From Bacillota bacterium (GTDB taxonomy: Bacteria; Bacillota; DTU025), in contig JBMNJT010000002.1 of NCBI GenBank assembly GCA_050951805.1, positions 928,001-992,000 on the forward strand: a stretch of 64,000 nucleotides of DNA. Reading direction: 5' to 3'. The notes below the pieces were generated by a model. That model was not told the origin of the DNA, made no database searches, and worked only from the letters and a program-made list of their open reading frames with translations. The first letter of the stretch is position 1. Every line of letters begins with the position of its first letter. Shown piece after piece: positions 1 to 64,000 of the stretch. Both the position numbers and the translations under genes were made by a program.

Positions 1-453
1 GGGCTTGCGGCTGCTTCTTACGGGGAAAGTGTGGCCTACATTGCGTGCGAAGACGAAGCTGTTGTTATGTGCATAGTGGACGTCCTGACCGGAGAAACAG
101 TGAGAAGCAAAGTTGACCGGGAAGTATGGCCTTGGTCGATTGCCTGGGCTCCAGATGGGAAGATGATCGCCTATTGCGTCGGCCAGCGGAATTTAGACAA
201 CGGTCAGGCCGTAAAGGTGATCATTCTCGATCCGCGAGACGGCAGCTGCAGGCACGAAGCGGAGGTTGTGAGCGATCCAAGATACTCTGGTTTGGCATGG
301 AGCCCTGATTCCAGGGCGGTGGCGGTGTCAGCTCGAATAGAGGGCACGGGGCGGTACGGCGTGTACGTGGTTCACTCCGGAGGTGGACTTTTCCAGATGA
401 CAGGGACTGGGAATGTAGTCTTCCCTGACTGGGGAAGGACAGCAGGACAATAG
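1..453 (+). CDS. TolB/PD40-type beta-propeller protein, C-terminal part (5' end outside window)
   Basis: Frame open from base 1; PD40-like repeats IAWAPDGKMIAY and LAWSPDSRAVAV; ends FPDW. Confidence 0.75.
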   Translation, partial: GLAAASYGESVAYIACEDEAVVMCIVDVLTGETVRSKVDREVWPWSIAWAPDGKMIAYCVGQRNLDNGQAVKVIILDPRDGSCRHEAEVVSDPRYSGLAWSPDSRAVAVSARIEGTGRYGVYVVHSGGGLFQMTGTGNVVFPDWGRTAGQ

Positions 454-541
454 CATCTGTGGTGAGGCTGGAAGTTGGAGAAACACAGACGTGCCGTGAG
501 AGTGCCGAGGGAACGGGTGTAGTGGCTACTGGATAGTTAAA

Positions 542-569
542 AGGCGACCGCATTACGTAGCGGTCGCCT
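542..569 (-). terminator. Intrinsic terminator between convergent genes
   Basis: AGGCGACCGC/GCGGTCGCCT 10-bp stem preceded by an A-run (U-tail on minus strand). Confidence 0.65.
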
Positions 570-614
570 CGATCAGTGTGGCTACCGATCGATGCCTGAA
601 TTAGCTCAGTCGTT

Positions 615-848
615 TTAAGAGGCGGAGGTTCCTGGTTCTCCATCCTTGCGGGCTTCTCTTTTGTACTCCTCCGACCGATGATCGGTCGCGTAAAAGCCGG
701 ATCCGTGGAAAGCTATGCCCATTCTAGAGGGGACAAGCCTACGGACCGGGGAGCCGCATTTGGGACACCGCGCAAGGGGTCCTTCACCGACTGCATGCAG
801 AAATTCGAATTTGCCACACTTCTCACAGTTGTACTCGTAGATTGGCAC
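615..848 (-). CDS. FmdB-family zinc-ribbon protein
   Basis: GTG start after GGAGG; PIYEYNCEKCG...CPKCG...FHGSGFYATD signature. Confidence 0.85.
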   Translation of the reverse strand: MPIYEYNCEKCGKFEFLHAVGEGPLARCPKCGSPVRRLVPSRMGIAFHGSGFYATDHRSEEYKREARKDGEPGTSAS

Positions 849-958
849 GGTCTGTCCCTCCCTCGGACGATTGTACATTGTTCTGTTGGATAATTCAATA
901 GCTGCTCGAGCCGCTTACATAAGAGGGGATGGGGACTCTTTCATCATCGGTGGCAAGC

Positions 959-990
959 CAATTCCCCGGAGATTGCGCTCCGGGGAATTG
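959..990. terminator. Perfect 13-bp hairpin downstream of the LysM hydrolase gene
   Basis: CAATTCCCCGGAG/CTCCGGGGAATTG; U-tail weak. Confidence 0.5.
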
Positions 991-1030
991 ATGCGCCATT
1001 ACGTTTGTATGGCACAGATGATTGCGCCCC

Positions 1031-1867
1031 TTACTTGAAGAATACGTGGTCGCCTATTACCCGTGTTACGGTGCGAGAACGCACCCAGTAATTAGAAGTC
1101 TTGGATGGGTTATAAAAGCCCAGAGCCCCATAAGATGGGTCCCATCCGTTAAGGGCTTCTGTTGTTGCGCCTATAGCTGTGGACGAGGGTGTATTATTGA
1201 TCCGTCCGTCCAGCACAGGACTGTACTGGTAATATCGACCATCCACCACCTGGTAGATGACCTCTGGAATAGTGTTGGGATATAGGCCGCTGCTTATTCT
1301 ATTTAGAACAGTGGCTGCAACGGCAACCTGCCCCTCATAGGGTTCGCCCCCTGCTTCTGCGGTAACCAACTGTGCAAGGAGAGTCAGGTCGGATTGGCTC
1401 CAGGCTCCCCTTGAAGGGATAGTCCCGCCGCGATTTGGATCAGGCGATATTGTTGTTCCAGAAGGAATTACCAGTAGTTGCCCGGGGTAGATCCATTCAC
1501 TATAGAGCCCATTGGTAGCCTTTAGGGCGTCTACCGTTGTTCCATATCGCCGCGCTATCAGGAACAGAGAATCTCCGCTTTTCACTGTGTAACTAGTGCC
1601 CGATTGTGCTGGCGGAGTGGTTGAGACACCATTTGGTATTGTCAGTGTTTGCCCAGGGTATATCATGTCGCCTACCAATCCATTTGCTCCACGAATGGCA
1701 CTGACGGTTACGCCGTATCGTTGGGCAATGAAAAACAGTGAATCGCCCGCGACCACTCTGTATACGGTGGCAGCGGATGCCCCGGCAGCGTTTGCGACCA
1801 GGATTAGAGCTGCAAGAAGTGCAACTGTGAAGATGTGTTTGCTGTTGTTGTTTGTTCTGGCGTTCAA
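1031..1867 (-). CDS. Secreted 2xLysM + SleB-type (Hydrolase_2) cell-wall hydrolase
   Basis: Signal peptide; two LysM repeats (YxVxxGDSLFxIAxRYG); AEAGGEPYEGQVAVAATVLNR; IGDHVF. Confidence 0.9.
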   Translation of the reverse strand: MNARTNNNSKHIFTVALLAALILVANAAGASAATVYRVVAGDSLFFIAQRYGVTVSAIRGANGLVGDMIYPGQTLTIPNGVSTTPPAQSGTSYTVKSGDSLFLIARRYGTTVDALKATNGLYSEWIYPGQLLVIPSGTTISPDPNRGGTIPSRGAWSQSDLTLLAQLVTAEAGGEPYEGQVAVAATVLNRISSGLYPNTIPEVIYQVVDGRYYQYSPVLDGRINNTPSSTAIGATTEALNGWDPSYGALGFYNPSKTSNYWVRSRTVTRVIGDHVFFK

Positions 1868-2064
1868 TAGTTGTAACTCCTTTCTCTGATAAACCTGGTT
1901 TGGAAGGGGGCGATCTTCCAGACTAACGATGTATTCGTCAAAGAAAGGGGAATTTCCCGTTGGGAAGTGATGGGAAAAGCGACTTGGTGCGACATTGACA
2001 ATGTTGCATTTCAGTGAAATAGTTGGCGTACAGCCACTTTCATGGACAAAGGATGGTGCTGGAA

Positions 2065-2883
2065 ATGGCGTACAAGGCGCCTGCGGAAATAGCGAAGACT
2101 GTTGTCGACTCTTCAGTGACCAAAGCGAACGCAGATTTTGTAACCCTGGTGGCGCTGGGATTTCTTGCTGGAAGTTTCATAGCGATAGCTGGGGCGACAT
2201 CCCATACTGTCTCTTTGGCTCTCGGGCCCTGGGCCGGACCGGGAATAATTCGCTTCATATCAGGCCTCATATTCACAGTTGGGATAACAATGGTCATAAT
2301 AGGTGGAGCTGAACTTTTCACCGGGAACTCGCTGATGGTTGCAGGGCTTTTGGAAGGGCGCATTACCATTGTTCAACTCCTCCGAAACTGGGTCCTAGTC
2401 TACCTGAGCAATTTCGTTGGCGCCCTCTTTGTTGCATGGCTCTATTACAAGACAGAACTTTGGGCTGCTCCGGGACTGGAAATCGCCGAAGGCTTTGTTA
2501 ACACAGCCATAGCAAAGGCCAACATTGAATTTGGAACGGGGTTTGCAAGGGGAATCCTATGCAATTGGCTGGTATGTATGGGTGTTTGGATGTCCTATGC
2601 TGCTGACGATGTGACCGGCAGAGTCATACCAACGGCGATGGCAGTTGCCGCTTTCGTGATGTGTGGCGCTGAGCATTCGGTGGCGAACATGTTCTACATG
2701 CCGGTAGGTTTCATGATTCGCGCGCGTATCAGTGGATTGCCTGCCCTCTCCATGTTGCCAAATCTGGTTTCTGTGACATTGGGGAACGTAGTGGGAGGAG
2801 GCTTATTGGTTGCGACTGTGTACTGGGTTGCATACCTTCGTAAGAGCTCATCGCCTAAACGTGTAAGCCCTGGCCGGAACTGA
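2065..2883 (+). CDS. Formate/nitrite transporter (FNT family)
   Basis: GAELFTGN, GILCNWLVC, EHSVANM and GNVVGG motifs; hydrophobic. Confidence 0.9.
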   Translation: MAYKAPAEIAKTVVDSSVTKANADFVTLVALGFLAGSFIAIAGATSHTVSLALGPWAGPGIIRFISGLIFTVGITMVIIGGAELFTGNSLMVAGLLEGRITIVQLLRNWVLVYLSNFVGALFVAWLYYKTELWAAPGLEIAEGFVNTAIAKANIEFGTGFARGILCNWLVCMGVWMSYAADDVTGRVIPTAMAVAAFVMCGAEHSVANMFYMPVGFMIRARISGLPALSMLPNLVSVTLGNVVGGGLLVATVYWVAYLRKSSSPKRVSPGRN

Positions 2884-2890
2884 GGCAATG

Positions 2891-2927
2891 AGACGGCGTC
2901 CGGCCAGAGCGACCGGGCGCCGTCTTT
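2891..2927 (+). terminator. Intrinsic terminator of the FNT gene; target site of the group II intron
   Basis: AGACGGCGTCCGG/CCGGGCGCCGTCT stem (one G-U) ending in TTT, directly abutting the intron 5' end. Confidence 0.75.
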
Positions 2928-3792
2928 GTTCGCCCGGCATGTTTGTTGAGCCGATGGACTGAAAGAAGTCCTGTCACCTAACCAGCGGGAAGACAACCCC
3001 AAGGCAAGGGCGTCGCTGGTAACGGCGGGGTCTGAAGGAAGCTTTAAGGGGGAACACGGAACGTAGCGAAAGCGAACCGAAGTTGGCCTGTCAGGTGGGT
3101 AACCTTGCGAAGTATGGGAAAGCCCGAAAGCTGGATAACCTGGGGGGTTTTGACGGACGGGTTCGTGTTCAGGCAGACAAACTTAACCGGGGAAGCCCTG
3201 CATCATCCAGATAGCTGGTAAGCCCAAACAAGCGGAGACGCAAGGATGGGAATATGTGGTGTGGGGTGGCAGATGAGTCCGTAGTAGTTATGAACCCTCA
3301 GCCCATGAAAGCTGGCAACAGACCGGAGGATAAAACTGAGGGGACAGCGGCCGGGAGCTGCTGGGCTGCATAGGCCAAAAGCCTGTGCAGTTGCGAAGGG
3401 ACGAAGGCAAACCAAAGCGTGCAACCTAGTTACAGGCAAGCATGGGAGAGAGATAACAGAGGCTGAAATGCCGATGGGAACGGGGGAGCCGGGGGCGACG
3501 AGTCTGCTGGTCCCTGCGCCCGCTCAGCAGAGTATCAAAGTTTCGCGGGGTAGATTGCCTTAGAGCTAGAGACGCCTCGCAGGCCTTGGGAAGAAACTGC
3601 AACCATGCAAGCTTGATGGCCAAGGAAGCACGGCGAGATGAATTGACCTCACGAAGTATGAGGTCGGCGTCTTGCATCTCTTCTATGAAGCGAAGTGACT
3701 AAGGTTTGCCAGGAGCCGTGTACGGGGCCCGTACGCACGGTTCTGTGAGAGGGATGACGCCAGGCTGATTACCTGGCGCCACCCTACTCGAT
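2928..3792 (+). mobile_element. ORF-less group II intron, IIC-like
   Basis: 5' GTTCGCCCGGCATG; DI motif GCAAGGGCGTC...GTCTGAAGGAAGC; DI/DII junction CTTAACCGGGGAAGCCCTG; DV GAGCCGTGTACGGGGCCCGTACGCACGGTTC (3713-3743); DVI with bulged A3786; 3' end CTACTCGAT; no RT ORF. Confidence 0.88.
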
Positions 3793-3820
3793 ACGTGCCG
3801 GCGCTTGCGTGGGCAAGCTT

Positions 3821-4156
3821 TTATGATTTCGGCACGTTAAGGTTTGTCTGAGTCGTGTAGGTTGATGTGGGTTCTGTTGGGAAGGTGCCAGAAACTTGGG
3901 GCCTCAGAGCCTGTGCGAAACTGGCCTGAGTGCCGGCGACGGTTTGACTAATGAGGCTCTGCTCCGCCGCTGCGATCATGTGCTTAACCATCTGGCCGCC
4001 GATCCTTCCGGCCTCGCGGGCGGGAATGTCTCCGAGATACCCGCCATAAGCGTTATAATCGACCCCCACCTGACTGGCTATCTCATATTTCATCTGGTCA
4101 AGAGCCTGACGAGCCTGTGGGTTGAGAATCCTATTGCTTCTGCTCTGTCTCGCCAT
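3821..4156 (-). CDS. Alpha/beta-type small acid-soluble spore protein with C-terminal extension
   Basis: ALDQMKYEIASQVG...REAGRIGGQMVKHMIAAAEQ core followed by about 45 extra residues. Confidence 0.88.
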   Translation of the reverse strand: MARQSRSNRILNPQARQALDQMKYEIASQVGVDYNAYGGYLGDIPAREAGRIGGQMVKHMIAAAEQSLISQTVAGTQASFAQALRPQVSGTFPTEPTSTYTTQTNLNVPKS

Positions 4157-4207
4157 AAAATACTTCTCCCTTCTCACGCGTATTCTTGCTGCATGCGACT
4201 GCGTTTC

Positions 4208-4236
4208 TAGTGTGACCGTCGTTGTCGAACGTATAC
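4208..4236 (-). promoter_or_regulatory. SigG/SigF-type forespore promoter for the SASP gene
   Basis: Minus strand GTATA-N14-GGTCACACTA (17 nt to CACACTA). Confidence 0.6.
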
Positions 4237-4426
4237 TAGAACTTTACGTCACATGAGGAACTCACATTTTGCTCGAGCGAAGTTGGCGAGCGGAGAGAAT
4301 AAGATCCAGAATGCGGGCAACCATTCTACAGCAAGAACGGCTTGTATCAATGTGATGCCTACGCTACTAGAAACCTATTTTGTTCCAACTAAGCTCTAGG
4401 GTGGGCATCCTGCTGTCTTTGAAAAA

Positions 4427-5080
4427 TTATGGAACTGAATTGCATAAAACATGTGGCTGCCATTTCTCTGAAAGAACCCCCAGAACGGCGCGGCATGGAG
4501 ATCCGTCGGCTCCCTTAAGACGCAGGGGTAGTGCAAGGAGGACGTATGGACCGGGTGCCACTTTTTGCAGATCTATTCCTTCAAGGATTGCCACGCCCGC
4601 GTCCAGCAGAGTTTTGTGAACACGACCGTCTCCATCGGTTTGCTCGATTGACATCTCTTCCGTTCCTACCAGTTTTACTCCGGATTCGACGAGGAATCTG
4701 GCTCCCTCGTGGTTCAAGTATGCTGCTTGTTGCCAGGAATCGTGCGACGTCTTCAGGAGCAGTCGCGGAGGATACTCTTCAGGCAGATGAATCTCTAGAG
4801 CAGCTTGATCGATCGGTCCGTGCATGTTTGTGAGGTCGATTACAAGACACGGCCCGATAGTAGCAGAAAGGGGAACTTCATCGATCCCCATAGCTCCTTC
4901 GATGAAGTGGGCAGGGGCGTCTATGTGAGTTCCTGAGTGTGTCCCCAGACGCAGTTCCATGACTTGGGCGCCATTGCTGGATACAGATGAGACATATCCG
5001 AATTGGACCTCTGGGTCGCCCGGCCAGACTTCTATGCCAGTGAAAAGCTCCCTAGATATATCGATGAATTGCTTGAACAT
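4427..5080 (-). CDS. Cyclase-family metal hydrolase (kynurenine formamidase-like)
   Basis: VWPGDP, HSGTHIDAPAHF, VHKTLL..ILE, DGSPCRA motifs. Confidence 0.88.
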   Translation of the reverse strand: MFKQFIDISRELFTGIEVWPGDPEVQFGYVSSVSSNGAQVMELRLGTHSGTHIDAPAHFIEGAMGIDEVPLSATIGPCLVIDLTNMHGPIDQAALEIHLPEEYPPRLLLKTSHDSWQQAAYLNHEGARFLVESGVKLVGTEEMSIEQTDGDGRVHKTLLDAGVAILEGIDLQKVAPGPYVLLALPLRLKGADGSPCRAVLGVLSEKWQPHVLCNSVP

Positions 5081-5333
5081 CCAATCGCCCCCAAGCGATG
5101 ATCGCATTTTGGATATGTGTGTTAATCGGTACTTCTGCATATTGATGTCTCTCCCTCTGATATTAAGCAAGAAGATTTGCTCTTGCGCGCCCCTGGATAT
5201 CGAAAAGGTTGGAAAAAGCGCGTGCCACAGCTGACCTGTTGTACAGTGTGTCCCATAGCCGAAAGACTCGTCAGATTGTGTGGAGTATCAATGCGCTTTC
5301 TCCCAGAATATTCTGCGTGTGGGGGCGACAATT

Positions 5334-5552
5334 ATGGAAGCTGTATCTAGCCTTTTTGCTTCAGGGAATTTTCCGGTCCGCTTTTTGCGATGCACGGACG
5401 CTGGTGAAGGCCGTCCTCGTCTTGTTTTCGAGCTCACGAAATTGACCAACATAGAGGAAACGGTGTGTCTGGCGCGGAATATGGCGAGTATGGCAGTAAG
5501 CTCCCAAGTTTTCCCACAAGGTTTTTCTTTGGAGATCGTATTTCCGACATAA
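5334..5552 (+). CDS. Small hypothetical protein (72 aa)
   Basis: GGGGG RBS then ATG; fills an intergenic gap; no motif recognised. Confidence 0.45.
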   Translation: MEAVSSLFASGNFPVRFLRCTDAGEGRPRLVFELTKLTNIEETVCLARNMASMAVSSQVFPQGFSLEIVFPT

Positions 5553-5739
5553 ACCGACGACGCATCAGTTGATATTGGAGAAGCTAAGGGCTATGATAAC
5601 TTAATGAAGGAATCCAAGGGTGATTTGGGTAATTGCTGATATTGGAGCACTATACAGTATCTTGTCACCCAATACATAGTAGGTTATAGTAAAAGCAATG
5701 GACTTGCCTCTATCTGAGGAATTACTGGAGGGAACTTGC

Positions 5740-6111
5740 TTGCAGGTTCTATTTGTTGTCTTGAATGATACGACGCTCCTGGATGACCTTTTTTCGGCTT
5801 TCGTCAGGGCAGGTATAACAGGGGCTACTTGCATAGAAAGCGTGGGAATGGGTCGTACTTTGTCTGAAATCGACAACTCATCAATACCTATCTTTGCTGC
5901 CCTTAGGCACCACCTGAACGAAAGCAGGCCATATAACCGCACTATCTTTGCTCTGTTGCCTGATGATAAGGTGGACGAGGCAATTTCAGCTGTGGAAAGT
6001 GTTGTCGGAGATCTTAGCATGCCTGGCGCTGGAGTCCTTTTCACAGTGCCTGTTGGAAAGGTTGTTGGATTTCCTAAGCGTCATTCGAGCCTTGACGAAC
6101 TCGGGAAATAA
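5740..6111 (+). CDS. PII-like (GlnB superfamily) protein
   Basis: TTG start after GGAGG; AGITGATCIESVGMGR and PGAGVLFTVPV..VVG. Confidence 0.75.
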   Translation: MQVLFVVLNDTTLLDDLFSAFVRAGITGATCIESVGMGRTLSEIDNSSIPIFAALRHHLNESRPYNRTIFALLPDDKVDEAISAVESVVGDLSMPGAGVLFTVPVGKVVGFPKRHSSLDELGK

Positions 6112-6138
6112 GGTCCCTAGCTGGCGGAGAGGTTTGAT

Positions 6139-7323
6139 ATGAATAGCGTTCTTGCGATTAGTCTTCTCATGTTGAGCGGCGTTGTGGCCGGGCGGGTGGT
6201 TGTCGGCTGGGGCCTATCTTCGGTGGTGGGCTACCTTATCGCCGGTATTGCCATAGGGCAGATATGGCCTAGCATTGTGGAGGTGATCACCCCTGTTGGA
6301 GTATCATTCGCTGCTGAGGTTGGGTTGGCCCTTATTGCTTTTGTTGTCGGTGGCGAGCTTGAGGCAGACAGGGTTCGTTCGCTTCCTCGCGGTGTAGTTG
6401 GAATAGCTTTCATGCAGGCCATTGGCTGCATATTGGCTGTGGTGACGGCATGTATGTGGCTCGATCAGCCATTAGGCTTTGGCTTGGTTCTAGGCGCCAT
6501 CGCAGCAGCAACTGCACCTTCAACCACCATAATGATCACCAGGAAATACAGGAGCGACGGTCCTCTCACAAATGCTCTGCTTTCGGTCGTTGCCATTGAC
6601 GATGCTGTATGCATCCTTCTCTACGCAATCGCGGTTGCGGTTGCTAGGGCGCTTCCTGACGGGATTATGTCGCAATCTCCATCTGGGGTTTTCGGCGTGT
6701 TTCTGTGGGAACTGCTTGGAGCGGTGCTCGTAGGCGTAGTTGTTGGCATTGCGATGGGATTCTTCATTAAATACGTAAGAGGCGCGGACGAGCTCGTGGT
6801 CGTTGTGGTCGGTGCAGTGTTGCTGGCGGCGGGACTGGCAAGCAGGATGCATGTATCGCCACTGATCAGTTCGCTTGTTCTTGGGGCAACAGTATCTAAC
6901 CTGGTGGTTGGGAGCAGGCGGTTGTTTGCGTCGGCAGACAGGTTCTCACCCCCCATATATGTGACGCTGTTTTGCCTTGCGGGGGTGGGATGCAGTTTCA
7001 ACGCGCTCTCTTCTTCACTCGGGCTTTTCACCGCATATGTAATTGCCCGCGTGGCAGGGAAGGTGATCGGAGCTGGGATCGCTTCAGGGTTGGCCGGGGT
7101 TGGGAGACAGATAGGAAGTAATATCGGGCTGTCATTGCTTCCCCAGGCTGGGCTCGCTGCGGGCTTGACTGTTGCCGCAGGAGTTGCCCTCCCTGATCAC
7201 TATCAAATGCTTGCCTCCATAATAGTTCCGGGAATGTTGTTTTTTGAGGCCGTAGGTCCTCCTCTTGTTGCAAGGTCTTTGAGGATTGCCGGTGAAATCC
7301 ATACTGGCGAGTCTTCCGCATAA
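6139..7323 (+). CDS. Cation:proton antiporter (CPA2 family)
   Basis: Multi-TM; IAFVVGGEL, AAATAP, VVAIDDA, LLPQAG motifs. Confidence 0.88.
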   Translation: MNSVLAISLLMLSGVVAGRVVVGWGLSSVVGYLIAGIAIGQIWPSIVEVITPVGVSFAAEVGLALIAFVVGGELEADRVRSLPRGVVGIAFMQAIGCILAVVTACMWLDQPLGFGLVLGAIAAATAPSTTIMITRKYRSDGPLTNALLSVVAIDDAVCILLYAIAVAVARALPDGIMSQSPSGVFGVFLWELLGAVLVGVVVGIAMGFFIKYVRGADELVVVVVGAVLLAAGLASRMHVSPLISSLVLGATVSNLVVGSRRLFASADRFSPPIYVTLFCLAGVGCSFNALSSSLGLFTAYVIARVAGKVIGAGIASGLAGVGRQIGSNIGLSLLPQAGLAAGLTVAAGVALPDHYQMLASIIVPGMLFFEAVGPPLVARSLRIAGEIHTGESSA

Positions 7324-7364
7324 GGTGTTTAGTGCTTCTAAGGGTTAGTGAGTGGTGGTGTCAT

Positions 7365-9446
7365 ATGCCAGGACAGAATGCTCTGAATAGAGCCGCTGAA
7401 TCTGCTGACCGCGCGCAACCCTCGCTTGACGAAAAAGGGGTTGCGCGATTCACAAATGTAGGGGCGCTATTGCTCAGAATTGTAGTGATAGTAACATGCA
7501 TCATGTTCTTGCTAAGAACTCTGTCGATCCAACCAGCAATTATCATAACCATTGTGCCTGCAATAGCGACGGTCGCTGGTTTCAATTCTATAGGCGGCAA
7601 ACACGGGTATTATGTGGCAAGTATTCTTGCCACACTATTCGATCTTATTCTGATTTCCGCTACTGTCTTTGCAACAGGCGGCATTGACAGCGAGGCTTTC
7701 CTTCTGTATTTTCTCGAGATTGTGGTTTTGTCTCTCAATATCGGTTCTGCGCGATGCGTAGCAGCGGGGATGGGCTGTGCGGGCCTTTACTCGGTGGCCA
7801 CATGGGCTTCATGGGCCAACACGCCCGAGACCAGCTGGATTCTTCTGTACAGGTGTGGCCTTTTCATGCTTGTCGGCTGTGGCGTAGGGCGGCTTTCCAA
7901 GGCCTATCAGGCCTCATTGGAGATGGTGGCTGTGGAGCATGAGAGGGCACGCAAGCGGGACCTCTGGGATCGCACTTTGGCTAATCTTGCCCGGGCAATC
8001 AATTCAGGGCTGGACCTGCATGCCGTGTTGGAAGTGGTGGTCGATGGTGGCCTCGATGTTCTCGAAGCTGAGGCTGGGATGATCGCTGTTGTTGACAAGC
8101 AGGGTCGAACCGTGGCAGAAGCTTGTCGCGCTCTGCCTCCAGATTTTTGCGGCTCTGTGCTCGAACCAGGGCGGGGTGCAATTGGACTCGCCATTGAGTC
8201 TCGGAAGACTGTTGGCATATTGGATTATCAGAAGTTCGATAGAGCTCTGCCTGAAGTACGCGACATGGGGCTTGCCTCTGTTGTGGCTGCTCCGATATTG
8301 ATGGGCTCAGATGTGATTGGCGGTCTAGCGTTTGGCCATACCGTGCTGGGTATGACCTGCACCGAAGAGGAATGCGAGTTTCTGGAGATTCTGGCCAGGC
8401 AGTTGGGCGTTGTTCTGGGAAACGCGCGTTTCTTGGAGGAAGCCAGGCGGAGGGCGGATTACCTGTCCACAATCAATGAGATATCAAAGAGCTTCGCTTC
8501 GGTATTAGAGCCCGAGGTTCTCTTCGAGAAGATCTATCGTGAAGTGCGCCGCATTGTTCCTATGGAAGCGTTCTTCGTAGCCATATATGTTCCTCAGAGG
8601 CGAGAAGTAGAGATAGTTTTCTTGGTGGACGACGGAAAGCGGTGTCCGCCTACGCGTTTCAAGTTGGATGAAGGACCTACTTCGAGAGTCATAATGTCTG
8701 GGCAGCCATTCGTCATTCAGCTGGAGGATGAGGATGACATCGAGGACGCCAAATGGATGGGACACAAACCTGACCCGACGCGATCCGGGATTATTGTGCC
8801 TATGAGGGTAGGGCCACACGTTATAGGCGCTTTATCTGCGCAAAGCTACACGCCGGATGCGTACGGTGAAGAGGAGATAGAGCTCCTCACCACGATTGCG
8901 GCGAGCGCCGCAATAGCTTTAGAAAACGCACGGCTTTACCAAACGGCGCGCGAGCTTTCGCTCACCGATGACCTTACCGATCTTGGGAACTACAGGTTTT
9001 TCTGCAATGCATTGGAAAGAGAGATCGAGAGAGCTAAACGTAATGGGGGTCCGTTGTCCCTGGTAATGATGGACTCTGACAGCCTGAAGTACATAAACGA
9101 TAGGTATGGACACGCCATTGGCGACATGCACTTGATACACCTGGCTGAAACGATGAAGGCAATATCGCGCAAGTCTGATATTCTGGCGAGATATGCGGGC
9201 GATGAGTTCATGATAATACTCCCCAATACCAAGAAGGAAGATGCTAGTGTAATGGCCGAACGCCTTCGGACGCGGATCGAGAATTCGCCGCTGTCTGTTG
9301 ACGGGTCGCCGGTGGTTGCAACTGTGAGCGTTGGGGTCGCTTCTTACCCGGAGGCGGGATCCACTGTGGACGAGCTTGTCAGCGCTGCGGATGCCGCCAT
9401 GTACACGGCGAAACGGCAGGGGAAGAACAGGGTAGTCTGTGTCTGA
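7365..9446 (+). CDS. Membrane sensor-GAF-GAF diguanylate cyclase, copy 1 (693 aa)
   Basis: N-terminal TM segments, two GAF-like domains, TDDLTDLGN, KYINDRYGHAIGD, RKSD I-site, RYAGDEF. Confidence 0.88.
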   Translation: MPGQNALNRAAESADRAQPSLDEKGVARFTNVGALLLRIVVIVTCIMFLLRTLSIQPAIIITIVPAIATVAGFNSIGGKHGYYVASILATLFDLILISATVFATGGIDSEAFLLYFLEIVVLSLNIGSARCVAAGMGCAGLYSVATWASWANTPETSWILLYRCGLFMLVGCGVGRLSKAYQASLEMVAVEHERARKRDLWDRTLANLARAINSGLDLHAVLEVVVDGGLDVLEAEAGMIAVVDKQGRTVAEACRALPPDFCGSVLEPGRGAIGLAIESRKTVGILDYQKFDRALPEVRDMGLASVVAAPILMGSDVIGGLAFGHTVLGMTCTEEECEFLEILARQLGVVLGNARFLEEARRRADYLSTINEISKSFASVLEPEVLFEKIYREVRRIVPMEAFFVAIYVPQRREVEIVFLVDDGKRCPPTRFKLDEGPTSRVIMSGQPFVIQLEDEDDIEDAKWMGHKPDPTRSGIIVPMRVGPHVIGALSAQSYTPDAYGEEEIELLTTIAASAAIALENARLYQTARELSLTDDLTDLGNYRFFCNALEREIERAKRNGGPLSLVMMDSDSLKYINDRYGHAIGDMHLIHLAETMKAISRKSDILARYAGDEFMIILPNTKKEDASVMAERLRTRIENSPLSVDGSPVVATVSVGVASYPEAGSTVDELVSAADAAMYTAKRQGKNRVVCV

Positions 9447-9705
9447 CCTTGAGACTATCCATGTGGTTGAAAGCTAAATCAGCTTTGATGTTATCGGCTT
9501 GCCAGGGCTGTGGAAGAGATATGAAGGCGTATCGGGCCTTCACTGCTCCAATGCCAAACATTAACTTCCATTTCAATGTCGCAACGATGTTGCTGAGGTC
9601 GTGCGCCCTTCCATTGCAGCCAGCTCGTTGAGGGTCACCAGTCGAATAAATCCCGACGAGCCCTCCACAGAAGGTGTTTACCTCTTCCAAGAGGAGTGGT
9701 GCCAT

Positions 9706-11787
9706 TTGCCGGGACAGATTGATCCGAATAGAGTCGCTGAATCTGCTGACTGGGCTGAACCTACAGCCCCAGAGAAGGGGATTGTGCGATTTGCTTATGT
9801 AGAGGTGCTGTTCCTCAGGATTGTAGTAATAGCATTATGCATCATGCTCTTGCTAGCAACCTCTTCGATCAAACCGGCAACTGTCGTAGCCATTGCGTTT
9901 GCAATAGCGACGACGGTTGGGTTCAGTGCTATCGGCAACAAGCATGGATACTCGGTGGCAAGTGCTCTTGCCACAGTATTCGATCTTATTCTGATTTCGG
10001 CTACTGTCTTCGCAACAGGCGGTACGTTCAGCGAAGCGTTCCTGCTGTATCTCCTCGAAATTGTAGTTTCCTCTTTCAATACCGGCCTAGCGCAATCTAC
10101 AGTTGTAGGAATCGCATGCGCTGGACTATACTTTCTATCCGCTGAAGCTTCGCAGGCGAACGTTGCCGATATCAGCTGGATTCTTCTGTACAGGTGTGGC
10201 CTTTTCATGCTTGTTGGTTGCGGCGTAGGGCAGCTTTCCAAGGCCTATCAGGGTTCATTGGAGATGGCGACTGTGGAGCATGAGAGGGCACGCAAGCGGG
10301 ACCGTTGGGATCGCACTTTAGCTGATCTCGCCCGGGCAGTCAATTCAGGGCTGGAATTGCAGGCCATGTTGGAAGCGATAATCGATGATGGCCTCGATGT
10401 TCTCGAAGCTGAGGCCGGGATGATCGCTGTCGTTGACGAGCACGGTCGAACTGTGGCAGAAGCTTGTCGCGCTCTGCCCCCAGGCTTTTGCGGCTCTGTA
10501 CTCGAACCAGGGCGGGGTGGAATCGGACTCGCGATTGAGTCTCGAAGGACTGTTGGCATATCCGACTATCAGAAATTCGATAAAGCTCTGCCTGAAGTGC
10601 GCGACATGGGGATTGCCTCTGTTGTGGCTGCTCCGATATTGATGGGCTCAGATGTGATTGGCGGTCTAGCGTTTGGCCATACCGTGCTGGGTATGACCTG
10701 CACCGAAGAGGAATGCGAGTTTCTGGAGATTCTGGCCAGGCAGTTGGGCGTTGTTCTGGGAAACGCGCGCTTATTGGAGGAGGCAAGGCGGAGGGCGGAT
10801 TACCTGTCCACAATCAATGAGATATCAAGGAGCTTCGCTTCGGTATTAGAGCCGGAGGCTCTCTTCGAGAAGATCTATTGCGAAGTCAGGCGTGTTATAC
10901 CCATGGAGTTCTTCTTTGTGGCTACTTATCATCCTCAAGAACGCGAGGTGAAGGTAGCGTTTATGATGGACGAAGGCAAGCGATGTCCGCCTACGCGTTT
11001 CAAATTGGACGATGGGCCCACTTCCAAAGTTATAATGACTGGGCAGCCATTCATCATTCAGCTGGAGGATGAGGATGACATCGAGGACGCCAAATGGATG
11101 GGACACAAACCTGACCCGACGCGATCCGGGATTATTGTGCCTATGAGGGTAGGGCCACACGTTATAGGCGTAATATCTACACAAAGCTACACGCCGGATG
11201 CGTACGGTGAAGAGGAGATAGACCTCCTCACCACGATTGCGGCGAGCGCCGCAATAGCTTTAGAAAACGCACGGCTTTACCAAACGGCGCGCGAGCTTTC
11301 GCTCACCGATGACCTTACCGATCTTGGGAACTACAGGTTTTTCTGCAATGCATTGGAAAGAGAGATCGAGAGAGCTAAACGTAATGGGGGTCCGTTGTCC
11401 CTGGTAATGATGGACTCTGACAGCCTGAAGTACATAAACGATAGGTATGGACACGCCATTGGCGACATGCACTTGATACACCTGGCTGAAACGATGAAGG
11501 CAATATCGCGCAAGTCTGATATTCTGGCGAGATATGCGGGCGATGAGTTCATGATAATACTCCCCAATACTAAGAAGGAAGATGCTAGTGTAATGGCCGA
11601 ACGCCTTCGGACGCGGATCGAGAATTCGCCGCTGTCTGTTGACGGGTCGCTGGTGGTTGCAACTGTGAGCGTTGGGGTCGCTTCTTACCCGGAGGCGGGA
11701 TCCACTGTGGACGAACTTGTCAGAGCTGTGGATGCCGCCATGTACAAGGCGAAACGGCAGGGGAAGAACAGGGTGGTTTGTGTCTGA
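9706..11787 (+). CDS. Membrane sensor-GAF-GAF diguanylate cyclase, copy 2 (693 aa)
   Basis: TTG start after GAGGAG; colinear paralog of copy 1 with the same motifs. Confidence 0.88.
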   Translation: MPGQIDPNRVAESADWAEPTAPEKGIVRFAYVEVLFLRIVVIALCIMLLLATSSIKPATVVAIAFAIATTVGFSAIGNKHGYSVASALATVFDLILISATVFATGGTFSEAFLLYLLEIVVSSFNTGLAQSTVVGIACAGLYFLSAEASQANVADISWILLYRCGLFMLVGCGVGQLSKAYQGSLEMATVEHERARKRDRWDRTLADLARAVNSGLELQAMLEAIIDDGLDVLEAEAGMIAVVDEHGRTVAEACRALPPGFCGSVLEPGRGGIGLAIESRRTVGISDYQKFDKALPEVRDMGIASVVAAPILMGSDVIGGLAFGHTVLGMTCTEEECEFLEILARQLGVVLGNARLLEEARRRADYLSTINEISRSFASVLEPEALFEKIYCEVRRVIPMEFFFVATYHPQEREVKVAFMMDEGKRCPPTRFKLDDGPTSKVIMTGQPFIIQLEDEDDIEDAKWMGHKPDPTRSGIIVPMRVGPHVIGVISTQSYTPDAYGEEEIDLLTTIAASAAIALENARLYQTARELSLTDDLTDLGNYRFFCNALEREIERAKRNGGPLSLVMMDSDSLKYINDRYGHAIGDMHLIHLAETMKAISRKSDILARYAGDEFMIILPNTKKEDASVMAERLRTRIENSPLSVDGSLVVATVSVGVASYPEAGSTVDELVRAVDAAMYKAKRQGKNRVVCV

Positions 11788-11819
11788 CCCTGTCGTGATC
11801 TTATCGTTATGATTGGCTA

Positions 11820-12728
11820 CTAGGTCAGCCTTTTTATGTTGTCTTTGGGATTGCCCGGCAGCATCTGGGCAACAGGAAGTTCGAGGAGAGTATATGCTCC
11901 TGGTTCGCTTTTGAGTGCGGCTCTGAGGCCTCCCAACATGGCTTGTGCAGTGACGGCTGGGTTTGATATCTTCATCTGCCATTCAAGGAGCTGATTGGAT
12001 GCTTCCCCTGCGGTCCCCTTTCTGCTGATTTCTACTGCGTGTGCGCTGTCTGCTAGGGGCGCCACAGACGCAACGGAGAAGACCTCTGTGTCATCATCTG
12101 AGAAATATGGATCTCGGGTGATGTCTCTGACAATCTCCTGGAAAGGCCTGGAACCGTCTTCTTCGACGTAGACCGTTCGCCTGTGTTTGCCGTATCCTGC
12201 AGGCAATGTGATTGAGATCGCGTCACGCACCCCGGCCACAGAACGTGCGACGACTGAGTGGCCCATGCTCATGCCCGGGCCGAAGTTCGTATATGTTATT
12301 CCCCGAGGCGCCATCAATTCCATAAGGGCCCTTATAAGAGAATCGATGCCGGGGTCCCAGCCGGAGGCTATCACCGCAACCGCTCTGCCTGCAATCGCCG
12401 AGGAGTGCAGGGCTTCTTTGTGCTGGCAGATGGCATCTCCGTGTATGTCAAAGGCGTCGACCACGCTTATCCCTGACCGGAGAAGCCCATGCTCCATTCT
12501 CTCCAGCTCCCGTGTGGGCACGCACATCAGCGCAGCTTGAACTCCTCCAAGATGCGAAATGTCGGTGACGGCTGGGGCAGCCCAGTTCCTGCCGCGAATC
12601 AGCTCATCGGAGACGACCTTTCGCCTTACGATTCCAGTCAACTCGAAGTCCGGTGAAGCCGCAATAGCGTCGGCTGCCGCTCTTCCCACTTTCCCATAAC
12701 CTACGATGGCGACCGGTGTGCGTTCCAT
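11820..12728 (-). CDS. ddh: meso-diaminopimelate D-dehydrogenase (short, type II-like)
   Basis: IVGYGKVG, DAFDIH, SGWDPG, TNFGPGMSMGHS. Confidence 0.88.
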   Translation of the reverse strand: MERTPVAIVGYGKVGRAAADAIAASPDFELTGIVRRKVVSDELIRGRNWAAPAVTDISHLGGVQAALMCVPTRELERMEHGLLRSGISVVDAFDIHGDAICQHKEALHSSAIAGRAVAVIASGWDPGIDSLIRALMELMAPRGITYTNFGPGMSMGHSVVARSVAGVRDAISITLPAGYGKHRRTVYVEEDGSRPFQEIVRDITRDPYFSDDDTEVFSVASVAPLADSAHAVEISRKGTAGEASNQLLEWQMKISNPAVTAQAMLGGLRAALKSEPGAYTLLELPVAQMLPGNPKDNIKRLT

Positions 12729-12805
12729 TTAGGCAGGAAGCCTCCTTTAAAATTGCTTGGCTTAACAGGATTATATAGCTGACAGCGTGCGCCGTCCAGA
12801 TTACA

Positions 12806-12843
12806 TGATATAATGAACCTGTGCATGATGCAGTTGCGCATTA
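12806..12843 (+). promoter_or_regulatory. Extended -10 promoter plus downstream ATGC-N6-GCATTA operator
   Basis: TGA-TATAAT (TATAAT at 12809-12814); ATGCAGTTGCGCATTA at 12828-12843. Confidence 0.6.
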
Positions 12844-12867
12844 ACAGACGGATTCGGGGGACTGTAA

Positions 12868-15489
12868 TTGCAGGTCATCGTAGAACGGGCTGAGAGATGT
12901 AGAAGATGTCATGTTTGTGTTACGGCGTGCCCTGTTGGGGCTATAGTCATCAGCAGTGGCGAGGTTCGGTTGAGGCGCGACCTGTGCATCGCCTGTGGGC
13001 AATGTGTGAAGGCCTGTCCCAACGGCGCACTGGCCATTAGGGATCAGGGCGAGGATGTAATGGCCCTCATAGGGAATGGACGCACTGTCGCGATATTGGA
13101 TCCTAGTTTTCCGGGGGCTTTTCCTCAATCCGATCCGCTCTGCCTAATTGGCGCCCTCAGAGAGCTGGGTTTCAGCTCTATATGGGAGGCATCGTTCGGC
13201 GCTGAGTCCCTGCTTCCGTACTACGCCGACTATGTGAAGGCACATTCGGAGGAATCGGGCCGGTCGGTTGCGTTTGCATCTATGTGCCCTGCTGTAGTTG
13301 CCTTTATTGAACATTGCCGTCCTGAGCTTGCTGGTAATCTAGTCCCTCTTGTTTCTCCAACTGTAGCCGCGTCTCGTGTGGCTAGGGCTTTGGGGGAAAA
13401 GAGGGTCGTTTTTATTGGTCCATGTCCTGCAGAAAAACTTGAAGCCGGTTTTGGGGGCGTGCCCGGAGGGCCGAATATTGCGATTACTTATGCAGAATTA
13501 TCGCGTTTGCTTGATAATGTAGGAGTATCTGTGGATCAATGCCCTGCCTCGCTTCCTGATGTAAGGGCAAGCGGCGCTGGTCGCATGCTTGGATTGCCGG
13601 CGGGGTTGCTTCGGGCCCTCAGAATTAGGGATGATGTTGCGCCGCCCGGCATCTTGCTTGCAGAAGGCAAAGAAGAGTGCCTGAAACTGGTGGAAGCTTC
13701 GCTGTCGGGTGCATTAGGCGGTTCATTTGTCGTAGCATCGATCTGCCGTAGCTGCGTGGATGGGACTGGTTTTCCAGAAGGTGCTTCTTTGTGGGATAGA
13801 AGGAGAGCCGTGGTTGACTACATTAAGGAAGCAAGTTCTGTGGGCAGCATGGAAGTGGATGGCGCTTTGCGCGCTGTGTCTGCGTCAGCCGATTTCAAGA
13901 GGCGTTACTTGCCTAGAAAGATTCCTCTCGCGCCAAAAGAGACTGATGTGCGCACGGCGTTGCTCGGCATGGGAATGAGGAGCCCGGAGGACGAACTAGA
14001 CTGCGGGCTATGCGGATTCCAGTCCTGCCGCGAAAGGGCAATTGCGGTGGCGCGAGGGACGACTGAGGCCAGTGAGTGTTTTCCGCGCAGGAATGCAAGG
14101 TTATCTGAGGAATGTGCCCGTCTGAGTCAGCTTGCGTCCGACCTTGATTCAATCGTAAATACTTCCTGCGAGATCTCCTATGTCTGCGATCCGGATGGCT
14201 GGATAGTAAGGGCAAGCAGAGCGGCTAACGACATTATCGGTGTAGAGAATGCGAATCTGCACAAGGTTAACATGAAGAATCTTCCTCGCAGACTATGCCC
14301 TGATGTTGCGATCCAGGCTTTGCACGAGGTCAAGCGAGTGATGGCCATTAGGGATTTGCCAGGCGGGCATAGGTTGCTTGCGGCGGCCTCCCCCATACTT
14401 GATGGCGACGGGGCCTGTAGAGGCGTTGCGGCGACGATAACGGATCTGAGCGGGGCAGCCTTGGAGATCAATACAACTCCCACGGCCAGCAGCTTCGCGA
14501 CTGACGCTGATTCCGAGGACATGGTAGCCTACAGTCCTGCTATGGAAGAGCTCCTCACCTTAGTTCATAAAGTAGCCAACGTATCGTCAACTGTGCTTAT
14601 TACCGGAGAGTCTGGCGTGGGCAAAGAGGTTGTGGCGAGGTATATTCATAGGACGGGAAACAGGGCATCGGGGCCTTTTGTCAAGATAAACTGCGCTGCA
14701 ATACCACATACGCTTCTTGAGTCAGAGTTGTTCGGGTATGAGGAAGGGGCCTTTACTGGAGCACGGAAGAGCGGCAAGCCTGGTCTAATCCAACTGGCTT
14801 CTGGAGGCACTCTTTTTCTAGATGAGATTTCAGAGATGCCCCTGGGAATCCAAGCCAAGCTTCTTCAAGTTCTGCAGGAAAAATGTCTTGTCCGAGTGGG
14901 CGGTACTGAGCAAATCAGGGTGGATGCGCGGATCATGGCAGCCACAAATAGGGATCTGAGGGCTGCGGTGAAAGAGGGACGGTTCCGTGGAGATCTCTAC
15001 TTCAGACTCAATGTCATACCTATCCGGGTTCCGCCACTTAGGGAGAGATCTGGCGATATCGCGCCTCTAACCTATCACTTTATTGAAAAGTGGGATAGCA
15101 GATACGGGCGGAATCATCAGATTTCACGGGAGGCCTGCTCGCTTTTGGAATGCTATAGATGGCCTGGCAACGTTAGGGAACTCGAGAATCTTATAGAGTT
15201 TCTTGTAGTTACTGTTGATGACCCCGTTATCCTGCCTGAACATCTTCCACAGCACGTTGTGGCAGGGGAGGGCGAGAGAGATGTCCAGGTGAGCGTGTCA
15301 GGGATCATGCCTCTCCGTCAGGCTGTGGAGGAAGTTGAACGCCAGCTGATTGCTCTCGCCGCTGAAGCATGCTCTACCACCTATTCCATGGCCAAAGCTT
15401 TGGGGGTTAACCAGTCGACTGTAGTGAGAAAAATGCAGAAGTACATGGAGACTCCCGAGGAGGAGGCAGAGGAGACCGGGAACGTGTAA
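12868..15489 (+). CDS. Sensory [FeFe]-hydrogenase-like/FeS/PAS sigma54-dependent activator
   Basis: Two CxxCxxCxxxCP; ASMCPA, GPCPAEKLE, ICRSCVDG; LDCGLCGFQSC; PAS-like region; GESGVGKE, GAFTGA, LFLDEI, WPGNVREL; TyrR-type HTH. Confidence 0.88.
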   Translation: MQVIVERAERCRRCHVCVTACPVGAIVISSGEVRLRRDLCIACGQCVKACPNGALAIRDQGEDVMALIGNGRTVAILDPSFPGAFPQSDPLCLIGALRELGFSSIWEASFGAESLLPYYADYVKAHSEESGRSVAFASMCPAVVAFIEHCRPELAGNLVPLVSPTVAASRVARALGEKRVVFIGPCPAEKLEAGFGGVPGGPNIAITYAELSRLLDNVGVSVDQCPASLPDVRASGAGRMLGLPAGLLRALRIRDDVAPPGILLAEGKEECLKLVEASLSGALGGSFVVASICRSCVDGTGFPEGASLWDRRRAVVDYIKEASSVGSMEVDGALRAVSASADFKRRYLPRKIPLAPKETDVRTALLGMGMRSPEDELDCGLCGFQSCRERAIAVARGTTEASECFPRRNARLSEECARLSQLASDLDSIVNTSCEISYVCDPDGWIVRASRAANDIIGVENANLHKVNMKNLPRRLCPDVAIQALHEVKRVMAIRDLPGGHRLLAAASPILDGDGACRGVAATITDLSGAALEINTTPTASSFATDADSEDMVAYSPAMEELLTLVHKVANVSSTVLITGESGVGKEVVARYIHRTGNRASGPFVKINCAAIPHTLLESELFGYEEGAFTGARKSGKPGLIQLASGGTLFLDEISEMPLGIQAKLLQVLQEKCLVRVGGTEQIRVDARIMAATNRDLRAAVKEGRFRGDLYFRLNVIPIRVPPLRERSGDIAPLTYHFIEKWDSRYGRNHQISREACSLLECYRWPGNVRELENLIEFLVVTVDDPVILPEHLPQHVVAGEGERDVQVSVSGIMPLRQAVEEVERQLIALAAEACSTTYSMAKALGVNQSTVVRKMQKYMETPEEEAEETGNV

Positions 15490-15647
15490 TGCGTTTGGGC
15501 ATTAATCGATGCGACACAGCATTAAGCTTTGCAAAGGCAAGCAGAGTAAGATAATATAGGCCGTGAGCAGGGATGTCGTGCGGACAAACGAAGGAGACAT
15601 GTGGGCACAAATGTGAAAAGGATCACGACTGATGCACAAGCGCATTA
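15489..15647. promoter_or_regulatory. Three ATGC-N6-GCATTA palindromes (candidate activator-binding sites)
   Basis: 15489-15504, 15509-15524 and 15632-15647. Confidence 0.65.
15611..15628. promoter_or_regulatory. Rex-like (or Crp-family) box
   Basis: ATGTGAAAAGGATCACGA versus TTGTGAANNNNTTCACAA, 3 mismatches. Confidence 0.4.
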
Positions 15648-15699
15648 GCGAGATTATACTCTGAAAACAAAAGCGCAGGTAGGTTGCTTAAGATCCGCG

Positions 15700-15715
15700 T
15701 GGCATGGAATATGCA
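15700..15715 (+). promoter_or_regulatory. Sigma54 -24/-12 promoter of the hyd operon
   Basis: TGGCATGGAATATGCA (GG-N10-GC), about 50 bp upstream of hydC. Confidence 0.75.
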
Positions 15716-15763
15716 TTGATATAATATCGGCCATCATGGCCGGCAGAGGAGGTTGAAAGGTCG

Positions 15764-16258
15764 ATGGGTTGCTGTGAATCCAAGTGCGTCGGCGATATCA
15801 CGCCTGAGCAGTGGGCTCAGGTAGATGGGACAATCGCCAAGTACAAGGGCCAGCGCGGAATCTTGATCCCGTGTCTGCACGAGATTCAAGAAGTGGTGGG
15901 CTACCTTCCCCTGGAGGTTCAGGAGAGGGTGGCTGCGGGACTCAATGTTCCGTTGGCTGACGTCTATAGCGTCGTTACCTTCTACGCGCTGTTTTCCACC
16001 AAGCCCAAGGGCAAACATCAGGTAGGAGTCTGCCTGGGAACAGCGTGCTACGTGCGTGGAGGCGACAAGATTCTCGAAAAGGTAGAACAGGCGCTGGGGA
16101 TCAAGGCTGGAGACACAACTGATGACAGGATGTTCTCGATTCAGGTGATGAGGTGTATTGGCGCCTGCGGTCTTGGCCCAGTCATGACGGTTGATGATGA
16201 CATCTATGCGCGCATCAAGCCCGACCGCGTGGCTGAGGTTTTGGCGAAGTATTCCTGA
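15764..16258 (+). CDS. hydC: NuoE-like [2Fe-2S] hydrogenase subunit
   Basis: [11 protein letters not shown] and [10 protein letters not shown]. Confidence 0.9.
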
Positions 16259-16296
16259 TAAGGATGGCAGAGCAAGGGAACGAGGGAGGAATACGA

Positions 16297-19200
16297 ATGG
16301 ATTTGGTTAGAGCGCACGTCCTTGTTTGCGGCGGCGCAGCCTGTGTGTCCTCCGGGTGTGCAGAGGTTCGCGAGGCTCTGGAGGCTGAAATAGCCGCGAA
16401 AGGCATTGGGCGCGAGATTAAAGTTGTCGTCACAGGATGCATGGGACCATGCGATCTTGGTCCGATAATCGTTGTTTATCCTGAAGGCGTTCTTTACTGC
16501 AATTGTACGCCTGATGATGCCAGGGAGATAGTTGATGAGCATCTTGTGAAAGGCAGGATTGTAAGTCGACTCCTTTATGAGGAACCGATGACATCGGAAA
16601 AGGTGGAAACTCAGGAAGGCATGACTTTCTTCAGCCGGCAGGAACGAATAGCTCTCCGAAACACCGGAGTAATCGATCCGCTGGAGATAGATGAGTATAT
16701 TGCCAGAGACGGTTATGCCGCCTTGGGCAAGGCTCTTACAGAGATGACGCCTGACGATGTAGTCGATGTGATAAAGCGTTCGGGCCTCAGGGGCCGGGGT
16801 GGCGCTGGGTTCCCCACAGGGACTAAGTGGCTGCTGACAGCCAAGGCGCCGGGTTCTCCAAAATACGTGGTGTGTAATGCGGACGAGGGAGACCCAGGTG
16901 CTTTCATGGACAGGTCAGTGCTGGAAGGCGATCCCCATGCAGTGCTGGAGGCCATGACGATTGCAGGCTATGCGGTTGGTGCAAACCAGGGCTATATATA
17001 CGTAAGGGCAGAGTATCCTTTGGCCGTTGAGCACCTGCAACATGCGATAGGACAAGCGCGCGAATACGGCTTGCTGGGCAAGGATATTCTCGGATCGGGA
17101 TTCGATTTCGATATCGACCTCCGGGTTGGGGCAGGCGCTTTTGTGTGCGGTGAGGAAACCGCTCTTCTGGCGTCTATAGAGAGTCGGCGAGGCGAGCCGA
17201 GGCCGAGGCCTCCATATCCTGCTCAGTCAGGTCTGTGGGGGCAGCCGACGTTGATAAACAACGTTGAAACATATGCCAACATTGCGCCGATTATTCTCAA
17301 AGGCCCAGAATGGTTTTCATCTATCGGGACCGAAAAGAGCAAGGGCACAAAGGTATTTGCTCTTGCAGGCAAGATAAACAACACGGGACTTGTGGAAGTC
17401 CCGATGGGGACGCCACTGGGCGACATTATCTTCGACATAGGCGGAGGCATCCCCAATGGCAAGAAGTTCAAGGCCGCACAGACCGGAGGTCCCTCCGGAG
17501 GATGCATCCCTGCTCAGTATCTAAACACACCCATCGATTACGAATCCCTGAAAGAACTGGGCACGATGATGGGCTCAGGAGGGCTCATTGTCATGGATGA
17601 GGACACCTGTATGGTTGACCTCGCTAAGTTCTTCATGCAATTCATACAGGATGAGTCATGCGGGAAATGTGCGCCTTGTCGGATAGGCACCAAGCGGATG
17701 CTTGAGATCCTCGATCGCATAACTAAGGGACAGGGTAGGGAAGGCGACGTCGAGCTCCTGATGGAACTGGGAGAGCAGATCATGGCTACTGCCATGTGTG
17801 GCCTGGGACAGAGCGCTCCCAACCCGGTTTTGTCCACAATTCGCTACTTCCGCGATGAGTATGACGCTCACATCAAAGACCACAAGTGCCCGGCGTCATC
17901 GTGCGCGGCACTCTTCTACTCCCCGTGCCAGAACTCATGCCCTGCTGATGTAGATGTGCCTCGCTACATTGCTCTGATAAAGGAACGGAAGTTCGCTGAA
18001 GCGGCTGCGCTGATCCGTTCCAAGAACCCGTTCCCCGCTATCTGTGGGCGGGTCTGCGACCACCCGTGCGAATCCAAGTGCAGACGTGCTACATTCGACG
18101 AGCCTGTAGCGATCAAGTCTCTCAAGAGATTTGCTGCGGATTGGGAGAAGAAACATGGCGTGTCACCTGTGGCGGAGCACAAGCCGCCGACAGGGAAACG
18201 CGTTGCAATAGTGGGTGCCGGTCCCGCGGGCCTTAGCGCCGCCTACTATCTCGCACTAGCCGGGCACAAGGTTACTGTGTTCGAGGCTTTGCCTGTCGCC
18301 GGCGGCATGCTGGCTGTAGGGATCCCCGAGTACAGGCTCCCCAAGGATATCTTGGAATGGGAAATCGAGGTAATCAAGAAGGCAGGCGTGGAGATACGAA
18401 CAAATACCCGGATCGGAGAAGACATAAAACTTGACGAGTTGTCATCGAAATACGATGCCTTGTTCATAGCGGTTGGTGCTCATAATGAAGTGAAGATGGA
18501 CGTTCCCGGGGAGGATTTCGAAGGAGTCATGCCTGCAGTGGCTTTCCTCCGAGATGTGGCGCTCGGCAAGCCTGTTCAGGTGGGAAAGAAGGTGGCGGTC
18601 GTTGGCGGCGGAAACGCTGCGATCGATGCGGCTCGCACGGCGCGGCGAATGGGCGCCGAAGAGGTTCACATCCTTTACCGCAGACTCCGGGCGGATATGC
18701 CTGCTGATGCAGGCGAGATTGAGGCTGCCGAGGAAGAGGGCATCCACATCCACTACCTAACCGCCCCTACCAGGATCATTGGCCGGGACGGGAAGGTGGC
18801 TCAGATCGAGTGCGTCAGGATGAAGCTTGGCGAGTTCGACAAGTCGGGTAGAAGGCGCCCAATTCCTGTGGATGCATCGCGCACGATAGTCGACATCGAT
18901 ACCGTCATACCCGCTATTGGGCAGGCAGTCGACACATCGTTCATAATGCCGCTGTCTGATACGGGAGAAAGTCTCTTTACGACGAAATCGGGCTTGCTCA
19001 TCACGGACCCTGATTCGTTGGAGACCAATGTTCCCGGGATCTTTGCGGGCGGGGATTGCGTGACGGGACCATGGAGTGTCGTGGCTGCGATTGGCGCAGG
19101 ACGCGAGGCAGCATACAGCATAGACAGGTTTCTCGGGGGCGATGCCTGGATTGGAGCTCATGCCGAAATCGAGCGCTGCTTAGTCGGCGAACCGATCGAG

Positions 19201-19344
19201 GAGGAGTGCAAGCGTTGTCCGATGCCGGAATTGCCCGTCTCTGAGCGCGCAAGGAACTTCAAGGAAGTCGAACTTGGATTCACAGAGGACATGGCGGTGG
19301 CGGAAGCTGCTCGCTGCTTCCAGTGTGACGTCCGCGAGCCGTAA
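16297..19344 (+). CDS. hydB: NuoF-like HydB fused to a GltD-like FAD/NADPH oxidoreductase module
   Basis: N-terminal 2Fe-2S; [41 protein letters not shown]; then [34 protein letters not shown]. Confidence 0.88.
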
Positions 19345-19370
19345 GACCACGAGAATGGAGTGTGATAGGA

Positions 19371-21107
19371 ATGGGTGATGTTACTCTCACCATTGACGGA
19401 CGGCAAGTCACTGTCCCGGAAGGCACGAGCGTTCTCGAGGCCGCAGCACAGGCGGGCGTCAATATCCCCAGCCTCTGCTACCTCAAGGACATAAATGAGA
19501 TAGGTTCGTGCAGAGTGTGTGTAGTCGAAATAGAAGGGGCCAGAGCTCTGGCAGCGTCGTGTGTAACCCCTGCCGCCGACGGTATGGTAGTACATACCAA
19601 CACCAAACGCGTGCGGGAGGCGCGTCGCGCAGTGCTGGAGCTTATCATATCTAACCATCCTTTCGAGTGCCTCACGTGCGTCAGAAGCGGGTCCTGCGAG
19701 CTGCAGAGCCTTGCCGAGGCAACGGGCATTAGGGAGATAAGGTTTGAAGGCGCAAAATCGGAGCATCCCGTGGATGATACCACCCCATCGATAGTTCGGG
19801 ATCCAAGTAAGTGCATCCTGTGCCGAAGGTGCGTGTCGGTCTGCGAGAAAGTGCAGGGGGTGTCCGCTCTCGGACTTGCAGGGCGAGGATTCGACTCCGT
19901 GGTGAGCCCCGCCGGCCAGCTGCCGTTGAATGAGGCGGCATGTGCCCTCTGTGGGCAGTGTGTTCTTGTGTGTCCAACTGGAGCGCTGTCAGAAGTGGAC
20001 TCCACAGGCGCGGTCTGGGAAGCGCTGGGAGATCCGAAGAAGCATGTGGTGGTGCAGACTGCGCCAGCTATTAGAGTCGCGTTGGGTGAGGAGTTCGGAG
20101 CGGCTCCGGGCTCGATAGTTACTGGGCAAATGGTTGCGGCACTGCGCGCCCTCGGCTTCGACAAGGTGTTTGACACCAACTTCACGGCCGACCTCACGAT
20201 ACTTGAGGAAGGCAACGAGCTGTTGCACAGGCTTTCGGAAGGCGGCAAGCTGCCGATGATCACATCGTGCAGTCCGGGATGGATAAAGTTCATAGAGCAT
20301 TTCTACCCCGACATGCTTGACCACCTGTCTACATGCAAGTCGCCACAGCAGATGTTCGGAGCGCTAGCGAAAACCTACTATGCTGAAAAGGCTGGCATAG
20401 ACCCGAAAGACATGTTCGTGGTGTCGATAATGCCTTGCACGGCAAAGAAGTTTGAGTGCACAAGGCCTGAAATGAGGTCGTCGGGATACCAGGATGTCGA
20501 CGCAGTACTTACCACAAGGGAACTGGCGCGCATGCTGCGCGAGATAGGCGTAGACCCGATGGAGTTGGAACCTGAAGAATACGACGCTCCGCTGGGAATC
20601 GGAACAGGAGCTGCCGTGATCTTCGGAGCCACCGGAGGGGTCATGGAGGCTGCTCTGAGAACCGTATACGAAGTGGTGACAGAGAAGGAACTCGAGTCTG
20701 TCGATTTCACCGATGTCAGAGGCTTTGAGGGCATAAAGGAAGCCGAAGTCGATCTCGATGGCACAGTGGTACGCGTCGCGGTCGCTCATGGCCTTGGCAA
20801 TGCTCGAAAGCTTCTGGACAGGGTTAAATCGGGCGAGGCGTCGTACGAGTTCATCGAGATCATGGCATGCCCAGGAGGGTGCATCGGCGGCGGCGGACAG
20901 CCTATTGGAACAAATACCGAGAGGCGTCTCGAGAGGATCGATGGAATATATGAGGCAGACCGTGAGTTGCCGCTCAGGAAGTCTCATGAGAATCCGGCAG
21001 TGAAGGCCTTGTACGAGGAGTTCCTTGGAGAGCCGTTGGGAGAGAAGTCCCACGAGCTGCTGCATACCCACTATACGCCGCGTGGCAGATGGCACTGGGC
21101 TGAGTAG
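19371..21107 (+). CDS. hydA: Group A [FeFe]-hydrogenase catalytic subunit
   Basis: TSCSPGW, MPCTAKKFE, EIMACPGGCIGGGGQP; N-terminal 2Fe-2S, His-ligated and 2x4Fe-4S motifs. Confidence 0.95.
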   Translation: MGDVTLTIDGRQVTVPEGTSVLEAAAQAGVNIPSLCYLKDINEIGSCRVCVVEIEGARALAASCVTPAADGMVVHTNTKRVREARRAVLELIISNHPFECLTCVRSGSCELQSLAEATGIREIRFEGAKSEHPVDDTTPSIVRDPSKCILCRRCVSVCEKVQGVSALGLAGRGFDSVVSPAGQLPLNEAACALCGQCVLVCPTGALSEVDSTGAVWEALGDPKKHVVVQTAPAIRVALGEEFGAAPGSIVTGQMVAALRALGFDKVFDTNFTADLTILEEGNELLHRLSEGGKLPMITSCSPGWIKFIEHFYPDMLDHLSTCKSPQQMFGALAKTYYAEKAGIDPKDMFVVSIMPCTAKKFECTRPEMRSSGYQDVDAVLTTRELARMLREIGVDPMELEPEEYDAPLGIGTGAAVIFGATGGVMEAALRTVYEVVTEKELESVDFTDVRGFEGIKEAEVDLDGTVVRVAVAHGLGNARKLLDRVKSGEASYEFIEIMACPGGCIGGGGQPIGTNTERRLERIDGIYEADRELPLRKSHENPAVKALYEEFLGEPLGEKSHELLHTHYTPRGRWHWAE

Positions 21108-21191
21108 ACAGGACACGGTAGGTGCAATGAGGGTCTTGACCCGCGTTGCGCTTGAGAAATCCGATGAAAAATAGGCGACAAACGTACGCAT

Positions 21192-21227
21192 GGGGGCACG
21201 CCAGTTGACGTGCCCCCTCTTAGTTTT
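21192..21227 (+). terminator. Terminator of the hyd operon
   Basis: GGGGGCACG/CGTGCCCCC stem followed by TCTTAGTTTT. Confidence 0.7.
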
Positions 21228-21326
21228 GCTTGACAGGTGAACAAAGACTTCCCCGCAGCTCGCCTTATGCAGATTCAGACCCATAATAGTGGGTTGTCTG
21301 GGGTCGGGGATTGGGCTTTCATCTGA

Positions 21327-22255
21327 GTGTTTCCAAGCTTCTTTTCCAGGTGTACATCGAAATGTGAAGCCGAAGTTGTGTTTGGAAAAGTCGGCACATT
21401 TACGAATCTGGGCTTTGCCCACACTGAAGAAAAAACAAGGTTGGATGGATATTTACAATTAATGAGGGAACAAGAAACCTGCGGGAAGACCAATGAAGCC
21501 AAGAAATTAGGGATTTCGCTTTCTTGCGTCCTTTCTCCAAACAAGGTATACAAGGCATACTACCGCACAGACATGGGGCAAATCTCAAAGCGCTTCATTG
21601 GCGCAAGTGCAAGCTACTCACTCCCAAACTCCCAAAAAATACTTGCAGATCTGTCCCTTGAACGTGCTGCAACAGGTAAGGCGCCTATCTATCGCATCGA
21701 CATTGGCTATTCGGCTTGTTTTGACATTCCAGTCTCAATTAAGAGAGACAAAGAGGTAGTCAAAGGAGTCGTCCGGAGATCTGAGGATCATGGTTATCTT
21801 GGGATTCCGAATGTGCTGGTCAGAATGGATGGAATGTTTGTATTGAGTGGCGTAGCGCCGGGCGTACACTATATAGATATAGGTTGGTTATCGACTTGGC
21901 ACAGAGCGGATCTATTGCAGGAACAGTGACTCGCCTCGGCCCTGAAGAAGAGATTGTGCTTCTCCCTGGCGGGCATGAGAAGGTTATTGGAGAACGAGTC
22001 GGGATCTATGGCGTGATAATCGAGCTTCGCGGCGAGCTCGAAACGCTGAGGAGCAAGACTGGGCCGCAAGGAGAATTCCGATTTACGGCATTGAGGCCTG
22101 GGACATGGGTTATTTCAATCCCTCAGTTTGGGGACGATGTCGAACGTATCGTTGTAACGCTTGAACCGGGAGAAGAGGCCATAGTCAATATCGTTATCCC
22201 TCCTAAACTGCGAGAAGCAACACTTCTGGAGAATATTGAGATTCCAGTGCAGTGA
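21327..22255 (+). pseudogene. Fragmented C-terminal remnant of a surface/envelope protein with carboxypeptidase-regulatory-like (prealbumin-fold) repeats
   Basis: Two overlapping frames; VKGVVRR..GIPNVLVRMDG..SGVAPGVHYIDI and GSIAGTV..TGPQGEFRFTALRPGTWVISI; no credible start. Confidence 0.55.
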
Positions 22256-22529
22256 TACAACTCGATCTTTGAGGCTGTGCATGCTTCTGTGGTTGCCATG
22301 TGGGCAGGCATAGCAGATTATGAGCCCCTTTTTGCGTGTCTTGCCGTTGCTAATGCTCTGATGCACGCAATTGATGGGAATGTACAAGCTTGCCGTCTGG
22401 GGATCCTCCAGGAATATGCGGTTGCCGGCTTGAACTTGCGAATGAATATGGGTCATACTAAGAATCAGTGGGAATTGCTTTTTCTCCGGAGAATGCCTTG
22501 CGGTGCAAGAACACAGGGGGGTTCGATCA

Positions 22530-23822
22530 TTGGACGAATGGTTTTCCACGGATGTGTTGCCGAATGGGATAAACGTCTACGTAATGCAAACCTCTAAGTT
22601 TAAGAGCAACACAATTACCGCGGTGATTTACTCTGACCTGACTGAGGATACAGTCACTCTTAACGCTATTCTGCCAGAAGTGCTGAGCAGGGGCACGAGG
22701 CGCTGGCCAAGAACTGCCGAGTTCAGGCAGAGTCTTGACAGCCTGTATGGGACAGGCTTGTCTGCCGGTGTTAGTAAGAGGGGTGAGAAGCAGCTCCTTA
22801 TCTTTTCTGTTGATGTGGCGAATGACGCGTATTTGTCGGCAGATGAAGACCTGTTGCGCCAGGGAATCGGGATATTGCGAGACGTGGTTTTCGATCCGGT
22901 TCTGGAAGCTGAGGCATTTCGCGAGGATTATGTGGAACAGGAAAAGATCAATCTTAGGCGGCGAATCGAGAGCATAATAGATAACAAGATGGGTTATGCC
23001 TTCAAAAGATGCAACGAAGAGATGTTCAGAGGCGAACCGTATGCCCTGTACAGGCTGGGTCGGGTTGAGGATATTCCTGGCATTGATCCTGAAGGCCTTC
23101 GCTCTTGGCACAAAAAAGCGGTTGCGCAGCTCCCATTGGACATTTTTCTAGTGGGAGATGTGGCCCGCGAACGCGTGTTGGAACTGGTGGGAGAGGTTTT
23201 CGATATGGAGCGCAAACCTATGCCGCTTGAGGTGCCTGCCAGGGTTGGGCATCGAGTGCCTGTACAGCCGAGACAGGTTGTAGAGAGCATGGATGTGAAT
23301 CAAGGAAGCCTGGTCATTGGCTATTGGACTGGCGTCAACATGTCCGACCCCGACTATCCAGCGATTTTGATGGCCAATGGCATCTACGGAGGGTATGCGC
23401 ACTCGAAACTCTTTCAGAATGTCCGCGAAGGTGAAAGCTTGGCCTACTCCGTCTATTCTGGGATTGATCAGAATAAGGGCGTCATGAATGTTTGGGCGGG
23501 GATAGCGCCTGAAGCCATGGATAAGGCGGTCGAGATAATCGAGGAGCAGTTAGATGATGTGAGGTCTGGCAGGATCTCCGATGACGAAATGGACAAGACT
23601 CGCAGGGCAATTACGAGAGACATACGCATGATGGGGGACAGTCCGGGCGCTCAGATTGATTACGCCATCGTCTCCAGGATAAACGGCGTTGGGGAGAAAC
23701 CTGACGAGCTATTGCGGCGCATAGAAGCAGTCTCTATGGATGACATAGTCCGTGTTGCGAGCAAAATAGAGCTTGACACAATCTACTTCCTGCGCAATGA
23801 GGAGGACGAGGCTGGTGCGTAG
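22530..23822 (+). CDS. ymfF: M16 peptidase-like protein, non-catalytic (YmfF-type)
   Basis: TSKFKSNTI, SKLFQNVREGESLAYSV, IELDTIYFL; no HXXEH. Confidence 0.8.
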   Translation: MDEWFSTDVLPNGINVYVMQTSKFKSNTITAVIYSDLTEDTVTLNAILPEVLSRGTRRWPRTAEFRQSLDSLYGTGLSAGVSKRGEKQLLIFSVDVANDAYLSADEDLLRQGIGILRDVVFDPVLEAEAFREDYVEQEKINLRRRIESIIDNKMGYAFKRCNEEMFRGEPYALYRLGRVEDIPGIDPEGLRSWHKKAVAQLPLDIFLVGDVARERVLELVGEVFDMERKPMPLEVPARVGHRVPVQPRQVVESMDVNQGSLVIGYWTGVNMSDPDYPAILMANGIYGGYAHSKLFQNVREGESLAYSVYSGIDQNKGVMNVWAGIAPEAMDKAVEIIEEQLDDVRSGRISDDEMDKTRRAITRDIRMMGDSPGAQIDYAIVSRINGVGEKPDELLRRIEAVSMDDIVRVASKIELDTIYFLRNEEDEAGA

Positions 23823-23823
23823 T

Positions 23824-25110
23824 ATGGAAATTGCAAGGTCGGAACTGCTCCGGGAGGAAGTATCCACTACCCGTCTCGACTGCGGCCTGGAAGTGTGCGT
23901 CCAGCGGAAGGCGGGGTACGCAAAGAAGTACGCCCTTATTGGCACGAGATATGGATCGCTCGACACCAAGTTCCGCAGGATCGATACGGGAGAAACTGTG
24001 GATGTCCCTGACGGATTAGCCCATTTTCTCGAGCACAAGCTTTTTGCGGAGGAGTCAGGATCGATTGATGACGTCTTTGCGGAGCTGGGTGCCTACTCAA
24101 ACGCTTTCACAGACTATACAATGACTGCCTACTTATTTTCCTGTGTCGACAATTTCGGGCCTTGTCTCGATACCCTCCTGGATTTTGTGATGAGGCCTCA
24201 TTTCACTGAGGAGAATGTGGAGAATGAGAAAGGCATAATTGAGCAGGAGATCAAGAGGGATGAAGACTCCCCCGCCTGGCAGGCGATGTACGGAATGCTG
24301 AAAGGCATGTATCAGCGTTTCCCTGTCCGCTTGGAGGTTGCGGGGACAGTCGATTCAATACGCTCTATCGACGTGGACATTCTGACAAGGTGTTACAATA
24401 CGTTCTATCATCCGTCCAACATGACATTGCTTGTTGTCGGCGACGTTGATCCGAACGAGGTGGCTGACCGCGCCTCGGCGCATCTGGATGATAAGCTTCA
24501 CGGGCCAGTGCCAGCAGTAGAACGTCTGTATCCGCATGAACCGCGAGAAGTTGGGATGAAACGTGTGGAGCGCAGAATGCCGGTGTCGGAGCCATTGGTC
24601 TGTTTTGGATTCAAGGATAACGATGTGGGGTATGAAGGCGCTCAACTTCTGCGCAAAACTGTGTGCATGGAAATGTTGCTTTACACTTTGATAGGGCGCA
24701 GCTCCGCACTGTACAACGAACTTTACGAAGCAGGGTTGCTCGACCACACGTTCGACTGGAATTTCGATTGCGAAAAGGACTACAGTTTTGTGATATTCGA
24801 GGGGAAGAGCAATTCTCCGGATGCTCTGGTGGACCGCGTTTGTAAGGGGATAAATGACTCCATTGCGGCAGGCATCGACAGAGAGCTGTTTGAGCGCGCT
24901 CGCCGGAGTTTCATAGGCTCTGCGCTCAGAGCATTCAACTCTTTGGAGTTCATAGCCTACAACTTTCTTGCTTACCACTTCAGAAAGATGAGATTGCTTG
25001 ACAGAGTTGGGGTTGCTGAGAGCATTTCCCTGGACGAAGTGATGGATCTCGGCAAGCAGCTGTTCGATCCCGAGATGCTTGTAGTATCCGTGGTGAATCC
25101 CATGCAATAG
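23824..25110 (+). CDS. ymfH: M16 zinc peptidase (YmfH-type)
   Basis: DGLAHFLEHKLF, NAFT, EKGIIEQEI, YNTFYHPSNM. Confidence 0.85.
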   Translation: MEIARSELLREEVSTTRLDCGLEVCVQRKAGYAKKYALIGTRYGSLDTKFRRIDTGETVDVPDGLAHFLEHKLFAEESGSIDDVFAELGAYSNAFTDYTMTAYLFSCVDNFGPCLDTLLDFVMRPHFTEENVENEKGIIEQEIKRDEDSPAWQAMYGMLKGMYQRFPVRLEVAGTVDSIRSIDVDILTRCYNTFYHPSNMTLLVVGDVDPNEVADRASAHLDDKLHGPVPAVERLYPHEPREVGMKRVERRMPVSEPLVCFGFKDNDVGYEGAQLLRKTVCMEMLLYTLIGRSSALYNELYEAGLLDHTFDWNFDCEKDYSFVIFEGKSNSPDALVDRVCKGINDSIAAGIDRELFERARRSFIGSALRAFNSLEFIAYNFLAYHFRKMRLLDRVGVAESISLDEVMDLGKQLFDPEMLVVSVVNPMQ

Positions 25111-25136
25111 AGTTTCTGGCAATGAGGGGGACAAAC

Positions 25137-25805
25137 ATGACGAAACTGCTTTTGATCAGACACGGAGAGACTATGTTCAATCGCGCAAGGCGATTGCAGG
25201 GATGCAAGGATGTTCCCCTCTCAGATCTCGGGACCCGGCAGGCGGACGCCTGTGCTAACTACATAGCTTCCTTAAATCGCGGCACGATTACAGCTCTATA
25301 CTCGAGTCCTCTTGCCAGGGCGTACATGACTGCTAGCGCCATTGGCAAGGCGGTCGGCTTAGATGTGGTGACCGACGATCGACTCAAAGAAATCGATGTT
25401 GGCGCCCTCGAAGGAATGACCTGGGACGAGGTGCAGCTGGCTTACCCGGATTTCATGGTCGAACATAGAACTGATCCCATTGGGACCAGGTATCCTGGAG
25501 GGGAAAGCGTCGCGGATGTCTCGGCGCGAGCACGCGATCTTGCCGACGGATTTGTCTGCGATCATGGCGATGAGACAATCGTCGTCGTTGGACATGCTAT
25601 TGTTCTGAAAGCTCTGATTTGCCGCGTGCTCAATCTGGATGTTGCGAATCACTTGCGGCTCACAGTGGGCAATGCGTCTTTGAGCATTGCAAGTGTTTCT
25701 CGGGTGGATGACGACGTAAAGGGTAAGGTTTTACTGCTCAACGATAGGCACTTCCTCGAAGCATTAGGACTTGACGCGCCGCGGAAAGAGGGGCATGAGG
25801 AATGA
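25137..25805 (+). CDS. Histidine phosphatase (phosphoglycerate mutase-like)
   Basis: LIRHGET, YSSPLARA, LKEIDVG, PGGES, LNDRHFL. Confidence 0.88.
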   Translation: MTKLLLIRHGETMFNRARRLQGCKDVPLSDLGTRQADACANYIASLNRGTITALYSSPLARAYMTASAIGKAVGLDVVTDDRLKEIDVGALEGMTWDEVQLAYPDFMVEHRTDPIGTRYPGGESVADVSARARDLADGFVCDHGDETIVVVGHAIVLKALICRVLNLDVANHLRLTVGNASLSIASVSRVDDDVKGKVLLLNDRHFLEALGLDAPRKEGHEE

Positions 25806-26384
25806 AGGCTGTGTTATGAAAACTGTGTGTCCCTTGGTCGATACCTGTGGACTTATGGCAATGGTGTCGGAGGGTCGTGTAGTCAGAATAAAAGGAGATC
25901 CCGGCCACTCAATTATGCGTGAGTTCATAGACAAGAACTCCGCCGTGACAAAATATCCACATGCTTCCGCTTATCCGGGAGGCGTGATGATTGGGCCAAG
26001 GTTGTGCTCATTTACGGAATCGTCGTGCGGCTCAGCGTGGGGACGGATGGAACGTTGGCGCTCGTCATGGCTGCCGTCATCACCAAGGACGGTTTTGTTA
26101 ATCATCCATAGCAGTGTTCGTGGGTTTGATTGATTTGCGGTGCGGATCCGTTGCGACGGAGATATGCTGCGCTTCGCTATGCATTAGGGCGAGGTGCTTT
26201 TTCGGCTAGGCTCGACAGTCGATCCAGACCCGATGTGGTCTTGGCTTACAACGGCGAGCCTGTCAGGTGTGGGGGAGGGGTCAGCTTTCTCATAGGAGAA
26301 CACGTGGGCGATATCGGGCTTCAGGCCGCATTTTACGATTGCGCCTTCAGTGTTGAGGAAGCACAAGAATCAGCAGAGAAGTGA
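25795..26384 (+). pseudogene. Internally deleted molybdopterin oxidoreductase pseudogene
   Basis: N-terminal relic KTVCPL-DTCGLMAMVSEGRVVRIKGDPGH; C-terminal relic PDVVLAY..GGGVSFL..DIGLQAAFYDC in another frame; only about 590 bp. Confidence 0.6.
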
Positions 26385-26424
26385 AAGTGCAAAACTGAGA
26401 ATCCACGGGCAGGTGATGTTTTCA

Positions 26425-27585
26425 ATGTGTGGCGTTTCAGAAGCAAGTAGGCCTAGGGCCAGGGAGATAGGGATACACACGGGCATCTTTTCGCCCGGAG
26501 AGTTTAATGCCATTACAGATGTGGATGGGGTCATGGTTGGCCATTGCACTGTAGTGCACGGCGAGGGCGAGCTTGTTCCCGGGAAGGGTCCTGCCAGAAC
26601 AGGAGTGACGGCAATTCGTCCCCATGGGGGCAATGTTTTCCGTGAGAAGGCGCCTGCGGCAGCCTATGTTTTCAATGGCTATGGCAAGTCCGTAGGCATT
26701 CACCAAATTAACGAGACAGGTGTGCTGGAAACGCCTATATTGCTCACGAATACTCTGAACGTAGGTCTTGTCGCCGATGCATTGATTGAATGGTCTGTTG
26801 AGCGAAATGGTGATATCGGCATCTCAACGAGTACTGTCAACCCCGTGGTTGGGGAGGTGAATGACGGCTACTTGAACGATATTCAGGGAAGGCATGTCCG
26901 GAAGGAACATGTGTACGACGCCCTTGAATCTGCGAAGACTGGGCTGGTCGAAGAGGGAGCTGTGGGCGCAGGCACAGGAAGCAGTTGCATGGGGTGGAAA
27001 GGCGGAATTGGCACGGCGTCCAGAGTCGTCCCGAACAGCCTGGGCGGATACACCATCGGAGTGTTGGTCCAGTCCAACTTCGGCGGAGTCCTTACGGTAA
27101 ACGGAGCGCCTGTCGGGCGGGAGCTCGGACATTATACCTATCAGGAGCATTTCGACAATGGCTCTCGGGAACAACTTGATGATGGCTCTGTTATGGTGGT
27201 TGTAGCTTCTGATGCCCCATTGGACCAGCGGCAGCTGAGGCGACTGGCGGCAAGGGCCAGCCTCGGCCTTGCCCGAACAGGGTTCTATGGAAGCAATGGG
27301 TCAGGCGATTTCTTCATAGCCTTCTCAACAGCCTTCCGTGTTCCACATTCAGAGCCTGCAACGCTCAGTGCAGAGGTCGTCGCGGGCGATGCGATATCCG
27401 CACTCTTTTTTGCAGTGGTTGAGGCGACTGAAGAGGCTGTTCTCAACTCGATGTTCAAGGCCAGAACAGTGGTAGGGCGCGACGGACATGTTGTTGAAGC
27501 CATAGACATAGGTGATCTTCTCGGTGTCATGCGCAGATACAACTCGCTAGATTGGGATAAGTCACTGCCGCCATATATCTCTTAA
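26425..27585 (+). CDS. P1/S58 aminopeptidase (DmpA-like)
   Basis: NAITDVDGVMVGH, NGYGK, EEGAVGAGTG, KGGIGTASR, DGS cleavage site, NGSGD. Confidence 0.9.
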   Translation: MCGVSEASRPRAREIGIHTGIFSPGEFNAITDVDGVMVGHCTVVHGEGELVPGKGPARTGVTAIRPHGGNVFREKAPAAAYVFNGYGKSVGIHQINETGVLETPILLTNTLNVGLVADALIEWSVERNGDIGISTSTVNPVVGEVNDGYLNDIQGRHVRKEHVYDALESAKTGLVEEGAVGAGTGSSCMGWKGGIGTASRVVPNSLGGYTIGVLVQSNFGGVLTVNGAPVGRELGHYTYQEHFDNGSREQLDDGSVMVVVASDAPLDQRQLRRLAARASLGLARTGFYGSNGSGDFFIAFSTAFRVPHSEPATLSAEVVAGDAISALFFAVVEATEEAVLNSMFKARTVVGRDGHVVEAIDIGDLLGVMRRYNSLDWDKSLPPYIS

Positions 27586-28310
27586 CGCATGCGTTAAGAC
27601 GGGAAACGTCATGGGAAGTTGAAAAAGAGGAGCTTACGGGCGAAAGCGGCCTCTTCTTCTTTGTGCTCGCTATGGTCCAAAGAATCGCATGCAACTGATG
27701 TTGTCCTTACAGGCTAGGCCTTGCGGAGAGCACCCAAGTACTATGACAAATCGGCTTATGTTCTTTAGCATTGTTACTATGGTGTTGGCAGCCAAGGCAG
27801 GTTCATACAAGATTGCATATGTCCGCATCAAAGTGATAGAATTGAAGAGGTGAAGTATACAGTTGTTCTCATTCCTCGGTTGCGTAGTGAATGGGGCCTT
27901 TTGCATGACCTTGCCATTGTCACATGTAGGCAGGCAAAAACGAGTTTGGGGGTAGGCTGGCCTATGGCCGTAACTGCCGCTGCTGACGCGAGGCGAAGAA
28001 AAATGAAATGGTTGATGCCCTGGACTGGTTTGAAAGTAAAAATGATTCCCATCTATCCCGTACAGAAGGCAATCGGTTTTCCTGGCCTAGGTAAACACGG
28101 GGATGTTGGGGCGTTAATCGCCAGTGCACAAGGGGTTACTGAGATGATCGAATGCCCGGACGCATGTGCAACCGAATTGAGGATGACTTGCAGGATTGTA
28201 CGCTATACGATACAGAGGCGTTCTGTCTGTGGCTGTGACCTTTCCTTGTCTGTTTGGCCCGCACTCGTTTGCGGGCTGTCTTTATTTCTGTGAGGATTTG
28301 TTGTTGGATC

Positions 28311-28348
28311 GAACTGCGTGAACATCGTGAACATATGGAATGATGAAC
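28311..28348 (+). repeat. GAAC-anchored 9-bp tandem repeats upstream of the kor operon
   Basis: GAACTGCGT GAACATCGT GAACATATG GAATGAT GAAC. Confidence 0.4.
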
Positions 28349-28517
28349 GCTGGCAGGCGATGTCCTGAACATGTTCTGCAGCTATATGCCGGATAGGGTA
28401 GAGCGCCCCTTGGCTGTTGGCAAAAGCTGTCGCAGAGGGCTGCTCGGCCGAGATCCCACATCCGAGTTGCAGACATTCGTTCTCGGCCAACTAACCAAAA
28501 GATGTGGAGGGGAGTCC

Positions 28518-28778
28518 ATGACTTCTGCGGAAAGCCCCGAGGTTCCAGTCCTCGTGAGGCAGGAATGGTGTAAGGGCTGTGGTATATGCATCGCCATGTG
28601 CCCAAAGAAAGTTCTTGAGGCAGCGGCAGACGGAAAAGTTGTTGTAGCAAGACCTGAAGATTGTATCAAGTGCGAAACCTGTGAGATTATGTGCCCTGAT
28701 TTTGCCATACGTGTGGTGGGCGGCAGATCCAAGGAAGTTGCACGGGGAAGGGAGGATGTTGCGGATGCCCGGGCATAA
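28518..28778 (+). CDS. korD: 2-oxoacid:ferredoxin oxidoreductase delta subunit (2x[4Fe-4S])
   Basis: CKGCGICIAMCP and CIKCETCEIMCPDFAI. Confidence 0.85.
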   Translation: MTSAESPEVPVLVRQEWCKGCGICIAMCPKKVLEAAADGKVVVARPEDCIKCETCEIMCPDFAIRVVGGRSKEVARGREDVADARA

Positions 28779-29907
28779 TGGCAGGGATCTTAGGCTATTG
28801 CAAGGCAATGAATGCTGCGCGGAAGCTGCGATTCTCGCAGGATGCAGGTTCTTTGCAGGCTATCCGATAACGCCGTCTACGGAGATTGCCGAGCTTCTCT
28901 CGGAAAAGCTCCCACAGGTCGGCGGGAAGTTCATACAGATGGAAGACGAAATAGCCAGCATGGCAGCGGTTATAGGGGCTTCACTCACTGGTGCCAAGTC
29001 AATGACGGCTACTTCTGGTCCCGGCTTTTCTCTGAAACAGGAGAATATCGGGTTTGCTTCATTCACCGAGGTTCCATGCGTAATAGTGAATGTTCAGCGC
29101 ACGGGACCGAGCACGGGCTTGCCTACTGCCCCGGCGCAAGCGGATCTGATGCAGGCGAGATGGGGAACGCACGGTGACCATCCCATAGTTGCCCTCTACC
29201 CATCCACTGTTCCTGAGGTATTTGACCTTACGATCAAGGCGTTCAACATAGCGGAGCGGCTCAGGGTACCGGTTATTCTTCTCATGGACGAAGTTGTGGG
29301 GCACATGAGGGAAAAAGTGGCGATTCCTCATCAGTCTGAGATCGAGATAGTTAGCAGGCCTCAGCCCGATGTTCCGCCTGAGGAATACTTGCCATATGCG
29401 GCAGGCCCTGACGGCGTGCCTCCTATGGCGCCATTTGGAACGGGATACAGGTGGCATGTTACGGGATTGTATCATGACGAGACCGGGTTTCCAACAACGG
29501 CAGCGCCGAAAGTTGACCGACTTATGAAGCGGCTTTACTCAAAGATAGAGTCTGCCGCGGATGAAATCACATTCACATCAGACGAGTTCCTGGACGATGC
29601 AGATACTGTTGTTGTTGCCTGTGGCATAACTGCTAGATCCGCTCGCCGAAGTGTAAGGCTTGCACGTGAAAAGGGGATTAGGGCAGGAATGGTTCAACTG
29701 AAGACGATTTGGCCGTTCCCATACGACCTCGTTGGCGATATCGCAGGCAGGGTTGACAGAATCATAGTGCCTGAGATGAACATGGGGCAATTAATCGGTG
29801 AAGTTGAGCGTGCAGCCAAGGGCAGGTGCGAGGTTGTGGGTTACTCCCGAGTTGACGGCGAACCCATAGCCCCAGCTGAAATAGTAGCCAAGATAGAGGA
29901 GGTGTGA
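28765..29907 (+). CDS. korA: 2-oxoacid:ferredoxin oxidoreductase alpha subunit
   Basis: AGYPITPSTE, QMEDEIAS, TATSGPG, QRTGPSTGLPT, RWGTHGDH. Confidence 0.9.
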   Translation: MPGHNGRDLRLLQGNECCAEAAILAGCRFFAGYPITPSTEIAELLSEKLPQVGGKFIQMEDEIASMAAVIGASLTGAKSMTATSGPGFSLKQENIGFASFTEVPCVIVNVQRTGPSTGLPTAPAQADLMQARWGTHGDHPIVALYPSTVPEVFDLTIKAFNIAERLRVPVILLMDEVVGHMREKVAIPHQSEIEIVSRPQPDVPPEEYLPYAAGPDGVPPMAPFGTGYRWHVTGLYHDETGFPTTAAPKVDRLMKRLYSKIESAADEITFTSDEFLDDADTVVVACGITARSARRSVRLAREKGIRAGMVQLKTIWPFPYDLVGDIAGRVDRIIVPEMNMGQLIGEVERAAKGRCEVVGYSRVDGEPIAPAEIVAKIEEV

Positions 29908-29910
29908 CTG

Positions 29911-30735
29911 GTGGCAGTGCCTATTGATGATTATCTACGGACTCAATTCATGCCGCATATCTGGTGCCCAGGATGCGGACACGGCATTATTCTCGGCGCT
30001 GTTCTGAGAGCCATCGGCAGGTTGGATCTTCCCAAGGACGAAGTGTGCATAGTGTCAGGGATAGGCTGTGCTTCTCGTGCTCCCGGGTATCTGGATTTCA
30101 ACACGGTTCACACAACACACGGGCGGGCTCTGGCATTTGCCACTGGAATAAAGATCGCCAGGCCGGATCTGCATGTGATAGTTCTCACAGGAGACGGCGA
30201 TGCTGCCGCCATCGGCGGCAACCACCTGATCCACGCGGCCAGGAGGAACGTCGGCCTAACCACTGTCATGTTCAACAACTCGATCTATGGCATGACCAAT
30301 GGTCAGTATTCGCCTATGACCCCTAGGGGAAGATACGCTAGCACTGCTCCATATGGCAACGTGGAACGAAATTTCGACATGTGCGAGCTCGTCAGGGCCG
30401 CTGGCGGCAATTATGTTGCTCGGGCCACGACAGCCCACGCCAGGCAGTTGTCGAACTACGTGGAGAACGCTATTCAGACTCCAGGATTTGCGTTCGTTGA
30501 GGCTGTCACCCAGTGTCCCACATACTTTGGGCGAAGGAACAAGATGGGGACCCCTGTTGACATGATAGAGTGGTTCCGGAAAAACTCCATTAATGCAGCA
30601 GCCGCTGCAAAGCTGGACCCAGCTGATCTAGACGGAAAGATAATAATAGGTGAGTTTTATCGAGGAGACGCCCCCGAGTACACCGAGGTGTACGATGAAG
30701 TAATCGAGCGGGCAAAGGAGGCGGCCGCCAGATGA
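29911..30735 (+). CDS. korB: 2-oxoacid:ferredoxin oxidoreductase beta subunit
   Basis: WCPGCG, SGIGC, GDGD...NNSIYGMT TPP motif. Confidence 0.9.
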   Translation: MAVPIDDYLRTQFMPHIWCPGCGHGIILGAVLRAIGRLDLPKDEVCIVSGIGCASRAPGYLDFNTVHTTHGRALAFATGIKIARPDLHVIVLTGDGDAAAIGGNHLIHAARRNVGLTTVMFNNSIYGMTNGQYSPMTPRGRYASTAPYGNVERNFDMCELVRAAGGNYVARATTAHARQLSNYVENAIQTPGFAFVEAVTQCPTYFGRRNKMGTPVDMIEWFRKNSINAAAAAKLDPADLDGKIIIGEFYRGDAPEYTEVYDEVIERAKEAAAR

Positions 30736-31277
30736 GACGTGAGATTAGGCTCTCAGGCTATGGTGGACAGGGGCTGATTCTGGCCGGAATAATCTTGGCA
30801 GAGGCTGCAATGCACGACGGCCATGAGGTAGTTCAGAGTCAGAGCTATGGACCGGAGGCACGCGGCGGCGCTTCCAGAGCAGAGGTTATCATTAGCGACG
30901 AGCCGATAGACTATCCGAAAGTGACAAACCCCGATGTGCTTCTTCTCATGTCAGACCAGGCATGCAAACGCTTTGCGGGAAGCGCTTGCCAGGGAGGAAC
31001 AGTAATAGTCGACTCTGGACTTATCACTTCCATTCCGGAGACTTCCGGGGTCGTTTACAAGTTCCCCATTACCGACATTGCTGTGGAAGCTACAGGCAGA
31101 TCAATAAGCGCCAACGTGGCAGCTCTGGGCGTACTGAATACTGTGGCCAAGTTGGTTTCTCCGGAATCGTTGAAAAACGCGGTTTCGTCTAGAGTGCCTC
31201 GGGGCACTGCCGAGGTCAACCTGGCTGCATTGAGAGCAGGGATAGCTGCCGCTGAGGCTGCAGGTGCAGAAAGATAG
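30732..31277 (+). CDS. korC: 2-oxoacid:ferredoxin oxidoreductase gamma subunit
   Basis: SGYGGQG and QSYGPEARGG. Confidence 0.9.
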   Translation: MRREIRLSGYGGQGLILAGIILAEAAMHDGHEVVQSQSYGPEARGGASRAEVIISDEPIDYPKVTNPDVLLLMSDQACKRFAGSACQGGTVIVDSGLITSIPETSGVVYKFPITDIAVEATGRSISANVAALGVLNTVAKLVSPESLKNAVSSRVPRGTAEVNLAALRAGIAAAEAAGAER

Positions 31278-31336
31278 GTGGAGAATACTAGATTTGGGCC
31301 GACATGATCCAACATAGTTAGGAGAGTGATGATCCA

Positions 31337-32524
31337 TTGGAGAAGGTTGCATTCGCAACTAGGATGCACGATCTCGGCGGTGATGTCGTTCGCAACATGT
31401 TTTTGCTCACCGAGAACCCGGACATCATCTCTTTTGCAGGGGGTATGCCCTCGCCAGACGCACTCCCTGCTGAGCAGCTTCGCAAGATAGCCGATGAGCT
31501 CATGCAAGATGCTGGCCAGCAGATATTGCAGTATTCGACGATCGAGGGCTATACACCGCTCAGAGAATGGCTTGCAAGCGCCGTTGCTGAACAGGGGATG
31601 AAGGCGACCACTGAACAAGTGTTAATCACTTCAGGAGCGCAACAAGGCATCGATTTGGCCGCGAAATGCTTCATTAACCCTGGCGACTGCGTGTTGGTGG
31701 AACGACCTACGTATCTAGCAGCACTCACAATATTCAAAACGTATGAAGTGGAATTTGGTTGTGTGGATTCGGATGACTATGGAATAATTCCGGAGTCTTT
31801 CGAAGAAGCGATAGTGCGCCACAATGCAAAAATGTTGTATGTGGTTCCTACGTTCCAAAACCCGACCGGAGTTACGTTACCAGCTGAACGAAGAAAAGCC
31901 ATTGCTGAAATCGCCGGCAAGCATGGCGTGATCGTGGTTGAAGACGACCCCTATGCTAAGTTGAGATACGATGGGGAGCCGGTTCCCTCAATAGCAAGCT
32001 ATGACGAGAATGATGTCGTCATATTCCTAGGGAGCTTTTCGAAGTTCATCTCGCCGGGACTTCGCGTGGGATATGCGATATCGCCCCCGGAGATTCACGA
32101 GAAATTGGCTCAGGGCAAGCAGACAACTGATTTCCACACTTCAAACCTGTCTCAGAGGATGATCTACGAGTTCTGTACTCGCGGGTATCTCGAGCCGCAT
32201 CTGAAGTCGATCAGAAAGGATTACGCAATCAGGCGCGACGCAGCGCTGGAGGCCCTCGAAAAGCATTTCCCTGAGGGGACTCGATGGACGCATCCACAAG
32301 GTGGCCTTTTCATTTGGGTTGTGCTTCCTGAGCATATTGATACCACTGAACTGCTGCCGAAGGCGGCTGCGAAGAACGTAGCCTACATACCTGGAGTGCC
32401 ATTTTATGCAGACGGTGGTGGGAAGAACGCCATGCGTCTCAACTTCAGCAATGCAAGCTTGGAGCAGCTTGATGTGGGAATCAAGTGCCTTGGTGAGGTT
32501 ATTTCAGAAGCAATGAAGGCGTAA
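31337..32524 (+). CDS. Class I PLP-dependent aminotransferase (LysN/aromatic type)
   Basis: ISFAGGMP, FQNPTG, EDDPY, SFSKFISPGLRVG. Confidence 0.9.
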   Translation: MEKVAFATRMHDLGGDVVRNMFLLTENPDIISFAGGMPSPDALPAEQLRKIADELMQDAGQQILQYSTIEGYTPLREWLASAVAEQGMKATTEQVLITSGAQQGIDLAAKCFINPGDCVLVERPTYLAALTIFKTYEVEFGCVDSDDYGIIPESFEEAIVRHNAKMLYVVPTFQNPTGVTLPAERRKAIAEIAGKHGVIVVEDDPYAKLRYDGEPVPSIASYDENDVVIFLGSFSKFISPGLRVGYAISPPEIHEKLAQGKQTTDFHTSNLSQRMIYEFCTRGYLEPHLKSIRKDYAIRRDAALEALEKHFPEGTRWTHPQGGLFIWVVLPEHIDTTELLPKAAAKNVAYIPGVPFYADGGGKNAMRLNFSNASLEQLDVGIKCLGEVISEAMKA

Positions 32525-32562
32525 AACGCTGCTGAGGGAAAGACTAGATCTTGAAGAGCTAT

Positions 32563-32609
32563 GGACCCGGGTGCGCCCGCCCGCCGGACGGGATGTGTCC
32601 GGGTCCTTT
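32563..32609 (+). terminator. Long GC-rich hairpin with TTT after the aminotransferase gene
   Basis: GGACCCGG...CCGGGTCC TTT. Confidence 0.55.
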
Positions 32610-32633
32610 GCAATTAGGCGGAGGTGTATTGCT

Positions 32634-34211
32634 TTGGCGGAATTCTCGCCAGAGAAAGCATATTCGGCGGTCAAACCCTCGGAATTTGCGCGTCAGCGGT
32701 GGTTTCGCCATAAACTGTCACATGTGACCGATTTTGAGATTCTCGATTGCGCCGAATTTGAGTCCGGTGTAACTGCCGATCAATGCCTGGTTCTTGGAAT
32801 CTTGCGTTTTGAAGGAGCAGGCGACTATTTTGTTCCCGTGGTCGCAGAAAGTCTCCTGCCGGGTTCTGGAGAAAAGTGCCCTAAGGCTTATGGCGTAATT
32901 GAGGATGGATCCTCGGGAAAGAAAGCTGTTGTTTGCGACGGAGCTTTTCATCCCATGTATGTCAACACAGTACTGGATCTCATAGAATCAGACGCCACTA
33001 TCCCAGCTGTGAAAGGGCAGTTTCGATTCAGAAAAATCGTCAGCAGCCGGGCCGAGCGAGGCTGGGAGATAAGCCAAGTAGGAGACGCCTATACCAACAG
33101 CGTGGTTATTGTCCAGCGCCGAAGCGCGCTCAAGACGTTCAGGGTCATGACTCCGGGGATCAATCCAGATGTGGAAGTCGGGATTGCCCTTGCAACCGAA
33201 ACGGATTTTCGTGAGACACCCCGGGTCCAAGGGGAAGTCTCCTACGTGGATAGCTGTGGCGTGGAGTATTCTGTGGCCGTGCAGACAGAGGAAGTCCCGA
33301 ACATAGGGGATGCTTGGGAGCTTGTTGAGATTGCTCTGACTGAAGCGATGAAGTTGGTTGCGCATGGACTAAAAGAGGGAGATGCCAAGTTCTCGGATTT
33401 CGACGGGATTCTGTCGGCGGATGCATCGAGGCGTCTTGGCGCAACTATTGGCAGGTTTCATCAGGCTATGGCTTCAATAGATGCTCCGGGCTTTGGCGTG
33501 CGGCGCGCGGGACCAGGCGATATCGATATGTGGAGACGAAATGCACGAGCGCGCGCGTGTGGGGCTTTGGCTGATATTAGACACGCCTTGGACTGTGGTT
33601 TGTTGGCGGACGATGCTGATGCGGCTTATGCGGCAGAGCGTGTGCTGGCGGCTGAAGAATCGATACTCGAGGCAGCGGAAAGGATGCTATGGGGACTCGC
33701 GCCTGATCTGAACGGGGCCGGAATGGTCATTAGATGCCATGGTGACCTTCATCTTGGGCAGATTCTTGTGCGGCCGGATGGGTCTTATGCTATCCTCGAT
33801 TTTGAGGGCGAACCCATGGCTTCGCTGGAAGAGAGGCGCGCCTTGCACAGCCCGGCCCGGGATGTGGCCGGCATGCTAAGGTCGTACAGCTATGCAGCGA
33901 ATGCTGCTATGGCAGCTGCCCGGGCGAATTGCGAAGCGGAATGCCTGTGCAAGCTAGAGAGTCTCGTTAATGAATGGGAGAGCCGTGCGAGGACCGCATT
34001 TCTTGAGGGATACTTCGGTGAGGCGTGTTCTGGGGTTGGCAATTTGCTTCCAGGGGATTTTCGCGCACGATGTGCCTTAGTATCCTATTTCGAATTGGAC
34101 AAGGCCATGTATGAGGCTGGGTATGAGCTGAACAACAGGCCTGATTGGGTCGTGATACCCCTCAAAGGTATTCTCCAGATCATGGAAAGACGGGGAGGCA
34201 ACACAAGATGA
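32634..34211 (+). CDS. Maltokinase (Mak/Pep2-like)
   Basis: QRWF, PGINPDVE, RCHGDLHLGQIL, DFEGEP, RDVAGMLRS, YELNNRPDW. Confidence 0.85.
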   Translation: MAEFSPEKAYSAVKPSEFARQRWFRHKLSHVTDFEILDCAEFESGVTADQCLVLGILRFEGAGDYFVPVVAESLLPGSGEKCPKAYGVIEDGSSGKKAVVCDGAFHPMYVNTVLDLIESDATIPAVKGQFRFRKIVSSRAERGWEISQVGDAYTNSVVIVQRRSALKTFRVMTPGINPDVEVGIALATETDFRETPRVQGEVSYVDSCGVEYSVAVQTEEVPNIGDAWELVEIALTEAMKLVAHGLKEGDAKFSDFDGILSADASRRLGATIGRFHQAMASIDAPGFGVRRAGPGDIDMWRRNARARACGALADIRHALDCGLLADDADAAYAAERVLAAEESILEAAERMLWGLAPDLNGAGMVIRCHGDLHLGQILVRPDGSYAILDFEGEPMASLEERRALHSPARDVAGMLRSYSYAANAAMAAARANCEAECLCKLESLVNEWESRARTAFLEGYFGEACSGVGNLLPGDFRARCALVSYFELDKAMYEAGYELNNRPDWVVIPLKGILQIMERRGGNTR

Positions 34212-35374
34212 AGAGCGTCAACTCGCTTGGGGTTACGATGATGACGCGTGAGTTTCCGCCGAACATATACGGTGGGGCAGGAGTCCACGTCGACTATCTT
34301 TCGACGCATCTTGCAGACCTCATGAATGTGGAGGTGAGGTGCTTCGGCGAGGGGGCTCAGACGGAAGATGCGATACGGATTCGCAGTTACAGCCCCTGGC
34401 TGGAGATGTCCAAAGGATCCGATCCGAAGCTGCAAAAGGTGTTGGATCCGCTTTCAGTCGATCTGGCAATGGTAAAGGACCCCATTGAGACAGAGATAGT
34501 CCATTGCCATACGTGGTACACGTTTTTTGCGGGTTATCTTGCAAAGACGATGTATGGCTCGAAGCTCGTTACTACAGTGCATTCCCTTGAGCCGCTCCGC
34601 CCATGGAAAGAGGAGCAATTGGGCAGAGGATATTCTGTCAGCTCGTGGATGGAGAGGATCGGGATAGAAAACTCCGATTGCGTTATTGCAGTCTCAAAAG
34701 AAATGCGTCAGGACGTGATTGAGCACTACGACGTGGAACCTGAGAAGGTTGTTGTGATACACAACGGGATTGACCTTAGCGGCTATCGGCGGACCGACGA
34801 TACTAGCGCTCTGGAGCAGTATGGGATAGAGGAACCTTACGTGCTCTTCGTTGGAAGAATATCGAGGCAGAAAGGGATTATGTATCTGCTTGACGCTGCG
34901 CCGATGATAAGGCCGGGAGTGAAACTCGTGCTGATTGCGGGCACTCCTGACACAAAAGAAATAGAAGAGGAGCTTGCTGCGCGCGTAAAAGATCTTCCAA
35001 ATGTTGTATGGATCAACAGGATGCTCCCGCGTGAACACGTAATTCAACTCTATAGCCACGCGTCAGTATTTGCATGCCCGTCTGTGTACGAGCCTTTCGG
35101 GATTATAAACCTGGAAGCCATGGCATGTGAGATTCCTGTCGTAGCATCAGCAGTAGGTGGAATCCCCGAAGTGGTTGTAGACGGGGAAACTGGTTTCCTT
35201 GTTCCTCCGGGAGATCCTGAGAGCCTCGCGTCGGCAATAAACCGTGTCATCGATTCTGAAAAACTCCACACTCAATTTGGCAAGGCTGGAAGGCGCCGCG
35301 TTGAGCGCTTCTTCTCTTGGGAAGCAATTGCAGAGAAGACGAAGGATATGTACCTGGAAATCCTGAGCGAGTGA
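34208..35374 (+). CDS. glgA: GT4 glycosyltransferase, actinobacterial GlgA/GlgM type
   Basis: TREFPPNIYGGAGVHV, HTWY, HSLEPLRPWKEEQLG, YEPFGIINLEAMAC. Confidence 0.85.
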   Translation: MKSVNSLGVTMMTREFPPNIYGGAGVHVDYLSTHLADLMNVEVRCFGEGAQTEDAIRIRSYSPWLEMSKGSDPKLQKVLDPLSVDLAMVKDPIETEIVHCHTWYTFFAGYLAKTMYGSKLVTTVHSLEPLRPWKEEQLGRGYSVSSWMERIGIENSDCVIAVSKEMRQDVIEHYDVEPEKVVVIHNGIDLSGYRRTDDTSALEQYGIEEPYVLFVGRISRQKGIMYLLDAAPMIRPGVKLVLIAGTPDTKEIEEELAARVKDLPNVVWINRMLPREHVIQLYSHASVFACPSVYEPFGIINLEAMACEIPVVASAVGGIPEVVVDGETGFLVPPGDPESLASAINRVIDSEKLHTQFGKAGRRRVERFFSWEAIAEKTKDMYLEILSE

Positions 35375-35460
35375 AGCGCTGAGAGGGAGAAGAAAAACTG
35401 CTCAGCTCAGTCTAATTGAGGACCGGCTTTATTAAGAAGAATTGGCGCGGATGAAAAAGA

Positions 35461-35497
35461 AAAAAGCCTGGGTTATGTAATGGCCCAGGCTAGTTTT
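35461..35497. terminator. Bidirectional terminator
   Basis: A-run, AGCCTGGG/CCCAGGCT stem, then TTTT; lies between convergent genes. Confidence 0.65.
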
Positions 35498-35523
35498 GTT
35501 GTGGACAATATGTGGGAAAACCA

Positions 35524-35913
35524 TCAACGGCTAGGGTTGCTGTGGTCTCTGGTCTGGGGCTTAGTGCTAGAAGGCATTCCAACCTCATCCTCGAGCAAGA
35601 TTTCCGAGATTCTCCTGATCTTGTCGATCTGGTATGGAGGCTTATTTGCTATCGTGTCAATGAGGCGCTGGATTGCCAATTCCTCTTCAGTTTCGGGCGA
35701 TTCGAAAAAAGATCTGATGTTTACATCCAGACCGTCAGCAATGGAATACAGAGCATTGAGTGACGGACTTTTTTCACCCCGTTCAATCTGTCCGATGTAG
35801 CTAGGGTTCATGCAGCACTTCTCGGACAATTCCTCCTGCGACATGCCCTGCCGAAGCCTTGCTTCCCGTATTCGTTTTCCTACGTTTATCAATCGTTCGT
35901 TCAATTTATCCAT
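35524..35913 (-). CDS. XRE-family HTH regulator
   Basis: GKRIREARLRQGMSQEELS..SYIGQIERGEKSPSLNAL. Confidence 0.88.
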   Translation of the reverse strand: MDKLNERLINVGKRIREARLRQGMSQEELSEKCCMNPSYIGQIERGEKSPSLNALYSIADGLDVNIRSFFESPETEEELAIQRLIDTIANKPPYQIDKIRRISEILLEDEVGMPSSTKPQTRDHSNPSR

Positions 35914-35976
35914 TCCCCATGATGATGGTAACTCGGACAAGAATCTGGCGGAAGCAGCTGGCAGCACATATTGCTG

Positions 35977-35991
35977 GCAAAAAAAGTGCCA
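35977..35991 (-). promoter_or_regulatory. Consensus sigma54 promoter for the XRE gene
   Basis: Minus strand TGGCAC-TTTTT-TTGC, about 63 bp before the ATG. Confidence 0.6.
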
Positions 35992-36152
35992 CAGGCACCT
36001 ACGGCCTGCTTGAAGCGATATGACAGAACTAGTAAGGAAAGGGCTAAAATCACTCCAAATATCATACATGGGTATTAGGAAGGAGGCGATACAAGATTAT
36101 ATTGCCTTGTGATAGGATCAGCATGAAAGAATTGGAGACGGGAGGAATTCAA

Positions 36153-36563
36153 GTGCCTGGGCAGTCCGAGTTTGAAAAGATAATCAGTGCGGCATCACTT
36201 CAAGTAGAGAGCATTAGTGATAATGTCTACTTTGGCGAAGGCCATGACTGGAAGGAGATTGTACGCCAATTGCAGGAGGTGGCAGGGAACCTTGACATAG
36301 TTTTGTACGGTCGCAACGTGCCTTGGAGCTTCTACAAGCGTGCACAGGAACTGCGGGCAGAGATCTCCTACGCGATCAACATAGCTAACCAGCGCGAGCG
36401 CTATGATAAGATCCTGGAACTTGAGGAGGTGCTCAGGTCGGAAACGTCCGATGCAGGGTGGCGTGCTTATCTCAGCATAGATGTGCTCTCTTTGGATCCG
36501 ATTGTTTGGGAGCCAGTGTGCATGGCGACGTGTTGCTTCCAAAGAAGGCACAGTCTTATGTGA
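36153..36563 (+). CDS. Hypothetical protein, possibly 3'-degenerate
   Basis: GGAGG RBS and GTG start; helical, protein-like N-terminal 110 aa. Confidence 0.55.
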   Translation: MPGQSEFEKIISAASLQVESISDNVYFGEGHDWKEIVRQLQEVAGNLDIVLYGRNVPWSFYKRAQELRAEISYAINIANQRERYDKILELEEVLRSETSDAGWRAYLSIDVLSLDPIVWEPVCMATCCFQRRHSLM

Positions 36564-36879
36564 ACTGTCGAATACAACTGCCGGATGACCGCTGCATAAC
36601 CATGGCCGAAGGCAAGCCATGTCTGAGATGCGCAAGTCCAGTCAGATCTGCTTATGTGTAATCAACGTCAGACTGAAACTGAAATCCCGCTTCAGCGATG
36701 CCCACCGGTGTTTCCGGCGAGGTTTTTCCGAGCTTGGTATCGATGATCATGACCGTGAACAAGGCCGCTTCGATCTGCAACTGGCACTTCCGAGTATGCA
36801 CAAATCCCCTGAGCCAGGTGTTCATTCTCGCGTTGCTTGCCTATGGCTTGTTTAGCCTGGCGGGCAAGATCTAGCTTTG

Positions 36880-37953
36880 TCAGTTGTTGAGCACTTCTAG
36901 CAGTTCATATAGTATCGGCCCGCCTGGGGCCGCCACTTGCACTGTGGAGCCGCGAGGTTGTCCGATTATTGCACGTCCTACTGGTGATTCGCTAGAGAGG
37001 AACCCCTTCTTGGCTGACGCTTGTTCAGGCGCAACGATGAAGTATTCCATGTCCAATCCGAGCTCGACATCGCGTATTCTTACTGTTGAGCCTATGCGCG
37101 TTACGAGGTCAGATTCGACGCCAGCTCCGCAACGGGGCGGGTAAAGGGCGGAGACCATCTGAGCCATTGCGCGCGCGTGTTTTTCCGATCCAGGACCGGA
37201 AAAAAGCAAGCCCACATCAGAGCCTCTAGAGCATTCGAAATTAGCTATCGTTTCCAAAATGGCTTCCCAATTACGAGAAGCTACACGACCAGCTGCTGCG
37301 CCAGACTGTGGAAGCGCAAGGTAGACAAAGATCTCGCCTCCTCCGTTTTCGTTATAGCATACTGTTAGTGCCCGCATTATTTGACGTTCTGCCTTGATCA
37401 TATTGTCCAAGGTGATCGCCACTATGGGCAGCATTATATAGTGTCTCGATTTCCTGACGATTCTGGCAGCTGCTTGCACTCCTGATTGGTCAGCGAAGTC
37501 AACGACCAGCCCGACTTTTGCAGCTCCGGATTCTCCGGTGGGAACTGGGGCTTTTCCAATAAGAGAAGCATGGGATGGCTTGAACTGCAATGTGACAAGA
37601 GCGCCGCCGAACAGGCGTATTAGGTGTCTGGCGTATGTTAGGGTAGCAGCTGTGCACGGACTGGACTCCGCTGCCCGAGGATCGACTCCGTCAGTGAACC
37701 TGACACGTACGAGAACATCCACGGGCGAAGGATTTCTCTTGGGTTCTGCGCGAACTGGCTCTGTGCACGCAGAGAGAAACTGATTGCGCCAATCTCCTTT
37801 GCCAAACACGAGGGTGGCTGGCACTTCCAAACACCCAAGCTCCATCTCGGAGCAGGCCGATACATATCGTTGCATCCGCTCTAGTGGCGTTGACCCGAAA
37901 GGCGCCCGCATTTCTCTGGGCGGCGCCGGCCTTCCTGAAAACCCAACTTTCAT
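36880..37953 (-). CDS. Unknown N-terminal domain fused to a GreA/GreB C-terminal domain
   Basis: AGGAGG RBS; C-terminus IGSTVRIRD..YFIVAPEQA..SSESPVGRAIIG..VAAPGG. Confidence 0.75.
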   Translation of the reverse strand: MKVGFSGRPAPPREMRAPFGSTPLERMQRYVSACSEMELGCLEVPATLVFGKGDWRNQFLSACTEPVRAEPKRNPSPVDVLVRVRFTDGVDPRAAESSPCTAATLTYARHLIRLFGGALVTLQFKPSHASLIGKAPVPTGESGAAKVGLVVDFADQSGVQAAARIVRKSRHYIMLPIVAITLDNMIKAERQIMRALTVCYNENGGGEIFVYLALPQSGAAAGRVASRNWEAILETIANFECSRGSDVGLLFSGPGSEKHARAMAQMVSALYPPRCGAGVESDLVTRIGSTVRIRDVELGLDMEYFIVAPEQASAKKGFLSSESPVGRAIIGQPRGSTVQVAAPGGPILYELLEVLNN

Positions 37954-38109
37954 TTTTGTCGCCTCCTTTAGCCTATGATGTCCAGCTGAAATGAGAAATA
38001 GTCATTTGAATCGCACAGTTTTGTATCTGTGGTTCCACGATTGCCAAGCGTCCAGAAGCGATTGATCGTGGGTGCAGAGGATTATGCCGAAAAGAGTAGA
38101 AAAAAGTGA

Positions 38110-40095
38110 TTGAGGACGTTCACAGAGGGGGCTGTGCGATTGCGTTGCATCGAGAGGCGCTTGAGGGTGTTGATCATCATGCTCACAGCGTTCGTCTGTT
38201 TTTCAGGATCTGCGTTAGCCGACAATCCATGGGTCCTTCGAATTGCGCAAGGCAATGGCTTTGTCGAAATAGCGGACGGCATAGTCTGCGTTGACAACGG
38301 ACCATTCGTGCTCATGCGTTCTCTCGCCGCGGGCCTTGGAGGAGATCTAACCTGGATAGAATCGACAAAAGAATCGGTGTTTACTACGGACAGAACTGTT
38401 GCGGTGATAAAGGCGGGACAAAGGACTGCTTACATCAACGGGCAGGAAGTTGAGCTCTCGTCGCTGCCTGACCTGTCCACCGGGCGAATAGCGATAAGCG
38501 TCAAGGACCTAGCGTTGCTCGGCTTGAAAGCAGGCGTCGATTTCGATCTCGGGACGGTCACAGTTGCCTACCAGAGAACTTCTGTTTCATCCGCTTCGTT
38601 TTCGGTGGAAGATGGAAGAGTGACGATCATTGTCGAGGCGGACGGCGGTTTTGAATGCTCTGACTTCATTCTGCGTCAACCGGATCGGGTGGTAGTGGAC
38701 ATACATGATGCTGTGCTGTCCCCGTCCTTTCAGGGGTTCGATGTGTCCTACGGTGCAGTGCAGCGCGTAAGAGCCGCCATGAACAGGCCTGGGGTTGTCC
38801 GAGTGGTCGTGGATCTCAATGCTCCATTGGGATACACCATATCGTATGAGCCCGGAATGCCGTCCCGATTGGCCATTCGCTTCAACACGCTCGTCGGGGA
38901 GATCCGACTCGACCAAGATACGAGCATTCCCAGGTTGCGAGTGAAGGGCGACGCTCCAATAGAGCACGGTTCTCCTGTGGATGACGGGGGCGGTTGTTGG
39001 CACATTGACATGAAAGGCACAACGGCGGCAGGTGGGATCACCGCTCTTCGGGACGAGATCGGCCCTGTTAACTGGGTTAAAGCATCTCAGCCGGAGCCAA
39101 CCACGGCAAGACTCGAATTCGGTTTGAAGAAGGGATACTCCCCAATTGTTCGTTCACCTGAATCCAATGCCAACGAGCTACTGATCGATTTCGCCATCAC
39201 TGTATCGAAAATGGATGTGTTTGAGGAACCTGGGTGCACAGTGATCCAGATTGTGACCTCGGGGCCCGTGGAGTTCAAGACTTTTAGGCTCAGGAGTCCG
39301 GAACGTATTGGGGTTGATCTTCCGGGTGTGTGGGCAGGGGGATATGGTTCGCTGCCGGTGGAATCCGCTGGGGTGGAGAAAATCAGATTTGCTCAGTTTA
39401 CTGCTGACGTAGGCAGAATTGTGTTGGACCTGCAGCCCGAGGCGACTCGGTGGGCGCATTCAGTCGAGATCTCGGCCGACAGGACGACGGCCACTATCAG
39501 AGTGGGGAGCTCACCCATTTATGGACGGACTGTCATGCTGGATCCGGGCCATGGTGGATCAGATCCGGGCACAGTCCATGACGGCCTCTATGAGAAGGAG
39601 ATCAACCTTGACATTGCGCTCCGTGCGAGAGACCTATTGGTGAAAGCCGGGGCCACTGTGGTTATGACGCGCGAAGATGACTCTACAGTTCCCCTTGGCG
39701 ACAGGCCCCGCATGGCCAATGAGGTGAAGCCTGACGCATTTTTATCGATCCATTGTAACTCGGTGCTCAATGTTTTTCCGTGCGGAACTGAGACCTACTA
39801 CTATAATATGGTTGATTACAGCCAGGAGCTAGCCACACAGATTCACTATTGCTTGCTTAAAGAGATCATGCTGGTTGACAGAAAGGTTCGCCGCAAGGAC
39901 TATTACGTTCTCAAGGAGACACAGGTGCCAGCTGTGCTGGTGGAAGTGGGATATATGTCTACAAGTGAGGAAAACGAGAAGCTCCGTCAGCCTGAATTCA
40001 GGCAGAAGGCTGCTCAGGGGTTGGTAAATGGGCTCGCTGCTTACTTCGACAGTGACGTCTACGCTCGGTGGCGGACTGAAGTTAGGGCCAAGTGA
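38110..40095 (+). CDS. N-acetylmuramoyl-L-alanine amidase (Amidase_3) with stalk and AMIN domains
   Basis: Signal peptide; PDRVVVDI and PERIGVDL AMIN-like motifs; LDPGHGG, EKEINL, SIHCNS, LVEVGY. Confidence 0.9.
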   Translation: MRTFTEGAVRLRCIERRLRVLIIMLTAFVCFSGSALADNPWVLRIAQGNGFVEIADGIVCVDNGPFVLMRSLAAGLGGDLTWIESTKESVFTTDRTVAVIKAGQRTAYINGQEVELSSLPDLSTGRIAISVKDLALLGLKAGVDFDLGTVTVAYQRTSVSSASFSVEDGRVTIIVEADGGFECSDFILRQPDRVVVDIHDAVLSPSFQGFDVSYGAVQRVRAAMNRPGVVRVVVDLNAPLGYTISYEPGMPSRLAIRFNTLVGEIRLDQDTSIPRLRVKGDAPIEHGSPVDDGGGCWHIDMKGTTAAGGITALRDEIGPVNWVKASQPEPTTARLEFGLKKGYSPIVRSPESNANELLIDFAITVSKMDVFEEPGCTVIQIVTSGPVEFKTFRLRSPERIGVDLPGVWAGGYGSLPVESAGVEKIRFAQFTADVGRIVLDLQPEATRWAHSVEISADRTTATIRVGSSPIYGRTVMLDPGHGGSDPGTVHDGLYEKEINLDIALRARDLLVKAGATVVMTREDDSTVPLGDRPRMANEVKPDAFLSIHCNSVLNVFPCGTETYYYNMVDYSQELATQIHYCLLKEIMLVDRKVRRKDYYVLKETQVPAVLVEVGYMSTSEENEKLRQPEFRQKAAQGLVNGLAAYFDSDVYARWRTEVRAK

Positions 40096-40148
40096 GGGTC
40101 TGGTGGATGACGTTGTAACTCTTTGCGCGGCAGGAGTATAATAATCAC

Positions 40149-41000
40149 ATGCAGTACAGAAGTGTAGGCGTTTTTGATTCAGGAGTGGGCGGTCTCACCG
40201 TCGCCAGGGCTATTATGGAGGTCATGCCCGGCCAGGACATAGTCTATTATGGGGATACTGCGCGGATGCCCTATGGGGATAAACCGCCCGAGGAGATAGT
40301 TCGCTATGCGCGGCAGATAATCTCGTTCTTGGTTGAACGCGGCGTCAGCGCTGTGGCAGTAGCATGTAATACGTCGTCTGCCATCGCTGTGCCAGTTATC
40401 GGGCGCGATTTTGATGTTCCCGTTGTGGGGATGATTCAATGTGGAGCAGCTGCAGCGGCAGAAGCCTCTCGATCGGGCCGCATAGGCGTTATCGCGACAG
40501 CAAACACCGTGCGGAGCGGGGCATATTCGCGGGCGATTGCTAACCTTCGCCCCGGCGCCAGTGTTTTGGAGCAGGCGTGTCCGATGCTCGTGCCCATGGT
40601 CGAGCGTGGAGAAGTCTCAGGTCCCCGTGTCAGAGAGGTTGTTGCAGGATACCTAGATCCGCTGTTGGAGGCGGGCATTGATACTATCGTCTACGGTTGC
40701 ACCCACTATCCATTTTTGGAAGATGAGATAAGGGCAGTGGCCGGTTCATCAGTTGCCCTGGTTGATCCGGCCATAAAGGTTGCGTCGGCTGTTAAGACAG
40801 CCATTGGGGAAGATGGGCAGATGGTAAAAATGCGTGGAGGATTGCCTTCGTTTGTGACCAGTGGCGATCCGTGTGCCTTTTCCCAACTAGTTCGCTCTCT
40901 GCTCGGTTGGAACGTGCAAGAAGTGTGGCATGTGGATCTTGACGCGGCTGAGGCCAGCGCTGGAAAATGCAGTTTGCCTGGGCGAGCAGATCTAGAGTAG
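40149..41000 (+). CDS. murI: Glutamate racemase
   Basis: FDSGVGGLTV, ACNTSS, GCTHYP. Confidence 0.95.
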   Translation: MQYRSVGVFDSGVGGLTVARAIMEVMPGQDIVYYGDTARMPYGDKPPEEIVRYARQIISFLVERGVSAVAVACNTSSAIAVPVIGRDFDVPVVGMIQCGAAAAAEASRSGRIGVIATANTVRSGAYSRAIANLRPGASVLEQACPMLVPMVERGEVSGPRVREVVAGYLDPLLEAGIDTIVYGCTHYPFLEDEIRAVAGSSVALVDPAIKVASAVKTAIGEDGQMVKMRGGLPSFVTSGDPCAFSQLVRSLLGWNVQEVWHVDLDAAEASAGKCSLPGRADLE

Positions 41001-41020
41001 AAACACCGGGAGGTATGGAG

Positions 41021-41863
41021 TTGGGCAGGCTTGAACTGACAATCATCGGCAATCAGGGCCCATATCCGGGCCCCGGCGGGGCATGCTCGGGTTATCTTGT
41101 GAGATCCCAGGGCGCCACGGTCCTAATCGACTGCGGACCCGGGGTGATGCCCAGGCTCCAGCAGCATATCGATGTTTCAAGTCTGGATGCCGTTGTTATC
41201 AGCCATTTCCACCCCGATCATTACTCCGATTTTCTCACAATGCGATATGCGTTTCAGTACATTGAGTCAACCGGCCGGATGGGCTGTCCTGTGACCCTGG
41301 CGCTTCCTGCAGTAGATGCCGAGTGGTTCTTGCGGGAGATCATTGGGGAGGATTATAAGCCGCTCTTCCGCATCGTCCCCATAGAACATGGAAGCCGTCT
41401 GGAGATAGGCGGCAGAGTGCGCGGCGGGGATTGCGGGCTGGTCCTGGACTTTCGGTTGATGAGCCACGCCATCCCTAGCTTTGGGACGATCGTGTATGCA
41501 AGCCAACCTGAGCATGGGTCTCGGGCGCCGCTTGCCTACACGTCAGACACCGGACTCTGCGAGTCTTTGGAGGAAATGGCTGCGAGCTCGCATACACTAT
41601 TGGTTGAGGCATCTATGCAGGAAGGCGACGCACAGCGGAGTTCTGCAGGCCATCTTGCCGCTGCGGAAGCCGGCAGAATTGCTTCAGAACATGGAGTCGC
41701 CCGAGTGCTTCTCACGCATTTGCACCCCGCCAAGCTGCTCGAAAGATCGGTTTGCGAGGCAAGCGAAGCCTATGGCGGGCAGGTAGAGATTGCTGCCATG
41801 GGGAAGACTTATGCCTTAAGAGAGCAGCTTGCTGAGGAAATGGAGGATGAGAATGAGGTTTGA
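41021..41863 (+). CDS. MBL-fold metallo-hydrolase (RNase Z-like)
   Basis: [23 protein letters not shown]. Confidence 0.88.
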
Positions 41864-42605
41864 TGGAAGAACGCCGGAACAGATGCGTCCATTTAAGATA
41901 ACAAGGCATTACATAAAGCACGCGCCCGGCTCGGTTTTGGTGGAGATGGGCGATACACGGGTGCTGTGTGCCGCGACATATGAGGAGAGGCCGCCGATGC
42001 ATGTGAAGGGTTCGGGTCGCGGCTGGGTTACTGCGGAGTATGCGATGCTTCCGCGGGCGACGATTGACCGAACGCCAAGGGAGAGGAATACCGGAAGAAT
42101 TGCCGGGCGTACGCAGGAGATACAGAGGTTGATAGGGAGATCCCTGAGATCCGTGGTTGATATGGAGTCTTTGGGCGAATGCACCATTTGGATTGACTGC
42201 GATGTGATTCAGGCAGATGGCGGCACGAGGACGGCTTCTATCACTGGAGCCTATGTTGCCTTGGTGGACCTCCTGGACTCGATGGATCAGTGGAAAGGGA
42301 AGCCGCTCCCAGTATCCGATTTTCTGTCAGCCATAAGTGTCGGCATTGTGGATGGCCAGTTGATGCTCGACCTGTGCTATGTTGAGGACTCGCATGCTTC
42401 GGTCGACATGAACGTAGTAATGACCGAGGGAGGAAAGTTTGTAGAAGTTCAGGGGACAGCCGAAGGGGAGCCCTTCGCACGCGAGTCGCTCGACTCAATG
42501 CTGGAATTGGCTGAGAGTGGAATCCGCGAACTCTGTGCGCATCAACGCCGTGCACTGGGCGAGCTAGCCGAGAGAGTCGGCATCAATGGTGAGAACAACA
42601 GATGA
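41853..42605 (+). CDS. rph: Ribonuclease PH
   Basis: [33 protein letters not shown]. Confidence 0.96.
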
Positions 42606-43201
42606 AACGGCTTGTGGTGGCCACGTCAAATCGTGGAAAGTTTGAGGAGATTGTACACATACTATCTGGCCTTGATATCTCTGTCGAGAGCCTGTCTGAT
42701 TATCCAGGTATGGTACAAGCGGAGGAAACAGGGGAGACGTTCCGTGAGAATGCGCTGGAGAAGGCTATTGCTGCAGCGAGGCATACTCATCAGGTAGCTT
42801 TGGCTGACGATTCTGGGCTTGTTGTGGATGCTTTGGGGGGTGCCCCCGGAGTGATGTCGGCGAGATATGCAGGCGCAGGTGCTTCCGATAGTGACAAATA
42901 CAGGAAGCTGCTTTTGGCAATGGAAGGCGTGCCTGAGGGTGAGCGTACGGCGAGATTCGTATGCGTTGTGGCGATTGCAGCTCCAGATGGCCGAGCCTGG
43001 ACAGCAGAAGGTATTGTGGAAGGCGTCATAACCAGAGTTCCCCGGGGGAATGGCGGATTCGGTTATGATCCTGTGTTTCTCGTCCCGGAACTGGGGCTGA
43101 CCTTCGCTGAAATCGACCCGGAAACTAAGAATCGAATATCCCATCGTGCACGGGCCCTTGCCAGGTCAATCCCTATGGTACAAGAGGCATTGGGTATTTG
43201 A
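42602..43201 (+). CDS. rdgB: XTP/dITP diphosphatase
   Basis: ATSNRGK, ADDSGL, GFGYDP, KNRISHR. Confidence 0.95.
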
Positions 43202-43226
43202 CGCGCGCCTGGGCGTATGGTAGACT
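43198..43226 (+). promoter_or_regulatory. SigA promoter of tRNA-Pro
   Basis: TTGACG-N17-TAGACT with TG extension. Confidence 0.7.
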
Positions 43227-43235
43227 CGTATTGTT

Positions 43236-43312
43236 CGGGGCGTAGCTCAGTTTGGTAGAGCGCATGGTTTGGGACCATGATGTCGCAGGTTCAAATCCTG
43301 TCGCCCCGACCA
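43236..43312 (+). tRNA. tRNA-Pro (TGG)
   Basis: CGGGGCG/CGCCCCG acceptor stem, CATGG-TTTGGGA-CCATG anticodon arm, TTCAAAT T-loop, encoded CCA. Confidence 0.96.
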
Positions 43313-43339
43313 TTCGTTGAAAAGTGATAATGGGTCCAT

Positions 43340-43640
43340 AAAGGTGATGACGGAGAGTAGTAGGTTGGGAGTTGCCCAGACAGGGAGGGTGTGCCGTGAC
43401 TGCAAGCGCCCCGGGTAAGGCCCCATCGCGAATTCGCTCCCGAACCGCACGCTGAAAGACGCCAACCATGAGAAGGTTCATGTTCTTGTCCCCAGTGGCG
43501 TTCTGGTAGGTGTAGACGGGGGCCTCCCGTTACAGGGGCAGGGCATGAAGTGTGCCTGATGAAGAGGCCTAACGGCGAAGATGGGTGGTACCACGTAGTC
43601 CACGACTTGCGTCCCATGCGCACAGTCGTGGGCTTTTTTC
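43340..43640 (+). promoter_or_regulatory. T-box riboswitch with Phe (UUC) specifier
   Basis: Stem I AGGGAG and GACTGCAA motifs; GAA-TTC at 43430-43435; T-box AAGATGGGTGGTACCACG; terminator CCACGACT/AGTCGTGG plus T6. Confidence 0.88.
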
Positions 43641-43672
43641 TATATGCAGAACTTTTCGGAGGCGGGCTGAGG

Positions 43673-44548
43673 GTGACACATAAGCGGGCGAAGAAAGTGA
43701 GGCTCGATGCCTTGCTGGTCGAGCGGGGCCTCGTAGAGGATTTGAAGAGCGCAAGGGCATGGATAATGTCGGGAGACGTTATCGTTGATGACATCCGGGA
43801 AGACAAGCCTGGAACGTTGATAAGGCCCGAGGCTACTATAAGGATGAGGGGCAGGAACATACCTTTCGCAAGCAGGGGCGGGCTCAAGCTGTCAGCCGCT
43901 CTCGACGCCTTTGGAGTTGATGTCAGCGGAAGGATAATCTTGGACGCAGGCGCTTCCACCGGCGGTTTTACAGATTGCCTTCTTTCCAGGGGCGCTGCGC
44001 GCGTTTACGCTGTCGATGTAGGTTACGGTCAGCTCACGGGAAAGCTTCGCCAGGATCCGCGCGTCGTCAATATGGAGAGGACCAATATAGGGGATATTGT
44101 GCTTGGGCAGCTCGACCCGGTACCAGACATGGGGGTTATCGATCTTTCATATCTATCGCTGTCGGTTGCAATTCCGACTGTGGCCAGACTACTTGCGCCC
44201 TCGGTGCCTGGGGCCGAACCGGAGATCATTGCTCTAATAAAGCCTCTGTTCGAGGTAGCTGCTTCAGGACCTGATCTCACACGGGATCAATACAGAGCTG
44301 CTGTAGAGAGGGGATTGCGTGCTGGAGAGGGGATCGGCTGGTTTGCCCGTGGGGTCATGGCGTCGCCTGTACTGGGATCAGGAGGAACACTGGAGTTCCT
44401 CGCACATTACAGCCTTGGCAAAGTCCACGGCGACTTGGACGAGAAGATAGATGAAGCTGTGTGTTCAGGCATGCAGCTTGTGGAAAATGCCGGTAGCCCG
44501 CATAGCCGGGCGGGAGGGATGGAGGAGAGTGATGAAGGAAATGAATGA
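43673..44548 (+). CDS. tlyA: TlyA-family rRNA 2'-O-methyltransferase
   Basis: S4 domain RLDALLVERG; SRGGLKL, DAGASTGGFTD, LIKPLFE. Confidence 0.9.
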   Translation: MTHKRAKKVRLDALLVERGLVEDLKSARAWIMSGDVIVDDIREDKPGTLIRPEATIRMRGRNIPFASRGGLKLSAALDAFGVDVSGRIILDAGASTGGFTDCLLSRGAARVYAVDVGYGQLTGKLRQDPRVVNMERTNIGDIVLGQLDPVPDMGVIDLSYLSLSVAIPTVARLLAPSVPGAEPEIIALIKPLFEVAASGPDLTRDQYRAAVERGLRAGEGIGWFARGVMASPVLGSGGTLEFLAHYSLGKVHGDLDEKIDEAVCSGMQLVENAGSPHSRAGGMEESDEGNE

Positions 44549-45560
44549 CAAAGTGGAAGCAGTGGTTGAAAGAGCGCTGTCTGCGATAGAAAATGCGCAC
44601 ACGACTGCTGCCTTAGAGGAGGCGCGGGTCAGGCTCCTCGGGCGTAAGGGCGAACTGACTACTCTCTTGCGCCAGATGAAATCTGTTGATCCTGAAGACA
44701 GGCCGAAGTTCGGAGCTTTGGTCAATTCTGCGCGCGAAACAATAGAGAAGGAACTGGATGAGAGGGCCCGCGTGCTTGTGGCTGCGGAAAAGGCGGCAAG
44801 ACTTGAGCTGGAGAGAATAGATGTGACGATGCCGGGCAGGGCGCCCCGCATCGGGAAGATTCATCCTCTTACCCGAGGAATAATGGATATTACCGAGATC
44901 TTCGTTGAAATGGGGTTTTCGGTTGTTGAAGGGCCTGAGGTTGAGACTGACTACTACAACTTTGAGGCATTGAACACCCCCAAATATCATCCAGCCCGCG
45001 ATGTACAGGACACGTTCTACGTCAATGATACAGTATTGCTTAGAACTCAAACCTCGCCTATGCAGGTTAGGGAGATGGAAAAACGCGAGCCTCCGGTGAA
45101 AGTGGTTGTTCCCGGGAGAGTATACAGGCGGGATCAGGTGGATGCAACACACTCTCCTGTTTTTCACCAGATAGAGGGCCTTCTAGTCGATCATGACATA
45201 ACATTTACGGATCTCAAAGGCACGCTTGCCATGTTTGCACGCAAGTTTTACGGTGAAGAAAGGAAGGTCAGGTTCAGGCCGCATTATTTCCCATTTACAG
45301 AGCCTTCAGCTGAAATGGATATCTCATGCGCTATTTGCGGGGGCGCCGGCTGCAGGGTATGCAAACAGGAAGGCTGGATTGAAGTGCTCGGCTGCGGTCT
45401 GGTCCACCCTAACGTGCTTCGCGCGGTAGGGTATGATCCGGATGAGCTTACCGGATATGCCTTCGGCATGGGAGTGGAGAGACTCGTGATGCTAAAACAT
45501 GGCATAGACGATCTGAGGCTGTTGTACGAGAATGACCTGAGGTTCTTGTCGCAGTTTTGA
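44532..45560 (+). CDS. pheS: Phenylalanine--tRNA ligase alpha subunit
   Basis: HPARDVQDTFY, LRTQTS, FPFTEPS, NDLRFLSQF. Confidence 0.97.
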   Translation: MKEMNDKVEAVVERALSAIENAHTTAALEEARVRLLGRKGELTTLLRQMKSVDPEDRPKFGALVNSARETIEKELDERARVLVAAEKAARLELERIDVTMPGRAPRIGKIHPLTRGIMDITEIFVEMGFSVVEGPEVETDYYNFEALNTPKYHPARDVQDTFYVNDTVLLRTQTSPMQVREMEKREPPVKVVVPGRVYRRDQVDATHSPVFHQIEGLLVDHDITFTDLKGTLAMFARKFYGEERKVRFRPHYFPFTEPSAEMDISCAICGGAGCRVCKQEGWIEVLGCGLVHPNVLRAVGYDPDELTGYAFGMGVERLVMLKHGIDDLRLLYENDLRFLSQF

Positions 45561-45585
45561 ACTGGTTGAAGAGGGGTGAGAATAA

Positions 45586-48045
45586 GTGCTTGTGCCACTT
45601 AAATGGCTTTCCGATTATGTCGATATAGATCTTTGTATCGATGAGCTTGCAGATAGGCTGACAATGAGCGGGACCAAAGTGGAGACTGTAACAGATATCG
45701 GGGATAGGCTCAATCGTATTGTTGCAGGAAAAATAGTCTCTGTAAGCCCGCATGAGAGTGTCGGCCGTCTTCGCGTGGCTACTGTAGACTTGGGCCCGCG
45801 CCAGGCGCGGAGAACTCTGGTAACGGCCGCTGCGAATATTGGCAGGGGTGACATTGTTCCAGTGGTCTTGGCGGGCGGGACGATCGCCGATGGAACGGAG
45901 ATAGGTGAGGTAGATTTTTCCGGAGTTAGGTCGGAGGGAATGCTCTGTTCAGCCAAGGAACTTGGGATTTCTTCTGATGGATCAGGCATTCTGCGCTTGC
46001 CCGACGATATCAAACCCGGGGACGACGTAGTCTCTGCTCTGGGATTGGCTGACACTGTGATAGAACTGGAGATAACGCCGAACAGGCCTGACTGCCTCTG
46101 CATGATCGGGATCGCGCGCGAGGTTGCTGCTATTACAGGTGCAACCCTCAAGATGCCCAACACCGCACTAAAAGAAGGCAGTGAGCGGGCAGAAGAACTT
46201 ATCAGCGTGAAGATTGATGCCCATGACCTGTGCTCTCGGTACGGAGCCCGGGTAATACAGAAGGTTTCTATAGGCCAGTCTCCAATCTGGATGCAGGTTC
46301 GGCTGTCAGCTGCAGGCGTGAGACCGATCAACAACGTGGTGGATGTGACGAACTACGTCATGTTAGAGGTGAATCAACCTCTCCATGCGTTCGATTACGA
46401 TCGCATGTCGGAGCATGCCGTTATAGTCAGGCGCGCTCGTTCCGGCGAGGTCATTGTTACACTCGATGGCGAAGAACGCAGGCTTGACCCGGAGATGCTC
46501 GTTATTGCAGATCCAGGCTCAGCCCTGGCTGTGGCGGGCGTGATGGGCGGGCTTTCCACGGAGATTACCGAGGATACATGCACTGTCTTGTTGGAATCGG
46601 CTACGTTTGCTCGCCAGAGTGTCTGGAGGACTTCTCGAAGTCTGAAGCTTCGAACTGAGGCATCATCACGATACGAAAAGGGGTTGGACCCGGAGACGGT
46701 TCCTTTGGCTCTGGATCGCGCTGGCCATCTGCTCGAGGCGATTGGGGCAGGTGTTGCTGCATCTGGAATTGTGGACGCCTATCCATCAACGGCAGCTGTT
46801 AGGGTTATAAGTACGGATGCGGCCAGGATATCAAGGCGGCTCGGCGTGGATGTGAGCTCCGATGATGTCGCGGATTCCCTGGGTCGCTTGGGTTTCTCTG
46901 TACGTGTCGAGAGCGGGGCGAACAAGGCCAAGTCCGAGGGAGGCTCGCTTGTTGTTGAAGTTCCAACTTTCAGAGGGGACGTTCAGGAAGAGATAGATCT
47001 CGTGGAAGAGGTCGCCCGAATGTGGGGCTATGATAGGATTCCGACGACAGTTCCTGCAGGAGCCCACGTCGGAGGATACACATACGAGCAAAAAAAGGCC
47101 ATGCAGGCGAAGACGATCCTGACGGGCGCAGGCGCGAGCGAGGCACTTACGATCCCATTCATGTCTGTGGCCGATCTTGACATGCTCAGGGTTGGGCAGG
47201 GCGACCCTTTGCGCGATGCTATTCGCATTGACAACCCCATGGTCGAAGAGCAATCGTACATGAGGACTACGATGTTGCCGTCAATGCTTGCGGCTATTCG
47301 AACCAACATCAACAGGGGCAATAGGGGAGTATGCCTATTCGAGCTAGGCAAGACTTACTTTCCGTCCCAAAGCCTCAAACGTGGAGAAGAGCTTCGTAGA
47401 GGCGAGAATCCGGCCGTCGAGAGACAGGTTCTTGTATGCGGCATGGCCGGTGCATATACCCCGCGTATCTGGCATACTCGTGAACGTGACTACGATTTCT
47501 ACGATGCAAAGGGAGTGCTGGAGGCGCTTCTTGAAGGGATGGGCGTGGACGGAGCAACCTATGTTCAGACGGTGCGCCCTTCATTCCATCCTGGGCGGAC
47601 GGCTTCCATAGTATGGGAAGATAGGGAACTTGGCGTTATCGGAGAGGTCCATCCCGATGTTTCAGAGGCGTACGGCGTTGCCGGACGCGTCTACATGTTC
47701 GAGCTGGACTTTGCAAGAATGTTGGAAGCCGTAGATGAAGCGAAGTCATACGAGCCATTGCCGAGGTATCCGGCAATAGAGCGTGACGTGGCAATGGTGT
47801 TGCCTCGCGCAGTCTCCATTGCAGATGTGGCTGAGCTTATCGAAAAGACCGGGGGGGAGCTTGTTCGCTCTGTCACGCTGTTCGATGTTTACGAGGGCTT
47901 GCCTGTGCCTGAGGGAAAGCGGAGCATCGCCTTTACCGTAACCTACCGCGCCCAGGACCGCACCCTCACTGATGAAGAAGTCAACCGCCTGCACGAGGAG
48001 GTCAGGAAGGCTTTGACGGACGAGATGGGCGCAGTCCTTAGATAA
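45586..48045 (+). CDS. pheT: Phenylalanine--tRNA ligase beta subunit
   Basis: SEGMLCS, ITPNRPD, INNVVDVTNY, DLVEEVAR, RTLTDEEV. Confidence 0.97.
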   Translation: MLVPLKWLSDYVDIDLCIDELADRLTMSGTKVETVTDIGDRLNRIVAGKIVSVSPHESVGRLRVATVDLGPRQARRTLVTAAANIGRGDIVPVVLAGGTIADGTEIGEVDFSGVRSEGMLCSAKELGISSDGSGILRLPDDIKPGDDVVSALGLADTVIELEITPNRPDCLCMIGIAREVAAITGATLKMPNTALKEGSERAEELISVKIDAHDLCSRYGARVIQKVSIGQSPIWMQVRLSAAGVRPINNVVDVTNYVMLEVNQPLHAFDYDRMSEHAVIVRRARSGEVIVTLDGEERRLDPEMLVIADPGSALAVAGVMGGLSTEITEDTCTVLLESATFARQSVWRTSRSLKLRTEASSRYEKGLDPETVPLALDRAGHLLEAIGAGVAASGIVDAYPSTAAVRVISTDAARISRRLGVDVSSDDVADSLGRLGFSVRVESGANKAKSEGGSLVVEVPTFRGDVQEEIDLVEEVARMWGYDRIPTTVPAGAHVGGYTYEQKKAMQAKTILTGAGASEALTIPFMSVADLDMLRVGQGDPLRDAIRIDNPMVEEQSYMRTTMLPSMLAAIRTNINRGNRGVCLFELGKTYFPSQSLKRGEELRRGENPAVERQVLVCGMAGAYTPRIWHTRERDYDFYDAKGVLEALLEGMGVDGATYVQTVRPSFHPGRTASIVWEDRELGVIGEVHPDVSEAYGVAGRVYMFELDFARMLEAVDEAKSYEPLPRYPAIERDVAMVLPRAVSIADVAELIEKTGGELVRSVTLFDVYEGLPVPEGKRSIAFTVTYRAQDRTLTDEEVNRLHEEVRKALTDEMGAVLR

Positions 48046-48165
48046 AACATGTGCGTGCGAGAAAATGCAGGAATCTGCAATATTGTTGGCAAACAATCTA
48101 CGTGATAGGACCTGATTGCCGAGGGGTGTCAGGAGCCGCATCATGGATGCAGGAGGGTGATGCTG

Positions 48166-48444
48166 ATGTTGACGGAGCAAGGTCCCGATGGATTAGATCA
48201 GGAAGGCGTGCGGGTGTCCGCAGTCATCTTGGGTGAGGAATACGTGATACGCGGGGATACCGAGGCAGAACAGATTGAATCCTTGGCTAAGGAAGTTGAC
48301 TTGCGAATGAAAGCGATAGCGGAGGCCAATCCGAGGTTGTCGTCTCAGCAAGTTGCTGTGCTCTCTGCCCTCAATCTCATGGGAGAACTCGTTGTGTCAA
48401 AGCGTCGCTACTCTGATCTCCTTGACCTGTTGGAGCAGGTTTAG
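48166..48444 (+). CDS. zapA: Cell division protein ZapA
   Basis: ILGEEYVIRG..VDLRM..AVLSALN; conserved position after pheT. Confidence 0.85.
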   Translation: MLTEQGPDGLDQEGVRVSAVILGEEYVIRGDTEAEQIESLAKEVDLRMKAIAEANPRLSSQQVAVLSALNLMGELVVSKRRYSDLLDLLEQV

Positions 48445-48462
48445 ATACGGAGGTGAGGCTTT

Positions 48463-49032
48463 TTGACTGTCTCGTCTCTTGATTGGCTTAGCATAGTCCT
48501 CATAGTGATACTCGTTGCAGACTTCGTTGTGGGCTATCGTCGCGGATTTGTGCGGCAACTATTCGATATTGCGGGCATAATAATCGCAATCCTCGTTGCG
48601 GCCAACCGCTGGCAGGGCGCTTCCGGTCTTCTGCAGAAATGGTTTCCAAAACTGCGGCCTCCCGGCGCTCACATGGTAGGCTTTTTGGCATTGCTCATAA
48701 TCACTTTAGTAGTGGTCGATTTGATCGGGCAGGCATTGTCATCGGCCGTGAGCGCCTCGGGAGTGTCGGCGCTTAACTGCTTTGGCGGCGCTGCGCTGAG
48801 AATCCTCAGGTCCTGTCTTATCATCAGCATCGTGCTGGTGGCCCTGGTCTCGTTGAGGATACCCAGCCTTACCAGGACTGTGGAGTCTTCTCCCGTTGCC
48901 ATGAAGATAATCAAGGTTGCGCCTTCCATATGGGACGGGTTTGAGAAGTTCATGCCGGAGCAATTTCGTCCTTCGGGACCTGGGGGGGCGAAAGGTGAAC
49001 CAGCTAAACCTGGCGGTGGCGGCTTCATTTAG
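48463..49032 (+). CDS. CvpA family membrane protein
   Basis: GYRRGFVRQL; four TM segments; synteny zapA-cvpA-polX. Confidence 0.85.
   Translation: MTVSSLDWLSIVLIVILVADFVVGYRRGFVRQLFDIAGIIIAILVAANRWQGASGLLQKWFPKLRPPGAHMVGFLALLIITLVVVDLIGQALSSAVSASGVSALNCFGGAALRILRSCLIISIVLVALVSLRIPSLTRTVESSPVAMKIIKVAPSIWDGFEKFMPEQFRPSGPGGAKGEPAKPGGGGFI

Positions 49033-64000: not shown

What the first reader, a model, noticed from the sequence alone, without database searches (positions are those of the whole stretch)
2928..3792. Intact ORF-less IIC-like group II intron behind a terminator (HYER-type ribozyme candidate)
Seen: 5' GTTCG, IIC-type domain I motifs, a short domain V with AC bulge, domain VI with bulged A3786, an AT end, and about 350 nt of domain IV with no RT ORF or YADD. 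It sits 2 nt after the FNT terminator stem. The putative EBS1 loop GAAG (3109-3112) can pair with the 5' exon end CTTT. Known: IIC introns target terminator hairpins with a short EBS1, and some ORF-less IIC introns (HYERs) cleave DNA without protein. Inference: this is a still-functional non-autonomous ribozyme, either mobilised in trans or acting as a standalone nuclease. The ORF track does not show it.
Basis: partly seen in the sequence, partly recalled or inferred. Interest (0 to 1): 0.8.

Follow-up and report, generated by a model that had tools for sequence, protein, structure and literature searches.

The report
ORF-deleted group IIC intron copy
This is a real, structurally intact self-splicing group II intron that has lost its reverse-transcriptase gene and most likely spreads by borrowing the enzyme from three intact sister introns in the same genome. 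This is a known kind of parasitic element, not a new one.

Summary
Window 2928-3792 (+) is an 865-nt group II intron. Rfam models match above their cut-offs: domain I at 3013-3182 and domains V-VI at 3711-3792. Two congeneric genomes carry the precise empty site.

The intron is a deletion derivative. Three identical 2092-nt parents in the same genome encode a 424-aa RT/maturase whose closest solved relatives are group IIC enzymes. The window copy equals a parent minus 1227 nt (Shine-Dalgarno sequence, start codon and all but the last 18 codons), plus one substitution.

Five copies share exactly this junction. Other ORF-less lineages in the genome have nearby but distinguishable junctions, so one deletion followed by copying is the simplest account.

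Fourteen of 15 family insertion sites follow unusually stable hairpins. The proposed EBS1 (GAAG, 3109-3112) pairs with the exon ends and covaries with them in relatives.

Best reading: a non-autonomous delta-ORF IIC intron mobilised in trans. It resembles a natural version of the targetron donor design.

The HYER (protein-free nuclease) idea is neither needed nor testable here, because cognate RT genes are present. No spliced-exon contig was seen in public RNA runs.

Verdict: a new member of a known kind, of modest interest.

The parts
2023..2883 (+). Upstream gene: formate/nitrite transporter, same strand as the intron (context)
   Evidence: Pfam PF01226, 231.8 bits; ORF list
2890..2926 (+). 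GC-rich stem-loop after the FNT gene; the DNA/RNA hairpin that the intron targeted
   Evidence: MFE -27.8 kcal/mol, z -4.52, 0 of 200 shuffles fold as well. 0 of 2998 random genome positions have as stable an upstream 45-mer. Conserved in the empty sites of G001 and G002. Not called a terminator by the scan because only 3 T follow.
2924..2927 (+). IBS1 (CTTT), last 4 nt of the 5' exon
   Evidence: Pairs 4 of 4 (one G-U) with GAAG at 3109-3112. Read from the flanks; covariation in relatives.
2928..3792 (+). The 865-nt delta-ORF group IIC intron
   Evidence: Rfam hits; 5 copies with the same ends; empty site in congeners
2933..3191 (+). Domain I (intron 6-264)
   Evidence: MFE. Consensus fold of 8 sequences keeps the closing and internal helices; 36 of 124 predicted pairs show a compensatory change. 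RF02001 matches 3013-3182.
3109..3112 (+). EBS1 (GAAG) in a domain I hairpin loop
   Evidence: Same alignment columns hold AUAA in G040 (exon ends TTAT, 4/4 Watson-Crick), GCGA in a relic at C2:1021817 (exon ends TTGT, 4/4 with 2 G-U) and GAAA in G022 (exon ends TCTC, 3/4)
3195..3267 (+). Domain II (intron 268-340)
   Evidence: MFE; consensus fold
3277..3402 (+). Domain III (intron 350-475), larger than usual; boundaries are tentative
   Evidence: MFE; partly kept in the consensus fold
3406..3710 (+). Domain IV remnant (intron 479-783): a 237-nt leader shared with the parents, the deletion junction, then the last 56 nt of the RT ORF and the closing strand
   Evidence: MFE closing helix 479-486/776-783; alignment to the parents
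3545..3580 (+). Conserved domain IV hairpin (7-bp stem, 22-nt loop). Candidate RT-binding site (inferred, not shown).
   Evidence: Most loop positions are invariant in 6 of 6 aligned sequences, including 3 decayed relics and the 78-81% identical G022 parent. The fold alone is not better than shuffles (z -0.04).
3642..3643 (+). Deletion junction: parent positions 716-1942 (1227 nt) are missing between these two bases
   Evidence: Prefix and suffix comparison shows 1 nt of microhomology. All 5 ORF-less copies have the same gap. Public contigs branch into the parent ORF exactly here (loose ends at 3642).
3643..3698 (+). Remnant of the RT ORF: last 18 codons plus the TGA stop
   Evidence: Parent ORF 724-1998 translated; alignment
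3712..3744 (+). Domain V: AGC triad at its 5' end, 2-nt AC bulge, short 3-nt loop
   Evidence: RF00029 alignment; fold
3747..3789 (+). Domain VI with bulged A3786 (candidate branch point)
   Evidence: RF00029 alignment; fold
3803..3828 (+). Terminator-like hairpin plus T-run just downstream of the intron (context)
   Evidence: Terminator scan; fold of 3793-3840, z -3.41
3821..4177 (-). Convergent downstream gene: alpha/beta-type small acid-soluble spore protein (context)
   Evidence: Pfam PF00269, 82.8 bits

Best explanation
Window 2928-3792 is a non-autonomous, ORF-deleted copy of a bacterial class C (IIC) group II intron.

One deletion removed 1227 nt of domain IV from a 2092-nt autonomous intron. 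The lost stretch held the Shine-Dalgarno sequence, the start codon and 406 of 424 RT codons. All ribozyme domains, the long domain IV leader and its conserved hairpin were left untouched.

Proposed mechanism:
1. The RNA is transcribed by read-through of the hairpin after the FNT gene.
2. It is spliced with the help of the 424-aa RT/maturase made by the three intact sister introns.
3. The resulting RNP reverse-splices into DNA just after a stable hairpin, where 2-4 exon bases (consensus xTTY) pair with EBS1 (GAAG).
4. The borrowed RT copies the RNA into DNA.

Shown here: the anatomy, the copy census, the target-site pattern, the EBS1-IBS1 covariation and the recency of the insertion. Inferred: transcription, splicing, RT binding and the in-trans step.
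For: 1. Real intron. Two Rfam models match above cut-off. A consensus fold has compensatory changes in 36 of 124 pairs.

2. Copies in the genome. There are 5 copies of 865 nt at 98-100% identity, on three contigs. There are 3 parents of 2092 nt and 2 shorter ORF-bearing copies.

3. Shared deletion. All 5 ORF-less copies lack exactly parent positions 716-1942. The window copy differs from parent P1 by one substitution, and copy B by none.

4. Independent deletions look different. The ORF-less lineages F, G and the C8 relic have junctions offset by 1 to about 15 nt. Five identical junctions therefore point to one event.

5. An RT is available in trans. Three 424-aa ORFs are 100% identical to each other and carry YADD. 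They match TIGR04416 at 428 bits, plus RVT_1 and GIIM.

6. IIC behaviour. For 14 of 15 family insertion sites, the fold energy of the upstream 45-mer is in the lowest 5% of 2998 random positions. Exon position -1 is a pyrimidine in 12 of 12 sites and -2 is T in 10 of 12. EBS1 covaries with the exon end in G040, in G022 and in a relic.

7. Recent, precise insertion. The site is empty in both congeners G001 and G002. No other of the 40 relatives searched holds the contiguous 865-nt form.

8. The junction is not an assembly artefact. It appears in 2 public metagenome contigs. A contig from an RNA library also covers it, with 29 nt on its shorter side, just under the 31-nt bridging rule.

9. Literature. 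Bacterial ORF-less introns nearly always sit in genomes with related IEPs that may act in trans (PMC4424553, passages). Engineered delta-ORF introns with the RT supplied separately retrohome efficiently (PMC3898094, passages).
Against: There is no direct evidence of transcription, splicing or mobility.

- The contigs of 3 RNA runs and 1 DNA run show no exon-exon joint (2927 to 3793). Contigs can miss rare forms, so this is weak.
- No single-base difference separates the ORF-less copies from the parents. Their single origin therefore rests on the junction alone.
- Differences shared in a patchwork between ORF-less and ORF-bearing copies (parent positions 223/224, 445, 458, 2070) show that copies exchange sequence. 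The deletion allele could therefore in principle have spread by recombination.
- Two sites fit EBS1 poorly: B (CGAT, 2/4) and P5 (GGAT, 1/4).
- Which part of domain IV binds the RT is not known for this family.
Confidence: 0.8

Rival explanations
1. The deletion allele spread among pre-existing full-length copies by homologous recombination or gene conversion, or the same deletion recurred. The ORF-less RNA itself was never mobilised.
For: - Copies share single-base differences in a mosaic pattern.
- ORF loss is clearly recurrent in this family, with endpoints clustered at the Shine-Dalgarno sequence and at the hairpin before the ORF end.
- One metagenome contig (L049) shows the same junction at the site that holds the ORF-bearing copy P5 in this genome.
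Against: - Independent deletions in the family differ by 1 to about 15 nt, while the five are identical with only 1 nt of microhomology.
- L049 is visibly chimeric at its 3' end, where it runs into rRNA-like sequence.
- No full-length occupant of sites A-E was seen in this genome or in the public contigs laid.
- Copy B sits at the 3' end of another intron and copy D inside an old intron fragment, which look like fresh insertions.
Confidence: 0.1
2. The element is a HYER-type ribozyme. Its biological role would be protein-free, sequence-guided hydrolysis of DNA or RNA, and it would propagate or act without an RT.
For: - It is an ORF-less class IIC ribozyme in several copies per genome. From recall of the abstract (the paper is not held), that is how HYERs were first picked out.
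- HYERs are described as IIC introns lacking an ORF that hydrolyse ssDNA (PMC11754743 and PMC12990946, passages).
- IIC introns generally splice by hydrolysis in vitro (PMC4748821, start of abstract in the search listing).
Against: - Three intact cognate RT genes are present, so no protein-free route is needed.
- The element is 865 nt, against 0.4-0.6 kb stated for ORF-less introns and 637 nt for HYER1.
- Only a 4-nt EBS1 is supported here, against the 6-nt target recognition site described for HYERs.
- Nothing in the sequence separates a nuclease role from ordinary intron chemistry.
Confidence: 0.06
3. It is a dead relic: an intron fragment that can no longer splice or move.
For: The genome does hold decayed ORF-less relics. 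Examples are the C8 relic with a lost domain V triad and the copies at C2:1021817 and C2:860874 with large deletions. No spliced product was seen.
Against: - The ribozyme parts differ from the parents by 0-1 substitution. The parents are themselves present as three identical copies.
- Domains I, V and VI score above the Rfam cut-offs, unlike the relics.
- Five copies share the junction, and the site is empty in congeners.
Confidence: 0.04

Closest known systems
Bacterial class C (IIC) group II introns that insert after intrinsic terminators (B.h.I1, GsI-IIC, O.i.I1)
   Same: - The parent's RT is closest to the GsI-IIC RT (6ar1, 347.7 bits) and the E. rectale IIC RT (7uim, 296.1 bits).
- The RT has no endonuclease domain.
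- Insertion occurs just after stable hairpins, with a 3-4 nt IBS1. This fits the descriptions in PMC3898094 and PMC4424553 (passages).
   Different: - This copy has no ORF.
- The ribozyme without domain IV is about 560 nt, with enlarged domains II-III. Domain IV carries a 237-nt leader before the ORF.
- The 5' end is GTTCG rather than the usual GUGYG. The consensus is recalled, not taken from a call.
ORF-less bacterial group II introns living beside related ORF-bearing copies (reviewed in PMC4424553)
   Same: The pattern matches: an ORF-less copy, closely related introns with an intact IEP in the same genome, and a remnant of the IEP gene left inside.
   Different: The ORF-less form outnumbers the intact parents here (5 to 3). 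The family also shows at least four separate ORF-loss events with clustered endpoints.
Targetron donor design (I-deltaORF intron with the RT expressed separately)
   Same: The ORF is removed from domain IV, the ribozyme is kept, and the RT is supplied from another locus (PMC3898094, passages).
   Different: This one is natural, not engineered. It is class IIC, whereas targetrons use IIA or IIB. The RT comes from sister introns elsewhere in the chromosome.
HYERs (hydrolytic endonucleolytic ribozymes, e.g. HYER1, 637 nt)
   Same: Both are class IIC ribozymes without an ORF that occur in several copies per genome (the selection criterion is recalled).
   Different: Cognate RT genes are present here, the element is longer, and only a 4-nt EBS1 is supported. 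Hydrolytic nuclease activity and dimerisation are untested.

Membership tests
Group II intron | Domain V-VI covariance model match with catalytic-triad helix, 2-nt bulge and bulged branch A | tested here: met
   RF00029 at 48.7 bits against a cut-off of 40. The fold shows the AC bulge and bulged A3786.
Group II intron | Domain I architecture | tested here: met
   RF02001 at 61.7 bits against a cut-off of 32. The consensus fold has compensatory changes in 36 of 124 pairs.
Class C / IIC intron | The IEP belongs to class C and lacks an endonuclease domain | tested here: met
   Tested on the parent's RT, since this copy has none. The best solved relatives are the IIC RTs 6ar1 (347.7 bits) and 7uim (296.1 bits), against IIA LtrA (162.9) and a IIB RT (155.5). 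Only RVT_1 and GIIM domains are found in 424 aa. This rests on nearest neighbours; no tree was built.
Class C / IIC intron | Inserts just after terminator-type or other stem-loops | tested here: met
   14 of 15 sites fall in the lowest 5% of 2998 random positions for upstream fold energy. The exception is copy E, at 10%.
Class C / IIC intron | Short IBS1-EBS1 pairing and no IBS2-EBS2 pairing | tested here: met
   A 4-nt EBS1 is supported by covariation. The 12 exon ends share nothing upstream of position -4 apart from being hairpins. An EBS2 loop was not searched for as such.
Class C / IIC intron | IBS3-EBS3 pairing for the 3' exon | not tested
   The first 3' exon base varies among the copies: A, C, G or T. 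EBS3 was not located.
Non-autonomous intron mobilised in trans | Several copies share one deletion, and an intact cognate RT is in the same genome | tested here: met
   5 of 5 ORF-less copies have the same junction. There are 3 intact identical RT genes.
Non-autonomous intron mobilised in trans | RT-dependent splicing and retrohoming of the ORF-less RNA | not testable with these tools
   This needs a mobility or splicing assay. Public RNA-run contigs gave no spliced joint.
HYER | Class IIC ribozyme lacking an ORF | tested here: met
HYER | System without an intron-encoded protein (as recalled from the original abstract; the paper is not held) | tested here: not met
   Three intact cognate RT genes lie in the same genome.
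HYER | Protein-free hydrolytic cleavage of DNA or RNA guided by a 6-nt target recognition site | not testable with these tools
   Activity needs a bench assay. Only 4 nt of guide pairing is supported here, against the 6 nt described (PMC12990946).

The most novel reading that the evidence does not exclude
Loss of the RT gene in this intron family is not random decay. It would be a recurrent event guided by RNA structure: the RT jumps across the base of the domain IV stem. This would keep producing lean, protein-free IIC ribozymes that parasitise the autonomous copies, much as SINEs parasitise LINEs. These RNAs would also have HYER-type hydrolytic DNA-cutting activity that matters in the cell.
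Probability: 0.1. Interest if true: 0.65.

Novelty: new member of a known kind. Interest (0 to 1): 0.33.

Why it matters
[quoted passage not shown] This genome gives a clean, datable example:
- the parent, the exact deletion and five daughter copies are all in one genome;
- the empty site survives in congeners;
- older independent ORF losses, including a relic shared with a congener, mark earlier events.

This makes it a convenient natural system for three questions:
- How do non-autonomous introns compete with their autonomous parents?
- Which part of domain IV is enough for the RT to act in trans in class IIC?
- Do naturally proliferating ORF-less IIC ribozymes in general have the DNA-cutting activity reported for HYERs?

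It does not change what is known about group II introns.

Tried and rejected
- **Spliced product in public data.** I laid 3 RNA runs and 1 DNA run (contigs only) on 2400-4300. No 2927-to-3793 joint appeared.
- **Joint from 3791 back to 2927.** It appears in 2 RNA runs and in the DNA run. A DNA tandem in this genome (parent P2 directly followed by copy B) explains it, so it is not evidence of intron circles. Depths in these contig sets cannot rank expression.
- **Exact deletion junction elsewhere.** It gave 0 hits in genome contigs (the own genome may be left out). It gave 2 hits in metagenome contigs. One is the copy E site. The other, L049, is chimeric at its 3' end, so I give it little weight.
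- **Does copy E interrupt a gene?** The open frames abut the intron in phase on both sides. However, neither half has a Pfam match. Only the first 61 aa of the upstream frame is conserved in relatives, and the downstream frame was not found in the 3 relatives searched. Left open; probably coincidence.
- **Is copy P5's target a CRISPR array?** Only two 26-nt repeats spaced 66 nt apart were found. None of the 10 ORFs scanned within about 12 kb upstream and 9 kb downstream matched a cas family. I call it only CRISPR-like.
- **HYER paper.** The original Science paper is not held. HYER features come from passages in two later papers and from recall.
- **Which intron class RF02001 stands for.** The paper searched did not say. 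The class call therefore rests on the RT and the target sites, not on the Rfam model name.
- **Earlier notes of this scan.** They held nothing on introns in this genome.
- **Tandem IIC insertions in the literature.** The search returned nothing useful.

Full report
**Observation**

The stretch 2928-3792 (+) lies between a formate/nitrite transporter gene (2023-2883, +; PF01226) and a convergent small acid-soluble spore protein gene (3821-4177, -; PF00269).

A scan of the whole 64-kb window against Rfam at gathering thresholds gave five matches. Three are rRNA or tRNA genes elsewhere in the window. The other two fall in this stretch:
- RF02001 (group-II-D1D4-3) at 3013-3182, 61.7 bits against a cut-off of 32;
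- RF00029 (domains V-VI) at 3711-3792, 48.7 bits against a cut-off of 40.

A laxer scan of 2800-3950 added only a chance-level plastid domain V match.

Domain V folds with a 2-nt AC bulge and a loop 3 nt shorter than the model. Domain VI leaves A3786 bulged, seven bases from the 3' end.

The only + strand ORF of 40 aa or more inside the element is 43 aa. Four ORFs inside or overlapping the element gave no Pfam match.

Small corrections:
- The hairpin at 2890-2926 ends 1-3 nt before the intron.
- The simple terminator scan did not call it, because only three T follow. It called a hairpin just after the intron instead.
- Domain IV is about 305 nt by fold.

**The family in this genome**

The window is C2:928001-992000 of a 2.75-Mb, 8-contig assembly. 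BLAST of the 865 nt against it gives three groups.

Five full-length copies at 98-100% identity:
- A, this one;
- B, at C7:28591-29455, minus strand;
- C, at C2:1101225;
- D, at C4:16381, minus strand;
- E, at C2:464085.

Three 2092-nt copies, which match 1-715 and 715-865 with 1227 extra bases between:
- P1, at C7:21996;
- P2, at C7:29456, minus strand;
- P3, at C2:831218.

Two shorter ORF-bearing copies (P4 and P5), plus truncated, composite and decayed copies.

Across the genome, RF00029 matches 11 places, 10 of them over its cut-off. RF02001 matches 13 places, all over its cut-off.

**What was deleted**

Each of P1-P3 carries the same 424-aa ORF at intron positions 724-1998, with YADD. It matches TIGR04416 (group II RT/maturase) at 428 bits, and also RVT_1 and GIIM.

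A protein search of the genome finds exactly these three at 100% identity, the two shortened versions, and four small fragments.

All five ORF-less copies lack parent positions 716-1942, with 1 nt of microhomology. The deletion starts at the Shine-Dalgarno sequence and ends 56 nt before the stop. It therefore leaves 18 codons plus TGA at 3643-3698.

Outside the deletion, copy A differs from P1 at one base and copy B at none.

**Class**

The parent RT's best solved relatives are the GsI-IIC RT (6ar1, 347.7 bits, full length) and the E. rectale IIC RT (7uim, 296.1 bits). The IIA LtrA scores 162.9 bits and a IIB RT 155.5 bits. There is no endonuclease domain.

Which class RF02001 was built from could not be established. 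The class call therefore rests on the RT and on target-site behaviour. The sequence of domain I resembles the O. iheyensis IIC intron as I recall it, but that is recall, not a test.

**Target sites and exon binding**

I folded the 45 bases upstream of 15 family insertion sites and of 2998 random genome positions. Fourteen of the 15 fall in the lowest 5% of the random set, and 13 in the lowest 2%. Site A is lower than all the random positions. The exception is copy E, at 10%.

The last exon base is a pyrimidine in 12 of 12 sites, and the one before it is T in 10 of 12.

- 4 of 4 pairs at sites A, E, P2 and G;
- 3 of 4 at C, D, P1, P3, P4 and F;
- 2 of 4 at B;
- 1 of 4 at P5.

T-rich tails after hairpins would give some of this by themselves. 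The stronger evidence is covariation in the same alignment columns:
- G040 has AUAA and its exon ends TTAT (4 of 4 Watson-Crick pairs).
- A relic at C2:1021817 has GCGA and its exon ends TTGT (4 of 4, two of them G-U).
- G022 has GAAA and its exon ends TCTC (3 of 4).

This is the behaviour described for IIC introns: short IBS1 and IBS3 plus a DNA hairpin (PMC3898094 and PMC4424553, passages).

**Recency**

In both congeneric genomes searched (G001 and G002), the FNT end and the downstream flank are adjacent. The hairpin is conserved, and the junction region has the same length as the window's two flanks put together, with three substitutions next to the junction.

Among 41 genomes searched (the window's own and 40 relatives), 10 have some match. 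Only the own genome holds the contiguous 865-nt form. A relative in another family (G022) has an ORF-bearing homologue, 78% identical overall and 81% over the first 713 nt. It includes the long domain IV leader, so that leader is an old trait of the lineage.

**Integrity of the ribozyme**

The minimum-free-energy fold gives these domains in intron coordinates:

| Domain | Intron positions |
|---|---|
| I | 6-264 |
| II | 268-340 |
| III | 350-475 |
| IV | 479-783 |
| V | 785-817 |
| VI | 820-862 |

A consensus fold of eight sequences keeps the domain I-III helices. Thirty-six of its 124 pairs show a compensatory change. One distant sequence aligns badly after column 250 and inflates the broken counts.

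Within domain IV, a hairpin at 3545-3580 has a nearly invariant 22-nt loop in all six aligned sequences, decayed relics included. I take it as the likeliest RT-binding site. That is inference, and its fold energy alone is unremarkable.

**Other ORF-less lineages**

The genome also holds ORF-less copies with other junctions:
- F is within 1 nt of the A-E junction, but its 3' part is only about 78% identical and it is cut off at domain V.
- G keeps part of the Shine-Dalgarno sequence and loses more on the 3' side.
- The relic on C8 keeps the whole Shine-Dalgarno sequence.

The C8 relic has the same downstream flank in G002, so it predates the split of the two species.

Two conclusions follow. 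First, ORF loss is recurrent in this family, with endpoints clustered at the two sides of the domain IV stem that encloses the ORF. Second, independent losses can be told apart, which makes one event the best account of the five identical junctions.

**Public data**

The exact junction occurs in two metagenome contigs. One is at copy E's site. The other is at P5's site, but that contig is chimeric.

Contigs of four runs (three RNA, one DNA) laid on 2400-4300 confirm both exon-intron boundaries of site A. One contig from an RNA library runs across the deletion junction with 29 nt on its shorter side, just under the tool's 31-nt bridging rule. Other contigs branch at 3642 into the parent's ORF.

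The contigs show no exon-exon joint. The joint from 3791 back to 2927 is present in DNA as well. The P2-B tandem in this genome explains it.

**How it most likely works, and rivals**

The best reading is a non-autonomous delta-ORF IIC intron that uses the RT/maturase of its three intact sisters for splicing and for reverse-splicing-plus-cDNA insertion after hairpins (confidence 0.8). It is the natural counterpart of the engineered delta-ORF donor with the RT supplied separately (PMC3898094). It also fits the review statement that bacterial ORF-less introns nearly always live with related IEP-encoding introns (PMC4424553).

Rivals:
- Spread of the deletion allele by recombination, or recurrence of the deletion (0.1). 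This is supported by mosaic single-base differences and by the deletion hot spot. It is weakened by the exact identity of the five junctions.
- A HYER-type protein-free nuclease role (0.06). The element fits the operational picture of an ORF-less IIC ribozyme in several copies. However, cognate RTs are present and nothing can be tested here.
- A dead relic (0.04). This is contradicted by near-identity to the active-looking parents.

**Novelty**

This is a new member of a known kind. The modestly unusual points are:
- The deleted form outnumbers the intact parents (5 to 3).
- ORF loss has happened at least four times at nearly the same place.
- Family copies have landed at the 3' end of another intron (B), inside an old intron fragment (D) and after a CRISPR-like repeat (P5, an ORF-bearing copy).

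**Limits**

- The assembly comes from a metagenome (completeness 97%, contamination 2.7%).
- No raw RNA reads were available.
- The original HYER paper and its supplements were not seen.
- Domain boundaries for II-IV rest mainly on energy folds.

Noticed in passing
G000 C7:28591-31547 (minus strand); loci L002/L007: ORF-less copy B starts at the very next base after the 3' end of intact parent P2, forming a head-to-tail tandem. Its 5' exon is therefore the parent's domain VI hairpin plus 14 nt, ending CGAT, which pairs poorly with EBS1 (2 of 4). This tandem explains the 'goes back 865' joint seen in public DNA and RNA contigs.
   Followed up: partly
G000 C4:16381-17245 (minus strand); locus L004: Copy D sits between bases 4 and 5 of the 5' end of an older, diverged intron, of which only about 70 nt remain. 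This is a nested insertion behind the same hairpin.
   Followed up: partly
G000 C4:100981-101072; locus L056:11982-12073: The RT-degenerate copy P5 is inserted after base 26 of the second of two identical palindromic repeats spaced 66 nt apart, which resemble a CRISPR repeat. A third related repeat at C2:15523 is followed by an RT fragment at C2:15589-15705. None of the 10 ORFs scanned within about 12 kb upstream and 9 kb downstream matched a cas family.
   Followed up: partly
G000 C8:451099-451770 (locus L013) and G002:C282 (locus L032): A decayed ORF-less intron follows a tRNA cluster. It has its own deletion junction (Shine-Dalgarno sequence kept) and a mutated domain V triad. It has the same downstream flank in a congeneric genome, so this ORF loss predates the species split.
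   Followed up: partly
G000 C3:143717-145566 and C4:101073-102895 (P4, P5): Two copies share several in-frame deletions inside the RT gene (57, 21 and 24 nt) and lack the start region. This gives 353- and 385-aa frames. They form a second, probably non-autonomous sub-lineage that also exists at two sites.
   Followed up: no
G000 C2:464085-464949 (copy E; locus L005:1501-2365): Copy E is the only copy without a strong upstream hairpin. Open frames of 293 and 169 codons abut it in phase on both sides. There is no Pfam match, and only the first 61 aa of the upstream frame is conserved in relatives, so whether it interrupts a real gene is unresolved.
   Followed up: partly
window 3549-3642: In a public DNA metagenome, contigs covering this 94-nt piece of the domain IV leader have a summed depth about 8 times that of the neighbouring intron parts. 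Some contigs leave the element at 3567 and 3578 into other sequence. The module may be shared with other elements in those communities. Contig depths are crude.
   Followed up: no
G001:C130:18631-18879 (locus L052): This is a roughly 250-nt mini-intron in a congener. It keeps the 5' end, domain II and intact-looking domains V and VI, but lacks most of domain I and all of domains III-IV.
   Followed up: no
window 60674-64000 and 43236-43309: An rRNA operon (16S at 60674-62214; 23S from 62467, running off the window) and a tRNA gene. These are ordinary features.
   Followed up: no
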